Source of the DNA: an uncultured bacterium | GTDB taxonomy: Bacteria > Zixibacteria > MSB-5A5 > CAIYYT01 | DNA: 64,000 nucleotides | Reading direction: 5' to 3' | NCBI GenBank assembly: GCA_963726455.1 | Contig: CAVSCK010000005.1 | Location: 576,001 to 640,000, forward strand | Shown: piece after piece, positions 1-64,000 of the stretch | Position numbering within the stretch: position 1 is the first letter of the stretch | How the letters are laid out: each line of letters begins with the position of its first letter | Position numbers and translations under genes: made by a program | Notes under the pieces: model-generated | Seen by the model: the letters and a program-made list of their open reading frames with translations, nothing else | What the model was told of the DNA's origin: nothing | Databases searched by the model: none

Positions 1-68
1 GTGGCTTGCAAGCATTTCCACAAAGTGACGTCAGTTGTCCACACCAGTATGCCCGTATCCGAGCGGTC

Positions 69-446
69 TCAGGACACCGGCTTTCTCTCATTGACTTTAT
101 CGGCTCTTACTTCCCCCTCTTTTACTCCTTTCATCTGGCACGATCCATGAAATATGGCGCCCTGCTCGATAACGATATTCTTGGTGGTTATGTCTCCCAA
201 TACCTTGGCCTTGGCCTGAAGTTCAATTTTCTCGCTGGTATGAATGTTGCCGATAATTGCTCCCGTGACGATCACGATCTTGGCGTCGATATCGGCCTCG
301 ACCTCGCCGGTCGCGCCGACGGTCACGGTCTCGTCGCAAATAATCTTGCCCTTGATTCTGCCATCGATTCTTAGCAGACCCTTAACTTCCATGTTGCCGG
401 TAAAGAGACTGTCTTTGCCGATGATAGTGCTCAGATTCTCCGCCAT
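69..446 (-). CDS. Bactofilin (polymer-forming cytoskeletal protein, CcmA family)
   Basis: STIIGKDSLFTGNMEVKGLLRIDGRIKG...IEQGAIFHGSCQM beta-helix pattern; lies directly downstream of an M23 peptidase, a common pairing. Confidence 0.92.
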   Translation of the reverse strand: MAENLSTIIGKDSLFTGNMEVKGLLRIDGRIKGKIICDETVTVGATGEVEADIDAKIVIVTGAIIGNIHTSEKIELQAKAKVLGDITTKNIVIEQGAIFHGSCQMKGVKEGEVRADKVNERKPVS

Positions 447-459
447 CTCCTGGCCTCCT

Positions 460-1251
460 CTATTTACGCTTGTCTAAGTAATCCTCTGGATTAACTGCCA
501 CGCCGTCTTTTCTGATTTCATAGTGCACGTGTGGCGCCGTGCTCGATCCGGTATTTCCCGAAACTGCAATCGTCTCGCCAAATTTCGCAACATCGCCCGC
601 GTGCACCAAGAGCGAGTCGTTGTGGCCGTACATCGTTTCCAATCCGTCGGCATGCTTGAGAATAACTTCCCAGCCGAAGGTCGAATCCCAACCCGCGAAA
701 CTCACCACCCCGTCGGCAGTAGCAATCACCGGCGTGCCGACTCCCACCGCCAGATCAATTCCGAAATGCCTGACCCTCGGGTTCGCGTCGTCGGGCTGAT
801 ATGATCGCGAAAGGTATCCCTTGACCGGATAGCCCAGCGGCAGCGGATGCGGCTGCGCATCGCTCACTTCAGCGTTGTTGACCTGTGGCTCAGTACCGGC
901 GGCAACTGCACTGCTGTCGATCATCGACATGCCCACGGCGTCCAGATCGATTCCGGCCAGTAACGTCATCTTCTTGAGCATTGTGCGGTAGGTTTCCAGA
1001 TTCTTTTCCAACTGGTCAACCTTGGTGGTATACCGTTTCATTTGCTCCACTTCCGCAGCCAGTCGGTCCCGGTCCAGCGATTTGGTCAAGAGTGTACCGT
1101 ATGAAATGATACCGATAATCGTCGCCAAGAGCGCCAAGGCGGCGACACCGAGAGCGATCTTGAATGTCAGATGCGAAAACTTGATCGACACTGGGCTCTT
1201 GCCGCTGTCGGAAATGATCATCACTGTTACATGACCGGAATTGGTCCACAT
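460..1251 (-). CDS. M23 family metallopeptidase (N-terminal TM helix and coiled coil)
   Basis: HFGIDLA (HxxxD) and STAPHVHYE (HxH) zinc motifs; YGHN motif. Confidence 0.92.
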   Translation of the reverse strand: MWTNSGHVTVMIISDSGKSPVSIKFSHLTFKIALGVAALALLATIIGIISYGTLLTKSLDRDRLAAEVEQMKRYTTKVDQLEKNLETYRTMLKKMTLLAGIDLDAVGMSMIDSSAVAAGTEPQVNNAEVSDAQPHPLPLGYPVKGYLSRSYQPDDANPRVRHFGIDLAVGVGTPVIATADGVVSFAGWDSTFGWEVILKHADGLETMYGHNDSLLVHAGDVAKFGETIAVSGNTGSSTAPHVHYEIRKDGVAVNPEDYLDKRK

Positions 1252-2105
1252 TAAATGACAACTCCCAAAAGCTCAAGAATACGCGTCAGATCCTCGTCGC
1301 CGTAAAACTGAATCGTGATCTTCCCTTTTTTCAGTCCGCGGCTGATCATCACGTTCGTGCCCAGCTTCTGTTTGAGCGCTGTCTCAGCCGTGGCAATTTC
1401 GATCGGCCGCGATTTGATCTTCAGGCTCTTGCCGCGCCGGCGCTTCCTGGGACCGTAAATGATTTCTTCGATCGCGCGCACGGATAAATCCTCTTCCAGA
1501 ATCCGCCGCGCCAATAACAACTGTTCTTTTTCGGATTGCAGCGCCAGAATCGCGCGCGCGTGTCCCTCACGCAGTTTGCCCTGGGCGATCTTGTCCTTGA
1601 TTTCCTCCGGAAGCTGCAGCAGCCGCAGCGTGTTCGCAATGGACGAGCGGTCTTTACCGATACGTCCCGCCAGCTCCTGCTGTGACACGCCGAACTCGGA
1701 CAACAGGCGATTGTAGCCGTGCGCCAATTCCAGCGGATTCAAATCGTCGCGCTGCAAATTCTCGATAATGGATACTTCGAGCACTTCTCGGTCATTGAGA
1801 TCACCGACGATCATTGCCGGCACTTGCTCCATCCCGATCTTCTCGGCGGCGCGAAAACGCCGCTCACCCGCGACGATCTCATATTTCCCGTTGGATTTGC
1901 GCACCAGAATCGGTTGCAGCACACCCTTCTGCGCTATCGAATCGGCCAGCTCGGAAAGCTTTTGGTCCTCGAAAAACTTGCGCGGCTGATTGTGGCTCGG
2001 TACGATCTCCTGCAGATTCAGCATCACGAAATTCTTGCCCGGTCGGCTTTCAGGAGCGTCGGGAATCAATGCCGACAGCCCTTTGCCAAGTGCCATCTTC
2101 TTCAT
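1251..2105 (-). CDS. parB: Chromosome partitioning protein ParB/Spo0J
   Basis: LGKGLSALI N-terminus, GERRFRA box, IENLQRDDLNPLE, HTH. Confidence 0.97.
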   Translation of the reverse strand: MKKMALGKGLSALIPDAPESRPGKNFVMLNLQEIVPSHNQPRKFFEDQKLSELADSIAQKGVLQPILVRKSNGKYEIVAGERRFRAAEKIGMEQVPAMIVGDLNDREVLEVSIIENLQRDDLNPLELAHGYNRLLSEFGVSQQELAGRIGKDRSSIANTLRLLQLPEEIKDKIAQGKLREGHARAILALQSEKEQLLLARRILEEDLSVRAIEEIIYGPRKRRRGKSLKIKSRPIEIATAETALKQKLGTNVMISRGLKKGKITIQFYGDEDLTRILELLGVVI

Positions 2106-2860
2106 AATCTCAATACCTCCTCCGTCAGAGAGATATAATTCTCCGCGCCGGATGATCCAATGTCGTACAGAATGATCGGCTTGCCGTGCGAGGGCGCCTC
2201 GCCGAGCCGGACATTGCGGTTTATCACCGTGCTGAATACTTTGCCCTTGAAATAAGACCGGGCTTCTTCAACCACCTGCCGCGCCAGGTTCAGGCGCGGA
2301 TCGTACATGGTGATAAGAATTCCACCGATATCCAGTTTCGGATTCAGCCCGTTCTGTACCAGTTGCACGGTCTTCATCAACTGCCCCAGTCCCTCCAGTG
2401 CGTAATACTCCGCCTGCACCGGTACCAGCAGCAGATCTCCGGCGACCAGTCCGTTCAATGTCAGTAAACCCAGTGATGGTGGACAGTCGATGACGATGTA
2501 ATCATAATAATCGCGCACTACCGCCAGTCGATCCCGCAGAACCGTTTCGCGATCGGTGCGCTCGACCAACTGGAGTTCGGCTTCAACCAGATTGATGTTG
2601 GCTGGAATCATGTCGAGATGCTTGATGTTAGTGCGCACTATCAATTCCTCGGTCGGGCGCGAATCAAGCAGGAGATCATAGCTCGATGATGGCAAGTTAT
2701 TCTTGTCGAAGCCCATTCCCGAGGTTGCATTGGACTGCGGATCCAAGTCTATGAGCAGCGTCGATTTTTCGGCAATAGCAATACAAGCGGACAGATTGAT
2801 CGCCGTGGTGGTTTTGCCGACGCCACCCTTTTGATTCGCTATCGTGAAGACCTTAGCCAG
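2102..2860 (-). CDS. parA: Chromosome partitioning ATPase ParA/Soj; probable start is CTG at 2860 behind AGGAGG (the ORF is open to 2908)
   Basis: ANQKGGVGKTTT deviant Walker A, DLDPQSNAT, IDCPPSLG, EAPSHGKP. Confidence 0.97.
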   Translation of the reverse strand: MAKVFTIANQKGGVGKTTTAINLSACIAIAEKSTLLIDLDPQSNATSGMGFDKNNLPSSSYDLLLDSRPTEELIVRTNIKHLDMIPANINLVEAELQLVERTDRETVLRDRLAVVRDYYDYIVIDCPPSLGLLTLNGLVAGDLLLVPVQAEYYALEGLGQLMKTVQLVQNGLNPKLDIGGILITMYDPRLNLARQVVEEARSYFKGKVFSTVINRNVRLGEAPSHGKPIILYDIGSSGAENYISLTEEVLRL

Positions 2861-3012
2861 CTTCGACCTCCTAGTACTCTCTCCAGACTTGAAGGTGATA
2901 TTAAGCATCAGGCACCCGATTCAGCAAGTAAAAACTCACACTCCCACATGATTTTTTCGCAGTTGGCAGTTGTGGCGAACCCGGGTTATCGGAGGTTGCA
3001 CAATGAAGCAGT

Positions 3013-3645
3013 TTACCGACGCGTCAAAATCAGAAGTTTCGCCAGGCGCGGACCGACTTCGTAGAGGGTTTCGCTTTCTATTTCGAAGCCGAGATCATGG
3101 ATGCCGGCTGGATCCAGAATCTCTTCTGCTGATCGTGGCAGCAGCAGTCTGGAGGATTGCTTCAGATGCGGTGCTGACAATTTGCAGATCAAATCCACGG
3201 TACCAAAGGCCTTGGCGATGCAATAATCAGCCGACAGACTCGGAAGTGATTCGATTCGCGCCGCGTGGAACTCGCAGGAAGCGAATTCGAGCAATGATGA
3301 CGCTGCGCGCTGGAATTCGATCTTGCGCTGATTCGAATCTACCGAAACGATCTGTAGATCGGGACGCACAATCTTGTGCACGATCCAGGGAAAACCTGCG
3401 CCAGAGCCAATATCCAGCAGCTTCGCGCTGTTGGCATAGTCAATCAGTTTAAGCACTGCCAGCGAGTCTGCGATCAGGTCGTCGACAACTAGCGCGGAAT
3501 CGCGGCGCGACACCAGATTGACTCGCTGGTTTATTTTGAGCAGATACGAGGTGAACTGTCTGAGTCTGTACTCCACGTCCGACGCGCCGGCCGGCAGCAG
3601 TGTACGTAGGATGTCCTGGTACGAAGGTCGAGATGGCGTGGTCAT
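3013..3645 (-). CDS. rsmG: 16S rRNA (guanine(527)-N7)-methyltransferase RsmG/GidB
   Basis: NQRVNLVS, LDIGSGAGFP SAM motif; located between mnmG and parA. Confidence 0.9.
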   Translation of the reverse strand: MTTPSRPSYQDILRTLLPAGASDVEYRLRQFTSYLLKINQRVNLVSRRDSALVVDDLIADSLAVLKLIDYANSAKLLDIGSGAGFPWIVHKIVRPDLQIVSVDSNQRKIEFQRAASSLLEFASCEFHAARIESLPSLSADYCIAKAFGTVDLICKLSAPHLKQSSRLLLPRSAEEILDPAGIHDLGFEIESETLYEVGPRLAKLLILTRR

Positions 3646-5501
3646 GTTTCACGTGAAACAGATCGGGTGTCATGTCTCTTCAGGTGGACCATCAAGACCG
3701 TGATGTCAGAGTAGGTCACACCGGCCAATCGCGATGCCTGCCCAAGGTTTATCGGCTTAAAGCGGTGCAATACGCCGACCGCCTCGGTCTTAAGTCCGCT
3801 CACCGTTCTGACATCGAAGGTCTCCGGGATCATCTTGGATTCCAACTGTTTGAAGCGTTCAATTTCCCGCTGCTGTTTGTCAAGATAACCCTCATACTTG
3901 ATTTCGATTTCCACCTGCTCGGCGCAGCCGACTGGATAAGAGCGGGAAGTGTCATCAACGCCCGCAAAATCACAATAGTGAACTTGTGGTCGTTTCAGCA
4001 GTTGCGAAAGAGGCAGCTTATCAGTATTGACTGCACTTAAGTCAACTTGCGATATCAGTACGGAAGTACTTCCGAGCCGCAGTTTCTCGGCGTCAATCAG
4101 CGCGCGCCGTTGCAGATAAGTATCGTAAGTGGCATCATCAACCAGGCCGAACTTCCTCCCGTAGGCAATCAGTCGATCAGCGGCGTTATCCTCCCTTAGT
4201 GCAAGACGATACTCGGCTCGCGAGGTGAACATGCGATACGGCTCAGTAGGTACGCGTATCACCAGATCGTCAATCATCACACCGATATAGGCCTCGGAGC
4301 GATCGAGATAGAACGGTTCCTGGTGCATGACTTTCAAGCCCGCGTTGATGCCGGCCATCAGCCCCTGCGCAGCGGCTTCCTCGTAACCGGAAGTGCCGTT
4401 GATCTGGCCGGCGAAAAAGAGATTCTCGACAACTCGCGTTTCGAGTGATGGTTTGACCTGATAGGCAGGGAAGAAATCGTACTCGATGGCGTAACCGGGG
4501 CGGTTCATCACAACTTGCTCAAGGCCTGGAATCGAATGCAGAACATCAAGTTGCACGTCTTCAGGCAGTGAGGTCGACAAACCATTGATATAGATTTCAT
4601 TGGTATCAAGCCCTTCCGGTTCAAGAAACAACTGATGGCGTTCTTTGTCGCGGAAGCGATTGATCTTGTCCTCGATCGACGGACAGTAGCGCGGACCAAT
4701 GCCTTTGATATTGCCTGAGAACATCGCAGAGCGATGCAGGTTCTGTTCTACCAGCTCGCGAGTCTGTTGAGAGGTGTAGGTTATATGGCACAAGGCCTTG
4801 TTAGTCAGTTTGTTGCGTGTCTTATACGAGAATGGTCGGAAGGTGTCATCGCCGGGCTGTTTTTCGAGCCGGTCGAAATCAATCGTGCTGCCATCCAGGC
4901 GCGGCGGTGTCCCAGTTTTGAGGCGGCCGGCTTGGAAGCCCAATTTCTGTAAGGACTCTGATAGATCGAGCGACGGCGACTCGTTAACTCTCCCAGCCGG
5001 AGTCTGTTTGTCGCCAATATGGATGAGTCCATTCAGAAAAGTTCCCGATGCCAGCACGCAGGCACTGGCTGATATCGTACTGTCGTCCATCATGATAACG
5101 CTATTGAATACGCCGATTGCGGCCGTTATTTCTCTGACCATACCTGCGACAATAGAGAGATTCGGAATTTCCGACAGCACTTTCTGAGCGAACTGGCGGT
5201 AGAGTTTGCGATCGGTTTGGACGCGGGAGGACCAGACTGCCGGGCCTTTACTCTTGTTAAGCGTGCGGAAATGGATGCCGGTGTTGTCGGTGATATATCC
5301 CATGACACCGCCGAGAGCGTCGATTTCTCGCACCAGTTGGCCCTTGCCGACGCCGCCGATCGCGGGATTGCAGGACATCTCTCCGATTTTGGCGGGATCC
5401 CCGGTTATCAGCGCAGTCGACAAACCCATACGGGCGCTGGCGACAGCGGCCTCGATACCGGCATGGCCACCACCGATCACTATGACATCATAATTCGCCA
5501 T
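3642..5501 (-). CDS. mnmG: tRNA uridine-5-carboxymethylaminomethyl(34) synthesis enzyme MnmG/GidA
   Basis: YDVIVIGGGHAGIEAA, MSCNPAIGG, GPRYCPSIEDK, GQINGTSGYEEAAAQG, EPYRMFTSRAEYRL; ATG at 5501. Confidence 0.98.
   Translation of the reverse strand: MANYDVIVIGGGHAGIEAAVASARMGLSTALITGDPAKIGEMSCNPAIGGVGKGQLVREIDALGGVMGYITDNTGIHFRTLNKSKGPAVWSSRVQTDRKLYRQFAQKVLSEIPNLSIVAGMVREITAAIGVFNSVIMMDDSTISASACVLASGTFLNGLIHIGDKQTPAGRVNESPSLDLSESLQKLGFQAGRLKTGTPPRLDGSTIDFDRLEKQPGDDTFRPFSYKTRNKLTNKALCHITYTSQQTRELVEQNLHRSAMFSGNIKGIGPRYCPSIEDKINRFRDKERHQLFLEPEGLDTNEIYINGLSTSLPEDVQLDVLHSIPGLEQVVMNRPGYAIEYDFFPAYQVKPSLETRVVENLFFAGQINGTSGYEEAAAQGLMAGINAGLKVMHQEPFYLDRSEAYIGVMIDDLVIRVPTEPYRMFTSRAEYRLALREDNAADRLIAYGRKFGLVDDATYDTYLQRRALIDAEKLRLGSTSVLISQVDLSAVNTDKLPLSQLLKRPQVHYCDFAGVDDTSRSYPVGCAEQVEIEIKYEGYLDKQQREIERFKQLESKMIPETFDVRTVSGLKTEAVGVLHRFKPINLGQASRLAGVTYSDITVLMVHLKRHDTRSVSRET
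3645..3660. promoter_or_regulatory. parS centromere-like site
   Basis: Perfect palindrome TGTTTCACGTGAAACA matching the canonical parS consensus; parAB is adjacent. Confidence 0.95.
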
Positions 5502-5747
5502 GGCAGGTGGCAATGATACGCTCCGCAGCCAATAAAATCAAGCGGCAAATATGAGAGCCCGCATCGAGTCCGCTGCAGAGGGAGGCAAGAAGATCATACA
5601 GGAATGTTCAACCTACCGGAGATCACTGACGGGAGATGATGAAGCGGAAGCACCCACTCTCGCGAGTGGGATACACCGCGATTCTGAGGTTAATTCAGCG
5701 ATCTAACTATCTTATTTACAGAGTGTAAGGAGAGCTTGAATCGGCAA

Positions 5748-5763
5748 TGTTTCACGTGAAACA
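5748..5763. promoter_or_regulatory. parS centromere-like site (second copy)
   Basis: Perfect TGTTTCACGTGAAACA a few nt past the mnmE stop codon. Confidence 0.95.
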
Positions 5764-5767
5764 GGGG

Positions 5768-7161
5768 CTATTTGCCAATGCAGAAGCGCGAAAAGATCTC
5801 GGAAAGCAGATCCTCAGTGGTGATTTTGCCGAGGATTTCCTCTAGGTGGTTGATGGCCTGGCGAAGGTCGAAGGCGAGGAGTTCGAAACTCTCTCCCCCA
5901 TCCAGTTTCTGGTAGGTTTCGCGTAGTGCGCCTACGGCTTTCTGGGCTGAATCATAGTGGCGCCGATTGGTCAATACGTTATCGCCGGTGGCGGAGCTTG
6001 GCAGCGAATTTCGCAGAATGACGGCGATACTTCGCAATAGTTCATCGACTCCAATCAGCGTCCTGGCGGATACGAATACCGGCGAGAACGATGAAAGTTT
6101 GGATTCCAGTTGCTTTCGTGTCGCGTTGTCGACCAGATCGATCTTGTTAAGAACCAGCATGGCGTCCTTGTCCCTGATACTCGGTCATGGCTGATGTTAC
6201 CGCATCCGCACCGGTTGTCGTGATATCGAATACGCAGATGATCAGGTTGGAAGCGGCGATTTCGCGACGGGAGCGCTCGATGCCGGCGGTTTCGATCGTG
6301 TCTTGCGATTCGCGCAGTCCGGCGGTGTCGATGAATCGCACCGCTAGACCGTCAATTTCGATCTTCTCGGCGATAGTATCTCTGGTGGTGCCGGGAATTT
6401 CCGTGACAATCGCGCGCTCTTCGGCCAAAATCGCGTTGAACAGTGACGATTTGCCGGCGTTGGTTGGACCAACAATTGGTATCTGAACGCCGGAGCGAAT
6501 GATCTCTCCGCGCTGGTAGCTTGACGCCAGGCGCGACAGGGATTCGACGGCGGCCGTCGAGCTTCCGGAGAAGTTCTGCTTTCTGCCGCTGAGGAATGTC
6601 TTCCTCAGGGAAATCTGTGTAGGCCTCGAAGAGCGCGGCAATTTCGACCAACTCGGCGCGCAGGGATTTGACATAGGCGGACAATCGACCCGAGAGCTGA
6701 TAGAGGGCCGCTTGCTGAAAGGATGCGCTTTCGGCAGCGATCAGGTCGGCGACGGACTCGGCCTGGATCAGATCGATTCGACCTGACAGAAATGCCCTCA
6801 GCGTAAACTCGCCGGGAGTGGCATGGCGAGCGCCGTGATCTATGGCAATGGTGACGATCTGTTTGAGAATCTGCGGGTTGCCGTGAGCGGAAATTTCGAC
6901 GACATCCTCACCTGTGTAGCTGTTCGGCGCGAGGAAGATCGAGACCAAGACTTCATCGGCAAGGGAATCGCTGGACCGATCGCGAACGAAGCCGTGATGA
7001 ACAGTGTGCGATAGCATTTTTGGCAAAACGACTTTAGTATCGACTATCGCAGCGGTGACGGCGAGCGCCTGTCTGCCGGAGATGCGGATTACGCCGATAC
7101 CGCCATGGCCGGGCGGAGTCGAGATCGCGACGATGGTGTCGTCGCTGTCGGGGAGCGTCAT
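5768..7161 (-). CDS. mnmE: tRNA modification GTPase MnmE/TrmE, split over three frames (two indels, probably assembly errors)
   Basis: DTIVAISTPPGHGGIGVIRISG (6352-7161), GPTNAGKSSL/GTTRD/DTAG (6147-6674), NKID...IFSRFCIGK (5768-6160). Confidence 0.95.
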
Positions 7162-8821
7162 CTTACCTGCGGATTCGTTGCCACCATAACTCGTTTGATA
7201 TTCAGAGTCTCAAAGATCGAAAGCACCGCATAGGTAGTCCAGTAGAGCACCAGGCCGACCGGCAAGCGTTCTAAAGAAGAAGGCGAAAATCAACGGCATC
7301 AGGTAGACCATCATCTTCTGCTTGGGATCGCTGATGGACATCTTCTGCTGGATGAATTGCGCGATGGTCATGATGATGAGCATGATATAGGGAAACGGAT
7401 CGGGTTGCGACAGGTCAGGCCAGTAGCCGAGGAAATAGGCATGACGAAATTCAATGGTAGAGCGAAAGACCTGATAGAGGCCGAACATCAGCGGCATCTG
7501 CGGCAACATCAGGAGGCAACTGCCAAAAGGATTGACTTTTTCCTCCTTATATAGTTTCATCATGGCGGCATTCAGTTTCTGCGGATCGCTCTTGAACTTG
7601 ACCTTCAGCTCTTCCATTTTGGGCTGCAGATTTTTCATCTTCTGCATGGAGATCAAGCTTTTCTTGGTGAGGGGATAGACAATCAGCTTCATCAGGATTC
7701 CCATGATGATGATCACGAAACCATAGTTGGGAATGATGTGATGTAATTGAATCGTCACCCAGTAAACTGCATGCGAGAAGGGGCGAATAATCTTCCAACC
7801 CCAGTCGATGAAATCTTCGAGATTGACGCCAAAGGCCTTTAGAATCGGGGTGTCAAGCGGTCCGGCGAAGATCGTGTATTGATTCGTAAGATTGTCGGCG
7901 GCGCCAACCGGCATAACGATACCGGCAGAAATTGCGCGGCGTTCGTAGCTCGTATTATTGACGGTTTCGACTGCTTTGTCGCCTCTAAACGTGGCGCCGG
8001 TGCCGGTAGCACCCTTGGGAATGATGGCATAAGCGAAATATTTGGTGCGGGAACCGACCCAAAGTGCGGGACCGGAGGGGTCGTCCTTGAGGCGGTTCTG
8101 CTCGAACTTGTCAATCTTGTACATTTCATCCGAGAGATAAACACCGCCTTTGTAATTCGAGTAGTCGTCGGCGAGATTCTTTTCGCTGGGCGGAATCGGC
8201 GGCATCCAGGCGAGGACGTACTCGCGTTCGAGGCCAAGCTGCTTGACACCGTTGACTGACACGTTGACGTCGAAGTTGTACTTGTCGCCGTAGAACACGA
8301 ATTCCTTGACGATTTCGCCTTTGCCCGGAATGGAGGCGGTGAATTTGATCGACTGTGTCGACGCACCGGTAGCCGTCCGGAGAGAATCGCCACTCGCGGT
8401 GTAGGTCAGGGACGTTGTCGGTGAAATTGCCGGTATATGAATGTATTGTCGGGGTCGCCTGTGAGTTCATGGCGATCAAATCGACAAGAGTGCTGTCGGA
8501 ATGTTTGTATTTCTTGAGATCAAGAGCAATCAGTCCGCCGCCTTTGTTGCTGAGAATGGCGTGGTAAAGATCAGTTTCGACTTCGTAACGGTGCTCCGGG
8601 ATTGATTCCTCCTGGGCGATGGCGGATGTATCAAGTGTCGCTGTTTTCGTACTTTCAGGAGCGACCGGCGCGGCCTTGGTGAGCGTGTCCGCGGGTTGAG
8701 TTTCCGATGTGGTCGGCGGCTGCGGTTTTGGCGCCGGTGCGTTTTTGGACCACCAAAGTTGCCAGACAACGAAAATGAGGATGATCAGAATAAAGGCGAT
8801 TACCGTATTGCGGTCAAACAT
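7158..8821 (-). CDS. yidC: Membrane protein insertase YidC, frameshifted near 8.4 kb and 7.26 kb
   Basis: MFDRNTVIAFILI N-terminus; IDWGW, NYGFVII, LQPKMEELK, KVNPFGSCL; GLVLYW tail in an alternate frame ending at TGA 7158; synteny. Confidence 0.93.
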
Positions 8822-8824
8822 GTG

Positions 8825-9046
8825 TCACTCTACCGGGTCATAGCCGCCGGGGTGCCAGGGATGGCAGCGTCCGAGCCGCTTTAGGGTCATGTGGGTGCCC
8901 CTGAAAATGCCATACTTGCGATAGGCCTCCAGGGAGTATTGCGAGCAGGTGGGGTAGAAGCGGCAGACCTTGGGCAGCAACGGTCCGGCGACAAGCTGAT
9001 ACGCCTTGACCAGATAGGATGCCGCAAATCCGAGGATTCTACTCAT
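8825..9046 (-). CDS. yidD: Membrane protein insertion efficiency factor YidD
   Basis: CRFYPTCSQY...RLGRCHPWHPGGYDPV. Confidence 0.95.
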   Translation of the reverse strand: MSRILGFAASYLVKAYQLVAGPLLPKVCRFYPTCSQYSLEAYRKYGIFRGTHMTLKRLGRCHPWHPGGYDPVE

Positions 9047-9350
9047 GGTCGAACAACTGTTGGAGTTCGGCTGACACCTGCTGGAAATCCATTTCAAAGG
9101 TTCCGTGTTTGGGCATGAGAACGACTGAATCAGACGCGGGCCAAAGCGATTTGTGGGTGCGAACGAACTCCCGCATCAGTCGTTTCATCCGGTTGCGCCG
9201 CACAGCATTGCCGAGCCGTTTGGGCGTGCGGAAACAGAATTGGGTTCGCCCCAAAACAGAAGCGAGACGGAAGACCACGAAGTGGTCAGATTCCCGTCGC
9301 GCGCCCTGCCGGACAGTCTGTTGGATAAGGCGGTGGTCCGCCAGAGACAT
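9039..9350 (-). CDS. rnpA: Ribonuclease P protein component
   Basis: KRLGNAVRRNRMKRLMRE RNR motif; between rpmH and yidD. Confidence 0.9.
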   Translation of the reverse strand: MSLADHRLIQQTVRQGARRESDHFVVFRLASVLGRTQFCFRTPKRLGNAVRRNRMKRLMREFVRTHKSLWPASDSVVLMPKHGTFEMDFQQVSAELQQLFDHE

Positions 9351-9366
9351 ACCCCTGTCGAAACTG

Positions 9367-9513
9367 TTATCTTTCGTCAGAAACCGTCAGTTTTTTCCTG
9401 CCGTGACGACGTCTGCGGCTGAGCACCAGACGGCCACCTCGGGTTGACATACGTTTACGGAAACCGTGGTCGTTTTTCCGTTTTTTGTTAGAGGGTTGAT
9501 AAGTTCTCTTCAT
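9367..9513 (-). CDS. rpmH: 50S ribosomal protein L34 (absent from the ORF track, 48 aa)
   Basis: Manual translation [48 protein letters not shown]; AGGAG SD upstream. Confidence 0.97.
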
Positions 9514-9548
9514 GCTTCTCCTAGAAAGTACTCCTTAACAAGTTAGTT

Positions 9549-9577
9549 AGTTTACGTACGGCGGGCGGGGAAGTCAA
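9549..9577 (-). promoter_or_regulatory. Sigma70-type promoter of rpmH
   Basis: Minus strand TTGACT-N17-TAAACT, about 35 nt upstream of the rpmH ATG. Confidence 0.7.
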
Positions 9578-9748
9578 GGAAATTATCGGGGAGGGGAAAG
9601 CGCTTGCCGAGCAGAGAGATAGCTGCCGACTGAAGAATGTCCCTGACCTTCTGTCCCTGACGGAGAGACATAAGGGAGAAGAGCCGAGCGTCGTGAGCGC
9701 TTGGCTCCTGACCCGTTTCACTGTCAAACGACTTGGCCGCGAAATTTG

Positions 9749-9775
9749 TGTAACGCCATTGATCGAAAGGGGTCT
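9749..9775 (+). promoter_or_regulatory. Candidate ECF-type autoregulatory promoter
   Basis: TGTAAC-N17-GTCT about 12 nt before the ECF sigma ATG at 9788; matches the general ECF AAC...GTC pattern. Confidence 0.45.
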
Positions 9776-9787
9776 TTATTGTGGCAC

Positions 9788-10297
9788 ATGATGACATATG
9801 AGGCAGGACGGCAGGACGGAGCCGGAAATGGAGGCACGAATCCTGTTGCTGAGGAGTACTTGCGGCACAGGCGAGCACTTATGAACTACTGCGCATACTT
9901 AATCGGTGATCGAGAGGTCGCCAAAGAGATCGTCCAGGAAAGTTTCCTGCGCTTGATTGGGAAGACCAAAGAGTCTGAGGGCCCGGAAAGTCCCAAAGAC
10001 TGGCTGTTCATTTGCGCCCGCAATTTGTGTTTCAAGCACTTGAGATCGCGCCGGGTGCACAGCTCGTATCAGCCATTGCCGGACAGTTCACACGACGAGA
10101 CCAGCAGCGAAGATCGGCATTTTATCGAACAAGTGCTAGGTCGCATCGAAGCAGAGGAGAGGGATTTGATCCTCCTCCGGGAAGTAGAGCAGTACTCGAT
10201 CTGCGAACTAGCAAGATTGACCAGAGTCAGTGAGGAAGCGGTGCGCGTGCGATTGCACCGAATCAGAAAGAAGATGCAGGAACTAGGAAGAAAGTAG
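9788..10297 (+). CDS. ECF RNA polymerase sigma factor
   Basis: AKEIVQESFLR, WLFICARN (region 2); YSICELAR...VRVRLHRIRKK (region 4). Confidence 0.92.
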   Translation: MMTYEAGRQDGAGNGGTNPVAEEYLRHRRALMNYCAYLIGDREVAKEIVQESFLRLIGKTKESEGPESPKDWLFICARNLCFKHLRSRRVHSSYQPLPDSSHDETSSEDRHFIEQVLGRIEAEERDLILLREVEQYSICELARLTRVSEEAVRVRLHRIRKKMQELGRK

Positions 10298-10756
10298 ATG
10301 GAAAAGAACTGCGAGAAATTCGAGAGACTGATATCAGATCGTCTGGACGGCGAGATTTCGCCGGCAGACGAGTCGGCACTGGAGTCGCATCTGGCCCGGT
10401 GCGAGAATTGCAGAAGCTATGAAGCGTCGGCCATCTTGCTTCGAGAACGGTTGCGCTCTCTACCAGACCTGGCGGATGAATCAGAAGTTTCGTTGTCAGA
10501 GAAAGGGATCGAAAGAAGAAAAAGATTGTGGAGCAGGCGAATATCGTTGCCGCTTCCATTGGCTGCGGCACTGGCAGCGTTGATGCTGGCGGGGTGGTTG
10601 CTGGCACTAGGTCCGGGAGATGTGCGGCCGGCACCGCCAGCGAAAAGATCGGTACTTGTGCAAAGTGTTGAGATCATAAGGGCAGAGCCGGCGCAGGCCG
10701 CCCCTGCCGGGGCGGGCACGATTGATTCGGTTCATCAGAAAGAAGGTGAAATATGA
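10298..10756 (+). CDS. Zinc-finger (zf-HC2) anti-sigma factor with one TM helix
   Basis: CEKFERLIS..LDGE..HLARCENC (HxxxCxxC) followed by a hydrophobic helix; abuts the sigma gene. Confidence 0.9.
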   Translation: MEKNCEKFERLISDRLDGEISPADESALESHLARCENCRSYEASAILLRERLRSLPDLADESEVSLSEKGIERRKRLWSRRISLPLPLAAALAALMLAGWLLALGPGDVRPAPPAKRSVLVQSVEIIRAEPAQAAPAGAGTIDSVHQKEGEI

Positions 10757-11649
10757 TGCGTGTCATGATAGCTGCGATCTTTGCGGTCGGCCTGTTTGGC
10801 GAAGTCAATGCGGCATCAGAGCGTTTTCTACAAGTGGCGGTGGCGGGGTCTGACGATGCAGGCAAGTCGATTTGTCCGGTATCGCTGGTATACGACATCA
10901 ACCAGGAGCAGCTCTTCAGCGGCGCTTATTACATCGCCGACAGCTCGTGCGGAATAACGGCTGAAGTTGCCGGATATCGACTTGGTGGCATGAAGTTTGA
11001 GATGCTTTACAACATAAAGATGCAGACAGACGACCAGGGTGCGAGACTGAGCGGGAACGCGTATGCTCTCAACTATTCCGGTGGAGAGGAAATGGGTGGC
11101 AGCGAACGATCGTCGGTGGAGAAATCACTAACTCTGGGGAAGAAGACTCTGCTTTGCTCGTTTGGACTGCGGGAGGGTGGAGACGTCCAGATGTACGTCA
11201 CGCTGCTGGACAAATGCCCATCGAGCAGCGTTGATTGCGGAGAGAACGCTCTGACTCTGATTACCTCCGTAACCCAACATGGCAGGCCGTTCTCTCGCAA
11301 TTCGCAGACGCAGAAATTGCTGGCAGAGTCGATGGATTTTCGTTCAGTTATGGGGTCAGATAGCGGGGGACTCGTGATTAATTATGCCGCTTCAGTGCGC
11401 ATACCGGGAGGTATCAAGGCGCTCAGGGAAGCGACCAAATGCCGGGTCGAATTCCTTAGGAATTATCAAATCCTATCTCGACCGAGTGATAGTTCCCAAC
11501 GCATGTCGGTAGTGGGTTATTCCTCGAACAACTCGCAGGAGGTTACGCTGGAGCCGGGGAAGGAACTGCGGCTGGTTTTCCCGCCGGATGAACTGTCGGC
11601 AAAGGGAATTGACATCGAGGATACCCTGGTGATTGTGCCGCGACAGTGA
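10753..11649 (+). CDS. Hypothetical secreted protein co-transcribed with the ECF pair
   Basis: Signal-peptide-like N-terminus; 298 aa; ATGA overlap with the anti-sigma stop. Confidence 0.75.
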   Translation: MMRVMIAAIFAVGLFGEVNAASERFLQVAVAGSDDAGKSICPVSLVYDINQEQLFSGAYYIADSSCGITAEVAGYRLGGMKFEMLYNIKMQTDDQGARLSGNAYALNYSGGEEMGGSERSSVEKSLTLGKKTLLCSFGLREGGDVQMYVTLLDKCPSSSVDCGENALTLITSVTQHGRPFSRNSQTQKLLAESMDFRSVMGSDSGGLVINYAASVRIPGGIKALREATKCRVEFLRNYQILSRPSDSSQRMSVVGYSSNNSQEVTLEPGKELRLVFPPDELSAKGIDIEDTLVIVPRQ

Positions 11650-11726
11650 GTGCGCGGCGTAGCGACCACAGCGGTCCAGAACGAATCTCGCCAGGCGGAA
11701 TTTTCAGACGGCGTTGAATGCCGGCT

Positions 11727-12242
11727 TCACTTGCCCGCTTGCGGCCCCGGGGGGAATAATCCCAGTTGCATCAGAGCACTCAGATTGTCCCAGGACAGCC
11801 ACGTCTCGACCAGTTTGCCGTTCTCGATCCGGTGAATACCAAAGACTTCCAGAGACATCTTTTTGCCGGTAGCCGGAAAAGGTCCCATCGGACCTCGCTG
11901 CGTGGCAGTATAGCGGCAATGGAAGGCAACGAAGTCGCCCTCAGCAACCATCGTTACGATCTCAACGCGTGAGTCTGGGAAGGCAGCGGAATCCTGTTTG
12001 AGGTAGCGTTTGAAATCATCCAGACTGTTCACCTGCACATCGGGTGTTGCCTGACAATGGCGAACATAGTTGGCGACGATCTGCGAGTCGAGCGCGTCCC
12101 AATTCCGGTTGTTGACCGCATCAATGCCCTGAACAAATAGCTGTTTGTTTCTTTCCGTCTTTGACGTGTCGGAAGAAACGCAGCCGAAGATGCTGACCAC
12201 TGACAACATCGTGGCAAGGGCGAACACAGTGCTCACTTTCAT
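11727..12242 (-). CDS. SnoaL-like ester cyclase family lipoprotein
   Basis: AFPD...VAEGD...GPFPATGKK...RIENGKLVE; lipobox-like IFGC. Confidence 0.85.
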   Translation of the reverse strand: MKVSTVFALATMLSVVSIFGCVSSDTSKTERNKQLFVQGIDAVNNRNWDALDSQIVANYVRHCQATPDVQVNSLDDFKRYLKQDSAAFPDSRVEIVTMVAEGDFVAFHCRYTATQRGPMGPFPATGKKMSLEVFGIHRIENGKLVETWLSWDNLSALMQLGLFPPGPQAGK

Positions 12243-12412
12243 ACACTACTCCTTTGGACCTCTTTAATTGTGATGTCTCGATCCTAGCTGCATCTACATG
12301 GGAAGTCAAGGAAATAGTCGGGGAGGAGAAAGCGCTTGCCGATCATAGAGGTATGGGTTAATTGAGGGTGGGCCCTCACCCGGTATTGACCGGGTGGATG
12401 GGTAACAGTTTG

Positions 12413-12567
12413 GTAGGTCGAAACCCCTTAGGGAAGAACGCTGGTTTTGATCGATCGCGTTAGTTGGGGTTTCGACATTCGCTGTTGTGCGAGGGTATCA
12501 AATGTCGAAACCCGCGTGAAGGCGTGTCGAAGAACTGGCGGCGGAACCACACGGGGTTTCGACCTAC
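12413..12567. repeat. 155-bp MITE/REPIN-like element with perfect 15-bp GTAG terminal inverted repeats
   Basis: GTAGGTCGAAACCCC at 12413 and GGGGTTTCGACCTAC ending at 12567; two internal copies near 12466 and 12501. Confidence 0.8.
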
Positions 12568-12594
12568 GGAAGAAAGCGGAAGAGACCGGGATTG

Positions 12595-12908
12595 GGTCAA
12601 ACAGGAATGTTTAACCTACTGAGCGGTGAGCAGGGGTGTCAGGTCACGCTCGTGGGGCGAGCTAAGAGCTGACACAACGGATCATAAGGATTCTGTCTCG
12701 ACGGGATTCCTGAGGGCGCGAGAAGGACCCTCACCCCCGGCCCCTCTCCCAAGGGGAGAGGGGAGTAAGGGTTTCGACATACGCATAATTGGGAGTCGTG
12801 AGTGGGAGATGTTGTGGGAAGCCGGGAGATGATGAAGCAGATAAACCCACCCTTGCGGATGGGGTACACCGAGAGCGAAGGTCAAACAAGAATGTTTAAC
12901 CTACCGGA
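12595..12908. repeat. Cluster of REP-like and CCCTCACCC-type palindromic repeats
   Basis: GGTCAAACAG/AGAATGTTTAACCTAC twice (about 12595 and 12880); CCCTCACCCCCGGCCCCTCTCCCAAGGGGAGAGGGGAG at 12728. Confidence 0.75.
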
Positions 12909-12947
12909 TGGTATTTGGCGTGAGACGAATTTCAGGAGAATGAACGC

Positions 12948-15900
12948 GTGACTGGATCGTCGTTGGCAAAAAGTAAGACATCATTAGTGAAAATACTGCA
13001 TAGCTATTTCCCGTTTGGGATACATCTGTCGCGGAAGACCTGGGATTGGCTGGAGGTTTCTACATTATATGGTAGGGCCGAGGTGAGCCAGGTGACGTCG
13101 GGAATGTACGGGATCCGCCTGCTGGTCGATCGCTACAACCAATTTCGTGAGCAGAGTTCGTTGCCGTTGGAGACATTACAGGCAGGACAGGTGTTCACGG
13201 TCAGCGTGATTGTCGATGTGCTGCGCTACCTGGTGATGGCATACTGCCACGACCAGGTTCCGGGCGTGATTCCCAAAGGCCATCAATGGACGAAACAGAA
13301 CAAGGGCGAGACTGTGGCCGAGCGTCCACCGGTTGCGTTTGTCGGATTATTCCCGCCGGTGGCCGTGCATGAGACACAGATCAAAGAAGACGAATTTTTG
13401 CGAAGTATCTCGGAAATCTGCAGTAATCGCGAGACTGTTTCGAGCGAAATGATCCTGCTTGAGCTGGCGATGGAGAATCCGGCATTCAAGAAAGTTCGCG
13501 TGCTCTTTGACGACAGCCGATTTGCAGGAAAGCCGCGCCGTATCAATCATACATCGGGGGAATGGAAGAATATTTCCGGCAACAACCGCCGTTTGCGCCG
13601 CTGGGATTGACTTTGTTCGAATGCCTGCGCGCGCCAATGTTGGCCGCGCCGGATTCACTCGAGGGGCAGTTGGCATACATCAAGCAATATTGGGCTTCGT
13701 TCCTGCCGCCGGAATTGCTGGAGACGGTTGCTTGCTCGCAAGCGACATGCTGAAAGAGGACTGGCGTTTGCGATCGCTGGACACCGGGTTTGCCGAGGTC
13801 ATGCAGTTCGGACGACGCGGGTATGGAGCTGACTATCTTTACGCGGAACACTCGGCGTTTACCCCGGATGCCGACTGGATGTCGAATGTCGTGTTGTTGG
13901 CGAAGCTGGCTTATGTATGGCTGGATCAGTTGTCGAAGAAATACCGGCGAAGTATCAGATTCTTGAGTGACATACCGGACGAGGAACTTGATCGGCTGGC
14001 GCGTTGGGGATTTACCGGACTCTGGCTGATCGGAGTCTGGGAGCGCTCAGCGGCATCGCAAAAGATCAAGCAGATCATGGGAAATCCAGAGGCGGCGCCA
14101 TCGGCGTACTCGCTGTATGACTATGTCATCGCCGCTGATCTCGGCGGTGAGGAGGCGTATCAGAACTTGCGTGAGCGCGCCTGGAAACGGGGGATTCGCC
14201 TTGCCAGCGATATGGTGCCGAATCATATGGGGATCTATTCCCGTTGGGTGGTCGAACATCCGAACTGGTTTATTCAGTTGGAATATCCGCCGTTCCCGGC
14301 CTATCAGTTCACGGGCGTTGATCTGTCGCAGGACGAACGCGTCTGTTTGCAGATCGAAGACGGCTACTGGCAGCATCGCGACGCGGCGGTGGTGTTCAAG
14401 CGGATCGACAAGTGGACGGGCGACACGAAGTATATCTATCATGGCAACGACGGCACGAGTATGCCCTGGAACGATACCGCACAGTTGAATTTCCTGATAC
14501 CGGAAGTACGTGAAGCGGTGATTCAATTGATTCTGCACGTGGCGCGGAAGTTCTCGATCATCCGGTTTGACGCGGCGATGACGCTTGGCGAAACGGCATT
14601 ATCATCGCCTGTGGTTTCCGCCGCACGGCGAAGGCGGGGCGATACCCTCGCGGGCCGAACATGGAATGAGCAAGGAACAGTTTGACGCGGTGTTTCCGAA
14701 AGAATTCTGGCGCGAAGTGGTCGACCGGGTGCAGGCCGAGGTGCCGGATACGCTGCTGTTGGCGGAAGCATTCTGGTTGATGGAAGGGTATTTCGTGCGG
14801 ACGCTGGGGATGCACCGGGTTTACAACAGCGCCTTCATGAATATGCTGAAGATGGAGGACAACCAGAAGTACCGGCTGACGGTGAAGAACGTCCTGAAGT
14901 TCAGCCCCGAAGTGCTGAAACGGTTTGTGAATTTCATGAACAATCCCGACGAACGGACGGCGATCGAGCAGTTCGGCAAAGGCGACAAGTACTACGGGGT
15001 CTCGATGATGCTGGTCACGATGCCGGGGTTGCCGATGTTCGGGCATGGGCAGATCGAGGGGTTCACCGAAAAATACGGTATGGAATACCGCAAAGCGTAC
15101 TGGGATGAACAGATTGACGAGGATATGGTGCGGCGGCATGAACGGGAGATATTTCCTCTCATGCGCAGACGGCGATTGTTCTCGGGATCGGAGAATTTTG
15201 CGTTTTATGATTTCCAGTCGCCGGAAGGCTGGGTCGATGAGAATGTGTTTGCGTACTCGAACCGCGCCGACGGCGAACGGGCGGTTATTCTATATAACAA
15301 CGCCTACAACACGTCGAAGGGGAGAATTCACACCTCGACGCACATCAATGCCGGCACCGGCGATGATGAGTTTTTGGTGACGCGGTCACTGGCGGAAGCG
15401 CTGGCGCTCGATACACGAGAACGGGTGTATTACATCTTCCGGGATTACCAGTCAGGTTTGGAATATATCCGGGCGGGCAAACAGATTGCGGACGAAGGGC
15501 TGTTCGCCGAACTGCACGCCTACCAGTACCTGGCGTATCTGGATTTCCGGGAAGTGTACGACCATGACGGGTCATGGTGGAATCTGGCGAGTCGATTGCA
15601 GGGTGGAGGCGCGCCGAGCATCGACGACGAATACCGCGAGATGCAATTGGAGCCGTTGCTGACGCCGTTTCGCTCGGCAGTCAACGCCGAAATGCTGTAC
15701 AAGATCACCGGCGACGACCGCGCGGCGCGCAAGACCTTCCACCAGGAAATGACCAGGTTCCTGGCGGCTGCGGAGAATTATGCCGGATGTGAGAATGAAT
15801 ATCAGAAGCTGCTGCTGGATGCGATGAACGAGTTGAACGCGGTTCCGCTGGATCAGTTGCGGGAACGGAAGGATGTCAGTGCGACGTTGATCGAGGCATT

Positions 15901-16594
15901 GGCGGGATTCGGACGGCAGTCGCGCCCGTTGGAACATGTGGCGATTGGCTGGATAGCAACGCATCGGCTGGGGAAACTGTGCCGCAAGGATGAACAGACA
16001 CCGGCGCCGGCATTGGCGGAACAGCGGCTGGATGAATGGTTGCTGGGCAAGTCGTTGATGCGCGCGTTCAGCGAATTCGCGGGAAGCGAACAGCACGGAT
16101 ATCTCGATGCGCTGTTGGTGTCGATCATGGTGACGTTCGAAGATACGCTGGCGCCGTACTCGAAAGTCACGATTGCGCAGGCGATGAAGGAGATGTTTCT
16201 GGATGCGCGCGTCGTGGAGTATTTGCAGATACATCGTTTCGACGACGTGCTCTACCTGAACAAGGAACAGCTTGAGCGGCTGGTGAGCGCGCTGCTGTTG
16301 ACGGCGGTGATACAGCTTGCAGCCAAGGGCAAGTTGAACGACACGACCGGATCAATGTCGCTGGAGATGGCCAAGGAAGTCCTGGTGACAGCGGAAGATT
16401 CCGGATATCGGGTGGAGGTGATGGTGAGGGGGTTGGAGGTTAGTGAGCTCACGTGGGGATTGCTCATTCCAATCAATCCAACGGGGATTCCCGTTGAGGA
16501 GTCACAGCGAACTTCAACCATGCACTTTCTGGTAACATCGAAGTTCGAATGGTCTCGTTCTGTTCCTCCGGAGATATCCACCGGCCTACAATAA
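12948..16594 (+). CDS. Large alpha-amylase family (GH13) glycoside hydrolase, split by about three frameshifts
   Basis: ASDMVPNH (region I), IRFDAAMTLAK (region II), LLAEAFW (region III), NFMNNPDE (region IV) spread over ORFs 12948-13610, 13562-13753, 13459-14685 and 14585-16594. Confidence 0.88.
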
Positions 16595-17752
16595 TTAACG
16601 ATCGGGCAAGTTGAAATCCGAGTCTCTTCCACTCTGAGGAGGTCCATCGGCGAAATCGAATATGATCAAATGATGGGGAACGGAGTGGTTGTCTGGGGGC
16701 AGTATGAAGGTAAACGCCGAGATTCTTGACCGAGCTGTTTTCGGTGGTTGTGTCCGTTCACCTGCAATCGTATTTTGGGTAGATAGACGAAAGTCCTAAC
16801 TTCGTCGCCACTTTAACGTTGATTCCTCGCGGCCAGCTTATTCCAGGCTCTTCATGAAATCTCCTGTGACTACTTCCGAGGGGCACGCGATTGCATTCGC
16901 CATTCCGACAAAGAAAGGAAAATTTGCCAAGAATACGTTGCCGATGGATTTTCAGTCTATTCGTCAGGAGCAGTAAACACTCTGTTTGTCATCGGGCACG
17001 AAAATGATGAGAATTTCCGCAGCATCTTGGGCAACGGCCTGATTGTTATCCAACCACCCCCATCGGTATGGGGAGTTGATGGCCCGGTTTCTTCTGACAG
17101 GTTGGCCTTGAACTCCTACTCCTTTCGGACGAAGTTGATCCGTGAACTGTCGAAAGATTCGACCTCGCACGTCGTTGTTCTCGTTTCGGTGAACGAGCGA
17201 ACGATTGGGAAGTAGCGTATGGCCTCTATCCCCGGCGCGGTGACTAATTTGAAGCCAAAGGATCAAAGCGAATTGAAAGCGTTAGTCAGGGAAACAGACT
17301 GTCTACTAGAGCATAAATCGTCGACCCGTCGAGGATGGTGTGGACGAGTTAGAATCCAAATCTATGAGTACAATTTGGGCGCAATGGTCAGCGGCGATGT
17401 CATATTCTTTTTCGTACTCGCGCAACACATTCGCTTCGCGTGCGAAGTCTATGCCAGGAGCCAGCTTTGGACGAATATCCTAATGAACTTCAACGTGCTC
17501 AACGACTTCCATTTGCATCGCTTGCGTATGCGACAATGAGTCGGTAGTCCGCCTAGCGGGTGGGAGTCATGATTCTCCGGCTATCTTGATTTCATGGAGA
17601 CTTCCTGGCGAAGACTCCTCGTTGACCGGTGACGAAACTGCAAGCCGATTTCCATTTGAATTCTACCACAAGAGCCCATAACTTTACCGGTATAGCAACC
17701 AGTGGTATCAGCCCTTGATCTCCGTCGAGTATCGTTTACAAAGGAGGATACT

Positions 17753-17872
17753 ATGTTCAGAGCCGTCGCGATTAACGGAAGCCCGCATAAGCAAAACGGG
17801 AATACAGGAACTCTTCTGACGCCCTTGTTGCAGGGAATGAAGAGCGCGGGATGCCGGGTCGAGCTCTTTACC
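17753..17872 (+). pseudogene. Truncated 5' duplicate of the downstream flavodoxin-family gene
   Basis: MFRAVAINGSPHKQNGNTGTLLTPLLQGMKSAGCRVELF closely matches the N-terminus of 18808-19515, then breaks off at the repeat. Confidence 0.85.
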
Positions 17873-18657
17873 ACCGTTCGCCCTGAGCCAGTCGAAGGGC
17901 AAGAGGTGTCCGTTCATCCTTCGACAAGCTCAGGACGAACGGACATGGGGTGAACGGGTGGTCCTACGACTGCTCGACAAGTTCACGGTTCGCAGTTCAG
18001 GGCGTACAAGCTCAGGACGAACGTTATACGAGGAAAATAGGTGATGGCATTTTGGGTCTACATCCTTCGCTGCTCCGATGGCAGCTACTACACTGGTCAC
18101 ACCGACAATCTTGAAAGACGGATTAGCCAACACGCCACTGGCGCAATCGCAAGTTGCTACACTTTCAAGCGTCGACCGCTTGCGCTGGTCTTCTCACAGG
18201 AATTCCCGACGCGCGAGGAAGCTTTAGCCGCCGAACGACAAATCAAGGGATGGAGTCGCAAGAAGAAAGAAGCTATGATGCGCGGCGATTGGGCGGAAGT
18301 GTCGCGACTCGCCAAATCATCTCATACCGTTCGCCCTGAGCCAGTCGAAGGGCAAGAGGTGTCCGTTCATCCTTCGACAAGCTCAGGACGAACGGACTTG
18401 GGGTAAACGGAAGGTCTTACGACTGCTCGACAAGTTCACGGTTCGCAGTTCAGGGCGTACAAGCTCAGGACGAACGGATTTGGGGTGAACGGGTGGTCCT
18501 ACGACTGGGCGGAAGTGTCGCGACTCGCCAAATCATCTCATACCGTTCGCCCTGAGCCAGTCGAAGGGCAAGAGGCGTCCGTTCATCCTTCGACAAGTTC
18601 AGGGCGAACGGACTTGGGGTGAACGTGTGGTCCTTCGACTGCTCGACAAGTTCACGG
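17873..18657. mobile_element. Putative GIY-YIG nuclease-associated palindromic repeat element (three repeat copies around the nuclease gene)
   Basis: 151-bp direct repeats at 17873-18023 and 18326-18476, partial third copy at 18542-18657; each holds a 25-bp imperfect IR CCGTTCGCCCTGAGCCAGTCGAAGG / CCTTCGACAAGCTCAGGACGAACGG. Confidence 0.65.
18041..18406 (+). CDS. Small GIY-YIG nuclease family protein (UPF0213-like)
   Basis: WVYILRCSDGSYYTGHTDNLERRISQH...YT..RRP...EEALAAERQIKGWSRKKKEA; about 27 C-terminal residues come from the repeat. Confidence 0.93.
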   Translation: MMAFWVYILRCSDGSYYTGHTDNLERRISQHATGAIASCYTFKRRPLALVFSQEFPTREEALAAERQIKGWSRKKKEAMMRGDWAEVSRLAKSSHTVRPEPVEGQEVSVHPSTSSGRTDLG

Positions 18658-18807
18658 CACGAGAAACCCGACATTGTCTGCACGCGTAAGGAGGGGCACC
18701 GCCAATTACCTCTTGAATTCCTCTGGATTCCTCGTAGCTTTACCGGCACAACACCGAGTTACATCAGCATTTGATCTCCGTCAGGCATCGTTCAGAAAGG
18801 AGACAGT

Positions 18808-19515
18808 ATGATCAGAGCCGTCGCGATTAACGGAAGTCCGCATAAACAAAACGGGAATACGGGAACTCTTCTGACGCCCTTGTTGCAAGGGCTGAAGAAC
18901 GCGGGATGCGAGGTCGATTTGTTTTATGCCAGAGACCTCAAAGTGCGGTCGTGCAATTGCCTCGATATGTACTGCTGGTACAACCGACCCGGAAGTTGTT
19001 GCATCAACGATGACATGGAGGAGTTGTATCCGAAGCTAAGGAGTGCCGACATATTGGTTTTGGCGACACCAGTGCACGTTCCGTTGCCCGGCGAAATGCA
19101 GAGCGTCATTAACAGACTATGTCCTCTGCTTGAACCCATGCTTGAGACACGTAACGGTCGCACCCGTGCCAGGTTTCGAAAAGATGTAAAGATCAAGAAA
19201 ATCCTGCCGGTGGTGACATCGGGATGGTGGGAACGGGAAAATTGCGATACCGTGATCAGGATCGTTAAGGAACTTGCCGCCGATGCTGGGGCGGAATTTG
19301 CGGGTCCCGTGGTCAGACCCCATGCCGATGTAATGCGGAGAGATGGCAAGGTCACGGATGATGGAAGATCAGTCCTTGAAGCGGCAAGGAAAGCAGGCGA
19401 TGAACTGATTCGCAGCGGAGAAATCAGTCTAGCCACGCTTGACGCCGTCAGCCGTCCGTTGATACCTGAGGAAGCACTCCGCGGGATCTTCAACTCGCTG
19501 CTGGTGCAGCAATAG
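18808..19515 (+). CDS. Flavodoxin family / iron-sulfur flavoprotein (NAD(P)H-dependent FMN reductase fold)
   Basis: INGSP...GNT, Cys cluster CNCLDMYC...C, ADILVLATPV. Confidence 0.85.
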   Translation: MIRAVAINGSPHKQNGNTGTLLTPLLQGLKNAGCEVDLFYARDLKVRSCNCLDMYCWYNRPGSCCINDDMEELYPKLRSADILVLATPVHVPLPGEMQSVINRLCPLLEPMLETRNGRTRARFRKDVKIKKILPVVTSGWWERENCDTVIRIVKELAADAGAEFAGPVVRPHADVMRRDGKVTDDGRSVLEAARKAGDELIRSGEISLATLDAVSRPLIPEEALRGIFNSLLVQQ

Positions 19516-19609
19516 TCTGCGCTGTCAATCGCGAGATTTGACTTGACGGTGGGACGGGAACGCGGTATTTATAGTCCGTAATTTAGTATCAGGAAACGAG
19601 GAGGGGATT

Positions 19610-20929
19610 ATGTCCCGTGGTTTGATGCTGGTATCGGCAGTTGTTTTGGCGATTCTGCTGGCGGGCGTCACTCTGGCGCAGGAGAAGCGCGTGCATGTGA
19701 CGACTTACGATATTGCGGCGAGCCTCGAAATAGCGCAGAATGTCGTGCAGGTCAAGGCGGGCGTGGGAGTCCAGAATGACCAGGGCGTGAGCGAATTCGT
19801 GCTGCTGTTGTCATCACGGGCGAAGCTGCAAACAGTCTCGGCAGTAGAAGGCAAGAAGAATACAAACGTCGTCTCCGCTCCCGTTGGCAGGGATTCTCTG
19901 AAGATCACAATTCCCCCGGAGTTGGTGTCAAAGAAGAAACTGAAACTGGTGTTTGATTATACCTATCCTATCGACATGACCACGGACAGTCTGATGTTGC
20001 TGGATCGGGGAAGTCGGTGGTATCCGCTGATCACCGACGATGTCGCCAACGCCAAGGTTCGATTTGCGGTGCCGCTTGAATTTCAGGTGTTCGGCGCAGG
20101 TGATCTGGTTGAACACACGACTGAAGGAACCCAGGCGGTATTCACATACGAAAGCCGGTTTCCGATGATGAAGGTGGCGCTGATGATTGCCAAGGCGGGA
20201 ATGTATCATGAGTTTAAGTGCAATGTCAGTGGCAAGCAGATAGCCCTGTATTCATATTCAGATGATTCTCTCAAGATGCGGCCGGTAGCGGCAGAGGCGT
20301 GCAGTGCTTTCGCATTCTTTGAAGAGCGGCTGGGAGAATATCAGCATCACTGCCTGACGTTGGTGGAGATCAAGGGCATGCCGGGAATGAATATCGGCAC
20401 GGGCCTGGTCGAAGTTGGATCGGAGATGCTGGACCAGTTCGCGCGCGGGAACTTTGACGGGCTTGATCTCGTGGTGGCCAATCAGTGGTTCGGCGCGGCG
20501 GTTTATGGCCAGTTTATGGCACGGGGTTTCTGGTTCTTGCAGTTGTCGCTGCCACATTATATACGGCTGCTTTACGTGCGCGACACGAAAGGTGAGGCGG
20601 CATTCGATACGTCGCTCGCCCAGGGAACAAACGCCTACCGCAAAGTTGCGGGCAGCGCCGGCGACGTCGCGATTATCGACGTTGTTTATCCGGATACTGA
20701 AGAAAAGGGGAAGGTGATATACGGGAAGGGGCCGTACGTGCTGGATAAACTGTGTGGTCAAATGAGCGAGCATGAATTCTGGAATTTCTGCAAAGAGATG
20801 TTCGATACCTATCGTGGAAAGATCATGACCTATGATGATTTCAACAAGACGCTCGGAAAGTACGATAAGGACGGCAAGTTGGCGACGGGATTCGAGAAGT
20901 TGCTGACCGAAACAGGGATGCCGGAATAG
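19610..20929 (+). CDS. Secreted M1 aminopeptidase-fold protein lacking the zinc ligands
   Basis: Signal peptide; RWYP, NQWFG and IYGKG landmarks of M1 peptidases, but HExxH reads LVVAN and the distal Glu is missing. Confidence 0.7.
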   Translation: MSRGLMLVSAVVLAILLAGVTLAQEKRVHVTTYDIAASLEIAQNVVQVKAGVGVQNDQGVSEFVLLLSSRAKLQTVSAVEGKKNTNVVSAPVGRDSLKITIPPELVSKKKLKLVFDYTYPIDMTTDSLMLLDRGSRWYPLITDDVANAKVRFAVPLEFQVFGAGDLVEHTTEGTQAVFTYESRFPMMKVALMIAKAGMYHEFKCNVSGKQIALYSYSDDSLKMRPVAAEACSAFAFFEERLGEYQHHCLTLVEIKGMPGMNIGTGLVEVGSEMLDQFARGNFDGLDLVVANQWFGAAVYGQFMARGFWFLQLSLPHYIRLLYVRDTKGEAAFDTSLAQGTNAYRKVAGSAGDVAIIDVVYPDTEEKGKVIYGKGPYVLDKLCGQMSEHEFWNFCKEMFDTYRGKIMTYDDFNKTLGKYDKDGKLATGFEKLLTETGMPE

Positions 20930-20983
20930 GATCGCACGAAGAGTGACCGCAAGTTGCGAAAACATACATACTAATGGAGGCAA

Positions 20984-21565
20984 GTGATGCCAAATAGAAT
21001 AATGAAAGTGGCCAGGGGCTATGATCCCAGAACGCAGGCCAAGATCGGTCTGTTCGCGGCGCAGTTGGACGATCAAATGGCGAAACTCAAGAAGCAGGTT
21101 GGGTATTTGACGGTTGATCAACTGGAATGGCAATTGCGTCCCGGAATGAACACAGTCGGGATGATGCTGGCGCATCTGGCGGTAGTGGAAATCTGGTGGA
21201 TCAAGATCGCACCGAATAACATACCCTGGGAGACGACCGGGAAAGCGATGATTCTAAAATACTGCGGCGTGGAAGATGACGGCATGCCGTTGCCTCCGGA
21301 GGGAGTGCACCCGCCGTTCCTCAAGGGATTTACGATCGAGCAATATCTGGGAGTGCTCGCCAAGAGTCGGCGCGCAATACATACAGACATGAAGAAGTGG
21401 CGGGACAAGGATCTCGACAAGTCCTATAAGCTGGGGAAGAATCAGTACTCGCGCACCTGGACGCTGTATCACGTGCTGGAACATTTTGCGTCGCATTTTG
21501 GACAGATACTGGTGGTGAAGCATTTGATGCGCGATGCGGGCGTGTTGGTGGAAAAGGCAGACTGA
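20984..21565 (+). CDS. DinB/DUF664-like protein
   Basis: NTVGMMLAHLAVVE...LYHVLEHFASHFGQI DinB His pattern. Confidence 0.85.
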   Translation: MMPNRIMKVARGYDPRTQAKIGLFAAQLDDQMAKLKKQVGYLTVDQLEWQLRPGMNTVGMMLAHLAVVEIWWIKIAPNNIPWETTGKAMILKYCGVEDDGMPLPPEGVHPPFLKGFTIEQYLGVLAKSRRAIHTDMKKWRDKDLDKSYKLGKNQYSRTWTLYHVLEHFASHFGQILVVKHLMRDAGVLVEKAD

Positions 21566-21591
21566 GATTTTCTTTTTGCAATGACAGAACT

Positions 21592-21995
21592 CCCTCACCC
21601 CCAGCCCAACCGCCGTGTGCGGCAGAGTTCAGCCAGCAGGTTGAACATTCCTGTTTGACCGTTGCGCAATGGGTGTGTTCGCCTCGAAATTGGACAAGCA
21701 AGAATGCTTATCATTGGACAAGCAAGAATGCTTATCCTACCGACTCCGGTTGAGTGTGCCGATGAGACTCCCGCACCCCTGACCCCTCCGGACCCTGCGG
21801 TAGAGATCACCCAGTAGGTTGAACATTCCTGTTCGACCTTTCCGCGTATGGTGTGCCCGCCTCAAAATTGGACAAGCAAGAATGCTCATCATTGGACAAG
21901 CAAGAATGCTTATCCTACCGACTCCGGTTGAGTGTGCCGATGAGACTCCCTCACCCCCGGCCCCTCTCCCAAGGGGCGAGGGGAGGAACCTTCGA
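21592..21995. repeat. Two tandem composite REP/REPIN-like units with CCCTCACCC-type palindromes
   Basis: G(C/T)AGGTTGAACATTCCTGTT..ACC...TTGGACAAGCAAGAATGCTTATC(x2)CTACCGACTCCGGTTGAGTGTGCCGATGAGACTCCC at about 21636-21770 and 21814-21950. Confidence 0.85.
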
Positions 21996-22126
21996 GTAAT
22001 CACGAAATTGACTAAAAGGGTTGTGGTGTGGCTATCAACACGCCACAATTCCGGCGTATGCAACTTAGGGAAATGAGTCCAGATATTCCGTTCCAGGATC
22101 GATCACACTTTAAGGGAGTTATCAAT

Positions 22127-25100
22127 ATGAGTCTTCGTAAAGTAGGCGTCCGAATTGCGTGCGTCATGCTGGCCGTTGTTCTGGCGGTACAAGTTCAGGC
22201 GCAAGCGCAGTCGACATCTTTGGGGGCCGGCGAACCGCAGGGGTTCTTTCGGTATCCGGACCTTTATCAGGATAAGATCGTGTTCACCTCGGAAGGCGAC
22301 CTCTGGATTGCCTCGGCGAACGGCGGTACCGCCTCACGGTTGACAACTGCCGAAGGCGAAGAGACGTTTGCCAAGTTCTCTCCTGACGGCAAGATGATTG
22401 CCTTTACGGGCGAGTATGAAGGCAATGCGGATGTCTATGTCATGCCGGTAGCGGGTGGTGAACCAAGACGGTTGACGTATCATCCGCAGAGTGATCGGGT
22501 TGTCGGATGGACGCCGGACGGCAAGATTGTCTTCGCAACGTTGGCGGAATCGGGAAACAGGTTTACAAAACTGTATACGGTCTCTCCAACGGGTGGGTAT
22601 CGGGAAATACTGCCGCTGGACAAGGCGGCATCGTTGACATACGAGCCAAACGGCCAACGGGTGGCATTCACTCGGGCTTTTCTGGCGTTCCGGACCTGGA
22701 AGCGTTATCACGGCGGCTGGGCGGAACAGATCTGGGTCGGCAACTGGAGCACGCGTGAGTTTAAGAAGGTCACGACATACACCGGCAATAACCAGTTTCC
22801 GATGTGGATCGGTGATCGCATTTACTTTCTGTCCGACAGCACCGGCCGTGGAAATATCTGGTCGATGAAGCCGGATGGATCGGATCAGAAACAGATCACG
22901 TTTCACACTGATTATGACGTGCGCTTTCCGAGCAGCCGGGGAGACGAAATCGTTTATCAACTGGCGATGGATGTCTGGGTGCTGGACGTGGCGACCGGCA
23001 AGACCACCAAAGTCGATATTTCGTTACCGAGCGACCGCCTGCAAATGCGCGCGAAGTTTGTCGATGCCAAGACGAGTATCGACAGTTTCAGTCTATCGCC
23101 GGACGGCAATCGACTGCTAATTACGGCTAGAGGCGAGTTGTTTTCCGTGCCGACTCATAAGGAAGGGCTGACGCGTCGATTGAGCTTCACGCCGATCGCC
23201 CGAGAAAGAAGTGCGTTGTATTCGCCCGACGGCAAGAATGTGTTGGCGGTTTCAGACGCCAGTGGCGAGGAAGATTTCTGGCTTTACGATGCAACGGGCG
23301 CGACGCCGCCGGTGCAATTGACACATTTCAGCAAAGAATATCCGTACGATCCGGTCTGGTCGCCGGACGGCAAGTGGATCGCATACTCGGACAATAAGTG
23401 CTGGCTGAATCTGTTCAATGTCGCAGCCAGGACCTCAACAGTGATCGACAGCGGCGGTTCTGAAATCAGGCAATATACGTGGTCTCCTGACGGCAAGTAT
23501 CTGGCGTATGCGGCTGCCATTACGACGGGATTTATTTCGTACGGCGCGCCGGTGGCGAGCGGCTACAAAGTGATTGAGATTTATGACCTGACAACGAAAC
23601 AAAGTCACACCGTCACCGAATGGATGTACAACAGCACCTCCCCGCAGTGGGATCCGAACGGCAAGTATCTGTATTTCCTGCAGGATGCGACATTCAATCC
23701 GCGGCTGGATCATGTGGAAGCGCGGTTTATTTTTGACGAGCTGACCAAACCATATTTGCTGGTCTTAAGAGCAGGTGACGAGTCACCGTTCCTGGCCAAG
23801 CCGGATGGACTTGTTGCCGAAGAGAAGACCGAGGAAGTGGTGACAGGAAAGAAACCGGATAAAGCGAAGGGCAAAGCGGAGAAAGCCGACACCACAAAAG
23901 TGGTGGTTGATTTCGCGAATGTCATCAGCCGCAAGGTCGAAATTGATGTGCGGGCAGGAAATTACATGGCGCTACGGCCGATTGGGGACAAGCTGTATTA
24001 TTTGTCCAACAAAGATCGCGGAATGAAACCGGACGGGCCACCGCCGGAGGATGGGGAAAATTCGCTGCATCTGTATGATATGAAGGCAAAGAAAGATACG
24101 ATTGTGATCGACGGGATCAGTGGGTATGTGGTTTCAGGCGACAACGGCACGGTCGTGGTAAAGAAGGGGGAGCAGTTTATTCGGATGGATGCCGGCGGTG
24201 CAGCGCCTGCCGCCGAGGATAAGGACGCGATTGTCAGTCTGGATGATGTGACGCTCAATATCAATCCGCGCGATGAATTCAAGCAGATGTTTAACGAGGC
24301 CTGGCGGCTGGAACGGGATTTCTTCTACGATCCAAGTATGCATGGCATCGACTGGCTGGGTGTTAAGAAGCAGTACGGCAGTCTGATTGATCGCATTTCG
24401 ACGCGTGACGAACTCAATGACTTGATCGGTGAGTCCATCTCGGAACTTTCGGCGGGACATACCTATGTATGGGGTGGCGACGAACGCGTTGCCAAGCCGG
24501 TGTCAATCGGAATGCTGGGTGCAGACATGACTGTCTACGAGTCAAACGGCAAGTATCGAATCGAGCGGATACTGGCGCCGCATCCGGGAACGAAGGAACG
24601 GAGTTCGCCGTTGGCCGAGCCCGGCGTTCAGGTCAAAGCAGGTGACTATCTGCTCGCGATCGATAATCAACCGGTTGATGGCAGCATGAACTACGAACAG
24701 TATCTCGTTAATAAGGCAGACAAGCTGGTGCAACTGACGGTGAACGACAAGCCGACGCTGACCGGCGCTCGCCAGGTAATTGTCAAGCCGCTGGCGTCGG
24801 AGGATGAGCTTCGGTACGACGACTGGGTTGAGAATCGGCGAGCATACGTGGACAAAGCGTCCAACGGTAGACTAGGATACATCCATCTGTCGAACATGGA
24901 CGCCGACGGGTTGTCGGAATTCGGCTGGCAGTATCCGCCGCAATTCACCAAGGAAGGTTTGATCATAGACGTGCGCTATAACGGCGGCGGATTTGTCGCG
25001 GAAATGATTCTGTCGCACTTGGCGCGCAAGGTGTGGGCGTTCGGCCCGCCGGGACGATACGGCACCGTGCTGCCCTTTCCGACCGATGCGTTCTTCGGGT

Positions 25101-25477
25101 ACATGGCAGTGGTTTGTAACGGCGAAACCGGCTCGGATGGCGAGACGTTTACGGAAGGGACCAAGGCGCTCAATTTGGGACCTGTGATCGGCACCAGAAC
25201 CTGGGGGGGATGGGTCGGAATCAGATCGGATAAGCCCCTGGCTGATCGCGGCATGGTGACATTGCCAGAGCAGCCGGGATGGGGACTTAACGGCAAGTGG
25301 ATTGTCGAGGGCTGGGGGTCGGTGCCGGACATGGAAGTTGGCGAGGATCCGGGGGCGATGTTATCGGGAAAAGACGTGCAGTTGGATGCTGCAGTCAGCT
25401 ATCTCTTGAAGAAGATCACAAACGATCCGCGAGTCTACACGCCGAGACCGCCGTTCCCGGATCGCAGTATTAAGTAA
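22127..25477 (+). CDS. Tricorn protease homolog (S41; PD40 beta-propellers, PDZ), exported
   Basis: FRYPDL..DKIVF..EGDLW, repeated WSPDG, ELSAGHTY, GYIHL, IIDVRYNGGG, GSDGE catalytic Ser, GTRTWGG; signal peptide from ATG 22127 (AAGGGAG SD). Confidence 0.95.
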   Translation: MSLRKVGVRIACVMLAVVLAVQVQAQAQSTSLGAGEPQGFFRYPDLYQDKIVFTSEGDLWIASANGGTASRLTTAEGEETFAKFSPDGKMIAFTGEYEGNADVYVMPVAGGEPRRLTYHPQSDRVVGWTPDGKIVFATLAESGNRFTKLYTVSPTGGYREILPLDKAASLTYEPNGQRVAFTRAFLAFRTWKRYHGGWAEQIWVGNWSTREFKKVTTYTGNNQFPMWIGDRIYFLSDSTGRGNIWSMKPDGSDQKQITFHTDYDVRFPSSRGDEIVYQLAMDVWVLDVATGKTTKVDISLPSDRLQMRAKFVDAKTSIDSFSLSPDGNRLLITARGELFSVPTHKEGLTRRLSFTPIARERSALYSPDGKNVLAVSDASGEEDFWLYDATGATPPVQLTHFSKEYPYDPVWSPDGKWIAYSDNKCWLNLFNVAARTSTVIDSGGSEIRQYTWSPDGKYLAYAAAITTGFISYGAPVASGYKVIEIYDLTTKQSHTVTEWMYNSTSPQWDPNGKYLYFLQDATFNPRLDHVEARFIFDELTKPYLLVLRAGDESPFLAKPDGLVAEEKTEEVVTGKKPDKAKGKAEKADTTKVVVDFANVISRKVEIDVRAGNYMALRPIGDKLYYLSNKDRGMKPDGPPPEDGENSLHLYDMKAKKDTIVIDGISGYVVSGDNGTVVVKKGEQFIRMDAGGAAPAAEDKDAIVSLDDVTLNINPRDEFKQMFNEAWRLERDFFYDPSMHGIDWLGVKKQYGSLIDRISTRDELNDLIGESISELSAGHTYVWGGDERVAKPVSIGMLGADMTVYESNGKYRIERILAPHPGTKERSSPLAEPGVQVKAGDYLLAIDNQPVDGSMNYEQYLVNKADKLVQLTVNDKPTLTGARQVIVKPLASEDELRYDDWVENRRAYVDKASNGRLGYIHLSNMDADGLSEFGWQYPPQFTKEGLIIDVRYNGGGFVAEMILSHLARKVWAFGPPGRYGTVLPFPTDAFFGYMAVVCNGETGSDGETFTEGTKALNLGPVIGTRTWGGWVGIRSDKPLADRGMVTLPEQPGWGLNGKWIVEGWGSVPDMEVGEDPGAMLSGKDVQLDAAVSYLLKKITNDPRVYTPRPPFPDRSIK

Positions 25478-25493
25478 CCGCCCGGAAGAATCG

Positions 25494-26866
25494 GTAGGAC
25501 GAACATCGCTGTTTGTCATTTGTGCGAAAGAGTCAGACAGGAATGTCTAACCGGTCGCAGCAGAGAGTCAGCAGGAAGCACCTACCCAGGTAACGTCTCG
25601 GTTTGGTAGGATAAACATTCTTGTTTGTCATTTGTGCAAGAGAGTCAGACAGGAATGTCTAACCCCGGAGTCAGACAGAAATGTCTAACCTACCCAGGTA
25701 ACGTCTCGGTTCGGTAGGATAAACATTCTTGTTTGTCATTTGTGCGAAAGAGTCAGACAGAAATGTCTAACCTACCCGGAGTCAGACAGGAATGTCTAAC
25801 CTACCCAGGTAACGTCTCGGTTCGCTTGGACAAACATTCTTGTTTGTCATTTGTGCAAGAGAGTCAGACAGAAATGTCTAGCCTACCCAGTCAGACAGGA
25901 ATGTCTAACCTACCCAGGTAACGTCTCGGTTCGGTAGGATAAACATTCTTGTTTGTCATTTGTGCGAAGAGTCAGGCAGGAGTGTCAACCTACCCGGTCA
26001 GACAGAATGTCTAACCTACCCGGAGTCAGACAGAAATGCTGCCTACCCAGACAGAAATGTCTAACCTACCCAGGTAACGTCTCGGTTCGGTAGGATAAAC
26101 ATTCTTGTTTGTCAATTGTGCGAAAGAGTCAGGCAGGAATGTCAAACCTACCCGGTCAGACAGGAATGTCTAACCTACCCAGTCAGACAGGAATGTCAAC
26201 CTACCCGGAGTCAGACAGAAATGTCTAGCCTACCCAGTCAGACAGGAATGTCTAACCTACCCGGGTGACGTCTCGGTTTGGTAGGATAAACATTCTTGTT
26301 TGTCATTTGTGCGAAAGAGTCAGACAGGAGTGTCAAACCTACCCGGTCAGACAGGAATGTCTAACCTACCCGGAGTCAGACAGAAATGTCTAGCCTACCC
26401 AGTCAGACAGGAATGTCTAACCTACCCGGGTGACGTCTCGGTTCGGTAGGATAAACATTCTTGTTTGTCAATTGTGCGAAAGAGTCAGGCAGGAGTGTCA
26501 AACCTACCCGGTCAGACAGGAATGTCTAACCTACCCGGAGTCAGACAGAAATGTCTAGCCTACCCAGTCAGACAGGAATGTCTAACCTACCCAGGTAACG
26601 TCTCGGTTTGGTAGGATACACATTCTTGTTTGTCATTTGTGCAAGAGAGTCAGACAGGAATGTCTAACCCCGGAGTCAGACAGGAATGTCTAGCCTACCC
26701 AGTCAGACAGGAATGTCTAGCCTACCCGGAGTCAGACAGGAATGTCTAGCCTACCCGGGTGACGTCTCGGTTTGGTAGGATAAACATTCTTGTTTGTCAT
26801 TTGTGCAAGAGAGTCAGACAGGAATGTCTAACCCCGGAGTCAGACAGAAATGTCTAACCTACCCGG
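25494..26866. repeat. 1.37-kb nested array of GTAG-type REP palindromes (BIME/REPIN-like)
   Basis: 10 forward units GTAGGATAAACATTCTTGTTTGTC, each followed by 2-5 inverted units GTCAGACAG(G/A)AATGTCTA(A/G)CCTAC (about 30 in total); linkers are conserved. Confidence 0.92.
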
Positions 26867-27163
26867 CACATAGCTCCCGCCCTTTGTGCTCTGACAAATA
26901 TAAAAGCAGTTGTGATTGAATCGTGCTCGGTCTAACTTGGTGGCATTGAAGATCGAATAATCTGACTTCGGAGTGCCATTCAAGGCTATGGTCTGTGCTC
27001 GACGAATCCAGTGTGGCAAGCGCCTACCTTCCATCATGGAAAGGCATGGCCATAATGGTGAGTTGCGGGCGTCGACGGCGACTGCAGAATCCAACCGTGG
27101 CAGCGTTGGAGTTTCGTCGGCATTGCCGGTTACACGCTCTGGTGACAGGAAGGAACGACAGCT

Positions 27164-29599
27164 ATGAATGAAGAAGTGTCACGGTTTGGCCGCAATCGAA
27201 CACTAAGTGTGATCCTGGCGACTGTTACCATCGGAGTGGCGATAGTGATTCTCTATATGGTGAGCCGGGAGAACTACCTCGTATTTCATGGCCTGATCGA
27301 GATTGCCACCATCGTGATTGGATTCTCAATCTTTGTTCTGATCGTAAACGCGCGGAAAAATATCGATATCCGCTATTACTACGTGGTTGGAGTGGGCTTC
27401 CTGTTCATCTCCGTAATTGACCTGGTACATACGCTCGCCTATAAGGGAATGGGAGTATTTCCGGGAGCGGCGTCGGACTTGGCAACGGAACTGTGGATCG
27501 CGGGGCGATATATGCAGGCCGTAACATTGATTGCGGCGCCGCTATTGATCGGCAGGAGAATCAGCCTTTCGGCGCTGAGTGCAATCTATGCCCCGATTAC
27601 CGCGCTTCTGCTCGGAATGATCTACTTTGGCGTGTTTCCTCACTGCTTCCTCGAAGGACAAGGGCTGACGCCATTCAAAATCTGGAGCGAATATATTATT
27701 TCGTTCATATTGCTGCTGGCGACCGTGGCGCTGTACCTGAAACGGGAGCACTTCCAGCCGAAAATCTTTCGTCTGCTGGTTGCTGCCAACCTGCTGACCG
27801 TGGCGGCAGAACTGGCGTTTACATCATATATCAGCGTCTACGGTTTCATGAACATGTCGGGACACATATTCCGATTGGCGGCGACGGCGTTGACTTATGT
27901 GGCGTTTATCGCGATTGGGATGCGGCAGCCGTTCGAGCTATTGTGGTATAGCTTGCGACAGAAGGAAAAACAGCTCGAAGACTTCAACCGCACGCTGGCC
28001 CAGAGGGTGGCGGAACGTACCAGGGAATTGGAGGATGCCAACGCCCAACTGACCGCAGAAATTCGCCAGCGGGAAACAGCTGAACGAGCGTTGACGGTAT
28101 CGGAAACGAAGTATCGGTCGCTATTCGAAAATGCGGACGAGGCGATATTTGTAGTTCAGCAGGATCGCATCAAGTTTCCCAATCCCAAGACGCTCAAGAT
28201 GTCGGGTCTGAATGTTGGTGAGTTGGAGAAGACTGACTTCACCTGTTTGGTACATGCCAGGGATCGAGAAGAATTCCTGGGCAAATATCGTCGGATGCCG
28301 CAGAGTGGTGAAGTGCCGGAGTTCATGCCGTTTAGAATCGTAAACAAAGAAGGTTCGGAATTGTGGGTGCAACTGACGACCGCACCCATCACCTGGGAAG
28401 GCGAGCCGGGTACGCTCTGTTTTCTCAACGACATCTCCAAAGAGAAGCTGATGGAAGAGCAGTTTATGCAGGCGCAGAAGATGGAAGCGGTAGGACGGCT
28501 GGCGGGAGGAATTGCGCATGACTTCAATAATATGCTGTCGGTGATTAACGGCTTTGCGGAACTGGGAATGGAATCATTGCCGGAGTCAGATCCGGTGAAA
28601 GACAAGTTGCGCGACATCCTTGGCGCCGGCGAGCGGGCGGCCGCGTTGACCCAGCAATTACTGGCTTTCAGCCGCAAACAGGTATTGACTCCGGAGGTAA
28701 TTGACCTGAACGAGCAGGTCAGAGGTATTGAGTTGATGCTGAAACGTTTGATCGGCGAAGATATCGAGCTGGCAATAACCTCGACAGCCGATCTCTGGCG
28801 AACCAAGGCGGACCCGGGGCAGATTCAGCAGATTATCATGAATCTGGCGGTCAATGCGCGAGATGCCATGCCGCAAGGGGGCAAACTCACGATTGAAACA
28901 CACAATGTTGAGTTTGATGATGAATACGTGCGAAGACATGTCGAGACCAGGCCGGGAGCCTGGGTGCTCTTGGCGGTGTCCGACAACGGCTGCGGTATGG
29001 ACAAAGAGACGATGTCCAAGGTGTTCGAACCGTTCTTTACGACCAAGGAACGCGGCAAGGGAACGGGGTTGGGGTTGGCGACTGTCTACGGAATCGTCAA
29101 GCAGAGCGGCGGGCACGTAGGCGTTTACAGTGAATTGGGTGTAGGGTCGACGTTCAAGATCTACTTCCCAAGAGTCGACGATGCTCCACGCGTAAAGAAA
29201 GCGGCGGCGCCGTCTCTCAGACCGGGCGCCGGACAGAATATTCTGGTTGTCGATGATGACGATGCCGTTCGCCGGCTGGTGACAAAGATCCTTGAAAAGG
29301 GCAAGTATAAGGTTTTCGAAGCGCGGGACGGCGAAGAAGCGCTACGTCTGTATGCGAATGAAGCCGCTGAAATTGAACTGCTATTGACAGATATGGTAAT
29401 GCCGCGCATGGGCGGGTACGACGTTGCCAGACAGTTATGCAAGAAGCAGCCGTCGCTCAAAGTGTTGTTCATGTCGGGCTACACGGATTCGGCCGTATAT
29501 CACAATGGATTCCTCCAACACAGCGCACAATTCATTCAGAAGCCGTTCGGCGCAGCGCAACTGTTGGTGAAGGTGCAGGAAGTGCTGGGGATAGAATGA
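27164..29599 (+). CDS. Hybrid sensor histidine kinase (MASE3-like membrane domain, PAS, HisKA, HATPase, receiver)
   Basis: NYLVFHGLIE / HTLAYKGMG membrane region; LAGGIAHDFNN H-box; EPFFTTK..GKGTGLGL; LLLTDMVMP receiver. Confidence 0.95.
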   Translation: MNEEVSRFGRNRTLSVILATVTIGVAIVILYMVSRENYLVFHGLIEIATIVIGFSIFVLIVNARKNIDIRYYYVVGVGFLFISVIDLVHTLAYKGMGVFPGAASDLATELWIAGRYMQAVTLIAAPLLIGRRISLSALSAIYAPITALLLGMIYFGVFPHCFLEGQGLTPFKIWSEYIISFILLLATVALYLKREHFQPKIFRLLVAANLLTVAAELAFTSYISVYGFMNMSGHIFRLAATALTYVAFIAIGMRQPFELLWYSLRQKEKQLEDFNRTLAQRVAERTRELEDANAQLTAEIRQRETAERALTVSETKYRSLFENADEAIFVVQQDRIKFPNPKTLKMSGLNVGELEKTDFTCLVHARDREEFLGKYRRMPQSGEVPEFMPFRIVNKEGSELWVQLTTAPITWEGEPGTLCFLNDISKEKLMEEQFMQAQKMEAVGRLAGGIAHDFNNMLSVINGFAELGMESLPESDPVKDKLRDILGAGERAAALTQQLLAFSRKQVLTPEVIDLNEQVRGIELMLKRLIGEDIELAITSTADLWRTKADPGQIQQIIMNLAVNARDAMPQGGKLTIETHNVEFDDEYVRRHVETRPGAWVLLAVSDNGCGMDKETMSKVFEPFFTTKERGKGTGLGLATVYGIVKQSGGHVGVYSELGVGSTFKIYFPRVDDAPRVKKAAAPSLRPGAGQNILVVDDDDAVRRLVTKILEKGKYKVFEARDGEEALRLYANEAAEIELLLTDMVMPRMGGYDVARQLCKKQPSLKVLFMSGYTDSAVYHNGFLQHSAQFIQKPFGAAQLLVKVQEVLGIE

Positions 29600-29611
29600 A
29601 GGCGGGGCCAG

Positions 29612-29968
29612 ATGAGTACACTAAGCATCAGTGTTCTGGTTCTGACGGGCGTACTCGCCCTTCACCTGCTTGAAGAAATTCGGACGGGATTTCGAAAGAA
29701 GTTCCCACTGGGGGAAATGCCCCTGACATTTTTCGTGATCGTCAATATCTGTGTCTATGCCTATGCCCTGTTAACTGCCTACTTGTGTGCGACCCATGTT
29801 GAAGCGGGGATTCTGATGGCCTGGATTTTCGCGGTACTCATGCTGGGTAACGCCCTTCTGCATATCGGAATAATGGCCGTCAAACGGGTATACTTCCCGG
29901 GCGGATATAGTGCTTTCGTGGTTCTGGCTGCCGCCGTGAATCTGGCCTATCAATTGGGTCGCACCTAA
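29612..29968 (+). CDS. HXXEE-domain membrane protein
   Basis: LHLLEE motif, NALLH, YFPG, four TM helices. Confidence 0.8.
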   Translation: MSTLSISVLVLTGVLALHLLEEIRTGFRKKFPLGEMPLTFFVIVNICVYAYALLTAYLCATHVEAGILMAWIFAVLMLGNALLHIGIMAVKRVYFPGGYSAFVVLAAAVNLAYQLGRT

Positions 29969-29981
29969 GCCGAAGATCTGA

Positions 29982-30818
29982 TCACTCGACGTGTTTTTCC
30001 GGTTTGACTTCAAGACGTTGCGGTGCTTGATCAAGGTCCCGTTTTCTTAATTGCTTTACATATTCGATTTCGCGCAACGTGCGATTGCGGCGCAGGCGAC
30101 GGTGATTGTCAAGTTTTGTCCGGATATCCTGCCCCGATATCGGAACCCGTATGACGCCATCGGCTCCGGCGGCGACCAGCATCTCCTCCAACGCGAGAGT
30201 CGGATATTTTTCCAGAAAGAAGACCGGTACATGTGGGCAGGCCGATTTTACTTTCAGTAGCAGGTTCATTCCCGAGGTACCCGGGAGTTCGCGCTCAGTA
30301 ATAAATACATCAATACGATGCGTCTCAAGAAATAACGGAAGCGCTGCCGGCGATTCCACGATTGCAGTCTTGTATCCTTCACGTGTCAATGACGCCGCCA
30401 GTGCTTCGGCCTGCAGCGTCGTAGAGAGCGCGATGGCAACCATCCCTTTGCCGGATTCCAGCACCGTCTGCACGCGATTCAGAAGATTCTCGCGATTGTA
30501 CGGCTTTATGATGTAATCGCGGGCGCCGAGAAATATTCCCTGGGTGACCGACTGAACGTCGGCGCAGCCGGTGCAGAAGACAAGTGGGACATTGGCAAAG
30601 CGAAGATTGCTCGACATGAACTTGAGAAGCTCGAAACCATCCTCCCCTGGCATTTTGATATCGCAGAGAATGAGAGTGATATCGACGCCCCGTTGGAAGA
30701 CGTCAATTGCGCCTCTGACCGACGTAGCGGTCACAACCTTGAAGCCGTCGCTCGATAGCAGCCGTTCGGCTGACGTCAGCTCGGTGGTTTCATCGTCAAC
30801 AACCAGTATTGTCATCAT
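29982..30818 (-). CDS. Response regulator with two receiver domains (second degenerate)
   Basis: ILVVDDE...ILCDIKMPGEDG...GARDYIIKP; second REC has ITERELPGTSG...GADGVIRVP. Confidence 0.85.
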   Translation of the reverse strand: MMTILVVDDETTELTSAERLLSSDGFKVVTATSVRGAIDVFQRGVDITLILCDIKMPGEDGFELLKFMSSNLRFANVPLVFCTGCADVQSVTQGIFLGARDYIIKPYNRENLLNRVQTVLESGKGMVAIALSTTLQAEALAASLTREGYKTAIVESPAALPLFLETHRIDVFITERELPGTSGMNLLLKVKSACPHVPVFFLEKYPTLALEEMLVAAGADGVIRVPISGQDIRTKLDNHRRLRRNRTLREIEYVKQLRKRDLDQAPQRLEVKPEKHVE

Positions 30819-31151
30819 AATTTCCGCGACAGCAGCCGGTTGCGAGGAACTGCGTAGTCAACGTAGACTGGCGTCCGATTGCAGCAACCCCGGTACTGTC
30901 TTAGTGATCCTCTGATACAGGATGTGATTTATGGCACGGTTGCTGCGTTTGTCTATGTCGCAGACATCGAGACCCAACCCTGCTATGGCTTATGTATCGG
31001 AAGAGTCACTGACAGAACTTGTCAGTGGAAAACGCGGTTTTGGAAAAGATCCGAATTCTTTGCCTGCCGGCGTGTTTCAAAACGACGAGATCTGGGCGGA
31101 AATTGTTCCACTTAGAATCGTTTGTCCTGCCGGACAGGATGATTGCCGCGG

Positions 31152-31181
31152 TTGACAACGTGTACCGTTCCTGTATATTAT
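31152..31181 (+). promoter_or_regulatory. Sigma70-type promoter upstream of the miaB leader
   Basis: TTGACA at 31152 followed 16-18 nt later by TATATT/TATTAT. Confidence 0.6.
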
Positions 31182-31185
31182 CAGA

Positions 31186-31282
31186 CTGTCAGGAGCCCTC
31201 GGAGGCGCGGTGGGAGTATAGCAGAGTCTGATGTGGTGGAATTCGGCCGAGGGTATAACTCGACAGTGATCGGGCTCCTGAC
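31186..31282 (+). ncRNA. Candidate structured 5' leader or small RNA upstream of miaB
   Basis: Perfect 11-bp closing stem GTCAGGAGCCC/GGGCTCCTGAC starting at the expected TSS; alternative pairings also present. Confidence 0.4.
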
Positions 31283-31300
31283 CTACATAGGCGCGAGAGT

Positions 31301-32632
31301 ATGAGCGAGAAAGTCAATACCAACGGCAAACGGCAGAAGGTCTATCTTGAGACCTACGGCTGCCAGATGAACGAATACGATACCGAGATCATTCGGACGA
31401 TCCTGGAGCGCAACGATTTTGATTTTGCGGAGACTCCGGAAGATGCCGGAGTAATTCTGCTTAACACCTGCTCGGTACGGGAGAACGCGCACGAGCGGGT
31501 TCAGGCGCGTATCGCAACACTAAAGCAGCTCAAGAAGCAGAAAGCGGATTTGATCATCGGCGTGCTGGGCTGCATGGCACAGAATCTGAAGAAGTCGCTG
31601 CTCGAGGAGAACTCGGGAATCGATCTGATCGTCGGGCCGGACAACTATAAGACGTTACCGATAATGATCAACCGCGTGCACGAAACCGGCGAGAAGGAAT
31701 TCGCGCTGTCGTTGTCGGAATATGAGGATTATGCCGACGTGTTCCCCACCAACCGACAGGGCATCAATGCCTGGCTGGCGGTGATGCGCGGCTGCGACAA
31801 TTACTGCACGTTTTGTGTGGTGCCCTACGTACGCGGGCACGAGCGAAGCCGCGATCCACATAATGTAGTCGAAGAAGCGGGACAACTTGTCGCGCAGGGC
31901 TTCAAGCAAGTGACGCTGTTGGGACAGAATGTCAATTCCTACAAGTTTGACGGATTTGATTTCGCCCAGCTGGTTGCGGCGGTGAGCCGGGTCGAGGGAA
32001 TCGAACGGATCAGGTTTACGTCGCCGCATCCGAAAGACTTTCCGGAGACGTTGATTGCAGTCGTGCGCGACAATCCGAAAGCGTGCAAGCATATCCATCT
32101 GCCGCTGCAGGCGGGGAGCAGCCGGATTCTGGATTTGATGAAACGCACTTACACGCGCGAGGAATACGTGGCGCTGGCGAAACGGTTGCGCGACACGATA
32201 CCGGGATTGATATTGACGACAGATATAATTGTGGGATTTCCGACCGAGACAGATGAGGAGTATCAGGAGACTCTTGAGGTTATGCGCGAGGTGGAATTCG
32301 ATTCGGCGTTTATGTTCGCCTATTCCGAGCGCAAGGGAACTCCGGCGGCGAAATACTATCCTGATGACATTTCCGACGAAATCAAGTCGGAGCGGATGGT
32401 GAAGCTGGTCGATCAACAGCGGCAGATATCTTTCAGACGTAATCAGTCGCACCTAGGGCAGACATTCGAGGTCTTGGTCGAGGGCACGGCCAAGAAACCG
32501 ACACAGTTGATGGGGCGCAACGACGGCAACAAGATCGTTGTGTTCACCGATACCGGCGCCATGCCGGGTGAGTTTGTCCGGGTGAAAATCAACGAAGTAA
32601 CGCCGAATACGTTGATCGGAGAAGCGGTGTAA
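31301..32632 (+). CDS. miaB: tRNA (N6-isopentenyl adenosine(37)-C2)-methylthiotransferase MiaB
   Basis: TYGCQMNEYD, NTCSVRE, GCDNYCTFCVVPY radical SAM motif, FTSPHPKD, C-terminal TRAM. Confidence 0.96.
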   Translation: MSEKVNTNGKRQKVYLETYGCQMNEYDTEIIRTILERNDFDFAETPEDAGVILLNTCSVRENAHERVQARIATLKQLKKQKADLIIGVLGCMAQNLKKSLLEENSGIDLIVGPDNYKTLPIMINRVHETGEKEFALSLSEYEDYADVFPTNRQGINAWLAVMRGCDNYCTFCVVPYVRGHERSRDPHNVVEEAGQLVAQGFKQVTLLGQNVNSYKFDGFDFAQLVAAVSRVEGIERIRFTSPHPKDFPETLIAVVRDNPKACKHIHLPLQAGSSRILDLMKRTYTREEYVALAKRLRDTIPGLILTTDIIVGFPTETDEEYQETLEVMREVEFDSAFMFAYSERKGTPAAKYYPDDISDEIKSERMVKLVDQQRQISFRRNQSHLGQTFEVLVEGTAKKPTQLMGRNDGNKIVVFTDTGAMPGEFVRVKINEVTPNTLIGEAV

Positions 32633-32741
32633 GCGTAGACACCCCCCAGAAACCGTTTGACAAAAACTGTTGCTGCTCCGTTTTGGTCGTCTTTATTTAT
32701 GGACGTACCATAAATCCCAAGGGTGGAGGAAACGGAATGCA

Positions 32742-33221
32742 ATGCAGAATGAGATCATTCCCAAATCACAACTGAAGTCGTTTATCAGACGGCTGAAGGC
32801 GGCGAAGAAGAAGATCGTTTTTACCAACGGCGTGTTTGACATTTTGCACGCCGGGCATGTGGACTATCTCACGCGCGCCAGGAAACTTGGGGACGTGCTG
32901 ATCGTCGGGCTCAATACCGATGCCTCGGTGCAGATGAACAAAGGCAAGCAGCGCCCGATCGTTCCCTACAAATATCGCGCCAAGATGCTGGTGGCTTTAC
33001 GGGCGGTTGATTATGTCGTGCCGCTGGAAGACAAAACGCCGGAAAAGCTGATCGAATTGATCGCGCCCGATGTGCTGGTTAAAGGCGCTGACTACAAAGT
33101 TCTCGCGATAGTCGGTTCGGACTTCGTGCGGGAGCGAGGCGGAAAAGTCGTCCGGATGAAACTGGTGAAAGGTTTATCGACCAGCGGGATTGTGGAGAAA
33201 ATTCGGAAGACACCTAAGTAG
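32742..33221 (+). CDS. rfaE2: D-glycero-beta-D-manno-heptose 1-phosphate adenylyltransferase
   Basis: VFTNGVFDILHAGHVDYL...GLNTDASV..KG..RP, PDVLVKGADY, GLSTS. Confidence 0.93.
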   Translation: MQNEIIPKSQLKSFIRRLKAAKKKIVFTNGVFDILHAGHVDYLTRARKLGDVLIVGLNTDASVQMNKGKQRPIVPYKYRAKMLVALRAVDYVVPLEDKTPEKLIELIAPDVLVKGADYKVLAIVGSDFVRERGGKVVRMKLVKGLSTSGIVEKIRKTPK

Positions 33222-33382
33222 CCCCTGAAAACAGTCATTTCGCCTGGAAAGGTCGCGTCACCCCACTTGCCCCCAACCCCCTCCCATGGCGCGGAAGGGG
33301 GAGGTTCAGAATTGGAGCATCTTTAGTTGCTCGATAGAGCGGTGAGGGAGCCCCGTCCGCCCGCCCTGGTATTCTTCCACTG

Positions 33383-34087
33383 CTACCTGGCACCCACGGC
33401 CTGATGAGTCTTGGCGAAGGCGCAGGCCTGATCAACTTCAGTCTTGAATTGATCGTAATTGACCTGCAGGCCATTAATGTAGGCGCTCCAGCCGTTGGCG
33501 TCCTTGGCGACATGCATGGCGTCTTCGATCTCGGCGTCAGTGGCGCCCGCGAGCTTGGCCATCTGCGTGTGATAATACGTGCAGTAGCGACATTTCAGCG
33601 TGCCTGCGACCGCGACCCCGATCAATTCGCGGTACTTGTCAGGAACCGCACCCGGCGTCGTTCCCATGTGCTTGAACAACGCCCATTCGAGAGACAACTC
33701 ATCATCCGGCATGTAAGTGAAGAAGCTGGGAACCTCCCCAAAGGTCGCTTTCATGTCGGCATAGACCTGGTCGCGCGTCATGGTGTTTGTACCCGAGTTA
33801 TTGATATTGGCATTGCCCGACATTACGGTCGTGTAAGCCGCGCTCCACATCCTGGCGGCACCGGCCGGATCGGCCACTGCCATTTGATGGCACTTGTCGG
33901 AGCAGCAGGCGTACTGCTTGCCGTTGTAAGTGAAGTATTGAGTAGACGCGCTGGGAACGAACACCTTACCGCAACCGCAGACCGCTACGGAATTGGCCGC
34001 CTTCGGTTCGGCGGACGCCGCGGTTGTCGAGATCATGATTGCCATTAAGGCAAGCATGAGAGAAAGAATGACAGCTTTGCGAAGCAT
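33383..34087 (-). CDS. Exported carboxymuconolactone decarboxylase/AhpD-family protein with an N-terminal YHS/TRASH-like Cys domain
   Basis: Signal peptide; CGCGK...YNGKQYACCSDKC; KYRELIGVAVA..KCRYCTYYH..AKLAGATDAEIED. Confidence 0.8.
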   Translation of the reverse strand: MLRKAVILSLMLALMAIMISTTAASAEPKAANSVAVCGCGKVFVPSASTQYFTYNGKQYACCSDKCHQMAVADPAGAARMWSAAYTTVMSGNANINNSGTNTMTRDQVYADMKATFGEVPSFFTYMPDDELSLEWALFKHMGTTPGAVPDKYRELIGVAVAGTLKCRYCTYYHTQMAKLAGATDAEIEDAMHVAKDANGWSAYINGLQVNYDQFKTEVDQACAFAKTHQAVGAR

Positions 34088-34548
34088 ACATCCTCCGTGG
34101 TGGAAAGATTTTGAACGTGAACTGATCAGTATTCATAACGAAACCGACCTCTTTATTTTCATTCTCCGGCTGCTGCCGGAAAACCAACTATGTAGATCAA
34201 AATAGACTATGTTAGTACGCTGGAAGTAACATCCATTGTTTGCGGAATTGTTCGCCAAGCACTCACAGACGGCAAACTAGATTCCCCGAAAGAGCACAGG
34301 CCCGTCCGGCAAACTATGGTCGAAGGATCATGCGACCGGTTCGAAGGAGATCACAGGCAGACCGGTTGGGGTAATCGAGATTTTGTGGAGCGCCGATTTG
34401 CCTAAATTGAGAAGCGAGGTTGGGCGACGGCTCAAGCCGCCAATTGCTTTTTTCTCTTGACCTATCGTAGCAGGTTTAGGTATTGTCCCCCCGTGGCTGA
34501 CAATTCCAGGGGCTAGTAATAAGCATTTAACAAGGCAGAAGACAGGGT

Positions 34549-35634
34549 ATGATACAGCGAATAAAGAAACTCCAGGCGCTACTGGCGGCGAACAATCTTG
34601 ATTGTCTGCTGCTTCATGAGTTCGAGCAGTCAAAATCGGCACAGATTAGATACCTGTGCGGGTATACCGGCGACAACGCACTGTTGGTCGTGCTCGCCCA
34701 TGAAGCGATTTTGATCACCGACTTCCGGTACAAGACACAGATTGCCAAGGAAGTCAAGGGCACCAAGAAGATAATTGCGGCGCAGAGCTTGTTTGGCGAA
34801 CTGGCCAAGCTTAAGCACCTGACAGCCAAGAACCTGCGAATCGGCTATTTGGATGAATACTTGCCGGCAAAGATGATCGGTATGATCAAGAAGCAACTGC
34901 CGGATTGCCTGCTGGTGCCGACCACCGGACTGGTCGAATCGATTGCGATTGTCAAGGACGCCGAGGAAATTGAAGCGTTGAAAAAGGCCGTCGAGATTGC
35001 CGACGTGGCCTTTGAACGGATTCTTCAGATCATTCGTCCGGGAATTTCGGAACTCGACGTCTGCGCCGAGCTGGAGTATCAGATGAAGATGTTGGGATCG
35101 TCGGATCCGGCATTTGAAACTCTCATTAACTCCGGCTGGCGTTCCGCGATGCCTCACGGGCGCGCCTCGGCCAAGAAGATCAAGAACGGCGAGCTCGTAA
35201 CTCTTGATTTTGGAGCCGTTTACGGCGGGTATCACTCCGACATGACGCGGACAGTTTCAGTTGGAAAAGCCGATGCCAGACAAAAGAAGATCTATAACCT
35301 CGTATTAAAGGCGCAGATAGCCGGTTGCAAGAAGGCACGCGCCGGTTTGGGAGGTCCTGATGTCGATAAGGTCGCACGTGACATTATCAGTAAGGCCGGG
35401 TACGGCAAGCAGTTCGGACATGGGCTGGGGCACGGCATCGGGCTGTTGATCCACGAGGGACCGCGGCTGTCGCCGTTGTCTGCCGATATCCTCAAGCCCA
35501 ACATGGTGGTGACGGTTGAGCCGGGTATATATATTGAGGGCTGGGGTGGTGTTCGCATCGAGGATGATGTAGTCATCACCAAAAGCGGTTGTCGCATACT
35601 GAACAAGGCCGAAAAGCGGCTAATTGAGCTGTAA
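34549..35634 (+). CDS. Xaa-Pro aminopeptidase (M24B)
   Basis: TDFRY, DFGA..GYHSDMTRT, HGLGHGIGL.IHEGP, TVEPGIY, GVRIEDD. Confidence 0.95.
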   Translation: MIQRIKKLQALLAANNLDCLLLHEFEQSKSAQIRYLCGYTGDNALLVVLAHEAILITDFRYKTQIAKEVKGTKKIIAAQSLFGELAKLKHLTAKNLRIGYLDEYLPAKMIGMIKKQLPDCLLVPTTGLVESIAIVKDAEEIEALKKAVEIADVAFERILQIIRPGISELDVCAELEYQMKMLGSSDPAFETLINSGWRSAMPHGRASAKKIKNGELVTLDFGAVYGGYHSDMTRTVSVGKADARQKKIYNLVLKAQIAGCKKARAGLGGPDVDKVARDIISKAGYGKQFGHGLGHGIGLLIHEGPRLSPLSADILKPNMVVTVEPGIYIEGWGGVRIEDDVVITKSGCRILNKAEKRLIEL

Positions 35635-35694
35635 CTTTTTTAGGAAATTATTCGATAATTGGAGTAGGGTTCACAGACCCCATAAAACGAACCA

Positions 35695-36201
35695 ATGAGA
35701 GAAAAAACTATCCGGAAGCTGGTGAAATTGGTCGAAGAGGCTGAAATCGAATCATTGACCGTGCAGAGCTGGTGGACGAAAGTTCAGATCATCAAGAAGG
35801 GGAGTATGGGGAGTAACGGCAGTTCGCCGGAATCGACAATCACGATTCCACGCGGTGCCGGGAGATCGACTCTAACTCCCGCCGAGGTTGTTGCCACAGC
35901 CCCGGTTACGCAACCGGTATCACAGCCAGTCAGTGCGCCGACAGCCGGCAAATCCACGGGCGGCAAGGAAATCAAGTCGCCGATGGTGGGAACGTTCTAC
36001 ACCTCGCCCGAACCCGCAGCGCCGCCGTTTGTTGAAGTCGGCCAGCGGGTTAAGAAGGGGCAGACCGTGTGCATTATCGAAGCGATGAAGTTGATGAACG
36101 AAATCGAGTCGGAGTACGACGGTGTCGTGAAAGAACGTCTGGTGGAAAATGCCCAGCCGGTTGAATTTGGTCAGATTCTTTTCACGGTGGAGCCCTCCTA
36201 G
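35695..36201 (+). CDS. accB: Acetyl-CoA carboxylase biotin carboxyl carrier protein
   Basis: [24 protein letters not shown] biotinylation motif. Confidence 0.96.
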
Positions 36202-36239
36202 GCCATCGGGTTTCCGGGCAACTCAAGGGAGACGACAGC

Positions 36240-37358
36240 ATGAACCTGCGTGAAATGCTGGTGGAGATGCAGCGCCAGGTTGCCTCCGACCTTCACCTGC
36301 GGGTGGGGATCAAACCGAGTCTAAGAGTTCACGGCAAACTTCTTACGCTCAACACCGATCCAATCACAAAGGACGGGATGAACGAAATCATCTCACAAAT
36401 CCTGTCGCCGGAACAGCAGAAACGATTTAACGCACGCAGCGAAATGGATCTGGCCCTGTCGGTCTCCAAGCTGGGGCGTTTCCGTATCAATATGTATCGC
36501 CAGCGAGGAACATCTGGTATCGCGATTCGTGCGGTCAACACTTCGGTGCCTACATTCGAGCAGCTTAATCTGCCCGATACGATCAAGAACATCTGCGAAG
36601 CCGCTCGTGGACTGGTGATTGTCACCGGAACCACCGGTTCGGGCAAGTCGACGACGTTGGCGGCGATGATCGAGCAAATCAACTCGACGCGGTCGGAGAA
36701 TATCATGACTATCGAGGACCCGATCGAGTATATCTACAAGGACAAGAAGTCGGTGATAGCGCAACGTGAAGTCGGCGCTGACACCGAGAGTTTCGGTGCG
36801 GCCTTGCGTCACGCCTTCCGTCAGGACCCGGATGTGATTCTGATCGGAGAAATTCGGGATGCGGAAACGATGTCGATTGCGCTGGCAGCGGCTGACACGG
36901 GACATTTGGTGTTAACCACGCTGCATACGATGAACGTGATCGAAACGATTTCCCGTATTATTTCGTTCTTCCCGCCGCACCAGCATCAGCAGATCAGATT
37001 GCTGCTGGCCGGCACCTTGAAGGCGATTATCTGCCAGCGGCTGCTGCCGCGTTCGGATCAGGCGGGACGAGTTCCGGCGGTGGAAGTCATGGTGTCGACG
37101 GGTGCGATTCGCGATGCGATCGTCGACCCGATGAAGACGCCGCAGATCATTGAATTTGTCGAGTCAGGCGTGGTACAGTATGGCATGCAGTCGTTTGACC
37201 AGTCGATCATGAAGCTGTATCGGCAGGGCGTGATCTCGTACGAGGATGCCATGCGCAGCGCCACGAACCCGGACGACTTCGACCTGCGGGTCAAAGGCAT
37301 TACCGCGGCGTCCGATCAGACATGGAGTTCGATCGGGGCCACCGAAAAGAAATATTAG
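36240..37358 (+). CDS. pilT: Type IV pilus retraction ATPase PilT/PilU family
   Basis: ASDLHL, GTTGSGKSTTLAA, TIEDPIE, QREVGAD, RQDPDVILIGEIRD, GMQSFDQ. Confidence 0.9.
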   Translation: MNLREMLVEMQRQVASDLHLRVGIKPSLRVHGKLLTLNTDPITKDGMNEIISQILSPEQQKRFNARSEMDLALSVSKLGRFRINMYRQRGTSGIAIRAVNTSVPTFEQLNLPDTIKNICEAARGLVIVTGTTGSGKSTTLAAMIEQINSTRSENIMTIEDPIEYIYKDKKSVIAQREVGADTESFGAALRHAFRQDPDVILIGEIRDAETMSIALAAADTGHLVLTTLHTMNVIETISRIISFFPPHQHQQIRLLLAGTLKAIICQRLLPRSDQAGRVPAVEVMVSTGAIRDAIVDPMKTPQIIEFVESGVVQYGMQSFDQSIMKLYRQGVISYEDAMRSATNPDDFDLRVKGITAASDQTWSSIGATEKKY

Positions 37359-37595
37359 GCCCCTTGTCTTTAACCCCTCTTCCAGGTGGAGTCGGGGAAA
37401 AGATCGCCATAGGAAACCGCGGTTAACGGTGGCAAGTATCCAAGAGTCTGTTTTGGCTCTGATTCGAGAAAGGGGAGCTACCCTTTCTCGATCGGCTGAA
37501 GCCACCGCAATCAGCAAGTGATCTACTATCCCAGTCAACTTAGTCCAAGAATCTCCTTGAGCAGATGACGCCTTTTCGCTTACTTTATCCAATTT

Positions 37596-38987
37596 ATGGC
37601 TCTCGAGTTAGTTGAAAATCATTGGTCACGGTTCTGGGCCAAGCTAGAATTAACTGTTGTCGTCTGTCTGGACATAACGATCATCGCCCTTGTTGATCTG
37701 CTTGGGCCGGGACTGGCGATGACTTTCCTGGCAGGTCTGGCAGCGCTTCTGTATTCGCTCTACTCTCAAGTCGGTTTGACTCTGATGTTGATTCTGATTT
37801 CTCATGCCGGATCGCTCTACGGTGTAACGATTCCCGGGATCTACTATATCAAGTGGGGAATTACGTTGATCTTCCTGGCCGCCACTTTTAGCCGCTGGCT
37901 GGTAGGTGGACTTCGCATAGACTATCGGCCGGGAAAAGAAGAAATGATGCTATTGGTGCTGATCGGCTGGGGCGCTGTTTGCTCACTATTTGCGGTCCGT
38001 CCTGTTGATTCAGTTCTCGAGATAATTCGATATTCTCTATTGCTTCTCGTGTATGTTGTCAGCAAAGCCACAATTACCGAGAAACGTCATCTCTCCGTCC
38101 TGTTACTGGCAGTAATCGGCGTTGTTCTGGTTAATGCCTTGGTTTGTCTCGGCGAAATCGGCATCTCCGGATTTGTGCGGCAAAGGGGACTCCTCGGCAA
38201 CGCGAATTACTTTGGGATGTTCCTGATGTTTTGTCTCCCGATGTTGGCAATGGGGATATTTGCACACAAACAAAAGCAACTGAGATTGCTCTTCATGCTG
38301 GGACTTGGCATCGGGATAGTGCTCCTGCTCCTTTCTTTCTCCCGCGCTGCTTTGCTGGGCTGCGGAGTACAACTGATTACGTTTCTGATTCTGGACAAGA
38401 GGAAGAAGCTTCTAGGCATGCTGGCAGCGACAGCCATCTTGCTGGTTGCCATTGTCGCATTGTCACCGGGATTGAGCAAGCCGGCCAAGATGTTGTTGCG
38501 AGTGCAGAGTGGCACTACCCACAGGACTCTGCTTTGGGAGAAGGGTCTCGATCTCCTGTTTGAGAATCCTTTGCTGGGCACGGGATACGGCGTTCAAAAG
38601 GGAGATATCTCGGGGGGTATCAGTTGGAACGACCCCGTTAATTACTATCTCTTTGCCGCCCGGGACATTCTGTTTGTTCCGCATAACGCCTTCATTTATC
38701 AGTTCATGACCACCGGCCTGATCGGCGGTTTTCTCTATCTAATTCTCTTCTACCTGCTCCTGAAAGTGCAGTTTAGCTCATGGCGAAATGCTGGGACAGT
38801 AGAGCAAGGGCGACTACATAAGATCATGATTGCGGTTATTGTCGGTTGCATCTTTCATGGTTTCTTCGAATCGTTCAATATTCTTACGGAAGCCGGTGTG
38901 GCGATATATTTTTGGGTTTCGCTGGCGATCGTAAATTCGGCGAAAGATCGAAATCTGCTTGGTCAGGTCGACACCAGCCGGGCCTAG
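37596..38987 (+). CDS. O-antigen ligase family (Wzy_C/WaaL-like) membrane protein
   Basis: About 12 TM helices, GLLGNANYFG, SFSRAA, R..LW..G..L..ENPLLGTGYG, PHN. Confidence 0.85.
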   Translation: MALELVENHWSRFWAKLELTVVVCLDITIIALVDLLGPGLAMTFLAGLAALLYSLYSQVGLTLMLILISHAGSLYGVTIPGIYYIKWGITLIFLAATFSRWLVGGLRIDYRPGKEEMMLLVLIGWGAVCSLFAVRPVDSVLEIIRYSLLLLVYVVSKATITEKRHLSVLLLAVIGVVLVNALVCLGEIGISGFVRQRGLLGNANYFGMFLMFCLPMLAMGIFAHKQKQLRLLFMLGLGIGIVLLLLSFSRAALLGCGVQLITFLILDKRKKLLGMLAATAILLVAIVALSPGLSKPAKMLLRVQSGTTHRTLLWEKGLDLLFENPLLGTGYGVQKGDISGGISWNDPVNYYLFAARDILFVPHNAFIYQFMTTGLIGGFLYLILFYLLLKVQFSSWRNAGTVEQGRLHKIMIAVIVGCIFHGFFESFNILTEAGVAIYFWVSLAIVNSAKDRNLLGQVDTSRA

Positions 38988-39151
38988 GATGTGCATTATT
39001 CTTTTGCACGCTGATGGCCTGAGATATAGATTGCGAGGCACGCCAACGGGCTGACAGGCGTTGTCAGTATTGGATGATTAGACAGGTTGGCGCAGGGTTA
39101 CTGCGCTGGATCAGCAATCTCAGGCAAAGGCGCATTTAGTCTGGAGACAAG

Positions 39152-40531
39152 TTGTTCAAGAAGATTCTGATCGCCAATCGCGGCGAGATAGCGCTTCGTA
39201 TTATTCGCGCCTGCCGCGAACTAGGCATTCGCACGGTTGCGGTTTACTCCGAAGCTGATATTGACTCACTGCACGTCAAATTTGCCGATGAAGCGGTCTG
39301 TATCGGACCGCCCAGATCCACTGAAAGTTATCTTGATCCCAAGCGAATAATCGCGGCGGCCGAGATTACCGGCGCGGAAGCGATTCACCCCGGGTATGGC
39401 TATCTAGCTGAAAATGCCGATTTCGCCGAGATCTGCGGTTCCTGCGGACTTGTGTTTATCGGGCCGCCACCCGCGGCGATTCGAGCGATGGGCGACAAAG
39501 TAAATGCCAAACAGACCATGAGGGCTGCCGGAGTTCCGGTGATACCAGGAAGCGAAGGCGGAGTAGCTGATCCGAGCGAAGCCAAGAAGATAGTCGACGA
39601 GATCGGTTATCCAGTAATTATGAAGGCAGCGGCAGGCGGCGGTGGCCGAGGCATGAGAATTGCGCGAAATCAGGCCGAATTGGAGAGCGGTTTCAAGACC
39701 GCCCAGATGGAAGCGCAGGCGGCGTTTAACAATCCGGAAATATATATTGAGAAATACCTGGAAAATCCCCGCCATATCGAGATTCAAATCCTTGCCGACC
39801 AACATGGTAATGTTGTTCATCTTGGGGAGCGCGACTGTACGGTACAGCGTCGGCACCAGAAATTACTTGAGGAATCGCCGTCGTCAATGGTATCTCCGGA
39901 ATTGCGGGCTAGAATGGGCGCCTCAGCTGTGAAAGGCGCCAAGTCAGCGGGCTATCAGAACGTCGGCACCGTTGAGTTCCTGCTGGATCGAGACGGCAGC
40001 TACTATTTTATGGAGATGAATACCCGGGTGCAGGTGGAACATCCAGTGACCGAAGAGGTTACGGATATTGATATCATTGCGGAGATGCTGCGAATATCGG
40101 CGGGAGAGAAGCTCAATTTGACACAGGATGATATCAAAATTACCGGTTATGCGATCGAATGCCGCATAAACGCTGAGAATCCTGAGGCGAATTTTGCGCC
40201 GTCACCGGGGTTGATTACGTCATTTCATGTGCCGGGCGGACATGGTGTGAGAGTTGATACCCATGCTTATGCCAAATACGTCGTGCCGCAATATTACGAT
40301 TCGATGATTGCGAAGTTGATCGTGCATCACAAGAATCGGGCGGACGGCATTCAAAAGATGCTGCGGGCACTGGATGAATTCGTGGTTGAGGGGATCCATA
40401 CGACAATTGATTTTCACAAGAAAATATTGCGCGATCCGGTTTTTCAGTCGGGAGTATTTGACACCGGGTTCGTGGAAGATTATTTTAGGCGGACTAAGGG
40501 GGCGGTCCAGAATGTGGACAAGGTCGTATAG
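39152..40531 (+). CDS. accC: Acetyl-CoA carboxylase biotin carboxylase subunit
   Basis: [64 protein letters not shown]. Confidence 0.97.
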
Positions 40532-40543
40532 GTTGGAGGTATT

Positions 40544-40924
40544 ATGAATATCCCTGAAGGCTTGAAATACACACGCGAGCATGAATGGGTCAAGGTAGAA
40601 AATAACGTGGCGGTGGTCGGCATTACCGATTACGCCCAGGGGGAACTGGGAGACATCGTTTTTGTGGAACTCCCGACAGTGGGCAAACAGTTCAAGCAGA
40701 TGGATGCGTTCGGAACCATCGAGGCCGTGAAAGCGGTCAGCGAAATGTTCACGCCGTTGTCAGGCGTGGTTAAGGAAACCAACAAGGCGTTGGAAAAGGA
40801 CTCGACGGTTATCAATAGAGACCCGTACGGCGACGGCTGGATTATCAAGGTCGAGAAGTTTGATCCCGCCGAGATCAATTCGCTGTTGGACGCCGCCAGT
40901 TACCGCAAACTGTTAGAGGAATAA
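40544..40924 (+). CDS. gcvH: Glycine cleavage system H protein
   Basis: YTREHEW, GITDYAQGELGDIVFVELP, IEAVKAVSE lipoyl Lys, DPYGDGW. Confidence 0.97.
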   Translation: MNIPEGLKYTREHEWVKVENNVAVVGITDYAQGELGDIVFVELPTVGKQFKQMDAFGTIEAVKAVSEMFTPLSGVVKETNKALEKDSTVINRDPYGDGWIIKVEKFDPAEINSLLDAASYRKLLEE

Positions 40925-40928
40925 CTAT

Positions 40929-42290
40929 ATGACATTCGTGCCTCACTCCGATCGTGAGCGTCAGGAGATGCTGCGCGAGATCGGAGTCAGCCGCTTTGAA
41001 GAGTTGCTTGCGGGCATTCCGGAAGAGCTGCGGCTGAAAGAACCGTTGGATCTGCCTGAGCCGCTCTCGGAATTCGAGACGGTGAAGATTATGGCGGAGC
41101 TGGCTGCAAAGAATCACACGACAGCCGACTTCGCCAATTTCATGGGCGCGGGCGCTTACGATCATTTTATTCCGGCGATTGTCGGCCATCTCACCGACCG
41201 TTCGGAATTCAAGACTGCCTATACTCCCTATCAGGCGGAAGTGTCGCAAGGAACGCTGCAGGGAATCTACGAATTTCAGTCGTCAATCTGCCGGCTGACC
41301 GGAATGGATGTTGCCAACGCGTCGATGTACGACGGCGCCTCAGCGGCGGCCGAGGCGGTGCAGTTGGCGCTCAATGTTACGAGCCGCCGGAAGGTGGTGG
41401 TGTCCACGCTGGTGCATCCGCATTATGTCGACAGCATCAGGATGTATCTGGGCGGAGAAGATATCGAGATCGTCAAAGTCAGACATGACAACGGAATCAT
41501 CGATGTCGACGACTTACGCGCCAGGATAAAGGACGCCGCCTGCTTCGTGATGCAGAATCCCAATTTCTTTGGCATCATCGAACCGACGGATGACTTGGCG
41601 AAGATCGTGAAGGAGTCGGGCGCGCTTCTAATTGCCGTAACTAATCCTATTGCGTTGGCGTATCTGAAGACACCGGGAGAATTCGGCGCCGATGTCTGTG
41701 TCGGCGAAGGACAGCCCCTGGGAAATAGTTTGAATTTCGGCGGACCGTATTTTGGTTTCTTTGCCACGCGAAAGGAATATGTCCGCCAATTGCCGGGTCG
41801 GCTGACGGCAATGACAAAAGACAAGAACGGCAAGCGCGGTTTTTGCCTGACGTTACAAACTCGCGAGCAGCATATCCGCCGCGACAAGGCGACCTCGAAT
41901 ATTTGCACGAACGAAGCGTTGTGTGCACTGGCCGGGACGATATATATGGCGGCATTGGGCAAGGAAGGCCTGAAAGAAGTGGCGCGGCTCTGTTTCAACA
42001 AGGCGCACTATCTGAAAGAACAACTTTGTACGATACCGGGAGTCAAACTGGCTCACGATCGGCCGTTCTTTATGGAATTTGTCCTGAAGTTCCCGACGCC
42101 GGCCAAGGATGTCTTCGATCGCCTGGTTGAGCGCAAAATCTTTGCCGGAGTGCCGACGGCCAGATTCTTGTGGGAAGATGATTGTCTTATAGTGTGCGCT
42201 ACAGAAAAGCGTACCAAAAACGAAATTGATTTTTACCGAGACTCATTGCGAGAGGTGATGGTTCAAAATGCCGTTCTGTCCAAACTGTGA
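40929..42290 (+). CDS. gcvPA: Glycine dehydrogenase subunit A
   Basis: FMGAGAYDH, TAYTPYQAEVSQG, NASMYDGA, LQTREQHIRRDKATSNICTN. Confidence 0.97.
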   Translation: MTFVPHSDRERQEMLREIGVSRFEELLAGIPEELRLKEPLDLPEPLSEFETVKIMAELAAKNHTTADFANFMGAGAYDHFIPAIVGHLTDRSEFKTAYTPYQAEVSQGTLQGIYEFQSSICRLTGMDVANASMYDGASAAAEAVQLALNVTSRRKVVVSTLVHPHYVDSIRMYLGGEDIEIVKVRHDNGIIDVDDLRARIKDAACFVMQNPNFFGIIEPTDDLAKIVKESGALLIAVTNPIALAYLKTPGEFGADVCVGEGQPLGNSLNFGGPYFGFFATRKEYVRQLPGRLTAMTKDKNGKRGFCLTLQTREQHIRRDKATSNICTNEALCALAGTIYMAALGKEGLKEVARLCFNKAHYLKEQLCTIPGVKLAHDRPFFMEFVLKFPTPAKDVFDRLVERKIFAGVPTARFLWEDDCLIVCATEKRTKNEIDFYRDSLREVMVQNAVLSKL

Positions 42291-42636
42291 GACCGAGTAT
42301 AAGGGTCATGTCTCTGTTTGTCCGGAATGTGGAGAGCATCTCATCGACACGTCCGTGGAAGATTTGGACGACCTGTCGGATGAGATGGAAGATGACATGG
42401 TCCTGCTGTATCGCTCCGCCAGCCGCGCCAATTCGGACGCTCTGATGGATGCGCTGAGGGATGCGGGAATCAACTATGTGTTTAAGGCGGCTGAGGATGC
42501 CGGTCCGCGGTCGAAGAAGGGCCTCTATCGTACGGCCTTTGTCGACGGAGAATTCTTCGTAAACGAAGAGGACTTTGATAATGCCAAGGAGGTCGCGGAG
42601 TCGATACTGGGCGATCTCGAAGAAGATCTGGAATAA
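42268..42636 (+). CDS. Zinc-ribbon plus DUF2007-like (putative signal-transducing) protein, paralog 1
   Basis: MPFCPNCETEY....CPECG; LMDALRDAGI...FFVNEEDFDNAKE. Confidence 0.8.
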   Translation: MPFCPNCETEYKGHVSVCPECGEHLIDTSVEDLDDLSDEMEDDMVLLYRSASRANSDALMDALRDAGINYVFKAAEDAGPRSKKGLYRTAFVDGEFFVNEEDFDNAKEVAESILGDLEEDLE

Positions 42637-42681
42637 CCTCGTCGAAGTACGGCGAGCCGGATCGATAACCTAAGGAGCTTT

Positions 42682-43119
42682 ATGCCGCATTGCCCCAAGT
42701 GCAAGCGTGAAATCACCGATGAGAACACCTACTGTCCCGACTGCGGTACGCGGTTGGTGATGAGTCTGCCTGTGGAAAGCAGCTCAAACGACGACAGTGT
42801 TGACGCAATCTTGCTGTTGAAGGCGAACAACAGTCTGCAGGCAGAACTGCTGGCTTCGGCGTTGGAAGAAGAAGGGATTCCGTTTCTGGCCAAGGGACTG
42901 GGAATCGTTGACGGTTTGGGAGGAGTCGGAGGCGGAGATGTGATGTCCGGCGCATTTTCATCGCCACGTGCGGTGGAGATCTGGGTGAATCCGCGCGACC
43001 TTGACCGCGCCAAGGAACTGATGGCGGCGCAGAGCGGAAGCGAGTTGGGAGAGGACGAATCCGTGGAAAGTAGCGAGGAAAATTCTGATTCCGGGTCTAA
43101 TCGCCCGAAGAAAGGGTGA
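42682..43119 (+). CDS. Zinc-ribbon plus DUF2007-like protein, paralog 2
   Basis: HCPKC...YCPDCG; AELLASALEEEGIP...IWVNPRDLDRAKELM. Confidence 0.82.
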   Translation: MPHCPKCKREITDENTYCPDCGTRLVMSLPVESSSNDDSVDAILLLKANNSLQAELLASALEEEGIPFLAKGLGIVDGLGGVGGGDVMSGAFSSPRAVEIWVNPRDLDRAKELMAAQSGSELGEDESVESSEENSDSGSNRPKKG

Positions 43120-43130
43120 CAAGGTAGAAC

Positions 43131-43547
43131 ATGCACTATTGCCCGCAATGCAGATATGAATACCAGCAGTCGGTGAAGACCTGTCCCGACTGCGGTTCGA
43201 GGATCATCGACGGTGAAATGCCGGACCTGGGTGTCGAAACGGAAGAACAGAAGCGCGTAAACGAAGAAGACGCGGTGGCGCTTTTTGAAAGCGCGGATTA
43301 CATAAAAGTGCGATTTCTGCAGGATCTGCTTGAACAGGAAGGGATTGCCTTCTTCGCAAAGAAGTACGGAAGGGTCGAGCCCTCGGAGCTTTATACGGGC
43401 GCCCAAACCTCATCGCCTGCGGTAGGCGATTTCACCGGAATCTTTGTCGCGCCCGGTGATCTGCCGCGTGCAAAAGAGCTGTTGCAGGAATTGGAGAATA
43501 GCAAGCCGGTTGATGAGGATGATGCTCCTTCCGAGGAAGAGAAATAG
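43131..43547 (+). CDS. Zinc-ribbon plus DUF2007-like protein, paralog 3
   Basis: YCPQCRYEY....CPDCG; LQDLLEQEGI...IFVAPGDLPRAKELL. Confidence 0.82.
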   Translation: MHYCPQCRYEYQQSVKTCPDCGSRIIDGEMPDLGVETEEQKRVNEEDAVALFESADYIKVRFLQDLLEQEGIAFFAKKYGRVEPSELYTGAQTSSPAVGDFTGIFVAPGDLPRAKELLQELENSKPVDEDDAPSEEEK

Positions 43548-43556
43548 AGTTAGACA

Positions 43557-43985
43557 TTGCATTACTGTCCGGAGTGCCGATACGAATATAAGCTGCATGT
43601 GACCGTCTGTCCTGATTGTGGGACGACGCTGGTTGACGGTGAAATGCCCGACCGGAAGGTTACTGAGACAGTGGCGCAAAGCCGCGAGAATGAAGCGGAC
43701 GCTGTGATACTTCTGGAGAGCTCAGATTACCTGAAGCTGCGATTCCTGCAGGATTTGCTCGAACAGGAAGGAATTCCCTTCTCCGCGAAGAAATACACGC
43801 AATACGGAGGCGTTGAGACCTCAACACTTTACACGGGAATCCAATTCTCGTCGTTAACGGTTGGCGGTCTGGCCAGAATCTTCGTGGCCCCCGGCGATTT
43901 TGCGCGGGCGAAAGAGCTGCTGAAGGAATTGGAAGATAGCAAACCGATTGAAGATGAAGATACTCCCTCTGAGGAAGAGAAATAG
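43557..43985 (+). CDS. Zinc-ribbon plus DUF2007-like protein, paralog 4 (recent duplicate of paralog 3; TTG start)
   Basis: YCPECRYEY....CPDCG; near-identical tail PSEEEK. Confidence 0.82.
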   Translation: MHYCPECRYEYKLHVTVCPDCGTTLVDGEMPDRKVTETVAQSRENEADAVILLESSDYLKLRFLQDLLEQEGIPFSAKKYTQYGGVETSTLYTGIQFSSLTVGGLARIFVAPGDFARAKELLKELEDSKPIEDEDTPSEEEK

Positions 43986-44825
43986 ATGAAATACATAATC
44001 GTGTTATTTGCGCTGCTGTTGGCGCTGTGGCTGCCGGCAAAGGCGACTCAGACGATCGGCGATCTGAAGCTGGCGACGAATTTCGATTCGTTGATGACCC
44101 AGGCGCAGCAATCGCAGAAGGTGATCGTCCTGGAATGGTATACCGATTGGTGAGTGTGGTGTGGGAGAATGGCAGATTCGACACTGCCTGATTCCTACGT
44201 TCAGAAGTTTCTGAACAACTTTGAAATTGGAAAGATCAATGCGGAAGTCGATACCGTGACGGCGGCGCGCTACGGCGTCAGAAGTTATCCCACCATAACG
44301 ATTCTCAAACCCAACGGAGTTGAGATCGACCGCCTGGTGGGGTACTATCAGCCGGCAGAGTTCGTCGGTGGAATTGTCAATGCGCTGTCTGGGATAGGCA
44401 CGCTGGAGGATTTGCTGAACAAACTGGCTGCCAAACCAAAGGATGCGGATTTGTTGTTCGAGGTGGGACAGAAATATCGCTGGCGCGGTGACTATGACAA
44501 AGCCGCGGCATACTTTCAGCAGGTGATGGCGCTGGATCGCGACAATGCCAAGAAGCTGGCGGCGCAGGCGGCTTTCAATCTCGGACACATGCAGTACAAG
44601 GACAAAAACTATCCGGCGGCGGTCGCGCTGTGGCAGAACCTGAGGAAATCATATCCGCAGGATTCCAACAGCATGGAAGCGGCATTGATGATTGGTGTGG
44701 CGTACCAGAAGGCCAATGATTTCAAGAACGCCAAAGTGACTTTCAGGCAGTTCCTGAAGGAGCATCCCGATACGGAAGAAAAGGATTGGATTAACGAGCA
44801 GTTAGCCAAGATGGAGAAGAAATAG
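43986..44825 (+). CDS. Exported thioredoxin-fold plus TPR selenoprotein (Sec at codon 56, TGA 44151-44153), 279 aa
   Basis: ATG 43986 starts a signal peptide that reads in frame to LEWYTDW-TGA-VWCGRM, a W-U-x-x-C motif; downstream INAE..YGVRSYPT..GVEIDRLVGY is thioredoxin-like, followed by TPRs; SECIS-like hairpin after the TGA. Confidence 0.85.
44167..44194 (+). promoter_or_regulatory. Candidate bacterial SECIS element
   Basis: GAAT-GGCAG-[ATTCGACA]-CTGCC-TG-ATTC hairpin starting 13 nt after the in-frame UGA. Confidence 0.6.
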
Positions 44826-44831
44826 ATAGCG

Positions 44832-46287
44832 ATGAAGAATCCCGATAGTCCTCTGATTTTCGAACTGTCGTGCGAGGGCGAGAAGGGATATTCGCTGCCC
44901 GAAGTGCGATGTGCCGGAACTGCCGCTGGAGAAGCTGATCGGCGCCGCGAATCTGCGCGCCAAAGATGCAGCGCTGCCGGAGGTTCCCGAGAATGAAGTC
45001 GTCCGGCATTATATCCGGCTGTCGAATATGAATCACCATATCGACAAGGCGATTTATCCGCTCGGCAGTTGCACGATGAAGTACAACCCCAAGGTCAATG
45101 AAAAGACGGCGGCCGATCCGGGTTGGACGGAATTACATCCATTCCAGCCGGCGCGAACGGCGCAGGGCGCGTTGCAACTGATGTATGAGTTGGGTCGGAT
45201 GCTGGCCGAGGTTGCCGGAATGGACGAAGTCACTCTGCAGCCGGTCGCGGGTGCCCAAGGTGAGTTCACCGGAATCCAACTGGCGAAGGCATATTTCAAA
45301 CATAAGGGTGAGAATCGTCTCAACGTGATTATGCCCGATTCGGCTCACGGGACCAATCCGGCCTCGGTGACGATGTCCGGATACAAGCCGACGCAGATCA
45401 AGTCGAGCGAGCAGGGAATTCTCGATCCGGCGGAATTGGAGAAGCTGCTCGACGACAAGACGGCGTTGGTCATGCTGACGAATCCGAATACGCTGGGCCT
45501 GTTCGAGCGCCAGATTTTGCGGGTGGCGGAATTGGCGCACCGCAAGGGCGCATTGATGTATATGGACGGCGCGAATCTGAATGCCTTGATGGGAATAGCG
45601 CGGCCGGGTGACATGGGATTCGATATTCTGCATATTAATTTGCACAAGACCTTCGCAACTCCGCATGGCGGTGGTGGTCCGGGTGGCGGCGCAGTCGGAG
45701 TCAAGAAACTGCTGGAGCCATACCTGCCGCTGCCGATCGTCTGCAAAGACGAAAAGCAGTATTACTTCGACTACGATCGTCCGCTGTCGATCGGCCGGAT
45801 GCATAGTTTCTACGGCAATTTCGGCATGATGGTGCGGGCGTATACCTATATCCTGATGCATGGCGGCAAAGGACTGCGTGACGTTTCCGAAGCGGCGATT
45901 CTCAACGCCAACTATCTGAAAGAGAAGCTGCGCAAGCGGTACAAACTGGCGTACGATTTTGTTTGCCAGCACGAGTTCGTGCTGTCGGGCGACAACCAGA
46001 AGAAGCTCGGCGTCAAGACGATTGACATTGCCAAGCGGCTCTTGGACTATGGCGTGCATGCGCCGACGACCTATTTCCCGTTGATTGTGTCGGAAGCGCT
46101 GATGATCGAGCCGACCGAGACCGAGAACAAACGGTCACTGGATGAATTCGTGAGGATCATGCTGGCGATTGCAGACGAAGTCGAAACCAACCCGGAGATC
46201 GTCAAGAATGCGCCGCAAAACACGCCGGTAGCGCGCTTGGATGAAGTCTACGCCGCGAGAGAGTTGAATGTAGCGTATCGGGGGTAG
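44832..46287 (+). CDS. gcvPB: Glycine dehydrogenase subunit B (+1 indel near 44900)
   Basis: [20 protein letters not shown] from ATG 44832, continuing in the ORF 44911-46287 frame; [37 protein letters not shown]. Confidence 0.96.
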
Positions 46288-46308
46288 GTAAATTCTGCTA
46301 TGTTCTTG

Positions 46309-46339
46309 AAAGGCAGGAGCCAACGGCTCCTGCCTTTTT
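46309..46339 (+). terminator. Rho-independent terminator after gcvPB
   Basis: AAAGGCAGGAGCC-AAC-GGCTCCTGCCTTT followed by a T run. Confidence 0.85.
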
Positions 46340-46435
46340 CGTTTGTGAAGAAAGTTGCCGATACAGCGCAAATGTGATTGACGACAAGTTATTCAATTAA
46401 CATATTGTCGGAAAACTAGCGTCCGTGGGAAAGTA

Positions 46436-47392
46436 ATGAGACCTGAAGCAAGAGTCTTCCTCTCGACAGTAATAATCTGCGGCAGTATCGGACTGGCGGG
46501 GTTCTTGTTGTACCTGGTATTAGCAGACGGATTTCACATCACTGATATAGAGAGTATCAGATATGGTATTATATTTGTGGCCGCCGCTTTTGCAGTGTCG
46601 CTGCCACGCGTCTTCAGGATTTTGAATGCAAGTGTCACTCGGCCGATAGTTTCAGTTTCTCCCGAGTCCGTGCCACTGCAGCGGAGATCTAATAGGCGGA
46701 TGCTCTTACTCCTCGCAGCGACTCTTGCCTCATTTACAATTGGCGCGATACTATTCAAGAGTCCGAGAACCATGACGTGGGGAAGTCCCTTCATTTTCGC
46801 AGCAGTGATTTTCGGCTTCCTTTTCCTGAGGGCATTGCGCAAGGCCGGCGATACACAGCAATCTCGGCTGTTGAAAGGGACCGCCGCGACAGAAGAAGTG
46901 CTGAGTAAAAGCGGGACCCTTGGTAGACGCCGATGGTTGCCTCTGATTCTTCCGGCGGGCGTCATGTGCGCATCTCTACTTGCCATGATTGTCTTTCGCG
47001 ACCTGTTCGCACGGAGCTTCTCGTTTCGCCTTTGCTTTGTGATTGTGTTCATGGCCAGTGTGACCTTCTGGATCCTGGCTAGACGCCGCCAGACAGATCC
47101 GCTCAGAATTGCCAAGGATGCGCAAGCCGACGGCCCTCAGAATGCTCGGCTGCTCATCCTGATGTCCGCCAGAAGTGCTGTCTGGTACTGCATGGCGTTG
47201 CAGGCAATCTTACAGGTTGGATCGTTGGTGCTGTTTGCTTTCCTCTATTTGAGCGTTGTGAAGTCTGTCACTTGGTATGCTGTCATAGCGGTTGCCAGTT
47301 ATGTGGTATCTCTTCTATTTGGGTGGTTCTTGGCTAAGCGCGCGGTAGCAACTTTACAGGCGCTAAACGTGTTGCCAAGAGCGGAGTACTAG
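46436..47392 (+). CDS. Hypothetical polytopic membrane protein (four helical-hairpin units)
   Basis: 318-aa ORF with eight hydrophobic segments in pairs separated by basic loops. Confidence 0.65.
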   Translation: MRPEARVFLSTVIICGSIGLAGFLLYLVLADGFHITDIESIRYGIIFVAAAFAVSLPRVFRILNASVTRPIVSVSPESVPLQRRSNRRMLLLLAATLASFTIGAILFKSPRTMTWGSPFIFAAVIFGFLFLRALRKAGDTQQSRLLKGTAATEEVLSKSGTLGRRRWLPLILPAGVMCASLLAMIVFRDLFARSFSFRLCFVIVFMASVTFWILARRRQTDPLRIAKDAQADGPQNARLLILMSARSAVWYCMALQAILQVGSLVLFAFLYLSVVKSVTWYAVIAVASYVVSLLFGWFLAKRAVATLQALNVLPRAEY

Positions 47393-47434
47393 GAGTGTCA
47401 TTCCGAATGCCGGCGAGACGGCAAGGAGTGGATC

Positions 47435-47839
47435 ATGCAACACATTTCTATAGACAAAACCAAACAAGAAATTTGGCAGACCATTCAGTCCCTCAATCGC
47501 GCCTGGACGACGGGCAAATGCAATGACCTGAGAGAATACTTCTATGAGGATATGGTCGCGATCACGCCGGTTGATCGGGAGCGTCGCGAAGGGCGGCAGG
47601 CATGTATTGACGGCTGGGCGGGATTTGTCGCGGCGACTACCAAGATTCATTACTGGAAAGAAATCGATCCCAAGATTCAGCTTTATGGCAACAGCGCGGT
47701 CGTGACATATTACTTCGACATGTCCTACGATATGGGCGGGCAGACGATCCACTCCGAAGGGCGTGACATGCTTGTTATGGTCAAAGAAAATGGCAGATGG
47801 TGGGCGGTGGCGGATCAGTTTTCGATGTTTCCAAAATAG
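47435..47839 (+). CDS. NTF2-like (DUF4440/SnoaL) protein
   Basis: LNRAW..G, EGR, IQLYGNSAVVTY, GRD..V.VKENGRW. Confidence 0.85.
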   Translation: MQHISIDKTKQEIWQTIQSLNRAWTTGKCNDLREYFYEDMVAITPVDRERREGRQACIDGWAGFVAATTKIHYWKEIDPKIQLYGNSAVVTYYFDMSYDMGGQTIHSEGRDMLVMVKENGRWWAVADQFSMFPK

Positions 47840-47846
47840 CAGTGTT

Positions 47847-47893
47847 CCCTCACCCCCAACCCCTCTCCCAAAGGGCGAGGGGAGAACCTTCGA
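47847..47893. repeat. CCCTCACCC...CCCTCTCCC..GGGCGAGGGG palindromic repeat copy
   Basis: Near-identical to the copies at 21948 and 12728; degenerate copy near 33270. Confidence 0.75.
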
Positions 47894-47926
47894 CGGCGCT
47901 GTATTTCTGACGCCATTTCCATTATC

Positions 47927-49435
47927 TTGGCCGGTACTATGGCAACGAGTGTCGACCGAGGCGAAATGATTCGATTTCGTGATGTCGGTTTTGCCTACCC
48001 GAACGGCTCACCGGTTATCAATAGACTGACACTGGAAATCAAGAAGGGGGAACGTGTCTGTCTGTTCGGGCGCAACGGGACGGGGAAATCAACGCTGCTG
48101 AAGTTGATCGCAGGGCTGCTATTGCCAAGTACAGGCGAGATCGCCATCGACGGAATTCTGACGACAGATCAAAAGCATCTTCCGGAAATACGGCGCAGAG
48201 TCGGATTCATATTTCAGAATCCGGAGGATCAGATTGTCGCCACCAGTGTCGAGGCGGACATTGCCTTCACGCTGGAGAATCTTGGCGTTGAACAAAAGCT
48301 CATGCAGGACAAAGTCGGCAGGTGCGCAGAGAAGTTCGGGCTTGGCGGAATGCTGAAACGCCATCCGTTGGCGCTGTCGGCGGGCGAGAAACAGCGTACA
48401 GCGCTGGCAGGCGTGATGGTGGTTGAGCCGGAAATTCTGCTGTTGGATGAACCAACCTCGTTCCTCGATTTTCGCGGGCGGCAGACTCTGTTTGATCTCG
48501 TCTCTTCATCGCGGGAACAGACTGTGATCGCAGCGACGCAGTATGTTTCCGAGGTACAGAAATATGATCGCGTGATCTTGCTGGATAGGGGCGGATATGC
48601 CTTCGACGGCACACGAGACGAATTTGAAAGAACAGATGCATGGAGAGATATGTCGGCAGTTGTGGCGCGTAGGGGCATGGTCTCCGTGCATGTCGAAGTC
48701 GGCGAGGAGACCTCGCTCCGACAAGGGCCGGTGATTGAAATGCGCGGCGTGACGTTTGGGTATGTTACGGAAAAGCGCGTGTTACAGAGTGTCGATGTAA
48801 GCGTGGCGAACAATAGGATAAGTGCGGTGCTGGGAGATTCGGGTTGTGGCAAGACCACGTTGGCGTTGCTGCTGGCCGGGTTGGTTGATCCTGCTGACGG
48901 TACAATGCTACTTCAGGGACGAGAAGTCGACTCGAAAGAGCTGATGAAGAATGTGGCGGTGCTGTTTCAATTTCCGGAAGCGAGTTTTTTTGCCGACACC
49001 GCGCGCGAGGAAGTTGCCTTTGGTATCAAGCCATTACGATTGTCCGACGCTGACACGACAGACAGAGTGCGCGGAGCTTTGGCGCTGGTCGGAATGGACT
49101 ATGATAAGTTTGCTGAACGCAACCCGTTTACGCTGTCTGCGGGCGAGCGGAGAAGAGTCGCAATCGCCTCGGCGCTGATTATGGAGCGGCCGATTATCGT
49201 GTTCGACGAAACCACGCTGGGGTTGGATTGGGACGGCAGGCGCGCGATGGTCAAGCTGGTTTGTGACCTGCGGAATGCCGGGAAGACGATTGTGTTGATG
49301 ACGCATGACCTGGAATTCGTGAAGCAAACTGCGGATGAGATGATATTGATGGATCAGGGTAAAGTCGTGTGGCAGGGGCCGCTTGATGATCGCGATAGGC
49401 CGCAGAAATTCCTGCAAGAGCACTTCGGCGTATAG
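47927..49435 (+). CDS. ECF-transporter-type ATPase with two fused ABC domains
   Basis: GRNGTGKST / FQNPEDQ / LSAGEKQR / LLDEP and GDSGCGKTT / FQFPE / LSAGERRR / THD. Confidence 0.88.
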   Translation: MAGTMATSVDRGEMIRFRDVGFAYPNGSPVINRLTLEIKKGERVCLFGRNGTGKSTLLKLIAGLLLPSTGEIAIDGILTTDQKHLPEIRRRVGFIFQNPEDQIVATSVEADIAFTLENLGVEQKLMQDKVGRCAEKFGLGGMLKRHPLALSAGEKQRTALAGVMVVEPEILLLDEPTSFLDFRGRQTLFDLVSSSREQTVIAATQYVSEVQKYDRVILLDRGGYAFDGTRDEFERTDAWRDMSAVVARRGMVSVHVEVGEETSLRQGPVIEMRGVTFGYVTEKRVLQSVDVSVANNRISAVLGDSGCGKTTLALLLAGLVDPADGTMLLQGREVDSKELMKNVAVLFQFPEASFFADTAREEVAFGIKPLRLSDADTTDRVRGALALVGMDYDKFAERNPFTLSAGERRRVAIASALIMERPIIVFDETTLGLDWDGRRAMVKLVCDLRNAGKTIVLMTHDLEFVKQTADEMILMDQGKVVWQGPLDDRDRPQKFLQEHFGV

Positions 49436-49627
49436 ATTCCCCTAAGTGATTAAAACGGTTGGCTCAAGACGGCGAAGTTATTAGCTTGGAACGGGAAATA
49501 TGCCCGTGCTTAAAATGTATATAGCTTGAGAGCGTATTTTATCACGTCAAGGAGCATTTGCCGTCTCGAAGGCAGGCAATGTATCGCAGGGCCATTAGGA
49601 AGTCATTGATAAGGTTGCGAGGAATTC

Positions 49628-50356
49628 ATGTTGCATAATACCGTTCTGGCGCAAGTGGGGCTATGGGATTTACTCTCGCAAGCCACGCTTGTTTCCTGGA
49701 TAATATTAATCACGCTGGTCATAATGAGTTTGGGTACCTGGGGTGTGATCTTGAACAAATGGCGGACATTCAAGGCCGCCGAAGCAGACGGCAGGCGGTT
49801 TTTCAATGCCTTTCATCGACGTACCAATTTGAAAGAAGCCCACGACAAATGCCTGATTTACAAACACACGCCGCTCACGAAAGTATTCGAAGAAGGTTAT
49901 CGCGAATTGCAGCTATTGACCAGTATCAAGCAGAACGGCAGCAAGAGCAATGGGGAAGCAAAAGAAGGTGAGCCGATCAGATTGCTGCCGGAAGAGGTCG
50001 AAGCAATCGACAAGATTCTGGAGAAAGAAGCCAGCATGCAAATCGGCAATCTGGAACGGAATGTGGCCTTTCTGGCGACCTGCGCCAATGTCGCGCCGTT
50101 TATCGGACTGCTGGGTACCTGTTATGGAATTATGACGTCGTTTATGAATATCGGCGCGCAGGGTTCGGCGTCGCTGATCGTGGTGGCGCCCGGTATTGCC
50201 GAGGCACTGGTAGCAACAATCGTCGGCCTGGCCGTGGCGATTCCGGCGGTGGTGGCGTTCAATTGGTGTAATACCAAACTGAAATTCATCGCCGATGACC
50301 TGAACAATTTCTCGCTGGAGTTTCTGGCGGTCGTGACAAGAGATCAAGCACAATGA
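49628..50356 (+). CDS. tolQ: TolQ (MotA/TolQ/ExbB family)
   Basis: APFIGLLGT.YGIM, VAPGIAEALVATIVGLAVAIPAV; heads the tol-pal operon. Confidence 0.92.
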   Translation: MLHNTVLAQVGLWDLLSQATLVSWIILITLVIMSLGTWGVILNKWRTFKAAEADGRRFFNAFHRRTNLKEAHDKCLIYKHTPLTKVFEEGYRELQLLTSIKQNGSKSNGEAKEGEPIRLLPEEVEAIDKILEKEASMQIGNLERNVAFLATCANVAPFIGLLGTCYGIMTSFMNIGAQGSASLIVVAPGIAEALVATIVGLAVAIPAVVAFNWCNTKLKFIADDLNNFSLEFLAVVTRDQAQ

Positions 50357-50790
50357 AGCAGTGGCGTCGACAGCGCATCTATTCACGGATGCATGATATC
50401 AACGTGACCAATCTCGTTGACGTGGTGCTGGTCATCCTGATCGTGTTTATGATTTCCGCGCCGTTGATGCAGTCGGGAATTGATGTCAACTTGCCGCAGA
50501 CGAAAGTCGCGGATGCCACAATGTCGGACGGAATCGTGGTCACCATCGATCAGAAGGGATTTCCCTTTATTGACGACCGTCTGGTGAACCTGAACGAATT
50601 CGAAAGCAAAATCAAAGATGCCTACAACATGGCTTCCAACAAGAAAGTGTTTCTGCGGGCCGATGGCGCCGTGCCGTATGAAAAAGTGATAGATATCATG
50701 GGGCGAATCAAGGCGGCCGGAATTTCGGAGGTCGGCCTGGTGACCAAACCACCGGAAGAAGGCAAGAAGCTCAAGATCAAGAAGAACTAG
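50353..50790 (+). CDS. tolR: TolR (ExbD/TolR family)
   Basis: INVTNLVDVVLVILIVFMISAP..GIDVNLP, LRAD..VPY. Confidence 0.92.
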   Translation: MKQWRRQRIYSRMHDINVTNLVDVVLVILIVFMISAPLMQSGIDVNLPQTKVADATMSDGIVVTIDQKGFPFIDDRLVNLNEFESKIKDAYNMASNKKVFLRADGAVPYEKVIDIMGRIKAAGISEVGLVTKPPEEGKKLKIKKN

Positions 50791-50797
50791 CCCGGCG

Positions 50798-51496
50798 GTG
50801 AGGGCGGTTGATTTTGCAGGTCAAGAAAGAGCTCGAGATACAGTGATTACGACAAGAAGAGATCTGGTCATTTCCGTGATCGGGCATTGTGCCTTGCTCC
50901 TGGGTCTGATTGCATTGAATCCGAGCCGGGGCATGTTTCGTGGCACGCCGGATATCATGAATGTCGATCTGTCGCAATTGATGACTCCGGCAGGAGCGGG
51001 CAGGGCGACGACGCAAGAAGTAGCCGTGCCGAAACCGAAAGAAGAAACCATCGCGCCGACGCAGAAACAACAGGTCAAGAAAGAGAAGACCGAGAAAATA
51101 GAGAAAACCAAGCCGACGCAGCAACAGACGAAAGCCGACGGCAAAGGTGGACTGGATGTTTCCACCAAGGTGGGACAGGGCGCCGGTGAAGGCGAAGGGG
51201 AGAACATCGGTGGTTCGAATCTGCCGTACAATCTCGGATTGGTACTATCAATTATAGAACGCTCCTGGCGCAATCCGGTGTCGTCTTCGACGCCGGTCAA
51301 CTGTACGATCTACTGCCAGATCGATCGCGACGGCTTCGTAATCGGCGAACCGACAGTGGAGAAGTCGTCGGGTATCGCCGTGTTCGATCAGTCGGCGATA
51401 TTCGCAATCAAACGCGCCGGACAGTTTCCACCCTTTCCATTGGAATTTGACTATGACTATATTGGCCTGCACTTGGATTTCGAATATGCGCCGTAA
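50798..51496 (+). CDS. TolA/TonB-like energy transducer (start uncertain)
   Basis: SVIGH TM motif, Lys/Glu/Pro-rich linker, C-terminal IERSW..KSSG..FDQSA..A...FPPFP. Confidence 0.8.
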   Translation: MRAVDFAGQERARDTVITTRRDLVISVIGHCALLLGLIALNPSRGMFRGTPDIMNVDLSQLMTPAGAGRATTQEVAVPKPKEETIAPTQKQQVKKEKTEKIEKTKPTQQQTKADGKGGLDVSTKVGQGAGEGEGENIGGSNLPYNLGLVLSIIERSWRNPVSSSTPVNCTIYCQIDRDGFVIGEPTVEKSSGIAVFDQSAIFAIKRAGQFPPFPLEFDYDYIGLHLDFEYAP

Positions 51497-52850
51497 AGAT
51501 TGGTGTACTTTCATTCTGACAAATCTCTTCGCTAAGCCGGTGACAGCCGTTCTGTTGCTGTTTGTTGCGATATCCTGTTTCGGTTCATCGCAAGTCGTGG
51601 CGGAGACGGGCAAGGATATCTACGGCAAGATCGTAACCGGCACATTTCAAGCATACAAGATCGCCATCGGCGATTTCAAGGTCACCGGCGAATGGTCGCT
51701 GGGCGCAGACTCCGTGGCGTCGGCGATCAAGAAAGTGGTGACCGACGATCTTGACTTTCACATTTTCTTCGACACGGTAGCGGTCAATCAGTTCTACATC
51801 GATGTGTGGGAGGTAAAGGAGATCACGCCGGAAATGTGGGGGAGAATGGGAGCGGACTATCTTGTCAGCGGAACAATCGAACTAAGAGGCGACGACATCG
51901 TCGTATCATATCAAATCTCCGAAGTAAAACCGGCGGTCAAAGACTTGAAGGATGAAAAATTCAAGACCAAGAGCGTGAATTATCGCAGGGTGGCCCACAT
52001 GATTGGTGATGCTGCGGTCAAGCAGATTGCCGCGGAGAAACCGTTTTTCACCACAAGAATTGCTTACATCAGCGCTACGACCGGCCACAAGGAAGTATGG
52101 CTGTGTGATTATGACGGCGCCAACCCGATGCGGCTGACCGATGACCGTAGCATTGATCTCTCTCCCTGCTGGGATCGCAATGAAGAAAAGTTGCTGTACA
52201 CCACCTTCAAGAAGGGAAACACGGAAATCTGGGAGCAGGATATTAAGTCTGGTAAAGGGCGGGCGATATCGGCGTACCCGGGAATGAATTCGGCGCCGGC
52301 AATTTCACCTGACAACGGCGAGATTGCGGTGACGCTCTCGAAGGAAGGGACACCTGACCTTTATATATTGAATCGCAAGGGCGAGATCAGACGCCGGTTG
52401 ACGATGATGGTGAGTTCGATTCAGACCGGGGCATCCTGGTCGCCGACTGGGCAGGAGATAGTGTTTACATCCGACCGCACCGGCTCGCCTCAGATCTACC
52501 GAGTGGACAAGGACGGTGTCGGCCTGACGCGATTGACTTACGAGGGCAAGTACAACGATTCACCCGATTACTCTCCGAATGGAGACGCCATTGTTTATGT
52601 CGCTCGCGGCGAGGATGGCGACTTCCAAATTTGCACGATCGACACCAAGGGAGGGCAATTCGTTCAGCTCGATCAGACCGGGTCGAATGAAAATCCGCAC
52701 TGGTCGCCGGATGGATGGCATGTAGTTTTTTGTAAACAAGTTGGCTCCAAATACGATTTGTATATTATGGATCGCTTCAAGAAGAAGCTTAAGAAAATCA
52801 CCACCGATGGGAAATCGTCAAACCCCGCTTGGCAGCCATTCGTCGATTGA
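51447..52850 (+). CDS. tolB: TolB beta-propeller protein (start uncertain)
   Basis: AH.IGD, FFTTRIAY, DYDGAN, repeated WSPxG/SPD, FTSDRTGSPQIY. Confidence 0.92.
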   Translation: MTMTILACTWISNMRRKDWCTFILTNLFAKPVTAVLLLFVAISCFGSSQVVAETGKDIYGKIVTGTFQAYKIAIGDFKVTGEWSLGADSVASAIKKVVTDDLDFHIFFDTVAVNQFYIDVWEVKEITPEMWGRMGADYLVSGTIELRGDDIVVSYQISEVKPAVKDLKDEKFKTKSVNYRRVAHMIGDAAVKQIAAEKPFFTTRIAYISATTGHKEVWLCDYDGANPMRLTDDRSIDLSPCWDRNEEKLLYTTFKKGNTEIWEQDIKSGKGRAISAYPGMNSAPAISPDNGEIAVTLSKEGTPDLYILNRKGEIRRRLTMMVSSIQTGASWSPTGQEIVFTSDRTGSPQIYRVDKDGVGLTRLTYEGKYNDSPDYSPNGDAIVYVARGEDGDFQICTIDTKGGQFVQLDQTGSNENPHWSPDGWHVVFCKQVGSKYDLYIMDRFKKKLKKITTDGKSSNPAWQPFVD

Positions 52851-53050
52851 CGGTCTTACTACGTAGTGCTTGATAGGTAGAGGTTTTGGACAGGGAGAGT
52901 CGAAGGCGAGAGACGCCACGCAAGAACGATTCGTAAGTAATTATCTTTCAGTGCATTAGGTACTACTGGACGCTGGTAATATTTAGCCGACAATATCTAA
53001 TGGGGAATATGGGACGACGTTAGTGGTGTTGAAATCGTGTGCGGAAGTGG

Positions 53051-53079
53051 TTGACAAACGAGTTTAACTGTTGAATAAT
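53051..53079 (+). promoter_or_regulatory. Internal promoter for pal
   Basis: TTGACA-N17-AATAAT in the tolB-pal gap. Confidence 0.55.
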
Positions 53080-53151
53080 AGTCGCCAGAGCCCGAAATTC
53101 GGGCAAACGGCTTGGATCATGTAAGTCATTGATAATCAAGGAGGAAACGGA

Positions 53152-53655
53152 ATGAGGAGCTATCTGACACTGCTTTTGTCGGCAGCGCTCATTGCATTTA
53201 TGGCGGGATGCGCCAAAAAACCGCAGGTAGAAGCACCAACAACAAAGACACCGGTGGGCGAAACCAAACCAACCACGCCACCGGAATCGACTAAGTCAAC
53301 GGAACCGGTTGAAACGGAACCGTCGTCCAGGTTCGCGGCGATTTACTTCGATTTCGACAAGTATAATCTCACGGAAGATGCGCTTGGAGCACTGAAGAAG
53401 AACGTCGAAGTGATGAAGCAGGATCCGAACATCAATATCACGATTGAAGGAAACTGCGACGAACGCGGTACGGTTGAATACAACCTGGCGTTGGGCGAAC
53501 GGCGAGCGAAGTCGGCGCGCGATTACCTGATCAGTTCTGGAATCAAGTCAAACCGAATTTCGATCATCAGCTATGGTAAGGAACGTCCGAAAGCAATGGG
53601 ACATGACGAATCAAGCTGGGGACAGAATCGAAGAGACGATTTCGTCGAAAAATAA
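53152..53655 (+). CDS. pal: Peptidoglycan-associated lipoprotein Pal
   Basis: Lipobox MAGC; IYFDFDK, IEGNCDERGTVEYNLALGERRA, SYGKERP, NRR. Confidence 0.97.
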   Translation: MRSYLTLLLSAALIAFMAGCAKKPQVEAPTTKTPVGETKPTTPPESTKSTEPVETEPSSRFAAIYFDFDKYNLTEDALGALKKNVEVMKQDPNINITIEGNCDERGTVEYNLALGERRAKSARDYLISSGIKSNRISIISYGKERPKAMGHDESSWGQNRRDDFVEK

Positions 53656-53661
53656 CCCAAG

Positions 53662-53690
53662 AAAGGGCGGCCAGTCCGCCCTTTTGTTTT
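53662..53690 (+). terminator. Terminator/attenuator between pal and cpoB
   Basis: AAAGGGCGG-CCAGT-CCGCCCTTT followed by TGTTTT. Confidence 0.7.
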
Positions 53691-53703
53691 GTGGAGTAGT
53701 GAC

Positions 53704-54456
53704 ATGAGATGGATCGGCTTGGCTATATCAGCTATGGGAATCGTTACGATTGCCGGGTGCGCCTCGCGCGGGGAGATCGAAACGATGAAGGCGCAACTTG
53801 AGTACATCGAGCGCTCCACCGTGCAGATGCAGGACCGACTGGTGCAGTTGGACAGCATGTACCGCGAAACGATTGATAAGAATGTGTCGTATCAGGCCGA
53901 CCTTAAGACGGCGTTGTCGACGTTGATCGACAAGAGCTCGTCGATTGACAACCGGCTGAGTGATATGGAAGATCGGTTGAACACTATCGTCAATCGTCCA
54001 TCGCGCGGCGGTCAAACGGGCACGGATCAACCACCTGTTGGCGGTGTGACTCCGAGTGATACCGGCAAGGCGGGTTTGCCCCAGGTTGACCCGAAGAAGT
54101 TGTTCGACAATGCGTACGCGGATATGACTTCGAAAAACTATGATTTTGCGATCATGGAATTCGGCGAATTCGTGGCGCAGTTCAAGGACGACCCGATGGC
54201 GGGTGATGCGCAATTCTGGCTGGGTGAATGTTATTACGGAAAGCGGGAGTATGCGAAGGCAGCGGCCGAATTCGACAAGGTCGTGAAGAACTATCCCAAG
54301 AGCGACAAGATGGTGACGGCTGTGTTTAAGGCGGGCAGGTCGTACGAAGAACTTGGCGACAAGAAGAAAGCCAGAGCGAGCTTCCAACGAATCGTGACGG
54401 AGTTCCCGAAGTCTATCGAAGCGAATATGGCGCAGGAGCGACTGAAGGGACTGTAA
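53704..54456 (+). CDS. cpoB: Tol-Pal system protein CpoB/YbgF
   Basis: Lipobox IAGC, coiled coil, TPRs (AQFWLGECYY, YPKSDK); follows pal. Confidence 0.9.
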   Translation: MRWIGLAISAMGIVTIAGCASRGEIETMKAQLEYIERSTVQMQDRLVQLDSMYRETIDKNVSYQADLKTALSTLIDKSSSIDNRLSDMEDRLNTIVNRPSRGGQTGTDQPPVGGVTPSDTGKAGLPQVDPKKLFDNAYADMTSKNYDFAIMEFGEFVAQFKDDPMAGDAQFWLGECYYGKREYAKAAAEFDKVVKNYPKSDKMVTAVFKAGRSYEELGDKKKARASFQRIVTEFPKSIEANMAQERLKGL

Positions 54457-54954
54457 TGCCGCCGATTCTGTTGAAAATCTCCGAACTGGCGCGGTCTTAT
54501 CCCTGCCGGGCGTTCTACGATTCCGGCGGTGATTCGTTGTCGGTCGGAGTCAAGCAGAAAGGGAAATTCGGGGCGTGTGTAGAAGGCGACGGGTTTTCGT
54601 TTGATCTGACCAAAGACGGCAAGCTTCTGAATATCGATGTGTGGAAACCGCGCCAGGAATGGACGGTCGGAGAAAGCGATTCATCCGCCGGATGATTTCG
54701 ACAAGGAAGATGTGACGTTTGTCGGCGCGCGCCTGAAAGCCGAGCCGGCATCGTTCAGCACCAACGACCAGAAGACGCTTCTGTATATCCGTTTCGCAAC
54801 CGAGCGAGTCGCCCGCTTTGTCTCGCCGGCCAATGCATTGATTTTCGAACTCAACGCCAAGCGCCAATTGATCGGGTTGTGGATCTTGCAGATCGAGGAC
54901 GACAACAACTTCGTCAAAGAAGCGGAATGGCGCCGTTCGGTGAAGGCGGTGTGA
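54456..54954 (+). CDS. Hypothetical protein with two DUF2283-like repeats, frameshifted near 54670
   Basis: YDSGGDSLSV...FDLTKDGKLLNIDV and LLYIRF...FELNAKRQLIGLWI in consecutive frames. Confidence 0.55.
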
Positions 54955-55101
54955 GGGGGTTAGTGATCTCCTCTTCTGCTACCGTACCATTTGGATTTCC
55001 CCTCATTTTCTAGTTGCAGACATTTCTTGACCTCAGTATCGTTCCGATAGAGCAGGACATGGAATGTGAAATGATTATCTGATATTTTGGAGGGTTTTGT
55101 A

Positions 55102-55890
55102 ATGAAGAAGATTACCGGGTTCTTGCTGGTGCTGCTGGCGGCGGCGTTGATCGGCGGCTGCATTGACTACACAGAAATACTGGAGCTGAACGCCGACGGT
55201 TCCGGAACCATGTCGATGCAAGTCGTCGTGCACAAGAAGTTTTTCGACGCTTTCGATCAAATGATGGGTAGCGTACCTGACACGAGTGTCAAGAGCGACA
55301 GCAACGACTACGGCATGTTCAAGCGCGAAGACATCGAAAAGCAAATCGCCGACAGCAAACTGAAGATCAAGCTGGTCGATTTCACGCAGCAAAACACCGA
55401 CTCGACGCTGATCAGCAACGTCAAGTTCTCATTTACCGACTTCAGTGACATGATGAAGATGAGCCAGCAAATGGGTAAAGCGGAAGTGCCGGAGGAGGAG
55501 TCGCCCAAAAAGAAGGTGACGTTCCTGAAGAGCACCGACGGCCTCTGGAACTACGCTCGCGATTTCCAGGACTCGTCAATGAATATGATGATGGAAGGCC
55601 TGTCGGACACCTCGGCATTGTCGGCACAGAACCCAACGGCGGAAGGTGACTCGACTACCGATTCACTCGCGCAGGGATTCGGAAATGCGATGGCGGAAAT
55701 GTCCAAGACTATGGCGAAGATGATGGTCTCGGCCTTTTCCGATTGCCATATGCGGATGGCGGTTAAATTTCCGGGCAAGATTGTCAAGACCAACGCGACC
55801 AAAGTCGAGGGCAACACCGCAATCTGGGAATATAAATTGAACGAAATTCCCAAGGCGCCCAAGCAACTGGAAGCATCGGTTCAGATGTAA
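55102..55890 (+). CDS. Hypothetical lipoprotein (LppM-like)
   Basis: Lipobox IGGC, LNADGSG, VKFPGKIVKTNA..EGNTAIW. Confidence 0.75.
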   Translation: MKKITGFLLVLLAAALIGGCIDYTEILELNADGSGTMSMQVVVHKKFFDAFDQMMGSVPDTSVKSDSNDYGMFKREDIEKQIADSKLKIKLVDFTQQNTDSTLISNVKFSFTDFSDMMKMSQQMGKAEVPEEESPKKKVTFLKSTDGLWNYARDFQDSSMNMMMEGLSDTSALSAQNPTAEGDSTTDSLAQGFGNAMAEMSKTMAKMMVSAFSDCHMRMAVKFPGKIVKTNATKVEGNTAIWEYKLNEIPKAPKQLEASVQM

Positions 55891-55944
55891 CCTGGGGCAC
55901 GGACGCCGAGGTTTCGATTCGGCGCGGGTTCCGGAGTCAGTTCG

Positions 55945-56277
55945 ATGAAGATTGCACACGTGCCATATACCAGCATTGACTGGTCCAAGGTTCCCGTCAC
56001 CGAGCACAAGGGTGAATCAGGTGTTGCCTACTGGCGCACGGTGGAAATCGGAAATCTGCGAGTGCGAATGGTGGAATACTCGCCCGGCTACATGGCAGAC
56101 CACTGGTGTGCGCGCGGCCACGTGATATTGGTGCTCGAAGGTCAAATGGTCAACGAATTGAAGGACGGTCGCAAGACGGTGCTGAAGGCGGGTATGGGAT
56201 ATTGTGTCGAGGATGACGAGAACAACCCGCATCGCACATATTCGCAGAACGGTGTGAAGCTGTTTATCGTGGATTAA
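55945..56277 (+). CDS. DHCW-motif cupin fold protein
   Basis: EHKGESG.AYWRT, RMVEYSPGYMADHWC.RGH, LFIVD. Confidence 0.9.
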   Translation: MKIAHVPYTSIDWSKVPVTEHKGESGVAYWRTVEIGNLRVRMVEYSPGYMADHWCARGHVILVLEGQMVNELKDGRKTVLKAGMGYCVEDDENNPHRTYSQNGVKLFIVD

Positions 56278-56284
56278 CTGAATT

Positions 56285-56307
56285 GTAGGAGCGACTTCAG
56301 TCGCGAC
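56285..56307. repeat. Solo GTAG-type REP between convergent genes
   Basis: GTAG-GA-GCGAC-TTCA-GTCGC-GAC. Confidence 0.6.
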
Positions 56308-56316
56308 CCGGTTCGC

Positions 56317-58062
56317 TTATCTGGTCGCTCGCGCCGAGTCCATCTGCGCCATCTTTTGATAATCATTGAGATGCCAGCGGTCGCGAAAGTCGAGGTTGGC
56401 ATCTGACTTGCCAAAACGCATCTGTGATATTAACTCCAATGGCGGTCTAAAGTTCTCACCCGTACGGACAATTCGGAACAACTGACCCGATACGCGCAGC
56501 TCGCCGGTTCCCGAATTGTACGGCATCGCGTGCGATGTATTCCGCAGACAAATCATAGTACACCGGACGAGGAGCGTAAGTCGTGAGTCTGTGCAGAATG
56601 GCACGATAGGCGGATTCGATTGCCCGCGGGTCGTATTGCTTCCTTTCGCTCGAATTGGCGGACATGCGGCAGAAACGCGTCGATCTCGGGTTTGACGTAG
56701 TCGTAGAGCGCGGCGTCGGCATGTCGAATCCAATCGAAGTACCAGGAACGGCGCACCAGTTCGGGGTCGATGACGATGATATCAGGGCGTTCTTTCAAAT
56801 AGAAATGTGAATAGAGCCAGGGACTGGTGTAGTCCCAGTCGGCACAGAGAATGAGCGCGTTGGGTTCAGCGGATTTGTAGTAGTTGTGCACGCCATCCAG
56901 CGCAGCTGTGTCATGCGTTTCGTTATTGGTTCCCCAGTTTGCGACGACACCCCAGATCACCAACACGCCGATAATCGCCGGCAGCCAACGCCGAAGTATT
57001 GGCAAGGCGGATATCAAGCATAATGCCCCCATCGCACCGAATAGAAACAGGACGATCACGGACGGCAGGAGGTAGTTGTCGATATCGGGGATGGAGAAGT
57101 TGAGAGAGTAGAGCAAGTTGGCCAGCAACAGCAACAGAAGATAGAGCGCGATTACAAGACGAGTCCTGATGCCGCGATAAAGTCCGACGACGATCAGCAG
57201 CCAGAATGGGAACGGAAATTGTTCGAAGATGATGCCCGCGAATTTGACAAGCTGGTTGCCTAATTCGGCTATCGGGCGGTTGAACATCCAGACCTGGTAC
57301 TGCCAGCCGGACACGTGGCGGACGAAGTTTTCCCAGGTTGTCGGGTGTCCCCAGTTGAAAATCGGGATCCAGTGATGACCGAATCGGAAGAAATAAATAG
57401 ATCGATGCCGCCAGGAATCCCGCTACTATTGCGGTCGCAATCACTTTCGATGACTGAAAAGCAGCGCGCCGGTTGACTATCAGATATGAAATGATAGTCG
57501 GAACGAGCAAGATGGTCGACATGTGGTTGCCAAACGACAGCCCGAAAATGTAGCCGCCGATAATCAGGTTGCGATCGGAGTAGGGCTGGAGGATGATCAA
57601 CAACAGCAGTGACAGGAACAGCAGGTGCAGACTGTAGACTTCATTGGTGACGCCTTGCGACCAGAGCAGTGGCGAGACCGCTAGTAGCAATCCGAGAGAG
57701 ATGGGCAGGACAAGTCGCTGCCAGAGCGCGAGAGAATCAGAGTCGGCAATTCGCGACTCGACACGATTCCTTTGGAAGCAGATATATGATCGCCGTGACA
57801 AACGTGATCGCCGCGGTCGTGCAGAGTGCTCCCAGCAGAATCTGTGTTTTGATCAATTCGACCGGCAGCAGCGAGAACAGCCGTCCAATCAGGGTGTAAA
57901 GCGGATATCCGGTCGGGTGTGCGATGCCGAGTGTCCAGCAGACTACGGACGAGCTCGCCGGAATCGATATAGGCGATAGTCGGGTAGGAAGTCAGCCAAT
58001 ACAAGAACAGGGCAGGGAGAGTAACTCCCAGCCCTGCGAAAAATATCTCTGAATTACCAATT
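56317..58062 (-). CDS. DUF2723/TMEM260-like GT-C glycosyltransferase membrane protein, multiply frameshifted (boundaries approximate)
   Basis: DSGEL...GIAHPTGYPLY, WSQ...EVY, FGNH, YLFLPIRS..P.FNWG, DIDNYLLP pieces across ORFs 57681-58109, 56923-57801 and 56553-57314. Confidence 0.8.
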
Positions 58063-58488
58063 CTAGAACGGAAGGTCGTCATCTTCCTCGGCCATAGGAG
58101 GTGCCGCATCGGCTTCAGGTGGAGGAGGAGCTTCGCTCTCGGCTGCCGCCTCGCCGCCGCGTCTGCCCAAAAACTGCAGCCGCTGGCCGACGATTTCGGT
58201 GATGTATTTCTTGACGCCGTTGTCGTCCCAGGAGCGGGTTTGAATGCGGCCTTCGATGTAGACCGGCGAACCCTTGGTGAGATACTGTTTTGCGGTCTCC
58301 GCCTGTTTGCCCCAAAGAACGATGTTGTGCCAGTTGGTCGATTCCTTCATCTCGTTGGTCTGCTTGTCGCGCCATTTTTCAGTGGTGGCAATCGAGAAGG
58401 TACAGACTGCGGCGCCGGAGGGAGTGTAGCGCAATTCCGGATCGCGGCCGAGGTTTCCTATGAGAATGGCTTTGTTAACTGATGCCAT
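58063..58488 (-). CDS. ssb: Single-stranded DNA-binding protein
   Basis: [37 protein letters not shown]-terminal DDDLPF. Confidence 0.98.
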
Positions 58489-58522
58489 AACAACCGTTAC
58501 TCCTTTTCTTAGTACGACGGCG

Positions 58523-58551
58523 AATATAGGAAGTAGCACGGGGGGTGTCAA
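58523..58551 (-). promoter_or_regulatory. Sigma70-type promoter of ssb
   Basis: Minus strand TTGACA-N17-TATATT. Confidence 0.7.
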
Positions 58552-58941
58552 TCGCAATTGTGCCGGAAGAGCCAAGCTGATGTAATACTATGGCTTCCGG
58601 AGGACCTTGCGCAACCACGAAAATTGCTTGACTTCCGAAGCGATATTTGGTACATTTTTTCCGGTCATACCACGTTAAGTAATGCCTGTATAAGGCCAAT
58701 ATTGGGCGGGCTCCTGCGATGTGTTCTCGAAAAGGTTGGTGCATTCGGTTCTGTGTTTATACTCCGTTACTGTTGATCTATGCGTTCGCGAGCAAACAAG
58801 CGCTCGACCTTATCACCCTCATTTCCCGATTCCAAGGCCTTGCCGGCAAAGTTCTCTCCAACCCATTTCTACTGACGGGATCTGGCTTCCGTTACGCTTT
58901 ACAGGAGTCACCCGCAACCCTGGATCAACAGTGAGCTAATT

Positions 58942-61900
58942 ATGAAACACAGATCACGCGCATTGATAACCTGTCTGCTTGTTGTTTTCGCCCTTTCTCA
59001 GGCGTGGGCAGACAATCCAACCGTTTCCCTGTTGCCGGATTCCACGATAGTGCCCAGAGACACGGTCTTTGTGCTCACGATGCCGGTAAGCAGCAATTCG
59101 GTACATCTCAAGGCCTATTCTGCCGCCATTGCTTTCGACCGCAATTACATAGCGACCGACAGTGCCAATGTTACTGAAGGGGCACTTTTGGCAGGCAGCG
59201 GTCGGCCAACATTCTTCTGGACAGAGTTTTCGCCCGACTCCAGTATACTCTATATTGATGGGGCGATACTCGGAGACAGCGCCTATGTTTCCGGCGCCGG
59301 CAATCTGGCTACGATCAAGTTCTTTACGCGCGCCTGGGGTCAAACTGATCTGGATTTTATTTCCTTCCGTGCGCGCGATGAACATAATGCACCGCTGCAA
59401 TATGATTCGATCGGCGGTTGGGTACAAGTCAATCAACCGCCTGTAGTCTCCGGAATTCCAAATCAGATGATTTCCGCCGGCGGCTCATCGGCGCCGATAT
59501 ATCTCGATAACTACGTGACGGATCCTGACAACTCCCTGAGTCTTTTGAGCTGGACCTATTCAGGTAATGTGGCGCTGTCTGTTTCAATCGACCAAAATCG
59601 GGTAGCGACTGTTTCGTCGCCAAATCCGGTCTGGAGTGGCAGCGAACTCATAGTCTTTAAGGCCACTGATCCCTGGGGCCAGTCAAGTTCGTGTCCGGCC
59701 GTTTTCACAGTTAATTTGGCTATGCCGTGTCCTTCAGATATGACGCACTATTGGAAACTCGATGAGACTGCGGGACAGCCGTATCTTGATTTCTACGACG
59801 CCGACAACGCTATCTGCAGCGAATGTCCAACGGCAACGACCGGAAGAGTAAATGGCGGACAATTGTTCGATTTGAATGACTCGGTAACGGTTGCCGATGA
59901 CGACAGTTTTGATTGGGGCGCCACGTCAAGTTTCTCGATCGAGCTTTGGATGAAGAAGGGCGGGGCGTGTAGCGGGTTCGCTGAAGTCATCGCCGGTCGG
60001 CTCGAATACGAAGGTCCGTACGTCATGAATTGGTGGCTGGGGGTTGATTGTACTCCTCCGCATGCCGGCGCCATTCGCTTCCGGATGCAAAACAATGTCC
60101 TCTCTGACGTGTGGAGCTCGGTCACTGTCAATGATGATGCCTGGCATCACGTGGTTGCCACGCGTGACGGTAGTGCATCCCTGACCCGCATATACGTTGA
60201 CGGACAGGAGCGAGGCACGGTCACGCAGACCTTCACACTGGGCTTTGCCGCCGAAGCGCCGATGACGGTTGGCTATCTCAATGTCACGGGAGGGTACCAC
60301 TATGGAGGAGCGCTGGACGAGTTTGCGTTATATAACAATGCATTGTCAGCAACTGAGATACAGAACCACTACGATCGTGGGTTGCTCGGTCTCGGATATT
60401 GCAACGAGCCGGTGGCTCCGCTGATTACCTCAACGCCGCCGACATCGGCAATTGGCGGGCGGCCGTACACTTACGAAGTGCAGGCAGTCGGAACCCCTCC
60501 GCCGATATTTACTCTTGCCACCTACCCGACCGACATGACAATTGACAACTATACCGGGGTCATCCATTGGACTCCTCGGGCGACAGGTGATTTCGCCGTC
60601 GCAGTCGTGGCAACCAACGTCGCCGGCGGCGATACGCAGAGTTATTCCATCAACGTCCCGGGGATTGCCCCCACGATTACCTCGATACCTGTGCCTGTGG
60701 CAACGGTAGGATATCTTTACATCTATGATGTCGAGGCCGCAGGATTGCCCGCTCCTGCCTATTCGCTGTTTGCCACGCCGCCGCATTCGCTGCCTCCAGG
60801 GATGCATATTGATCCGGTGTCGGGGATAATCAACTGGACGCCTGCCGACACGGGACATTATGAATTGAACGTTGACGCCGTTAACGCCTGGGGAGCCGAC
60901 ACTCAGATGTTCATGCTCACAGTTGTGGGCGTCGGTCCGGCATTCATTTCAACTCCGGTGACAGAGGGCGAGGTCGACAAACCATATAGTTACGATGCTG
61001 ACGCCTCCGGTTACCCGGCTCCGAGATACAGTCTTTACACGCCGCCATCGCCGCTGGGCATGGTGATCGATTCGTTGACGGGCATGGTTTCGTGGACTCC
61101 AACGGATAGCGGATCTTTCAATGTCAAGATCAGGGCCAGAAATCTTCTGGATTCTGCATTTCAAAACTATACGATAAATGTTCTGCCGAAACCTCCACTG
61201 CCCTGTCCTGACAGCATCACGCACTATTGGAAGTTGGAAGAGACTTCCGGGGGGCCATATCAGGATTTTGTCGCAAACAATGACGCCATTTGTGGTCCGT
61301 GCCCAACAGCGGTTCCAGGCAGAGTGGGCACGGGACAGCGCTTTAACGGTTCCAATCTGGTCACTGTCGCCGATGATGGCACCTTCGACTGGGGTGGTGG
61401 CTCCAGTTTCACGATTGAGTTCTGGATAAACAAGACGGACTCGGCCACTCACAGTGAGGTAGTCCTCGGAAGAGTCGAAGGAGCCATGAACTGGTGGATC
61501 GGGGTCAACTCTGATCCGGGTGATGCCAACAGGATACGGTTCCGGCTGGTCAGCGGCGGGGTTACAGATCTCTACAGCAATTCCAGAGTGACCGACGGGA
61601 ATTGGCATCACATCGCGGCAACTCGTGACGGTGCGACGAGAGTCACCAAACTATACGTCGACAACGTGCTGGAGGCGTCGATGATGCAGAGCCATGCCAG
61701 CGGTTTTGCCGCCTGGGCGCCGATGAGTATTGGCTGGCTGAACACAGGCGCGTTCTATTATTACAATGGAATTGTGGACGAGGTTGCTCTTTACAACCGT
61801 GCATTAGACCCTCGCGAGATCGGTGCACACTACGCCAACGGCATGCTAGGTCTCGGCTACTGCGAGTTTACTTGCGGCGACGCGAACGGTGATGGTTCCA

Positions 61901-62076
61901 TTGATATCTCTGATGTTGTGTTCTTGATCTCCTACATATTTGCGAACGGCCCTGCTCCCGCTCCATTGCTGGCGGGAGATGCCAACTGCGATCTGGCGAT
62001 AGACATATCCGATGCGGTGTACATAATACAGTACATCTTCTCGGGTGGTCCGGCGCCATGCGCGTTGTGCCCTTGA
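58942..62076 (+). CDS. Secreted multidomain protein: cohesin-like, Ig-like, LamG x2, putative Ig x3, dockerin-like
   Basis: Signal peptide; duplicated THYWKL(D/E)E...WHH..ATRDG...DE.ALYN LamG modules; three S.P...Y.Y...A.G.P.P..G.I.WTP repeats; C-terminal GDANGDGSIDISD...GDANCD..IDISD. Confidence 0.88.
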   Translation: MKHRSRALITCLLVVFALSQAWADNPTVSLLPDSTIVPRDTVFVLTMPVSSNSVHLKAYSAAIAFDRNYIATDSANVTEGALLAGSGRPTFFWTEFSPDSSILYIDGAILGDSAYVSGAGNLATIKFFTRAWGQTDLDFISFRARDEHNAPLQYDSIGGWVQVNQPPVVSGIPNQMISAGGSSAPIYLDNYVTDPDNSLSLLSWTYSGNVALSVSIDQNRVATVSSPNPVWSGSELIVFKATDPWGQSSSCPAVFTVNLAMPCPSDMTHYWKLDETAGQPYLDFYDADNAICSECPTATTGRVNGGQLFDLNDSVTVADDDSFDWGATSSFSIELWMKKGGACSGFAEVIAGRLEYEGPYVMNWWLGVDCTPPHAGAIRFRMQNNVLSDVWSSVTVNDDAWHHVVATRDGSASLTRIYVDGQERGTVTQTFTLGFAAEAPMTVGYLNVTGGYHYGGALDEFALYNNALSATEIQNHYDRGLLGLGYCNEPVAPLITSTPPTSAIGGRPYTYEVQAVGTPPPIFTLATYPTDMTIDNYTGVIHWTPRATGDFAVAVVATNVAGGDTQSYSINVPGIAPTITSIPVPVATVGYLYIYDVEAAGLPAPAYSLFATPPHSLPPGMHIDPVSGIINWTPADTGHYELNVDAVNAWGADTQMFMLTVVGVGPAFISTPVTEGEVDKPYSYDADASGYPAPRYSLYTPPSPLGMVIDSLTGMVSWTPTDSGSFNVKIRARNLLDSAFQNYTINVLPKPPLPCPDSITHYWKLEETSGGPYQDFVANNDAICGPCPTAVPGRVGTGQRFNGSNLVTVADDGTFDWGGGSSFTIEFWINKTDSATHSEVVLGRVEGAMNWWIGVNSDPGDANRIRFRLVSGGVTDLYSNSRVTDGNWHHIAATRDGATRVTKLYVDNVLEASMMQSHASGFAAWAPMSIGWLNTGAFYYYNGIVDEVALYNRALDPREIGAHYANGMLGLGYCEFTCGDANGDGSIDISDVVFLISYIFANGPAPAPLLAGDANCDLAIDISDAVYIIQYIFSGGPAPCALCP

Positions 62077-62277
62077 AATACGTCAAATCAGAGTAAGATA
62101 CTCTCATATCGGAAGTGTTAGGGAAACGGCGCAAGACGAGGATATCAAATGAGTCACCCAGGGGATTCATAAAGTCCCGGGGTGCTTCGACGCGATCGGC
62201 AACCGCAGGAGAGAATGCCAATTGTAAATGTGGGATAATGGCCAATCGGGAGACGATCTCAAATTAGCCGAATTGTG

Positions 62278-62306
62278 TTGACAAACTGGACTGCCAGCAC
62301 TATCAT
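62278..62306 (+). promoter_or_regulatory. Sigma70-type promoter
   Basis: TTGACA-N17-TATCAT. Confidence 0.65.
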
Positions 62307-62459
62307 AATTCAAGTTAAGTAATCTCACAGCTCAGTCCTTAGGGACGCAAGGGAGGCCCAGATGCATTGCAGCTTCGTTTCATTTATTGTCTCAAAAGTG
62401 CCGCAATCTGCGGTTGCTTATCGCCGCGGCAAAGATTCTTGTATCTTCCACTCGGAGAA

Positions 62460-64000
62460 TTGTGCCGGATCAACCAATCAACGGGCGTCGCGCCTCCAAA
62501 AGCGGAAGTTCAATTCCTTGATAGTCGTAGTGGCGACAATGCTATTTATGATGGCTGCAACCACTGCTCTTGCTGCAGGAGGCAAGAAGCCGGTGACCGC
62601 CTACCATGCCTGCCGAAGTAGCCAAAGAGGCAGTACCTGCCTTAAAAGAGACTGCTCCCGTGGAACCGGAAGAAGGTCTTGTCACGCAACAGACTGCCGA
62701 TGTCCCACAGATGTTTGGCAACTTCCCGAAAGGTCAAGTTCAGATTGGCAGCACCGAGTTCGACCACCAAAGCAACGTGACGCAGCCACGCCAGATCGTC
62801 GTCGGTTCTGATGGCAGAGTTTACAATGTGTTCATGTATCGCCCTTATGGCGGTGGCAATCGCTCAATGCAGTATAGTGGATATTTAATCGGTGGCACTC
62901 CCAGTGTCGCCACAACCATCTCGCCAATTCCCGGCAGTGGCGGTTACGGTTCCATCGCAGTCGGCCCGGGCGATAGTCTGGCGATAGCGACCTATCATTA
63001 CACCAAATCCGGCACAGGATTCGACGCGAGACCGCGCCTGCAGATCGGTAGACAGGCCGTCCTCGATATGCCTTCATTCAACATGTATGATTATCCGGTT
63101 GCCGATGCGGTCATGCCAAGGATCTTGAACTGCCAGGGTATCCTCACGAGTAGCACGGTCGGGGACACTTTGGAGGGTGGCTACATTTGGCCTACCATTG
63201 CCGCTGACAACAATGGCGCCAATACCATCGCCCACGTCCTGGCAAAGGAATCGCCGGTAATGGACCTCTCAGGCAAGGCATCGCTGGTTTATTACGGGAC
63301 GCTGCCCGATGCTGCAGCCCCGACTTCAACCTGCGGTTTCCTATTGGACTCGGTCGCCGCCGGTGTCAACTACGATATCGTCGCCAGTCCGGTGTCGAAC
63401 AAGGTGGCTGTGGTCTACCTATACCCCAAAGATTGGAGCGTGTCAACCAATGGTGACGACGACGACATTGTATACAGAGAGTCGAACGATCTGGGAGCAA
63501 GTTGGAGCGACAAGACAGCGATCACCAATTTCGATAGTCAAGACTCAATAGTTAGCAGTGGCAGGGTTTACTACGTGCGCGGCAGAGAAGTGTCGGCCCT
63601 GTATGACGACAACGATTGTCTTCACGTGCTGTACAGAACCTATTGGGCTGATCATGTCTACCACTACTTTCTCGTCTGGCCGGCACGGCTTTACCACTGG
63701 AGTTCGTGCGCTCCAACTGTCATCTCGCTGGTGACTGACGCCTCTACTTACCAATCTGGCCAGGGATGCCACCCGCCATCAGGTCAACAGAATGTCGCCA
63801 AGATCAGTTTGACGCAGTGCGATGCTTCCGGCACAAAGCGACTTTACGCCGTTTATACGCGCTATCCGGAATACGCCGACTGCTCTTCCGGAGCCTACAA
63901 GGCCAACGGAGAGGTCTATGTGCAGGGTTCAGACGGTTTGGCTGGCCAATATTGGGGTACTCCACGTAACATCTCCAACACCCTTTCGAACGGCTGTTCG
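62460..64000 (+). CDS. Large secreted beta-propeller/Asp-box protein, frameshifted 5' part, runs off the window end (start approximate)
   Basis: Signal-like LIVVVATMLFMMAATTALA; manual reading gives QIGSTEFDHQSN..PRQI, then an open frame from about 63060 to the end with YIWP and YRESNDLGASWS (Asp-box). Confidence 0.7.

Follow-up and report, generated by a model that had tools for sequence, protein, structure and literature searches.

The window (the whole 64,000-nt stretch of DNA analyzed here) contains a short gene for a GIY-YIG nuclease amid a 151-nt direct repeat present in three copies (Table 1). Copy 2 (97% identity) supplies the stop codon of the gene, and copy 3 reaches 78% identity at full length, matching well to about position 18657 and decaying after it. 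The open reading frame (ORF) runs from 18041/18044 to 18406. The final ~39 nt of the gene (18287/18290 to 18325/18328) recur at 18503/18506 to 18541/18544, 216 nt downstream, which is also the offset of repeat copy 2 to repeat copy 3. The repeat block begins 3 to 10 nt past the end of a truncated FMN_red/flavodoxin-like duplicate, which matches 18735 to 18924 (coding part, 88%; upstream part, 76%). Part of the whole gene-plus-repeat unit (period, 453 nt) has undergone a further tandem duplication at the locus, next to the duplicated promoter and 5' end of a flavodoxin-like gene. An earlier note on this DNA had described the three repeat copies, their arm pairs, the re-duplicated ~39 nt, the stop codon in copy 2, and the start of the block at the cut-off of the flavodoxin copy, and all of these statements hold. 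It had also seen no transposase or integrase, and none was found among the 17 ORFs scanned with Pfam between 6.3 and 32.6 kb of the window.

Table 1. Features of the nuclease-repeat locus (window coordinates; R1, covariance model of the half-site)
Feature	Position	Strand	Evidence or remark
Truncated duplicate: upstream region and first 39 codons (ATG 17753) of FMN_red gene	17679..17869	+	Direct repeats; local alignment 17679-17862 vs 18735-18917; weak FMN_red match
Repeat copy 1: "+" half-site, "-" half-site, degenerate nested "-", 3' half of another "-"	17873..18023	+	Ends 20 nt before gene
Half-site 1, "+", loop GAGCCAGTCGA	17872..17908	+	R1 39.9 bits, E 4.5e-11
Half-site 2, "-"	17908..17944	-	R1 47.9 bits, E 7.3e-14
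Degenerate nested half-site	17961..17997	-	R1 11.6 bits, E 0.32 (weak); nesting also in other loci
GIY-YIG nuclease core, 94 codons, Slx1 lineage/UPF0213-like	18044..18325	+	Pfam PF01541; ORF continues through half-sites 3 and 4 to stop 18404-18406
Repeat copy 2 (97%)	18326..18476	+	Direct-repeat search
Half-site 3, "+", begins at last conserved codon of nuclease gene	18325..18361	+	R1 39.1 bits
Half-site 4, "-"	18361..18397	-	R1 47.9 bits
Weak/partial half-site	18437..18479	-	R1 15.7 bits, E 0.012
Re-duplicated nuclease 3' end, ~39 nt, offset 216 nt	18503..18541	+	Junction with preceding repeat at short microhomology
Repeat copy 3 (78% overall)	18542..18692	+	Direct-repeat search
Half-site 5, "+"	18541..18577	+	R1 39.9 bits
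Half-site 6, "-"	18577..18613	-	R1 33.5 bits
Second copy of duplicated upstream region (18735-18807) and intact flavodoxin-like FMN_red gene (18808-19515)	18735..19515	+	

Every 151-nt copy contains a pair of 25-nt arms (complementarity, 22/25), and each arm is a stem-loop by itself, about 35 nt long, termed here a half-site. A search with either arm (up to 3 mismatches) gave six matches, all within 17874 to 18611, against none in each of 100 shuffles. As single-stranded DNA, the repeat unit folds at -32.6 kcal/mol (shuffles, -23.2 ± 2.7 kcal/mol; z, -3.4; none of 200 as good); the repeat region folds well as RNA too (z, -6.6). Covariance model R1, used to score half-sites across the window, found six strong copies at the locus and no other strong copy in the remaining ~63 kb, so the solo repeats that the earlier note had expected did not appear in the window. 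An Rfam scan of 16500 to 20000 returned only four sub-threshold matches to miRNA families (23 to 26 bits; gathering scores, 82 to 100), and NCBIfam matched no known family. At least three further families of hairpin or tandem repeats occupy intergenic gaps of the window, none of them touching the nuclease gene.

The window protein matched Pfam PF01541 at 78.4 bits (gathering cut-off, 22.6), with residues 3 to 75 on profile positions 2 to 76 of 78. The best phmmer matches among PDB sequences were 1zg2 (E, 2e-18) and 1ywl (E, 5.8e-15). With the structure model (pLDDT, 92.2), Foldseek ranked the same two entries first and 7wme (At-HIGLE) next, ahead of the Slx1 entries; UvrC (1yd6) came 16th and I-TevI (1mk0) 47th (E, 1.4). 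Residues Y6, Y16, G18, R26, and E64 are invariant in 81/81 sequences and H30 is kept in 77/81, and the same six residues are invariant in a separate 32-sequence alignment; we take the conserved catalytic set of GIY-YIG nucleases to be two Tyr, an Arg, a His, and a metal-binding Glu. The conserved core comprises 94 residues, the remainder of the ORF is repeat read-through, and no auxiliary domain was found. A conserved C-terminal Asn is absent both among residues at least 95% conserved in the 81 sequences and among the invariant columns of the 32-sequence alignment. In the available text of PMC1564403, the lack of this Asn and of an auxiliary domain is what sets apart the prokaryotic Slx1 family. 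From sequence and modeled fold, the nuclease belongs to the Slx1 lineage, among the UPF0213-like minimal GIY-YIG proteins, and it shares the minimal domain, fold, and conserved residues of BH0048 (1zg2), EF2693 (1ywl), and Bacillus subtilis YazA. The catalytic-domain fold is also that of eukaryotic Slx1-Slx4 and plant At-HIGLE (28 to 35% identity; root mean square deviation, 2.3 to 2.9 Å), but the RING domain, the C-terminal regulatory region, and the Slx4 partner are missing here.

For comparison, 80 related loci from about ten phyla were collected, all chosen via the nuclease (81 genes with the window), with ~10 kb of flank on each side of the gene. Cultured carriers include Rhodanobacter soli JCM 16126 and Thalassolituus pacificus 59MF3M-4. 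With dN/dS at 0.02 to 0.12 and synonymous sites saturated between phyla (dS >1 or not computable), the nuclease gene is evidently under strong purifying selection. The half-site core, though noncoding, is nearly invariant despite this saturation. The gene is single-copy in 80/81 loci, the exception (L055) having two diverged copies 4.7 kb apart, and its position is syntenic within Sulfuricurvum and within Gallionellaceae. Low dN/dS, saturated dS, and synteny within two genera give it the appearance of a partner retained over a long time more than of a selfish gene in rapid decay; of the selfish nuclease-plus-repeat element in the earlier note, the pairing stands, and the selfish character is less apparent. 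Synteny and strong conservation are equally compatible with a gene that the host retains and with a mobile gene. Recent horizontal transfer was considered as the cause of the 80 to 90% protein identity across phyla and was rejected on the synonymous saturation and a nucleotide identity of 64 to 79%. The nuclease tree, which is poorly resolved, requires 18 phylum changes against a minimum of 9, i.e., some cross-phylum mixing remains. Plasmids and phages carry distant relatives only, the best (61%) on a Sphingomonas replicon and every phage match below 60%.

The nuclease is associated with the repeat. By profile hidden Markov model (HMM), a half-site lies within 150 nt of the gene in 70/81 loci (window included), and of the 11 loci lacking a canonical half-site, most have variant repeats of the same build on the flanks of the gene. 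In 1.248 Mb the loop core was counted 360 times (about 9.5 expected naively), its density dropping from 3.77 per kb at up to 150 nt from the gene to 0.069 per kb beyond 3 kb. The HMM counts in these two zones are 178 and 37 half-sites; density near the gene is about 55 to 80 times the distant density, which is 0.05 to 0.07 per kb. Of 119 anchorable proteins among the best 120 homologues, 79 have a tail encoded by the same repeat. Genes of this subfamily often have no stop codon of their own, with 40/79 ORFs continuing into a half-site. Many homologues are on contigs shorter than 3 kb. Repeats of this variant kind also border more distant homologues (61% and 49.5% identity). In B. subtilis, yazA (42.5% identity) belongs to an operon in which its neighbors overlap it; no such repeats flank it, whereas cognate ones bracket the subfamily described here. 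The earlier note's pairing of nuclease with palindromic repeat, on the pattern of REP/RAYT, is thus strongly supported, and the enrichment near homologues that it had proposed to look for is present. It is very improbable that hairpin repeats and small mobile genes are functionally unrelated and merely accumulate at shared variable intergenic positions. Several loci do lie in variable regions (restriction-modification [R-M] operons and toxin-antitoxin neighborhoods), and the other repeat families of the window would suit such accumulation; against it stand the failure of those families to touch the gene, the steep fall in half-site density with distance, and the occurrence of one repeat family at the same gene offsets in about ten phyla at saturated synonymous divergence.

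The half-site carries an 11-nt loop (GAGCYTGTCGA) on a 4-bp inner stem, and this in turn on an outer stem (CCGTTCG/CGAACGG); the loop and outer stem are conserved, and the inner stem covaries. Inner stems are of the types CCCT/AGGG (98 half-sites), TGGT/ACCA (52), TCCT/AGGA (52), TGCT/AGCA (11), and GGCT/AGCC (7). Covariation was tested on a random 150 of 359 half-sites: 71.2% of cells paired (59.7% in shuffles; 0/500 shuffles reached 71.2%), and the covariation score was 0.378 (0.205 in shuffles; 0.08 to 0.19 for slid partners). In 47 of 49 adjacent "+"/"-" pairs, the inner stems do not match between the arms, so the conserved fold is local. The long hairpin that the earlier note had drawn from each arm pair is accordingly real as complementarity but ruled out as the functional unit, since the inner stems fit inside the arms and not between them. 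At stem pair 5, G.T is common and A.C is rare (111 versus 6), and this imbalance suggests that a single DNA strand is the folding one. On the nuclease tree, which resolves poorly, loop variants changed 11 times (mean of shuffles, 11.9; 18/200 shuffles were as low), and loop class did not covary with the variable protein segment 33 to 45; because loop variants track neither, co-evolution of specificity is unsupported.

Among the 78 loci with enough flank, a half-site ends within 110 nt before the start codon in 56 (mode of the gap to the start, 19 to 20 nt) and one starts within 40 nt past codon 94 in 50, with close half-sites on both sides of the gene in 42. The commonest nearest-neighbor layout is "+ gene -" (32/81), followed by "- gene +" (8), "+ +" (7), and "- -" (6); the window is of the "- gene +" kind. 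The earlier note had stressed direct repeats around the gene; the usual layout is a gene between inverted half-sites.

Gene-less half-sites, most of them intergenic, are found as solo copies, inverted doublets, and tandem arrays; 49 "+"/"-" doublets were counted. More than 1 kb from the gene, 71 half-sites were found in only 24/77 loci, and 20 of these 71 lie inside ORFs of at least 150 amino acids, compared with 81% of random positions. Thirteen plasmid records match the half-site, Moraxella plasmids carry half-site doublets with no nuclease within 2.5 kb, and a search of 5,426 Escherichia coli genomes gave no match. The 91 ORFs beside distant half-sites include no transposase, HUH, or integrase family, and the RAYT association of the repeats that would have spoken against the earlier note did not emerge among them. 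Between syntenic loci, half-sites have been gained, lost, and flipped, and in several loci nested half-sites are inserted at the loop center. Empty sites, a further check that the earlier note had suggested, exist in homologous type I R-M operons: in L017 the element separates hsdR from hsdM, in L042 it follows hsdM, and neither genome has it at the site occupied in the other. At the L042 site, L017 keeps only the 5' half of a half-site, broken in the loop. Exact flank repeats of at least 10 nt were found in 7/71 loci (2.3% in a mismatched-flank control), with lengths of 14 nt (L025), 31 nt (L035), and 191 nt (window). A general or fixed-length target-site duplication, as in classical insertion sequences or miniature inverted-repeat transposable elements (MITEs), was thus not seen.

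These layouts might come from a homing-type parasite. The half-sites would then be host or independent repeats, a free-standing GIY-YIG gene would cut intact doublets, and repair would copy the gene in; a "+ gene -" locus would mark a target that had been interrupted, and solo doublets would be unfilled targets, not products. The position of the gene, most often exactly between a "+" and a "-" half-site, agrees with this, as do the gene-less doublets (49 pairs and the plasmid example) and the filled and empty sites of L017 and L042, and GIY-YIG homing endonucleases are a known kind in the portions of PMC1564403 available. With free-standing homing endonucleases such as I-TevI, the nuclease here would share a tie between a GIY-YIG enzyme and its own genomic spread, and it shares filled and empty sites. 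The protein, however, consists of the 94-residue catalytic core alone and lacks a DNA-binding module. Its closest folds belong to the Slx1 lineage and not to the UvrC/homing-endonuclease lineage (I-TevI included), two lineages that are separated in the same portions of PMC1564403. The putative target is a multicopy hairpin and not a unique gene sequence, and the gene is intact, under long-term purifying selection, and syntenic in genera, unlike the usual gain, decay, and loss of homing genes. Layouts other than "+ gene -" are also common, that of the window among them. We consider a homing parasite unlikely.

Nor is it probable that the gene encodes a domesticated housekeeping Slx1-like nuclease acting on hairpins, cruciforms, or RNA, with adjoining half-sites that are regulatory, substrate, or tolerated and that spread by slippage or recombination. 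Very low dN/dS, saturated dS, a single copy in nearly all loci, and synteny within genera are what such a role predicts, and prokaryotic Slx1-family members are minimal and mostly vertically inherited according to the available text of PMC1564403. Half-sites located at the stop codon and 19 to 20 nt upstream of the start codon could influence expression of the gene itself, and the region folds well as RNA. A role at the mRNA level, however, leaves unexplained the two orientations, the solo copies, and the arrays kilobases away or on plasmids, and also the strand-specific G.T pattern, by which the strand that folds at the downstream "-" site is the antisense one. The operon-embedded relative yazA lacks such repeats, and the gene position differs between related operons.

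Among known systems, REP/REPIN-RAYT is similar in several respects. As described in the accessible sections of PMC3116915, PMC3337134, and PMC5581495, its repeats are short imperfect palindromes, mostly intergenic, that form inverted doublets and arrays; its enzyme gene is flanked by inverted copies of its own repeat, as in the commonest layout here; and the repeats are subject to turnover, whereas the enzyme gene usually stays single, conserved, and vertically inherited. The enzyme here is a GIY-YIG protein (Slx1 lineage) and not an HUH/Y1 transposase, and the half-site core is nearly the same across many phyla. The half-site also has a conserved 11-nt loop and a covarying stem, without the GTAG or CGTC head that REPs have in the parts of PMC3733652 available. 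IS200/IS605 elements (TnpA with subterminal hairpins) and MITEs resemble the locus in small size, DNA hairpins at the ends, the usual lack of target duplication, and miniature gene-less derivatives; HUH TnpA and TnpB are absent here, and the end hairpins are inverted, whereas those of IS200/IS605 are direct. Enzymes of the Slx1/At-HIGLE group cut branched DNA and Holliday junctions, as stated in the available parts of PMC6902002 and PMC9071465, and At-HIGLE, itself of the Slx1 lineage, acts without a partner in processing branched DNA and resolving Holliday junctions (PMC9071465, same parts). Structures of this kind are what a cruciform-forming half-site would offer, and conservation of the repeat implies that the nuclease would recognize the half-site loop and stem base in a sequence-specific manner.

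We lean toward the explanation that the locus is a member of a widespread REP/RAYT-like partnership between a structure-selective GIY-YIG nuclease and a cognate stem-loop, working as follows. The gene normally lies between inverted half-sites, one ending about 20 nt before its start and the other beginning within about 30 nt of its last conserved codon. The half-site would fold as a hairpin on one strand or be extruded as a small cruciform; the nuclease would recognize the folded half-site together with its conserved stem base and loop and would nick within or beside the loop. Repair of the break by copying or template switching between half-sites could then duplicate, flip, nest, and move half-sites, and the DNA between a "+" and a "-" site, including the nuclease gene, may be carried along. 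The relation would be that of REP/REPIN and RAYT, with a long-kept enzyme under purifying selection and a dynamic repeat population. We infer that the nuclease both cleaves and propagates half-sites. The partnership is apparently undescribed so far: in the literature searched, which mostly excluded subscription journals, no paper tied a bacterial GIY-YIG/UPF0213 protein to a repeat family or contained the DNA or peptide strings of the repeat.

A wider proposal is possible, and we make it tentatively. Minimal GIY-YIG proteins of the Slx1 lineage might constitute a third, transposase-free route of DNA propagation, in which the enzyme reads a stem-loop and nicks its loop and repair copies the hairpins with the gene nested among them. 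Such a route would be ancient and present in most bacterial phyla, would explain common hairpin repeats and repeat-encoded tails, and would provide the first concrete substrate for UPF0213/YhbQ-like proteins.

To our knowledge, repeated palindromes with a dedicated enzyme have so far been known in bacteria mainly as REP/REPIN sequences with HUH transposases. If the favored explanation is true, the palindrome-plus-enzyme lifestyle arose more than once, with different chemistry. Structures of prokaryotic Slx1-like proteins were solved in 2005, and the papers searched assigned no function to UPF0213 proteins or YazA; these proteins would gain a testable natural substrate. The partnership would also account for a repeat that breaks up assemblies and lengthens gene models with spurious tails, and a short, highly conserved DNA hairpin with a 94-residue enzyme would be a compact system in which to study or exploit cleavage that is specific for both structure and sequence.

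The earlier note had described a small GIY-YIG nuclease gene set among direct repeats that contain arm pairs, with a stop codon supplied by the second repeat, its end re-duplicated before the third and a cut-off flavodoxin gene at the junction, and this description was borne out (see table). A repeat search also found four copies of a 70-nt sub-repeat. Each 151-nt unit has two 25-nt arms, complementary at 22 of 25 positions; either arm, with at most three mismatches, gave six matches in the window, all within 17874-18611, and none in each of 100 dinucleotide shuffles. Folded as single-stranded DNA, the unit beat 200 of 200 shuffles (z -3.4). The final ~39 nt of the nuclease gene reappear 216 nt downstream, directly before repeat 3, so copies 2 and 3 represent a partial tandem re-duplication of the gene-plus-repeat unit (full period, 453 nt). 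The duplicated flavodoxin promoter and 5' end upstream of the nuclease gene may drive its transcription. The locus is surrounded by ordinary chromosomal genes (mnmE, yidC, a sigma factor, a tricorn-like protease, and a sensor kinase), and none of 17 ORFs scanned there matched transposase or integrase families, as the note had held. Three genes in the window are split, which suggests that the assembly has frameshifts or erroneous indels. Several hairpin-type repeat families occupy intergenic gaps of this genome; one array is a second such family, unrelated to the repeat studied here and without an obvious adjoining enzyme.

Coordinates of features in the window and in related loci (L numbers; loci around homologous nuclease genes, except L085, a Moraxella plasmid)
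Feature	Position	Remarks
151-nt unit, copy 1	17873-18023	repeat search
151-nt unit, copy 2	18326-18476	97% identical
151-nt unit, copy 3	18542-18692	78% identical
GIY-YIG ORF	18041/18044-18406	PF01541, 78.4 bits; stop inside repeat 2
Truncated duplicate (upstream region and first 39 codons of FMN_red/flavodoxin-like gene)	17679-17869	repeat block starts 3-10 nt after
Intact FMN_red/flavodoxin-like gene	18808-19515	vs truncated duplicate, 88% identity in coding part, 76% upstream
Flanking duplication, window	17679-17869 vs 18735-18924	191 nt
Flanking duplication, L035	9867-9897 vs 10485-10515	31 nt
Flanking duplication, L025	9918-9931 vs 10381-10394	14 nt
Restriction-modification operon, L017	1-3800	
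Restriction-modification operon, L042	6090-10330	
Solo half-site doublet, L085	2501-2568	
Half-site tandem units, L012	12779-13215; 16160-16408	~169 nt x3; 106 nt x3
Half-site tandem units, L024	532-1064	~130-150 nt x4
mnmE, yidC, amylase-like gene	6352-7161; 7210-8821; 13459-16594	each split over two overlapping ORFs, different frames
Second hairpin-repeat array	25468-26881	between tricorn-like protease ORF and sensor kinase; 8 units of ~165 nt, 10 copies of 85-nt unit, 24 copies of 43-nt unit on short palindrome
178-nt unit, twice	21589-21944	85%
41-nt palindromic repeat, three dispersed copies	12728-12768; 21948-21988; 47847-47887	

One long hairpin per repeat had been proposed; the complementary arm pair is present, but the conserved unit, judged from related loci, is a stem-loop of ~35 nt in each arm, here termed a half-site ("+" or "-" by orientation). 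Its consensus has a conserved outer stem (CCGTTCG...CGAACGG), a 4-bp inner stem, and an 11-nt loop (GAGCYTGTCGA). Inner-stem types among 263 distinct sites were CCCT/AGGG (98), TGGT/ACCA (52), TCCT/AGGA (52), TGCT/AGCA (11), and GGCT/AGCC (7), and inner stems differed in 47 of 49 adjacent "+/-" pairs, each arm matching itself, not the neighbouring arm. For a random 150 of 359 sites, selected on the loop alone, pairing cells reached 71.2% versus 59.7% in shuffles (0 of 500 as high), with a covariation score of 0.378 versus 0.205 in shuffles and 0.08-0.19 when partners were slid 1-3 columns. Three stem pairs were near-evenly divided between two Watson-Crick types (UA 61/CG 55, CG 83/GC 40, and CG 92/GC 39). 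Each half-site therefore holds a conserved local stem-loop, backed by covariation. The excess of G.T over A.C at stem pair 5 (111 vs 6), to which shared descent of the consensus could add, suggests that the strand bearing the GAGC...GTCGA loop is the folding strand; for the downstream "-" site this strand is antisense, which argues for a structure at the DNA and not the mRNA level. Rfam held no family matching the repeat, and no NCBIfam model was found.

A protein search returned 5,090 homologues, and the best 120, which were examined, are 81-100% identical, 96-159 residues long, and from very different taxa. Their variable tails are in-frame read-through of half-sites (among 119 anchorable proteins, "+" peptides in 79, "-" in 75, and both in 61). 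A genome scan gave at least 570 relatives; the best 80 (65-86% identical), every locus obtained via the nuclease, come from Pseudomonadota, Thermodesulfobacteriota, Campylobacterota, Nitrospirota, Cyanobacteriota, Verrucomicrobiota, Fibrobacterota, Binatota, Myxococcota, and one bin labelled Nitrososphaera. The copy in that bin (L076) is bacterial in type (70% identity), has half-sites, lies on a 1666-nt contig, and is probably a binning artefact rather than an archaeal occurrence.

In 1.248 Mb (the window and the 80 loci), 360 occurrences of the loop core were counted, where ~9.5 would be expected naively. Enrichment of the inverted repeats near homologous genes, a check put forward in the earlier note, was found: half-site density is 3.77 per kb within 150 nt of the gene, 2.08 at 151-300 nt, 0.34 at 301-1000 nt, 0.155 at 1-3 kb, and 0.069 beyond 3 kb. 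A profile HMM gave 178 matches within 150 nt and 37 beyond 3 kb, and placed a half-site within 150 nt of the gene in 70 of 81 loci; a covariance model derived from the half-sites gave 377 matches (E <= 0.01) in 1.184 Mb. With the latter, six strong half-sites (33.5-47.9 bits) were found in the window, every one at the locus together with two weak ones, and no solo copy better than E 0.09 in the remaining ~63 kb. Among 78 loci with enough flank, a half-site starts within 40 nt past codon 94 in 50, ends within 110 nt before the gene start in 56 (mode, 19-20 nt), and is close on both sides in 42; the ORF extends into the downstream half-site in 40 of 79 loci. The nearest-neighbour layout was "+ gene -" in 32 of 81 loci, "- gene +" in 8, "+ +" in 7, and "- -" in 6, with a half-site on one side alone in 17 and no canonical half-site in 11. 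The window is a derived case, its "- gene +" layout made by tandem re-duplication of the unit.

Where canonical half-sites are lacking, one sequence (L029) stops 2 nt past the gene and the other ten loci are mostly bracketed by variants of the same build, with a 10-nt loop (GAGGTATCGA), the loop GAGGYTCTCGA, a loop lengthened by an insert that separates GAGC from GTCGA, or, in L042, nested half-sites; L062 has variants downstream only, and no clear half-site was recognised in the flanks of L065. Further out, the layout "+ gene -" recurs, with a loop variant of 12 nt, around a homologue of 61% identity on a Sphingomonas replicon, an inverted repeat of 29 nt and related design flanks a Methylobacterium homologue of 49.5% identity, repeat flanking is ambiguous for a 48.9%-identical Sphingomonas gene, and Bacillus subtilis yazA (42.5% identical), overlapped by operon neighbours, has no such repeats. 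The linkage of this nuclease subfamily with the half-site repeat is specific and phylum-spanning; that it arose by coincidence is exceedingly improbable.

The nuclease is a bare catalytic core of 94 residues (predicted structure, pLDDT 92.2). Among solved folds, the UPF0213 proteins 1zg2 and 1ywl are nearest; At-HIGLE and several structures of Slx1 come next (28-35% identity, rmsd 2.3-2.9 Å), and UvrC and I-TevI are far behind. Y6, Y16, G18, R26, and E64 show no variation across 81 sequences, 77 of which have H30, and no Asn is conserved in the alignment; this pattern is in keeping with the criterion for the Slx1 family given in PMC1564403. The paper describes prokaryotic members as minimal and mostly inherited vertically, and raises the question of whether further GIY-YIG members are molecular parasites (Dunin-Horkawicz et al. 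2006). Slx1 is described as cleaving all branched DNA close to the branch point (abstract of PMC6902002), and At-HIGLE as resolving Holliday junctions as a homodimer, partner-free (abstract of PMC9071465). Purifying selection on the nuclease is strong (dN/dS, 0.02-0.12 within Sulfuricurvum, Gallionellaceae, and Methylococcales and versus the window). Between phyla, dS was >1 or not computable, so high protein identity reflects constraint and not recent transfer; a near-invariant non-coding half-site core at such divergence must be maintained or continually regenerated.

Gene position is conserved in four Sulfuricurvum and five Gallionellaceae genomes, and the surrounding half-sites vary: the stem-loop 19 nt upstream of the start has "+" orientation in L011 and "-" orientation in both L007 and L015, L015 lacks a "+" half-site of 41 nt, L047 and L079 have an additional upstream half-site, and downstream flanks in Gallionellaceae show no alignment whatever. 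Repeats thus turn over at fixed gene positions. That the nuclease is domesticated, with regulatory or incidental repeats beside it, is improbable; at least some changes of gene position have occurred. In L017 and L042, Pfam matches to HsdR and HsdM mark type I restriction-modification operons that are homologous to each other. The gene and half-sites of L017 separate hsdR from hsdM, two genes that overlap directly in L042; in L042, "+ gene -" follows hsdM, at a point where L017 retains just the 5' half of a "+" half-site, broken within the loop. Each operon thus supplies the empty site that the earlier note had proposed seeking in relatives. Such elements also recur in or beside restriction-modification genes in L003, L045, L046, and L078, and HsdR, HsdM, and Type ISP ORFs adjoin distant half-sites; PMC1564403 already notes an HsdR subunit that carries an inserted GIY-YIG domain.

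In L017, L026, L035, L042, L045, and L054, one half-site is nested exactly at the loop centre of another; the window has a degenerate example. Together with other loop inserts, this identifies the loop centre as a site where breakpoints recur. L055 carries the gene twice, at a distance of 4.7 kb; the two copies share 84% identity and have separate sets of variant half-sites. In the window, L035, and L025, target duplications including the start of the downstream gene flank the element; they carry the end/start junction of the neighbouring genes, leaving the downstream gene intact. The flank duplicates of the window are less alike, by the tabulated identities, than its 97%-identical repeats. 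Exact flank repeats of at least 10 nt, of varying length, occur in 7 of 71 loci versus 2.3% in a mismatched-flank control, and flanking target duplication is not general to the element.

Seventy-one half-sites, in 24 of 77 loci, lie >1 kb from the gene; they are mainly intergenic (20 of 71 inside ORFs of at least 150 aa, versus 81% of random positions), and no transposase, HUH, or integrase families were found among the 91 ORFs adjoining them. Doublets occur on 13 plasmid records and in 0 of 5,426 E. coli genomes. A solo doublet on the mobilizable Moraxella osloensis plasmid p3 (L085), common to seven Moraxella plasmids, lies between narL and a histidine kinase gene, and no nuclease is encoded within 2.5 kb of it. 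Half-sites also lie within longer tandem units (L012 and L024), and such arrays, like the 151-nt unit of the window, are a recurring form of the repeat. A homing-type arrangement, with the repeat as target and the gene as its parasite, is doubtful.

The full-text literature searched, which leaves most subscription journals outside, connected no bacterial GIY-YIG, UPF0213, or YhbQ protein with a family of repeats and contained no occurrence of the repeat's strings. We lean towards a REP/RAYT-like partnership of nuclease and half-site repeat, resembling known systems of a repeat plus a dedicated enzyme in the layout of the partnership and differing in enzyme class, here GIY-YIG. In such a partnership, the nuclease would recognise the folded half-site and cut in or beside its loop, and repair would spread both half-sites and the nuclease gene.

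Follow-up and report, generated by a model that had tools for sequence, protein, structure and literature searches.

We propose that positions 43986-44825, on the forward strand of the window (the whole stretch of 64,000 nucleotides analysed here, from an uncultured Zixibacteria genome), encode one exported, selenocysteine (Sec)-containing protein of 279 residues, in which a thioredoxin (Trx) domain precedes tetratricopeptide repeats (TPR) and the UGA codon 56 is recoded, rather than two separate proteins; we put the probability of this reading at about 88%. Judged from its sequence, the protein represents a new, previously unannotated selenoprotein family of the well-known Trx-fold UxxC kind. 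The frame of 279 codons plus stop runs from the ATG at 43986, which abuts the TAG of the preceding gene (43983-43985), to the TAG at 44823-44825 and holds a single in-frame TGA, at 44151-44153. This TGA is codon 56, in the context W-Y-T-D-W-[TGA]-V-W-C, and stands where a thioredoxin WCxxC motif has its first Cys. The original prediction had placed the start directly after the previous stop, with a continuous frame to the TGA, and this is what the coordinates give; it had also put the TGA at the attacking Cys of WCxxC, with the SYPT cis-Pro motif and the TPRs following in frame, and the reading frame, the Pfam profiles and the alignment of homologs confirm that arrangement.

The full gene (43986-44825), as described by Pfam and AlphaFold2, comprises a signal peptide, a Trx fold with U-V-W-C and a TPR domain, all features in the text being on the forward strand. 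The signal peptide, MKYIIVLFALLLALWLPAKA, spans 43986-44045, with cleavage predicted by eye after A-K-A. It is followed by a DsbD-gamma/DsbH-like thioredoxin-fold domain (44046-44390, approximately residues 21-135) and by a BamD/YbgF-like TPR domain of seven helices (44403-44822, approximately residues 140-279), both assigned with Pfam and Foldseek. Within the former, the codon alignment of homologs designates the TGA (44151-44153) as the putative U56, the attacking residue of W-U-x-W-C, with Cys59 (44160-44162) as resolving residue. Pfam located Thioredoxin at residues 31-122 and the TPRs at 154-263, with scores against cut-offs of 45.0/23.5 bits for PF00085, 36.3/27 for PF13098 and 30.3/27 for PF13899. 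For the read-through protein, AlphaFold2 returned one confidently predicted model (mean pLDDT 94.1, pTM 0.85) in which strands and helices flank residue 56 on both sides and a helix begins at residue 57; pLDDT is 57-67 over residues 1-20, the signal peptide region. W58 and C59 are invariant in the homolog alignment, as is the cis-proline P102 (SYPT) in 23 aligned homologs. The profile scores, the cis-Pro loop and the C/U-x-x-C at the start of helix 1 are those of a Trx oxidoreductase.

Standard ORF calling divides this frame in two, with 55 aa at 43986-44153 and 223 aa at 44154-44825, and the public protein collection holds the product of the window as a 218-aa protein. The Met that follows the UGA is where Sec forms begin in the databases: of 63 matches, 33 are 217-222 aa long, and these short forms are named 'tetratricopeptide repeat protein' or 'TolA-binding protein', while full-length forms of 264-316 aa make up 25 of the 63. 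The gene had been suspected of having escaped standard annotation, and it has indeed been split by ORF callers and stored as shortened TPR proteins. Recognition of the full frame would correct a systematic annotation error, dozens of 'TPR protein' and 'TolA-binding protein' entries being probably the C-terminal four-fifths of a redox selenoprotein.

The alternation of Cys and TGA at codon 56, which had been suggested as a check, was examined in 58 related genomes, which together contain 65 homologous loci. Of these loci, 40 have TGA at the aligned position, 23 a Cys codon, one Gly and one Ser. Whenever a homolog contains one in-frame TGA, it lies at the aligned codon (40/40). These 40 loci come from 40 independently assembled genomes, representing 11 of the 16 sampled family-level groups, and their flanking frames are intact. 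On the tree, 10 changes of the Sec label are required, at least five of them forced by the starred branches. A protein cluster search (ESM Atlas) with the full-length Cys homolog P0019 gave about ten Trx+TPR clusters of 276-303 aa, labelled mostly Acidobacteriota with one Spirochaetota, which are leads without an alignment. The search of sequencing runs returned no RNA run and two soil-metagenome runs, each with 6% of the words; the contigs of both correspond to relatives (<95% alike for most pieces) and leave 44151-44153 uncovered.

Signal peptides or lipoboxes (e.g. ...S-C, ...G-C) were found in the 65 homolog N-termini, in a few cases behind a longer called N-terminus, and thereby place the protein outside the cytoplasm. 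The hydrophobic N-terminal stretch had also been considered as an artefact of a wrong start, which was ruled out by its retention as signal peptide or lipobox in homologs.

The Zixibacteria genome contains a tRNA-Sec gene (70.9 bits; called SeC, anticodon tca, by ARAGORN), adjoined by selA and selB, and a selD with an in-frame TGA of its own, in C-A-G-U, so that the Sec machinery is itself Sec-dependent; the four components that were to be looked for are thus all present. Among related genomes, selA was matched in 59 of 61, including all 40 with a Sec form, and the two selA-negative genomes (89% and 52% completeness) carry Cys forms. As had been claimed, TGA is an ordinary stop in other genes: it terminates gcvPA, one Zn-ribbon gene and exbB within the window, and 367 of the 1,022 open frames of at least 400 codons genome-wide; there is no global reassignment. 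A crude scan of the genome for a TGA with an open frame on either side and a GT-loop hairpin produced 251 candidates, nearly all of them noise; on inspection by eye, only selD, the Trx-TPR gene and a pair of DUF1573 paralogs were convincing, and the scan is no census of the selenoproteome. Searches for other classical selenoproteins matched two molybdopterin-enzyme and 12 AhpC/Prx genes, all without an in-frame TGA. GrdA gave no match in this genome, and the control genomes likewise gave none, which makes that search uninformative.

The RNA downstream of the codon is constrained specifically in the Sec forms. Per-column identity over the 66 nt that start with the TGA is 91% among the 16 Sec forms in the window's family, whose proteins are 55-73% identical. 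When synonymous codons are compared in 10-codon windows, identity is 0.83-0.89 for starts at codons 54 and 69, and 0.37-0.74 for every start outside codons 49-74. Over +4 to +66, the predicted folding energy ranges from -17.4 to -25.9 kcal/mol in these 16 Sec forms and is -6.5, -9.1 and -14.5 kcal/mol in the family's three Cys forms. Across the class, a perfect hairpin (at least 6 bp, GG/GU in the loop, at most 85 nt after the codon) is found in 35 of 39 Sec forms versus 4 of 23 Cys forms.

RNAfold and conservation in Sec forms delimited a pair of neighbouring hairpins in the window, H1 and H2. H1 (44161-44198) extends the hairpin of the original prediction, GAAU-GGCAG-AUUCGACA-CUGCC-UG-AUUC at 44167-44194. 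Its upper stem, GGCAG/CUGCC (44171-44175 and 44184-44188), closes the loop AUUCGACA and is kept in 16 of the 16 Sec forms of the window's family, the sole change being A/G opposite U; the Leu67 codon of this region is CTG in all 15 cases. H2 (GUUCAGA-AGUU-UCUGAAC, 44199-44216) is a candidate SelB-binding element, with 16 of its 18 positions identical across all 16 Sec forms of the family, synonymous sites included, and with synonymous changes in the three Cys forms. Compensatory changes were seen in none of 11 pairs of these hairpins in the window's family, since the stems are invariant. The minimum free energy of the 71-nt stretch, -22 kcal/mol (z = -1.93), is equalled by 9 of 200 shuffles, so that the folding energy by itself is within chance and the case for H1 and H2 rests on conservation.

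The published bSECIS model asks for a G within the first two loop positions and for a loop starting 16-37 nt after the UGA. H1 lies at the canonical distance and agrees with the spacing and energy rules, with no G at loop positions 1-2; H2 agrees with the loop (G[G/U]), stem and energy rules, and its loop starts 52 nt past the UGA. The hairpin originally noticed at the SECIS position is therefore real in that it is present, conserved and correctly spaced, but its loop is without the required G, and H2 looks more like a SelB-binding hairpin. We thus favour H2 over H1 as the probable SelB-binding element. Both hairpins break either the loop or the spacing rule of the consensus model that prediction programs use, and Rfam gave no credible match to 44100-44300, with E allowed to reach 10, and none at gathering score window-wide. 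In the same genome, selD and the two genes for DUF1573 selenoproteins have a 7-bp hairpin with a GUU or GGU loop after the UGA, similar to H2, and both DUF1573 genes also have an H1-like hairpin before that hairpin. Eight Sec forms from four other families have a hairpin at +11 with a UGGAU-type loop, in which five of six pairs change on both sides, and pairing holds in 95.8% of cells against a shuffled mean of 59.7% (0 of 500 as high) and 23-40% in slid controls; these rows (8 of 39 Sec forms) were chosen because the hairpin had already been seen there, so that the covariation count is no blind test. One Cys form, L045, has its +11 hairpin in common with the sister Sec form L038. With sister lineages using a textbook +11 hairpin and the window's lineage two frozen ones, the family offers a natural experiment on the SECIS element.

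Other readings of the codon have to be set against this evidence. Were the TGA a true stop, the locus would give a 55-residue exported peptide and a separate, cytoplasmic TPR protein of 218-223 aa, in agreement with standard ORF calls, with the 218-aa form held by public databases for the window's genome and many relatives, and with the common use of TGA as a stop in the genome. But the 218-aa product would begin in the middle of the Trx fold, deprived of beta1-beta2 and of the start of the active-site helix, whereas the sequence on both sides of the TGA is conserved as one protein, 23 homologs read through with Cys and the downstream RNA is constrained only in TGA forms; we consider termination at this codon highly improbable. 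A TGA produced by nonsense mutation or by a fault of the assembly, which would make the gene a pseudogene or a mis-assembled one, is more improbable still, to the point of being nearly negligible. Single-base errors or frameshifts do occur elsewhere in the assembly, as in gcvPB, in a CcdA-like gene split over three frames and in a second selD-like gene split over two; a conserved in-frame TGA would, however, not arise from an indel, and the same TGA stands at the same codon in 40 loci from as many independently assembled genomes.

A further alternative accepts read-through of UGA56 and dispenses with Sec, the codon being decoded by near-cognate Cys or Trp tRNAs or by Cys carried on tRNA-Sec. 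The 23 homologs in which Cys works at this position speak for it, as does an RNA element that, in the window's family, falls outside the consensus SECIS model. Against it stand the complete and itself Sec-dependent Sec machinery of the genome, the look-alike hairpins that follow the UGA of selD and of the two DUF1573 UGC genes, and the canonical +11 SECIS hairpins, with covarying stems, of other families of the same gene, and it appears very unlikely. The exported Sec-thioredoxin-TPR protein that had been proposed is supported by the Sec/Cys alternation, the Sec machinery, the RNA constraint and the export signals of homologs, and remains our preferred reading, drawn from comparative sequence data.

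According to this preferred reading, UGA56 would be translated as selenocysteine through SelB and Sec-tRNA(Sec) of the organism itself, under the direction of an RNA element within 65 nt after the UGA, namely the adjacent hairpins H1 and H2; selenium insertion at residue 56 is what we infer from these sequences. The protein would then be exported by its cleavable Sec-type signal peptide. Outside the cytoplasm, the DsbD-gamma/DsbH-like domain, with its U-x-W-C selenylsulfide/selenol centre, may act as a thiol-disulfide oxidoreductase, while the C-terminal BamD/YbgF-like TPR domain probably binds a partner, holding a partner or substrate protein. As to the redox direction, homologs of CcdA/DsbD-TM are present in the genome and the genome search gave no match for VKOR; for these reasons we favour a reductase or isomerase that would be fed by a CcdA-type membrane protein.

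The gene is located in a glycine cleavage cluster. Upstream, in the same tightly spaced cluster, are gcvH (40544-40924), gcvPA (40929-42290) and four tandem paralogs that combine an N-terminal CxxC...CxxC zinc ribbon with DUF2007 (42268-42636, 42682-43119, 43131-43547 and 43557-43985). Downstream, gcvPB (44832-46287) begins 7 nt past the stop of the selenoprotein gene and the cluster ends with an intrinsic-terminator-like hairpin, a 14-bp stem with a T run, at 46308-46338. In the assembly, gcvPB is broken by a 1-nt insertion (CCC for CC, around 44898-44901), and the contig of a relative has one letter fewer at 44901. The gene order agrees with the claimed location inside the gcv operon beside four Cys-rich Zn-ribbon genes, and co-transcription with gcv is suggested by the gene spacing of 0-46 nt and by the terminator after gcvPB. 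Most relatives have one to three recognisable zinc-ribbon/DUF2007 copies at the same place.

It had also been proposed that the gene is tied to glycine catabolism. By extension, the selenoprotein and the Zn-ribbon/DUF2007 proteins would be redox accessories of the glycine cleavage system, for example in handling the lipoyl dithiol of GcvH or in coupling glycine metabolism to envelope redox. A place between gcvPA and gcvPB is occupied by the Trx-TPR gene at 54 of the 65 loci, corresponding to 54 of 58 genomes, and down to 25-30% protein identity; in the window the gene lies 0 and 7 nt from the adjacent genes, the first terminator following gcvPB. This conserved order upholds the tie as far as position goes, but the export signals of homologs put the protein outside the cytoplasm, whereas GcvH and GcvP are cytoplasmic. 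Moreover, the gcv-linked copy is a Cys form in five genomes whose second, unlinked copy is the Sec form, the gcv-linked copy of one genome is SxxS and presumably redox-dead, and four genomes have the gene only away from gcv. Gene order can also persist simply because promoter-less genes depend on the operon. We therefore regard an accessory role in glycine cleavage as decidedly unlikely; the fixed place between the P-protein genes associates an envelope oxidoreductase with glycine cleavage in a way that can be tested.

A broader scheme, which we hold to be doubtful, would join two propositions. In the first, the Trx-TPR and Zn-ribbon/DUF2007 proteins are accessories of glycine cleavage/synthase, the place of their genes between gcvPA and gcvPB may date back to the origin of the class, and glycine metabolism may be coupled to envelope thiol/selenol redox. 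In the second, the SECIS is a non-canonical one of two hairpins, in which a SelB-binding hairpin with a 7-bp stem and an AGUU loop, placed 46 nt beyond the UGA, may be brought near by a conserved spacer hairpin, a layout that may be common to the DUF1573 selenoprotein genes of the same genome.

Among solved structures, only CnoX/YbbN (PDB 3qou, 3qdn), in which a Trx domain is likewise followed by TPRs, was matched over the full length by Foldseek (ranks 1-3, 264-282 aligned columns). Identity is 12-14%, the TM-score 0.24-0.30 and the rmsd about 23 A, the low TM-score and high rmsd indicating that the domain arrangement differs; YbbN was absent among the matches listed by the PDB sequence search. 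CnoX/YbbN of E. coli and Salmonella is known as a 'chaperedoxin'; CnoX is cytoplasmic and, in E. coli, without CxxC, whereas the Trx-TPR protein is predicted to be exported and to have UxxC. For the Trx domain alone, the best Foldseek matches were DsbD-gamma (1uc7, 1vrs, 2fwe) and DsbH (2ju5), with target-normalised TM-scores of 0.65-0.75 overall and of 0.70-0.75 for the three DsbD-gamma structures. These are periplasmic reductase-type Trx domains, and an extracytoplasmic location would be common to both. The NCBIfam model of DsbD (NF001419) scored 49.2 bits against a cut-off of 330, with a match limited to the gamma region (residues 458-567); unlike DsbD, the Trx-TPR protein is without the membrane and alpha domains, adds the TPRs and would have Sec in place of Cys. 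The TPR part alone resembles BamD (3qky) and YbgF (2xev) in Foldseek, and the corresponding models stay below their cut-offs (BamD, TIGR03302, 66.5 versus 81.4 bits; YbgF-CpoB, TIGR02795, 52.7 versus 90.1 bits).

No seleno-specific NCBIfam model was reached, TsoB coming closest with 39 bits (cut-off 805). Neither TPR nor tetratricopeptide appears in the main texts of PMC13188914 and PMC9312934, and that of PMC13188914 is also without the terms Zixibacteria and 'glycine cleavage', the supplements being a place where the family may be listed. A bacterial Trx-TPR selenoprotein was likewise not evident in our literature search, with the same proviso for the supplementary tables of selenoproteome surveys. 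The DUF1573 'UGC' selenoproteins (PF07610) are a known family (PMC13188914); they and SelD are proteins unrelated to Trx-TPR and serve as SECIS comparators only. The tabulated Trx-fold UxxC selenoproteins include Trx (PF00085), 'thiol:disulfide interchange protein' (PF13098), DsbA-like, DsbG-like and Redoxin families (PMC13188914, PMC1794560). With the 'thiol:disulfide interchange protein' (Geobacter reference), the Trx-TPR protein shares the PF13098 domain and the UxxC motif. As in these Trx-fold UxxC selenoproteins, the Trx-TPR family would have Sec for the attacking Cys of CxxC, Cys homologs exist, Sec and Cys have been exchanged repeatedly and the genes are mis-annotated as truncated. This frequent exchange would make the Zixibacteria selenoprotein useful for studying why Sec is kept. 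From the Trx-fold UxxC selenoproteins, the Trx-TPR family differs by its C-terminal TPR domain and its fixed place inside the split gcvP, and it would add a Trx-TPR architecture to the prokaryotic selenoproteome.

We conclude that positions 43986-44825 hold a genuine selenoprotein gene that has gone unannotated and for which selenium insertion is predicted. The frame opens with an ATG at 43986, directly after the stop TAG of the preceding gene (43983-43985) and behind a GAGGAAGAG stretch, and closes with a TAG at 44823-44825; its sole in-frame TGA lies at 44151-44153 (U56). Ordinary ORF calling divides it into 55 and 223 amino acids, and 279 residues are encoded when the TGA is read through. 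As stated in the original prediction, one single frame contains a typical N-terminal signal peptide (MKYIIVLFALLLALWLPAKA), the motif W-Y-T-D-W-[TGA]-V-W-C with the TGA at the first Cys of a WCxxC motif (residues 51-59), the cis-Pro loop S-Y-P-T (residues 100-103) and TPRs (residues 154-263, Pfam). The thioredoxin domain PF00085 covers residues 31-122 with 45 bits against a cut-off of 23.5, and PF13098 and PF13899 likewise exceed their cut-offs. AlphaFold2, supplied with 23 homologs, gave a single confident two-domain model of the read-through product (mean pLDDT 94.1, pTM 0.85), the signal peptide being its sole low-confidence region. TGA is indeed an ordinary stop here, since it terminates gcvPA, one Zn-ribbon gene and exbB in the window, and also 367 of the 1,022 open frames of at least 400 codons in the own genome. 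A collection of 5.8 billion proteins returned 63 relatives, 25 of full length (264-316 aa) and 38 short; 33 of the short entries, including the window's own 218-aa entry, measure 217-222 aa and begin at the Met after the UGA. Short entries that have a name appear as "tetratricopeptide repeat protein" or "TolA-binding protein", and some full-length ones as "thioredoxin domain-containing protein".

A six-frame search of 60 relatives and the own genome gave a full-length homolog in 58 of the 61 genomes. All full-length matches including second copies (65 loci) were each aligned to the window's protein, and at the U56 codon 40 loci have TGA, 23 TGC or TGT, one GGC and one AGT, so that Cys and TGA do alternate at codon 56. 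Every one of the 40 matches flagged with one TGA carries it exactly at this codon, and these Sec forms are spread over 40 different genomes. W58, C59 and P102 are invariant in the homolog alignment. On a tree of 64 rows (the partial, frameshifted locus L035 was omitted), the Sec label requires 10 changes, at least five of them forced by well-supported branches, which indicates repeated Sec/Cys exchange, a known behaviour of redox selenoproteins (PMC1794560).

The organism should be able to make selenoproteins, because tRNA-Sec, selA, selB and selD were all detected in its genome (five contigs, 3.64 Mb, marker-gene completeness 100%). The tRNA-Sec scores 70.9 bits against a gathering score of 47, is read by ARAGORN as SeC with anticodon tca, and lies side by side with selB and selA on the minus strand (G000:C3:128061-131394). 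The selD gene (G000:C4:1791814-1792734) itself encodes a selenoprotein, its active-site motif C-A-G-U containing an in-frame TGA; another selD-like gene (C3:645393-646257) is divided between two frames. Within the class, selA was matched in 59 of the 61 genomes searched, and the two genomes without a match are Cys-form genomes, 89% and 52% complete.

Class-wide, 37/39 Sec forms and 13/23 Cys forms have a perfect hairpin of 6 bp or more in the 85 nt that follow the codon; counting only hairpins whose loop contains GG or GU, the figures are 35/39 and 4/23. Eight Sec forms of four other families have a common hairpin from +11 nt after the UGA, with the loop UGGAU (UGGAC in one) and differing stems, which conforms to the published bacterial SECIS model. 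In these eight rows, 5 of 6 pairs are altered on both sides, a count that documents covariation and is no blind test, as the rows were selected beforehand for showing the hairpin. Paired cells amount to 95.8%, against a shuffled mean of 59.7% (0/500 shuffles as high) and 23-40% in slid controls. The +11 UGGAU-loop hairpin of the Sec form L038 is retained in its Cys sister L045, and this fits a recent Sec-to-Cys change with a SECIS yet to decay.

In the window's family (16 Sec and three Cys forms), the RNA comparison covered the 16 Sec forms, whose proteins are 55-73% identical and whose 66 nt from the TGA onward show 91% per-column identity. Two adjacent hairpins follow the UGA. H1 (44161-44198) contains the hairpin originally proposed, whose upper stem GGCRG/CUGCC is kept in 16/16 Sec forms; its distance from the UGA is right, but the first two positions of its loop lack a G. 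All 16 Sec forms share 16 of the 18 positions of H2 (44199-44216, GUUCAGA-AGUU-UCUGAAC), synonymous sites included; the outermost pair of this hairpin is G-C in seven of them and C-G in another, while in the other eight a G faces a G and stays unpaired. Among 15 Sec forms, synonymous-codon identity reaches 0.83-0.89 in the 10-codon windows starting at codons 54 and 69, versus 0.37-0.74 in every such window starting outside codons 49-74, and a single codon is used at each of codons 72-76 (V-Q-K-F-L) and at Leu67 (15/15). In the three Cys forms, H2 differs at synonymous sites and the H1 region shows the replacements A-to-D and L-to-Y/F; their predicted folding energies are -6.5, -9.1 and -14.5 kcal/mol, against -17.4 to -25.9 kcal/mol for the Sec forms. 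Compensatory changes were found in 0/11 stem pairs of this family because its stems are invariant. Taken alone, the window's RNA structure is within chance (z = -1.93; 9/200 shuffles fold equally well), and no Rfam element, riboswitches included, was found within the window.

Neither hairpin alone satisfies the published model: H2 has an A-G-U-U loop obeying the G[G/U] rule, but this loop starts 52 nt after the UGA. The loop G and U are contacted by SelB in E. coli and Moorella. We favour H2 as the candidate SelB-binding part, since no other stretch of the gene is as strongly frozen, since two further families also have an AGUU-loop hairpin, on quite different stems (UUAUUC/GAAUAG at +47; AAGACC/GGUCUU at +59), and since look-alike hairpins occur in the other recognisable selenoprotein genes of the own genome. 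In selD, the hairpin GGCCAAA-GUU-UUUGGCC follows the UGA at a distance of 13 nt. Two genes for exported DUF1573 paralogs whose P-G-U-G-C motif includes an in-frame TGA (G000:C5:467632-468390, plus strand, = L097:333-1091; G000:C4:603174-603986, minus strand, = L098:275-1087) show a first hairpin and then, at +36, a GGU-loop hairpin with a 7-bp stem. H1 may act as a folded spacer, bringing H2 near the decoding site. The DUF1573 UGC proteins are an established selenoprotein family (PMC13188914); about 2.2 kb downstream of the C5 copy there is a weak match of CcdA type.

The gene order in the window is accC, gcvH, gcvPA, four Zn-ribbon+DUF2007 paralogs, the selenoprotein gene and gcvPB, with intergenic gaps of 0-46 nt, one 23-nt overlap and a terminator with a 14-bp stem after gcvPB. 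The accC-type biotin carboxylase gene (39152-40531), 13 nt upstream of gcvH, is an unusual gcv neighbour, also present at this place in two same-genus relatives (L047, L048). The four tandem paralogs (42268-43985) each combine an N-terminal CxxC...CxxC zinc ribbon, DUF2007 and an acidic tail; they match the NCBIfam "zinc ribbon-containing (seleno)protein DG" only weakly (17.5 bits versus 130), and relatives usually have zero to three recognisable genes of this kind there. gcvPB (44832-46287) is out of frame in this assembly: at about 44898-44901 a CCC run replaces the CC of a same-genus relative, and the extra C puts the conserved N-terminus in a different frame from the remainder. A relative's contig is likewise one letter short at 44901, and the break reflects either an indel introduced in assembly or a genuine frameshift.

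At 54/65 loci (54/58 genomes), the selenoprotein gene is placed between gcvPA and gcvPB, the two halves of a split gcvP, and this persists down to 25-30% protein identity. These copies comprise 30 Sec, 22 Cys, one Gly and one Ser form; some have lost redox residues (SxxS in L079; CxxS in L072, L078 and L085; GxxC in L039). The gene is found only away from gcv in three genomes of one family and one other genome. In five genomes of one family the gcv copy is a Cys form and an additional, unlinked copy is a Sec form (motif U-G-S/P-C), and G046 has L079 in gcv and a Sec copy elsewhere (U-G-A-C).

A signal peptide is seen at the 65 homolog N-termini, with a lipobox Cys instead in several families, and in a few cases a longer called N-terminus precedes it; from these sequence signals the protein is predicted to act outside the cytoplasm. 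Of the two kinds of membrane partner searched for in the own genome, CcdA/DsbD-type proteins are encoded there and VKOR was not matched, which favours a reductase or isomerase that would be fed by CcdA, its TPR domain perhaps holding the client or partner. One CcdA/DsbD-TM homolog (G000:C3:313294-313938) is matched as three segments in differing frames, interrupted by stops, and is either another sign of single-base assembly errors or a broken gene.

For specialists the result is solid and unsurprising; what could gain interest is, in the window's lineage, the two-hairpin element that departs from the consensus and, throughout the class, the embedding of a gene for an exported oxidoreductase in the split gcvP of the cytoplasmic glycine cleavage system. 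A 2026 review of the prokaryotic selenoproteome tabulates many Trx-fold UxxC families (PMC13188914); its main text has no TPR, tetratricopeptide, Zixibacteria or "glycine cleavage", and the main text of a 2022 review (PMC9312934) mentions neither TPR nor tetratricopeptide. Literature searches on a bacterial Trx-TPR selenoprotein or Zixibacteria selenocysteine found nothing else relevant, and supplementary tables may list the family. In Foldseek comparisons, the Trx part is nearest to DsbD-gamma (1uc7, 1vrs, 2fwe) and DsbH (2ju5), and the TPR part to BamD (3qky) and YbgF (2xev). NCBIfam gave the same picture with no model above cut-off, and no seleno-specific model was close (best TsoB, 39 bits versus 805). 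The top and sole full-length PDB matches are E. coli YbbN/CnoX (3qou) and its Salmonella homolog (3qdn), at 12-14% identity and TM-scores of 0.24-0.30, values which indicate a common architecture with a different domain arrangement. The exported Trx-TPR protein is a new family within the well-known thioredoxin-fold UxxC selenoproteins.
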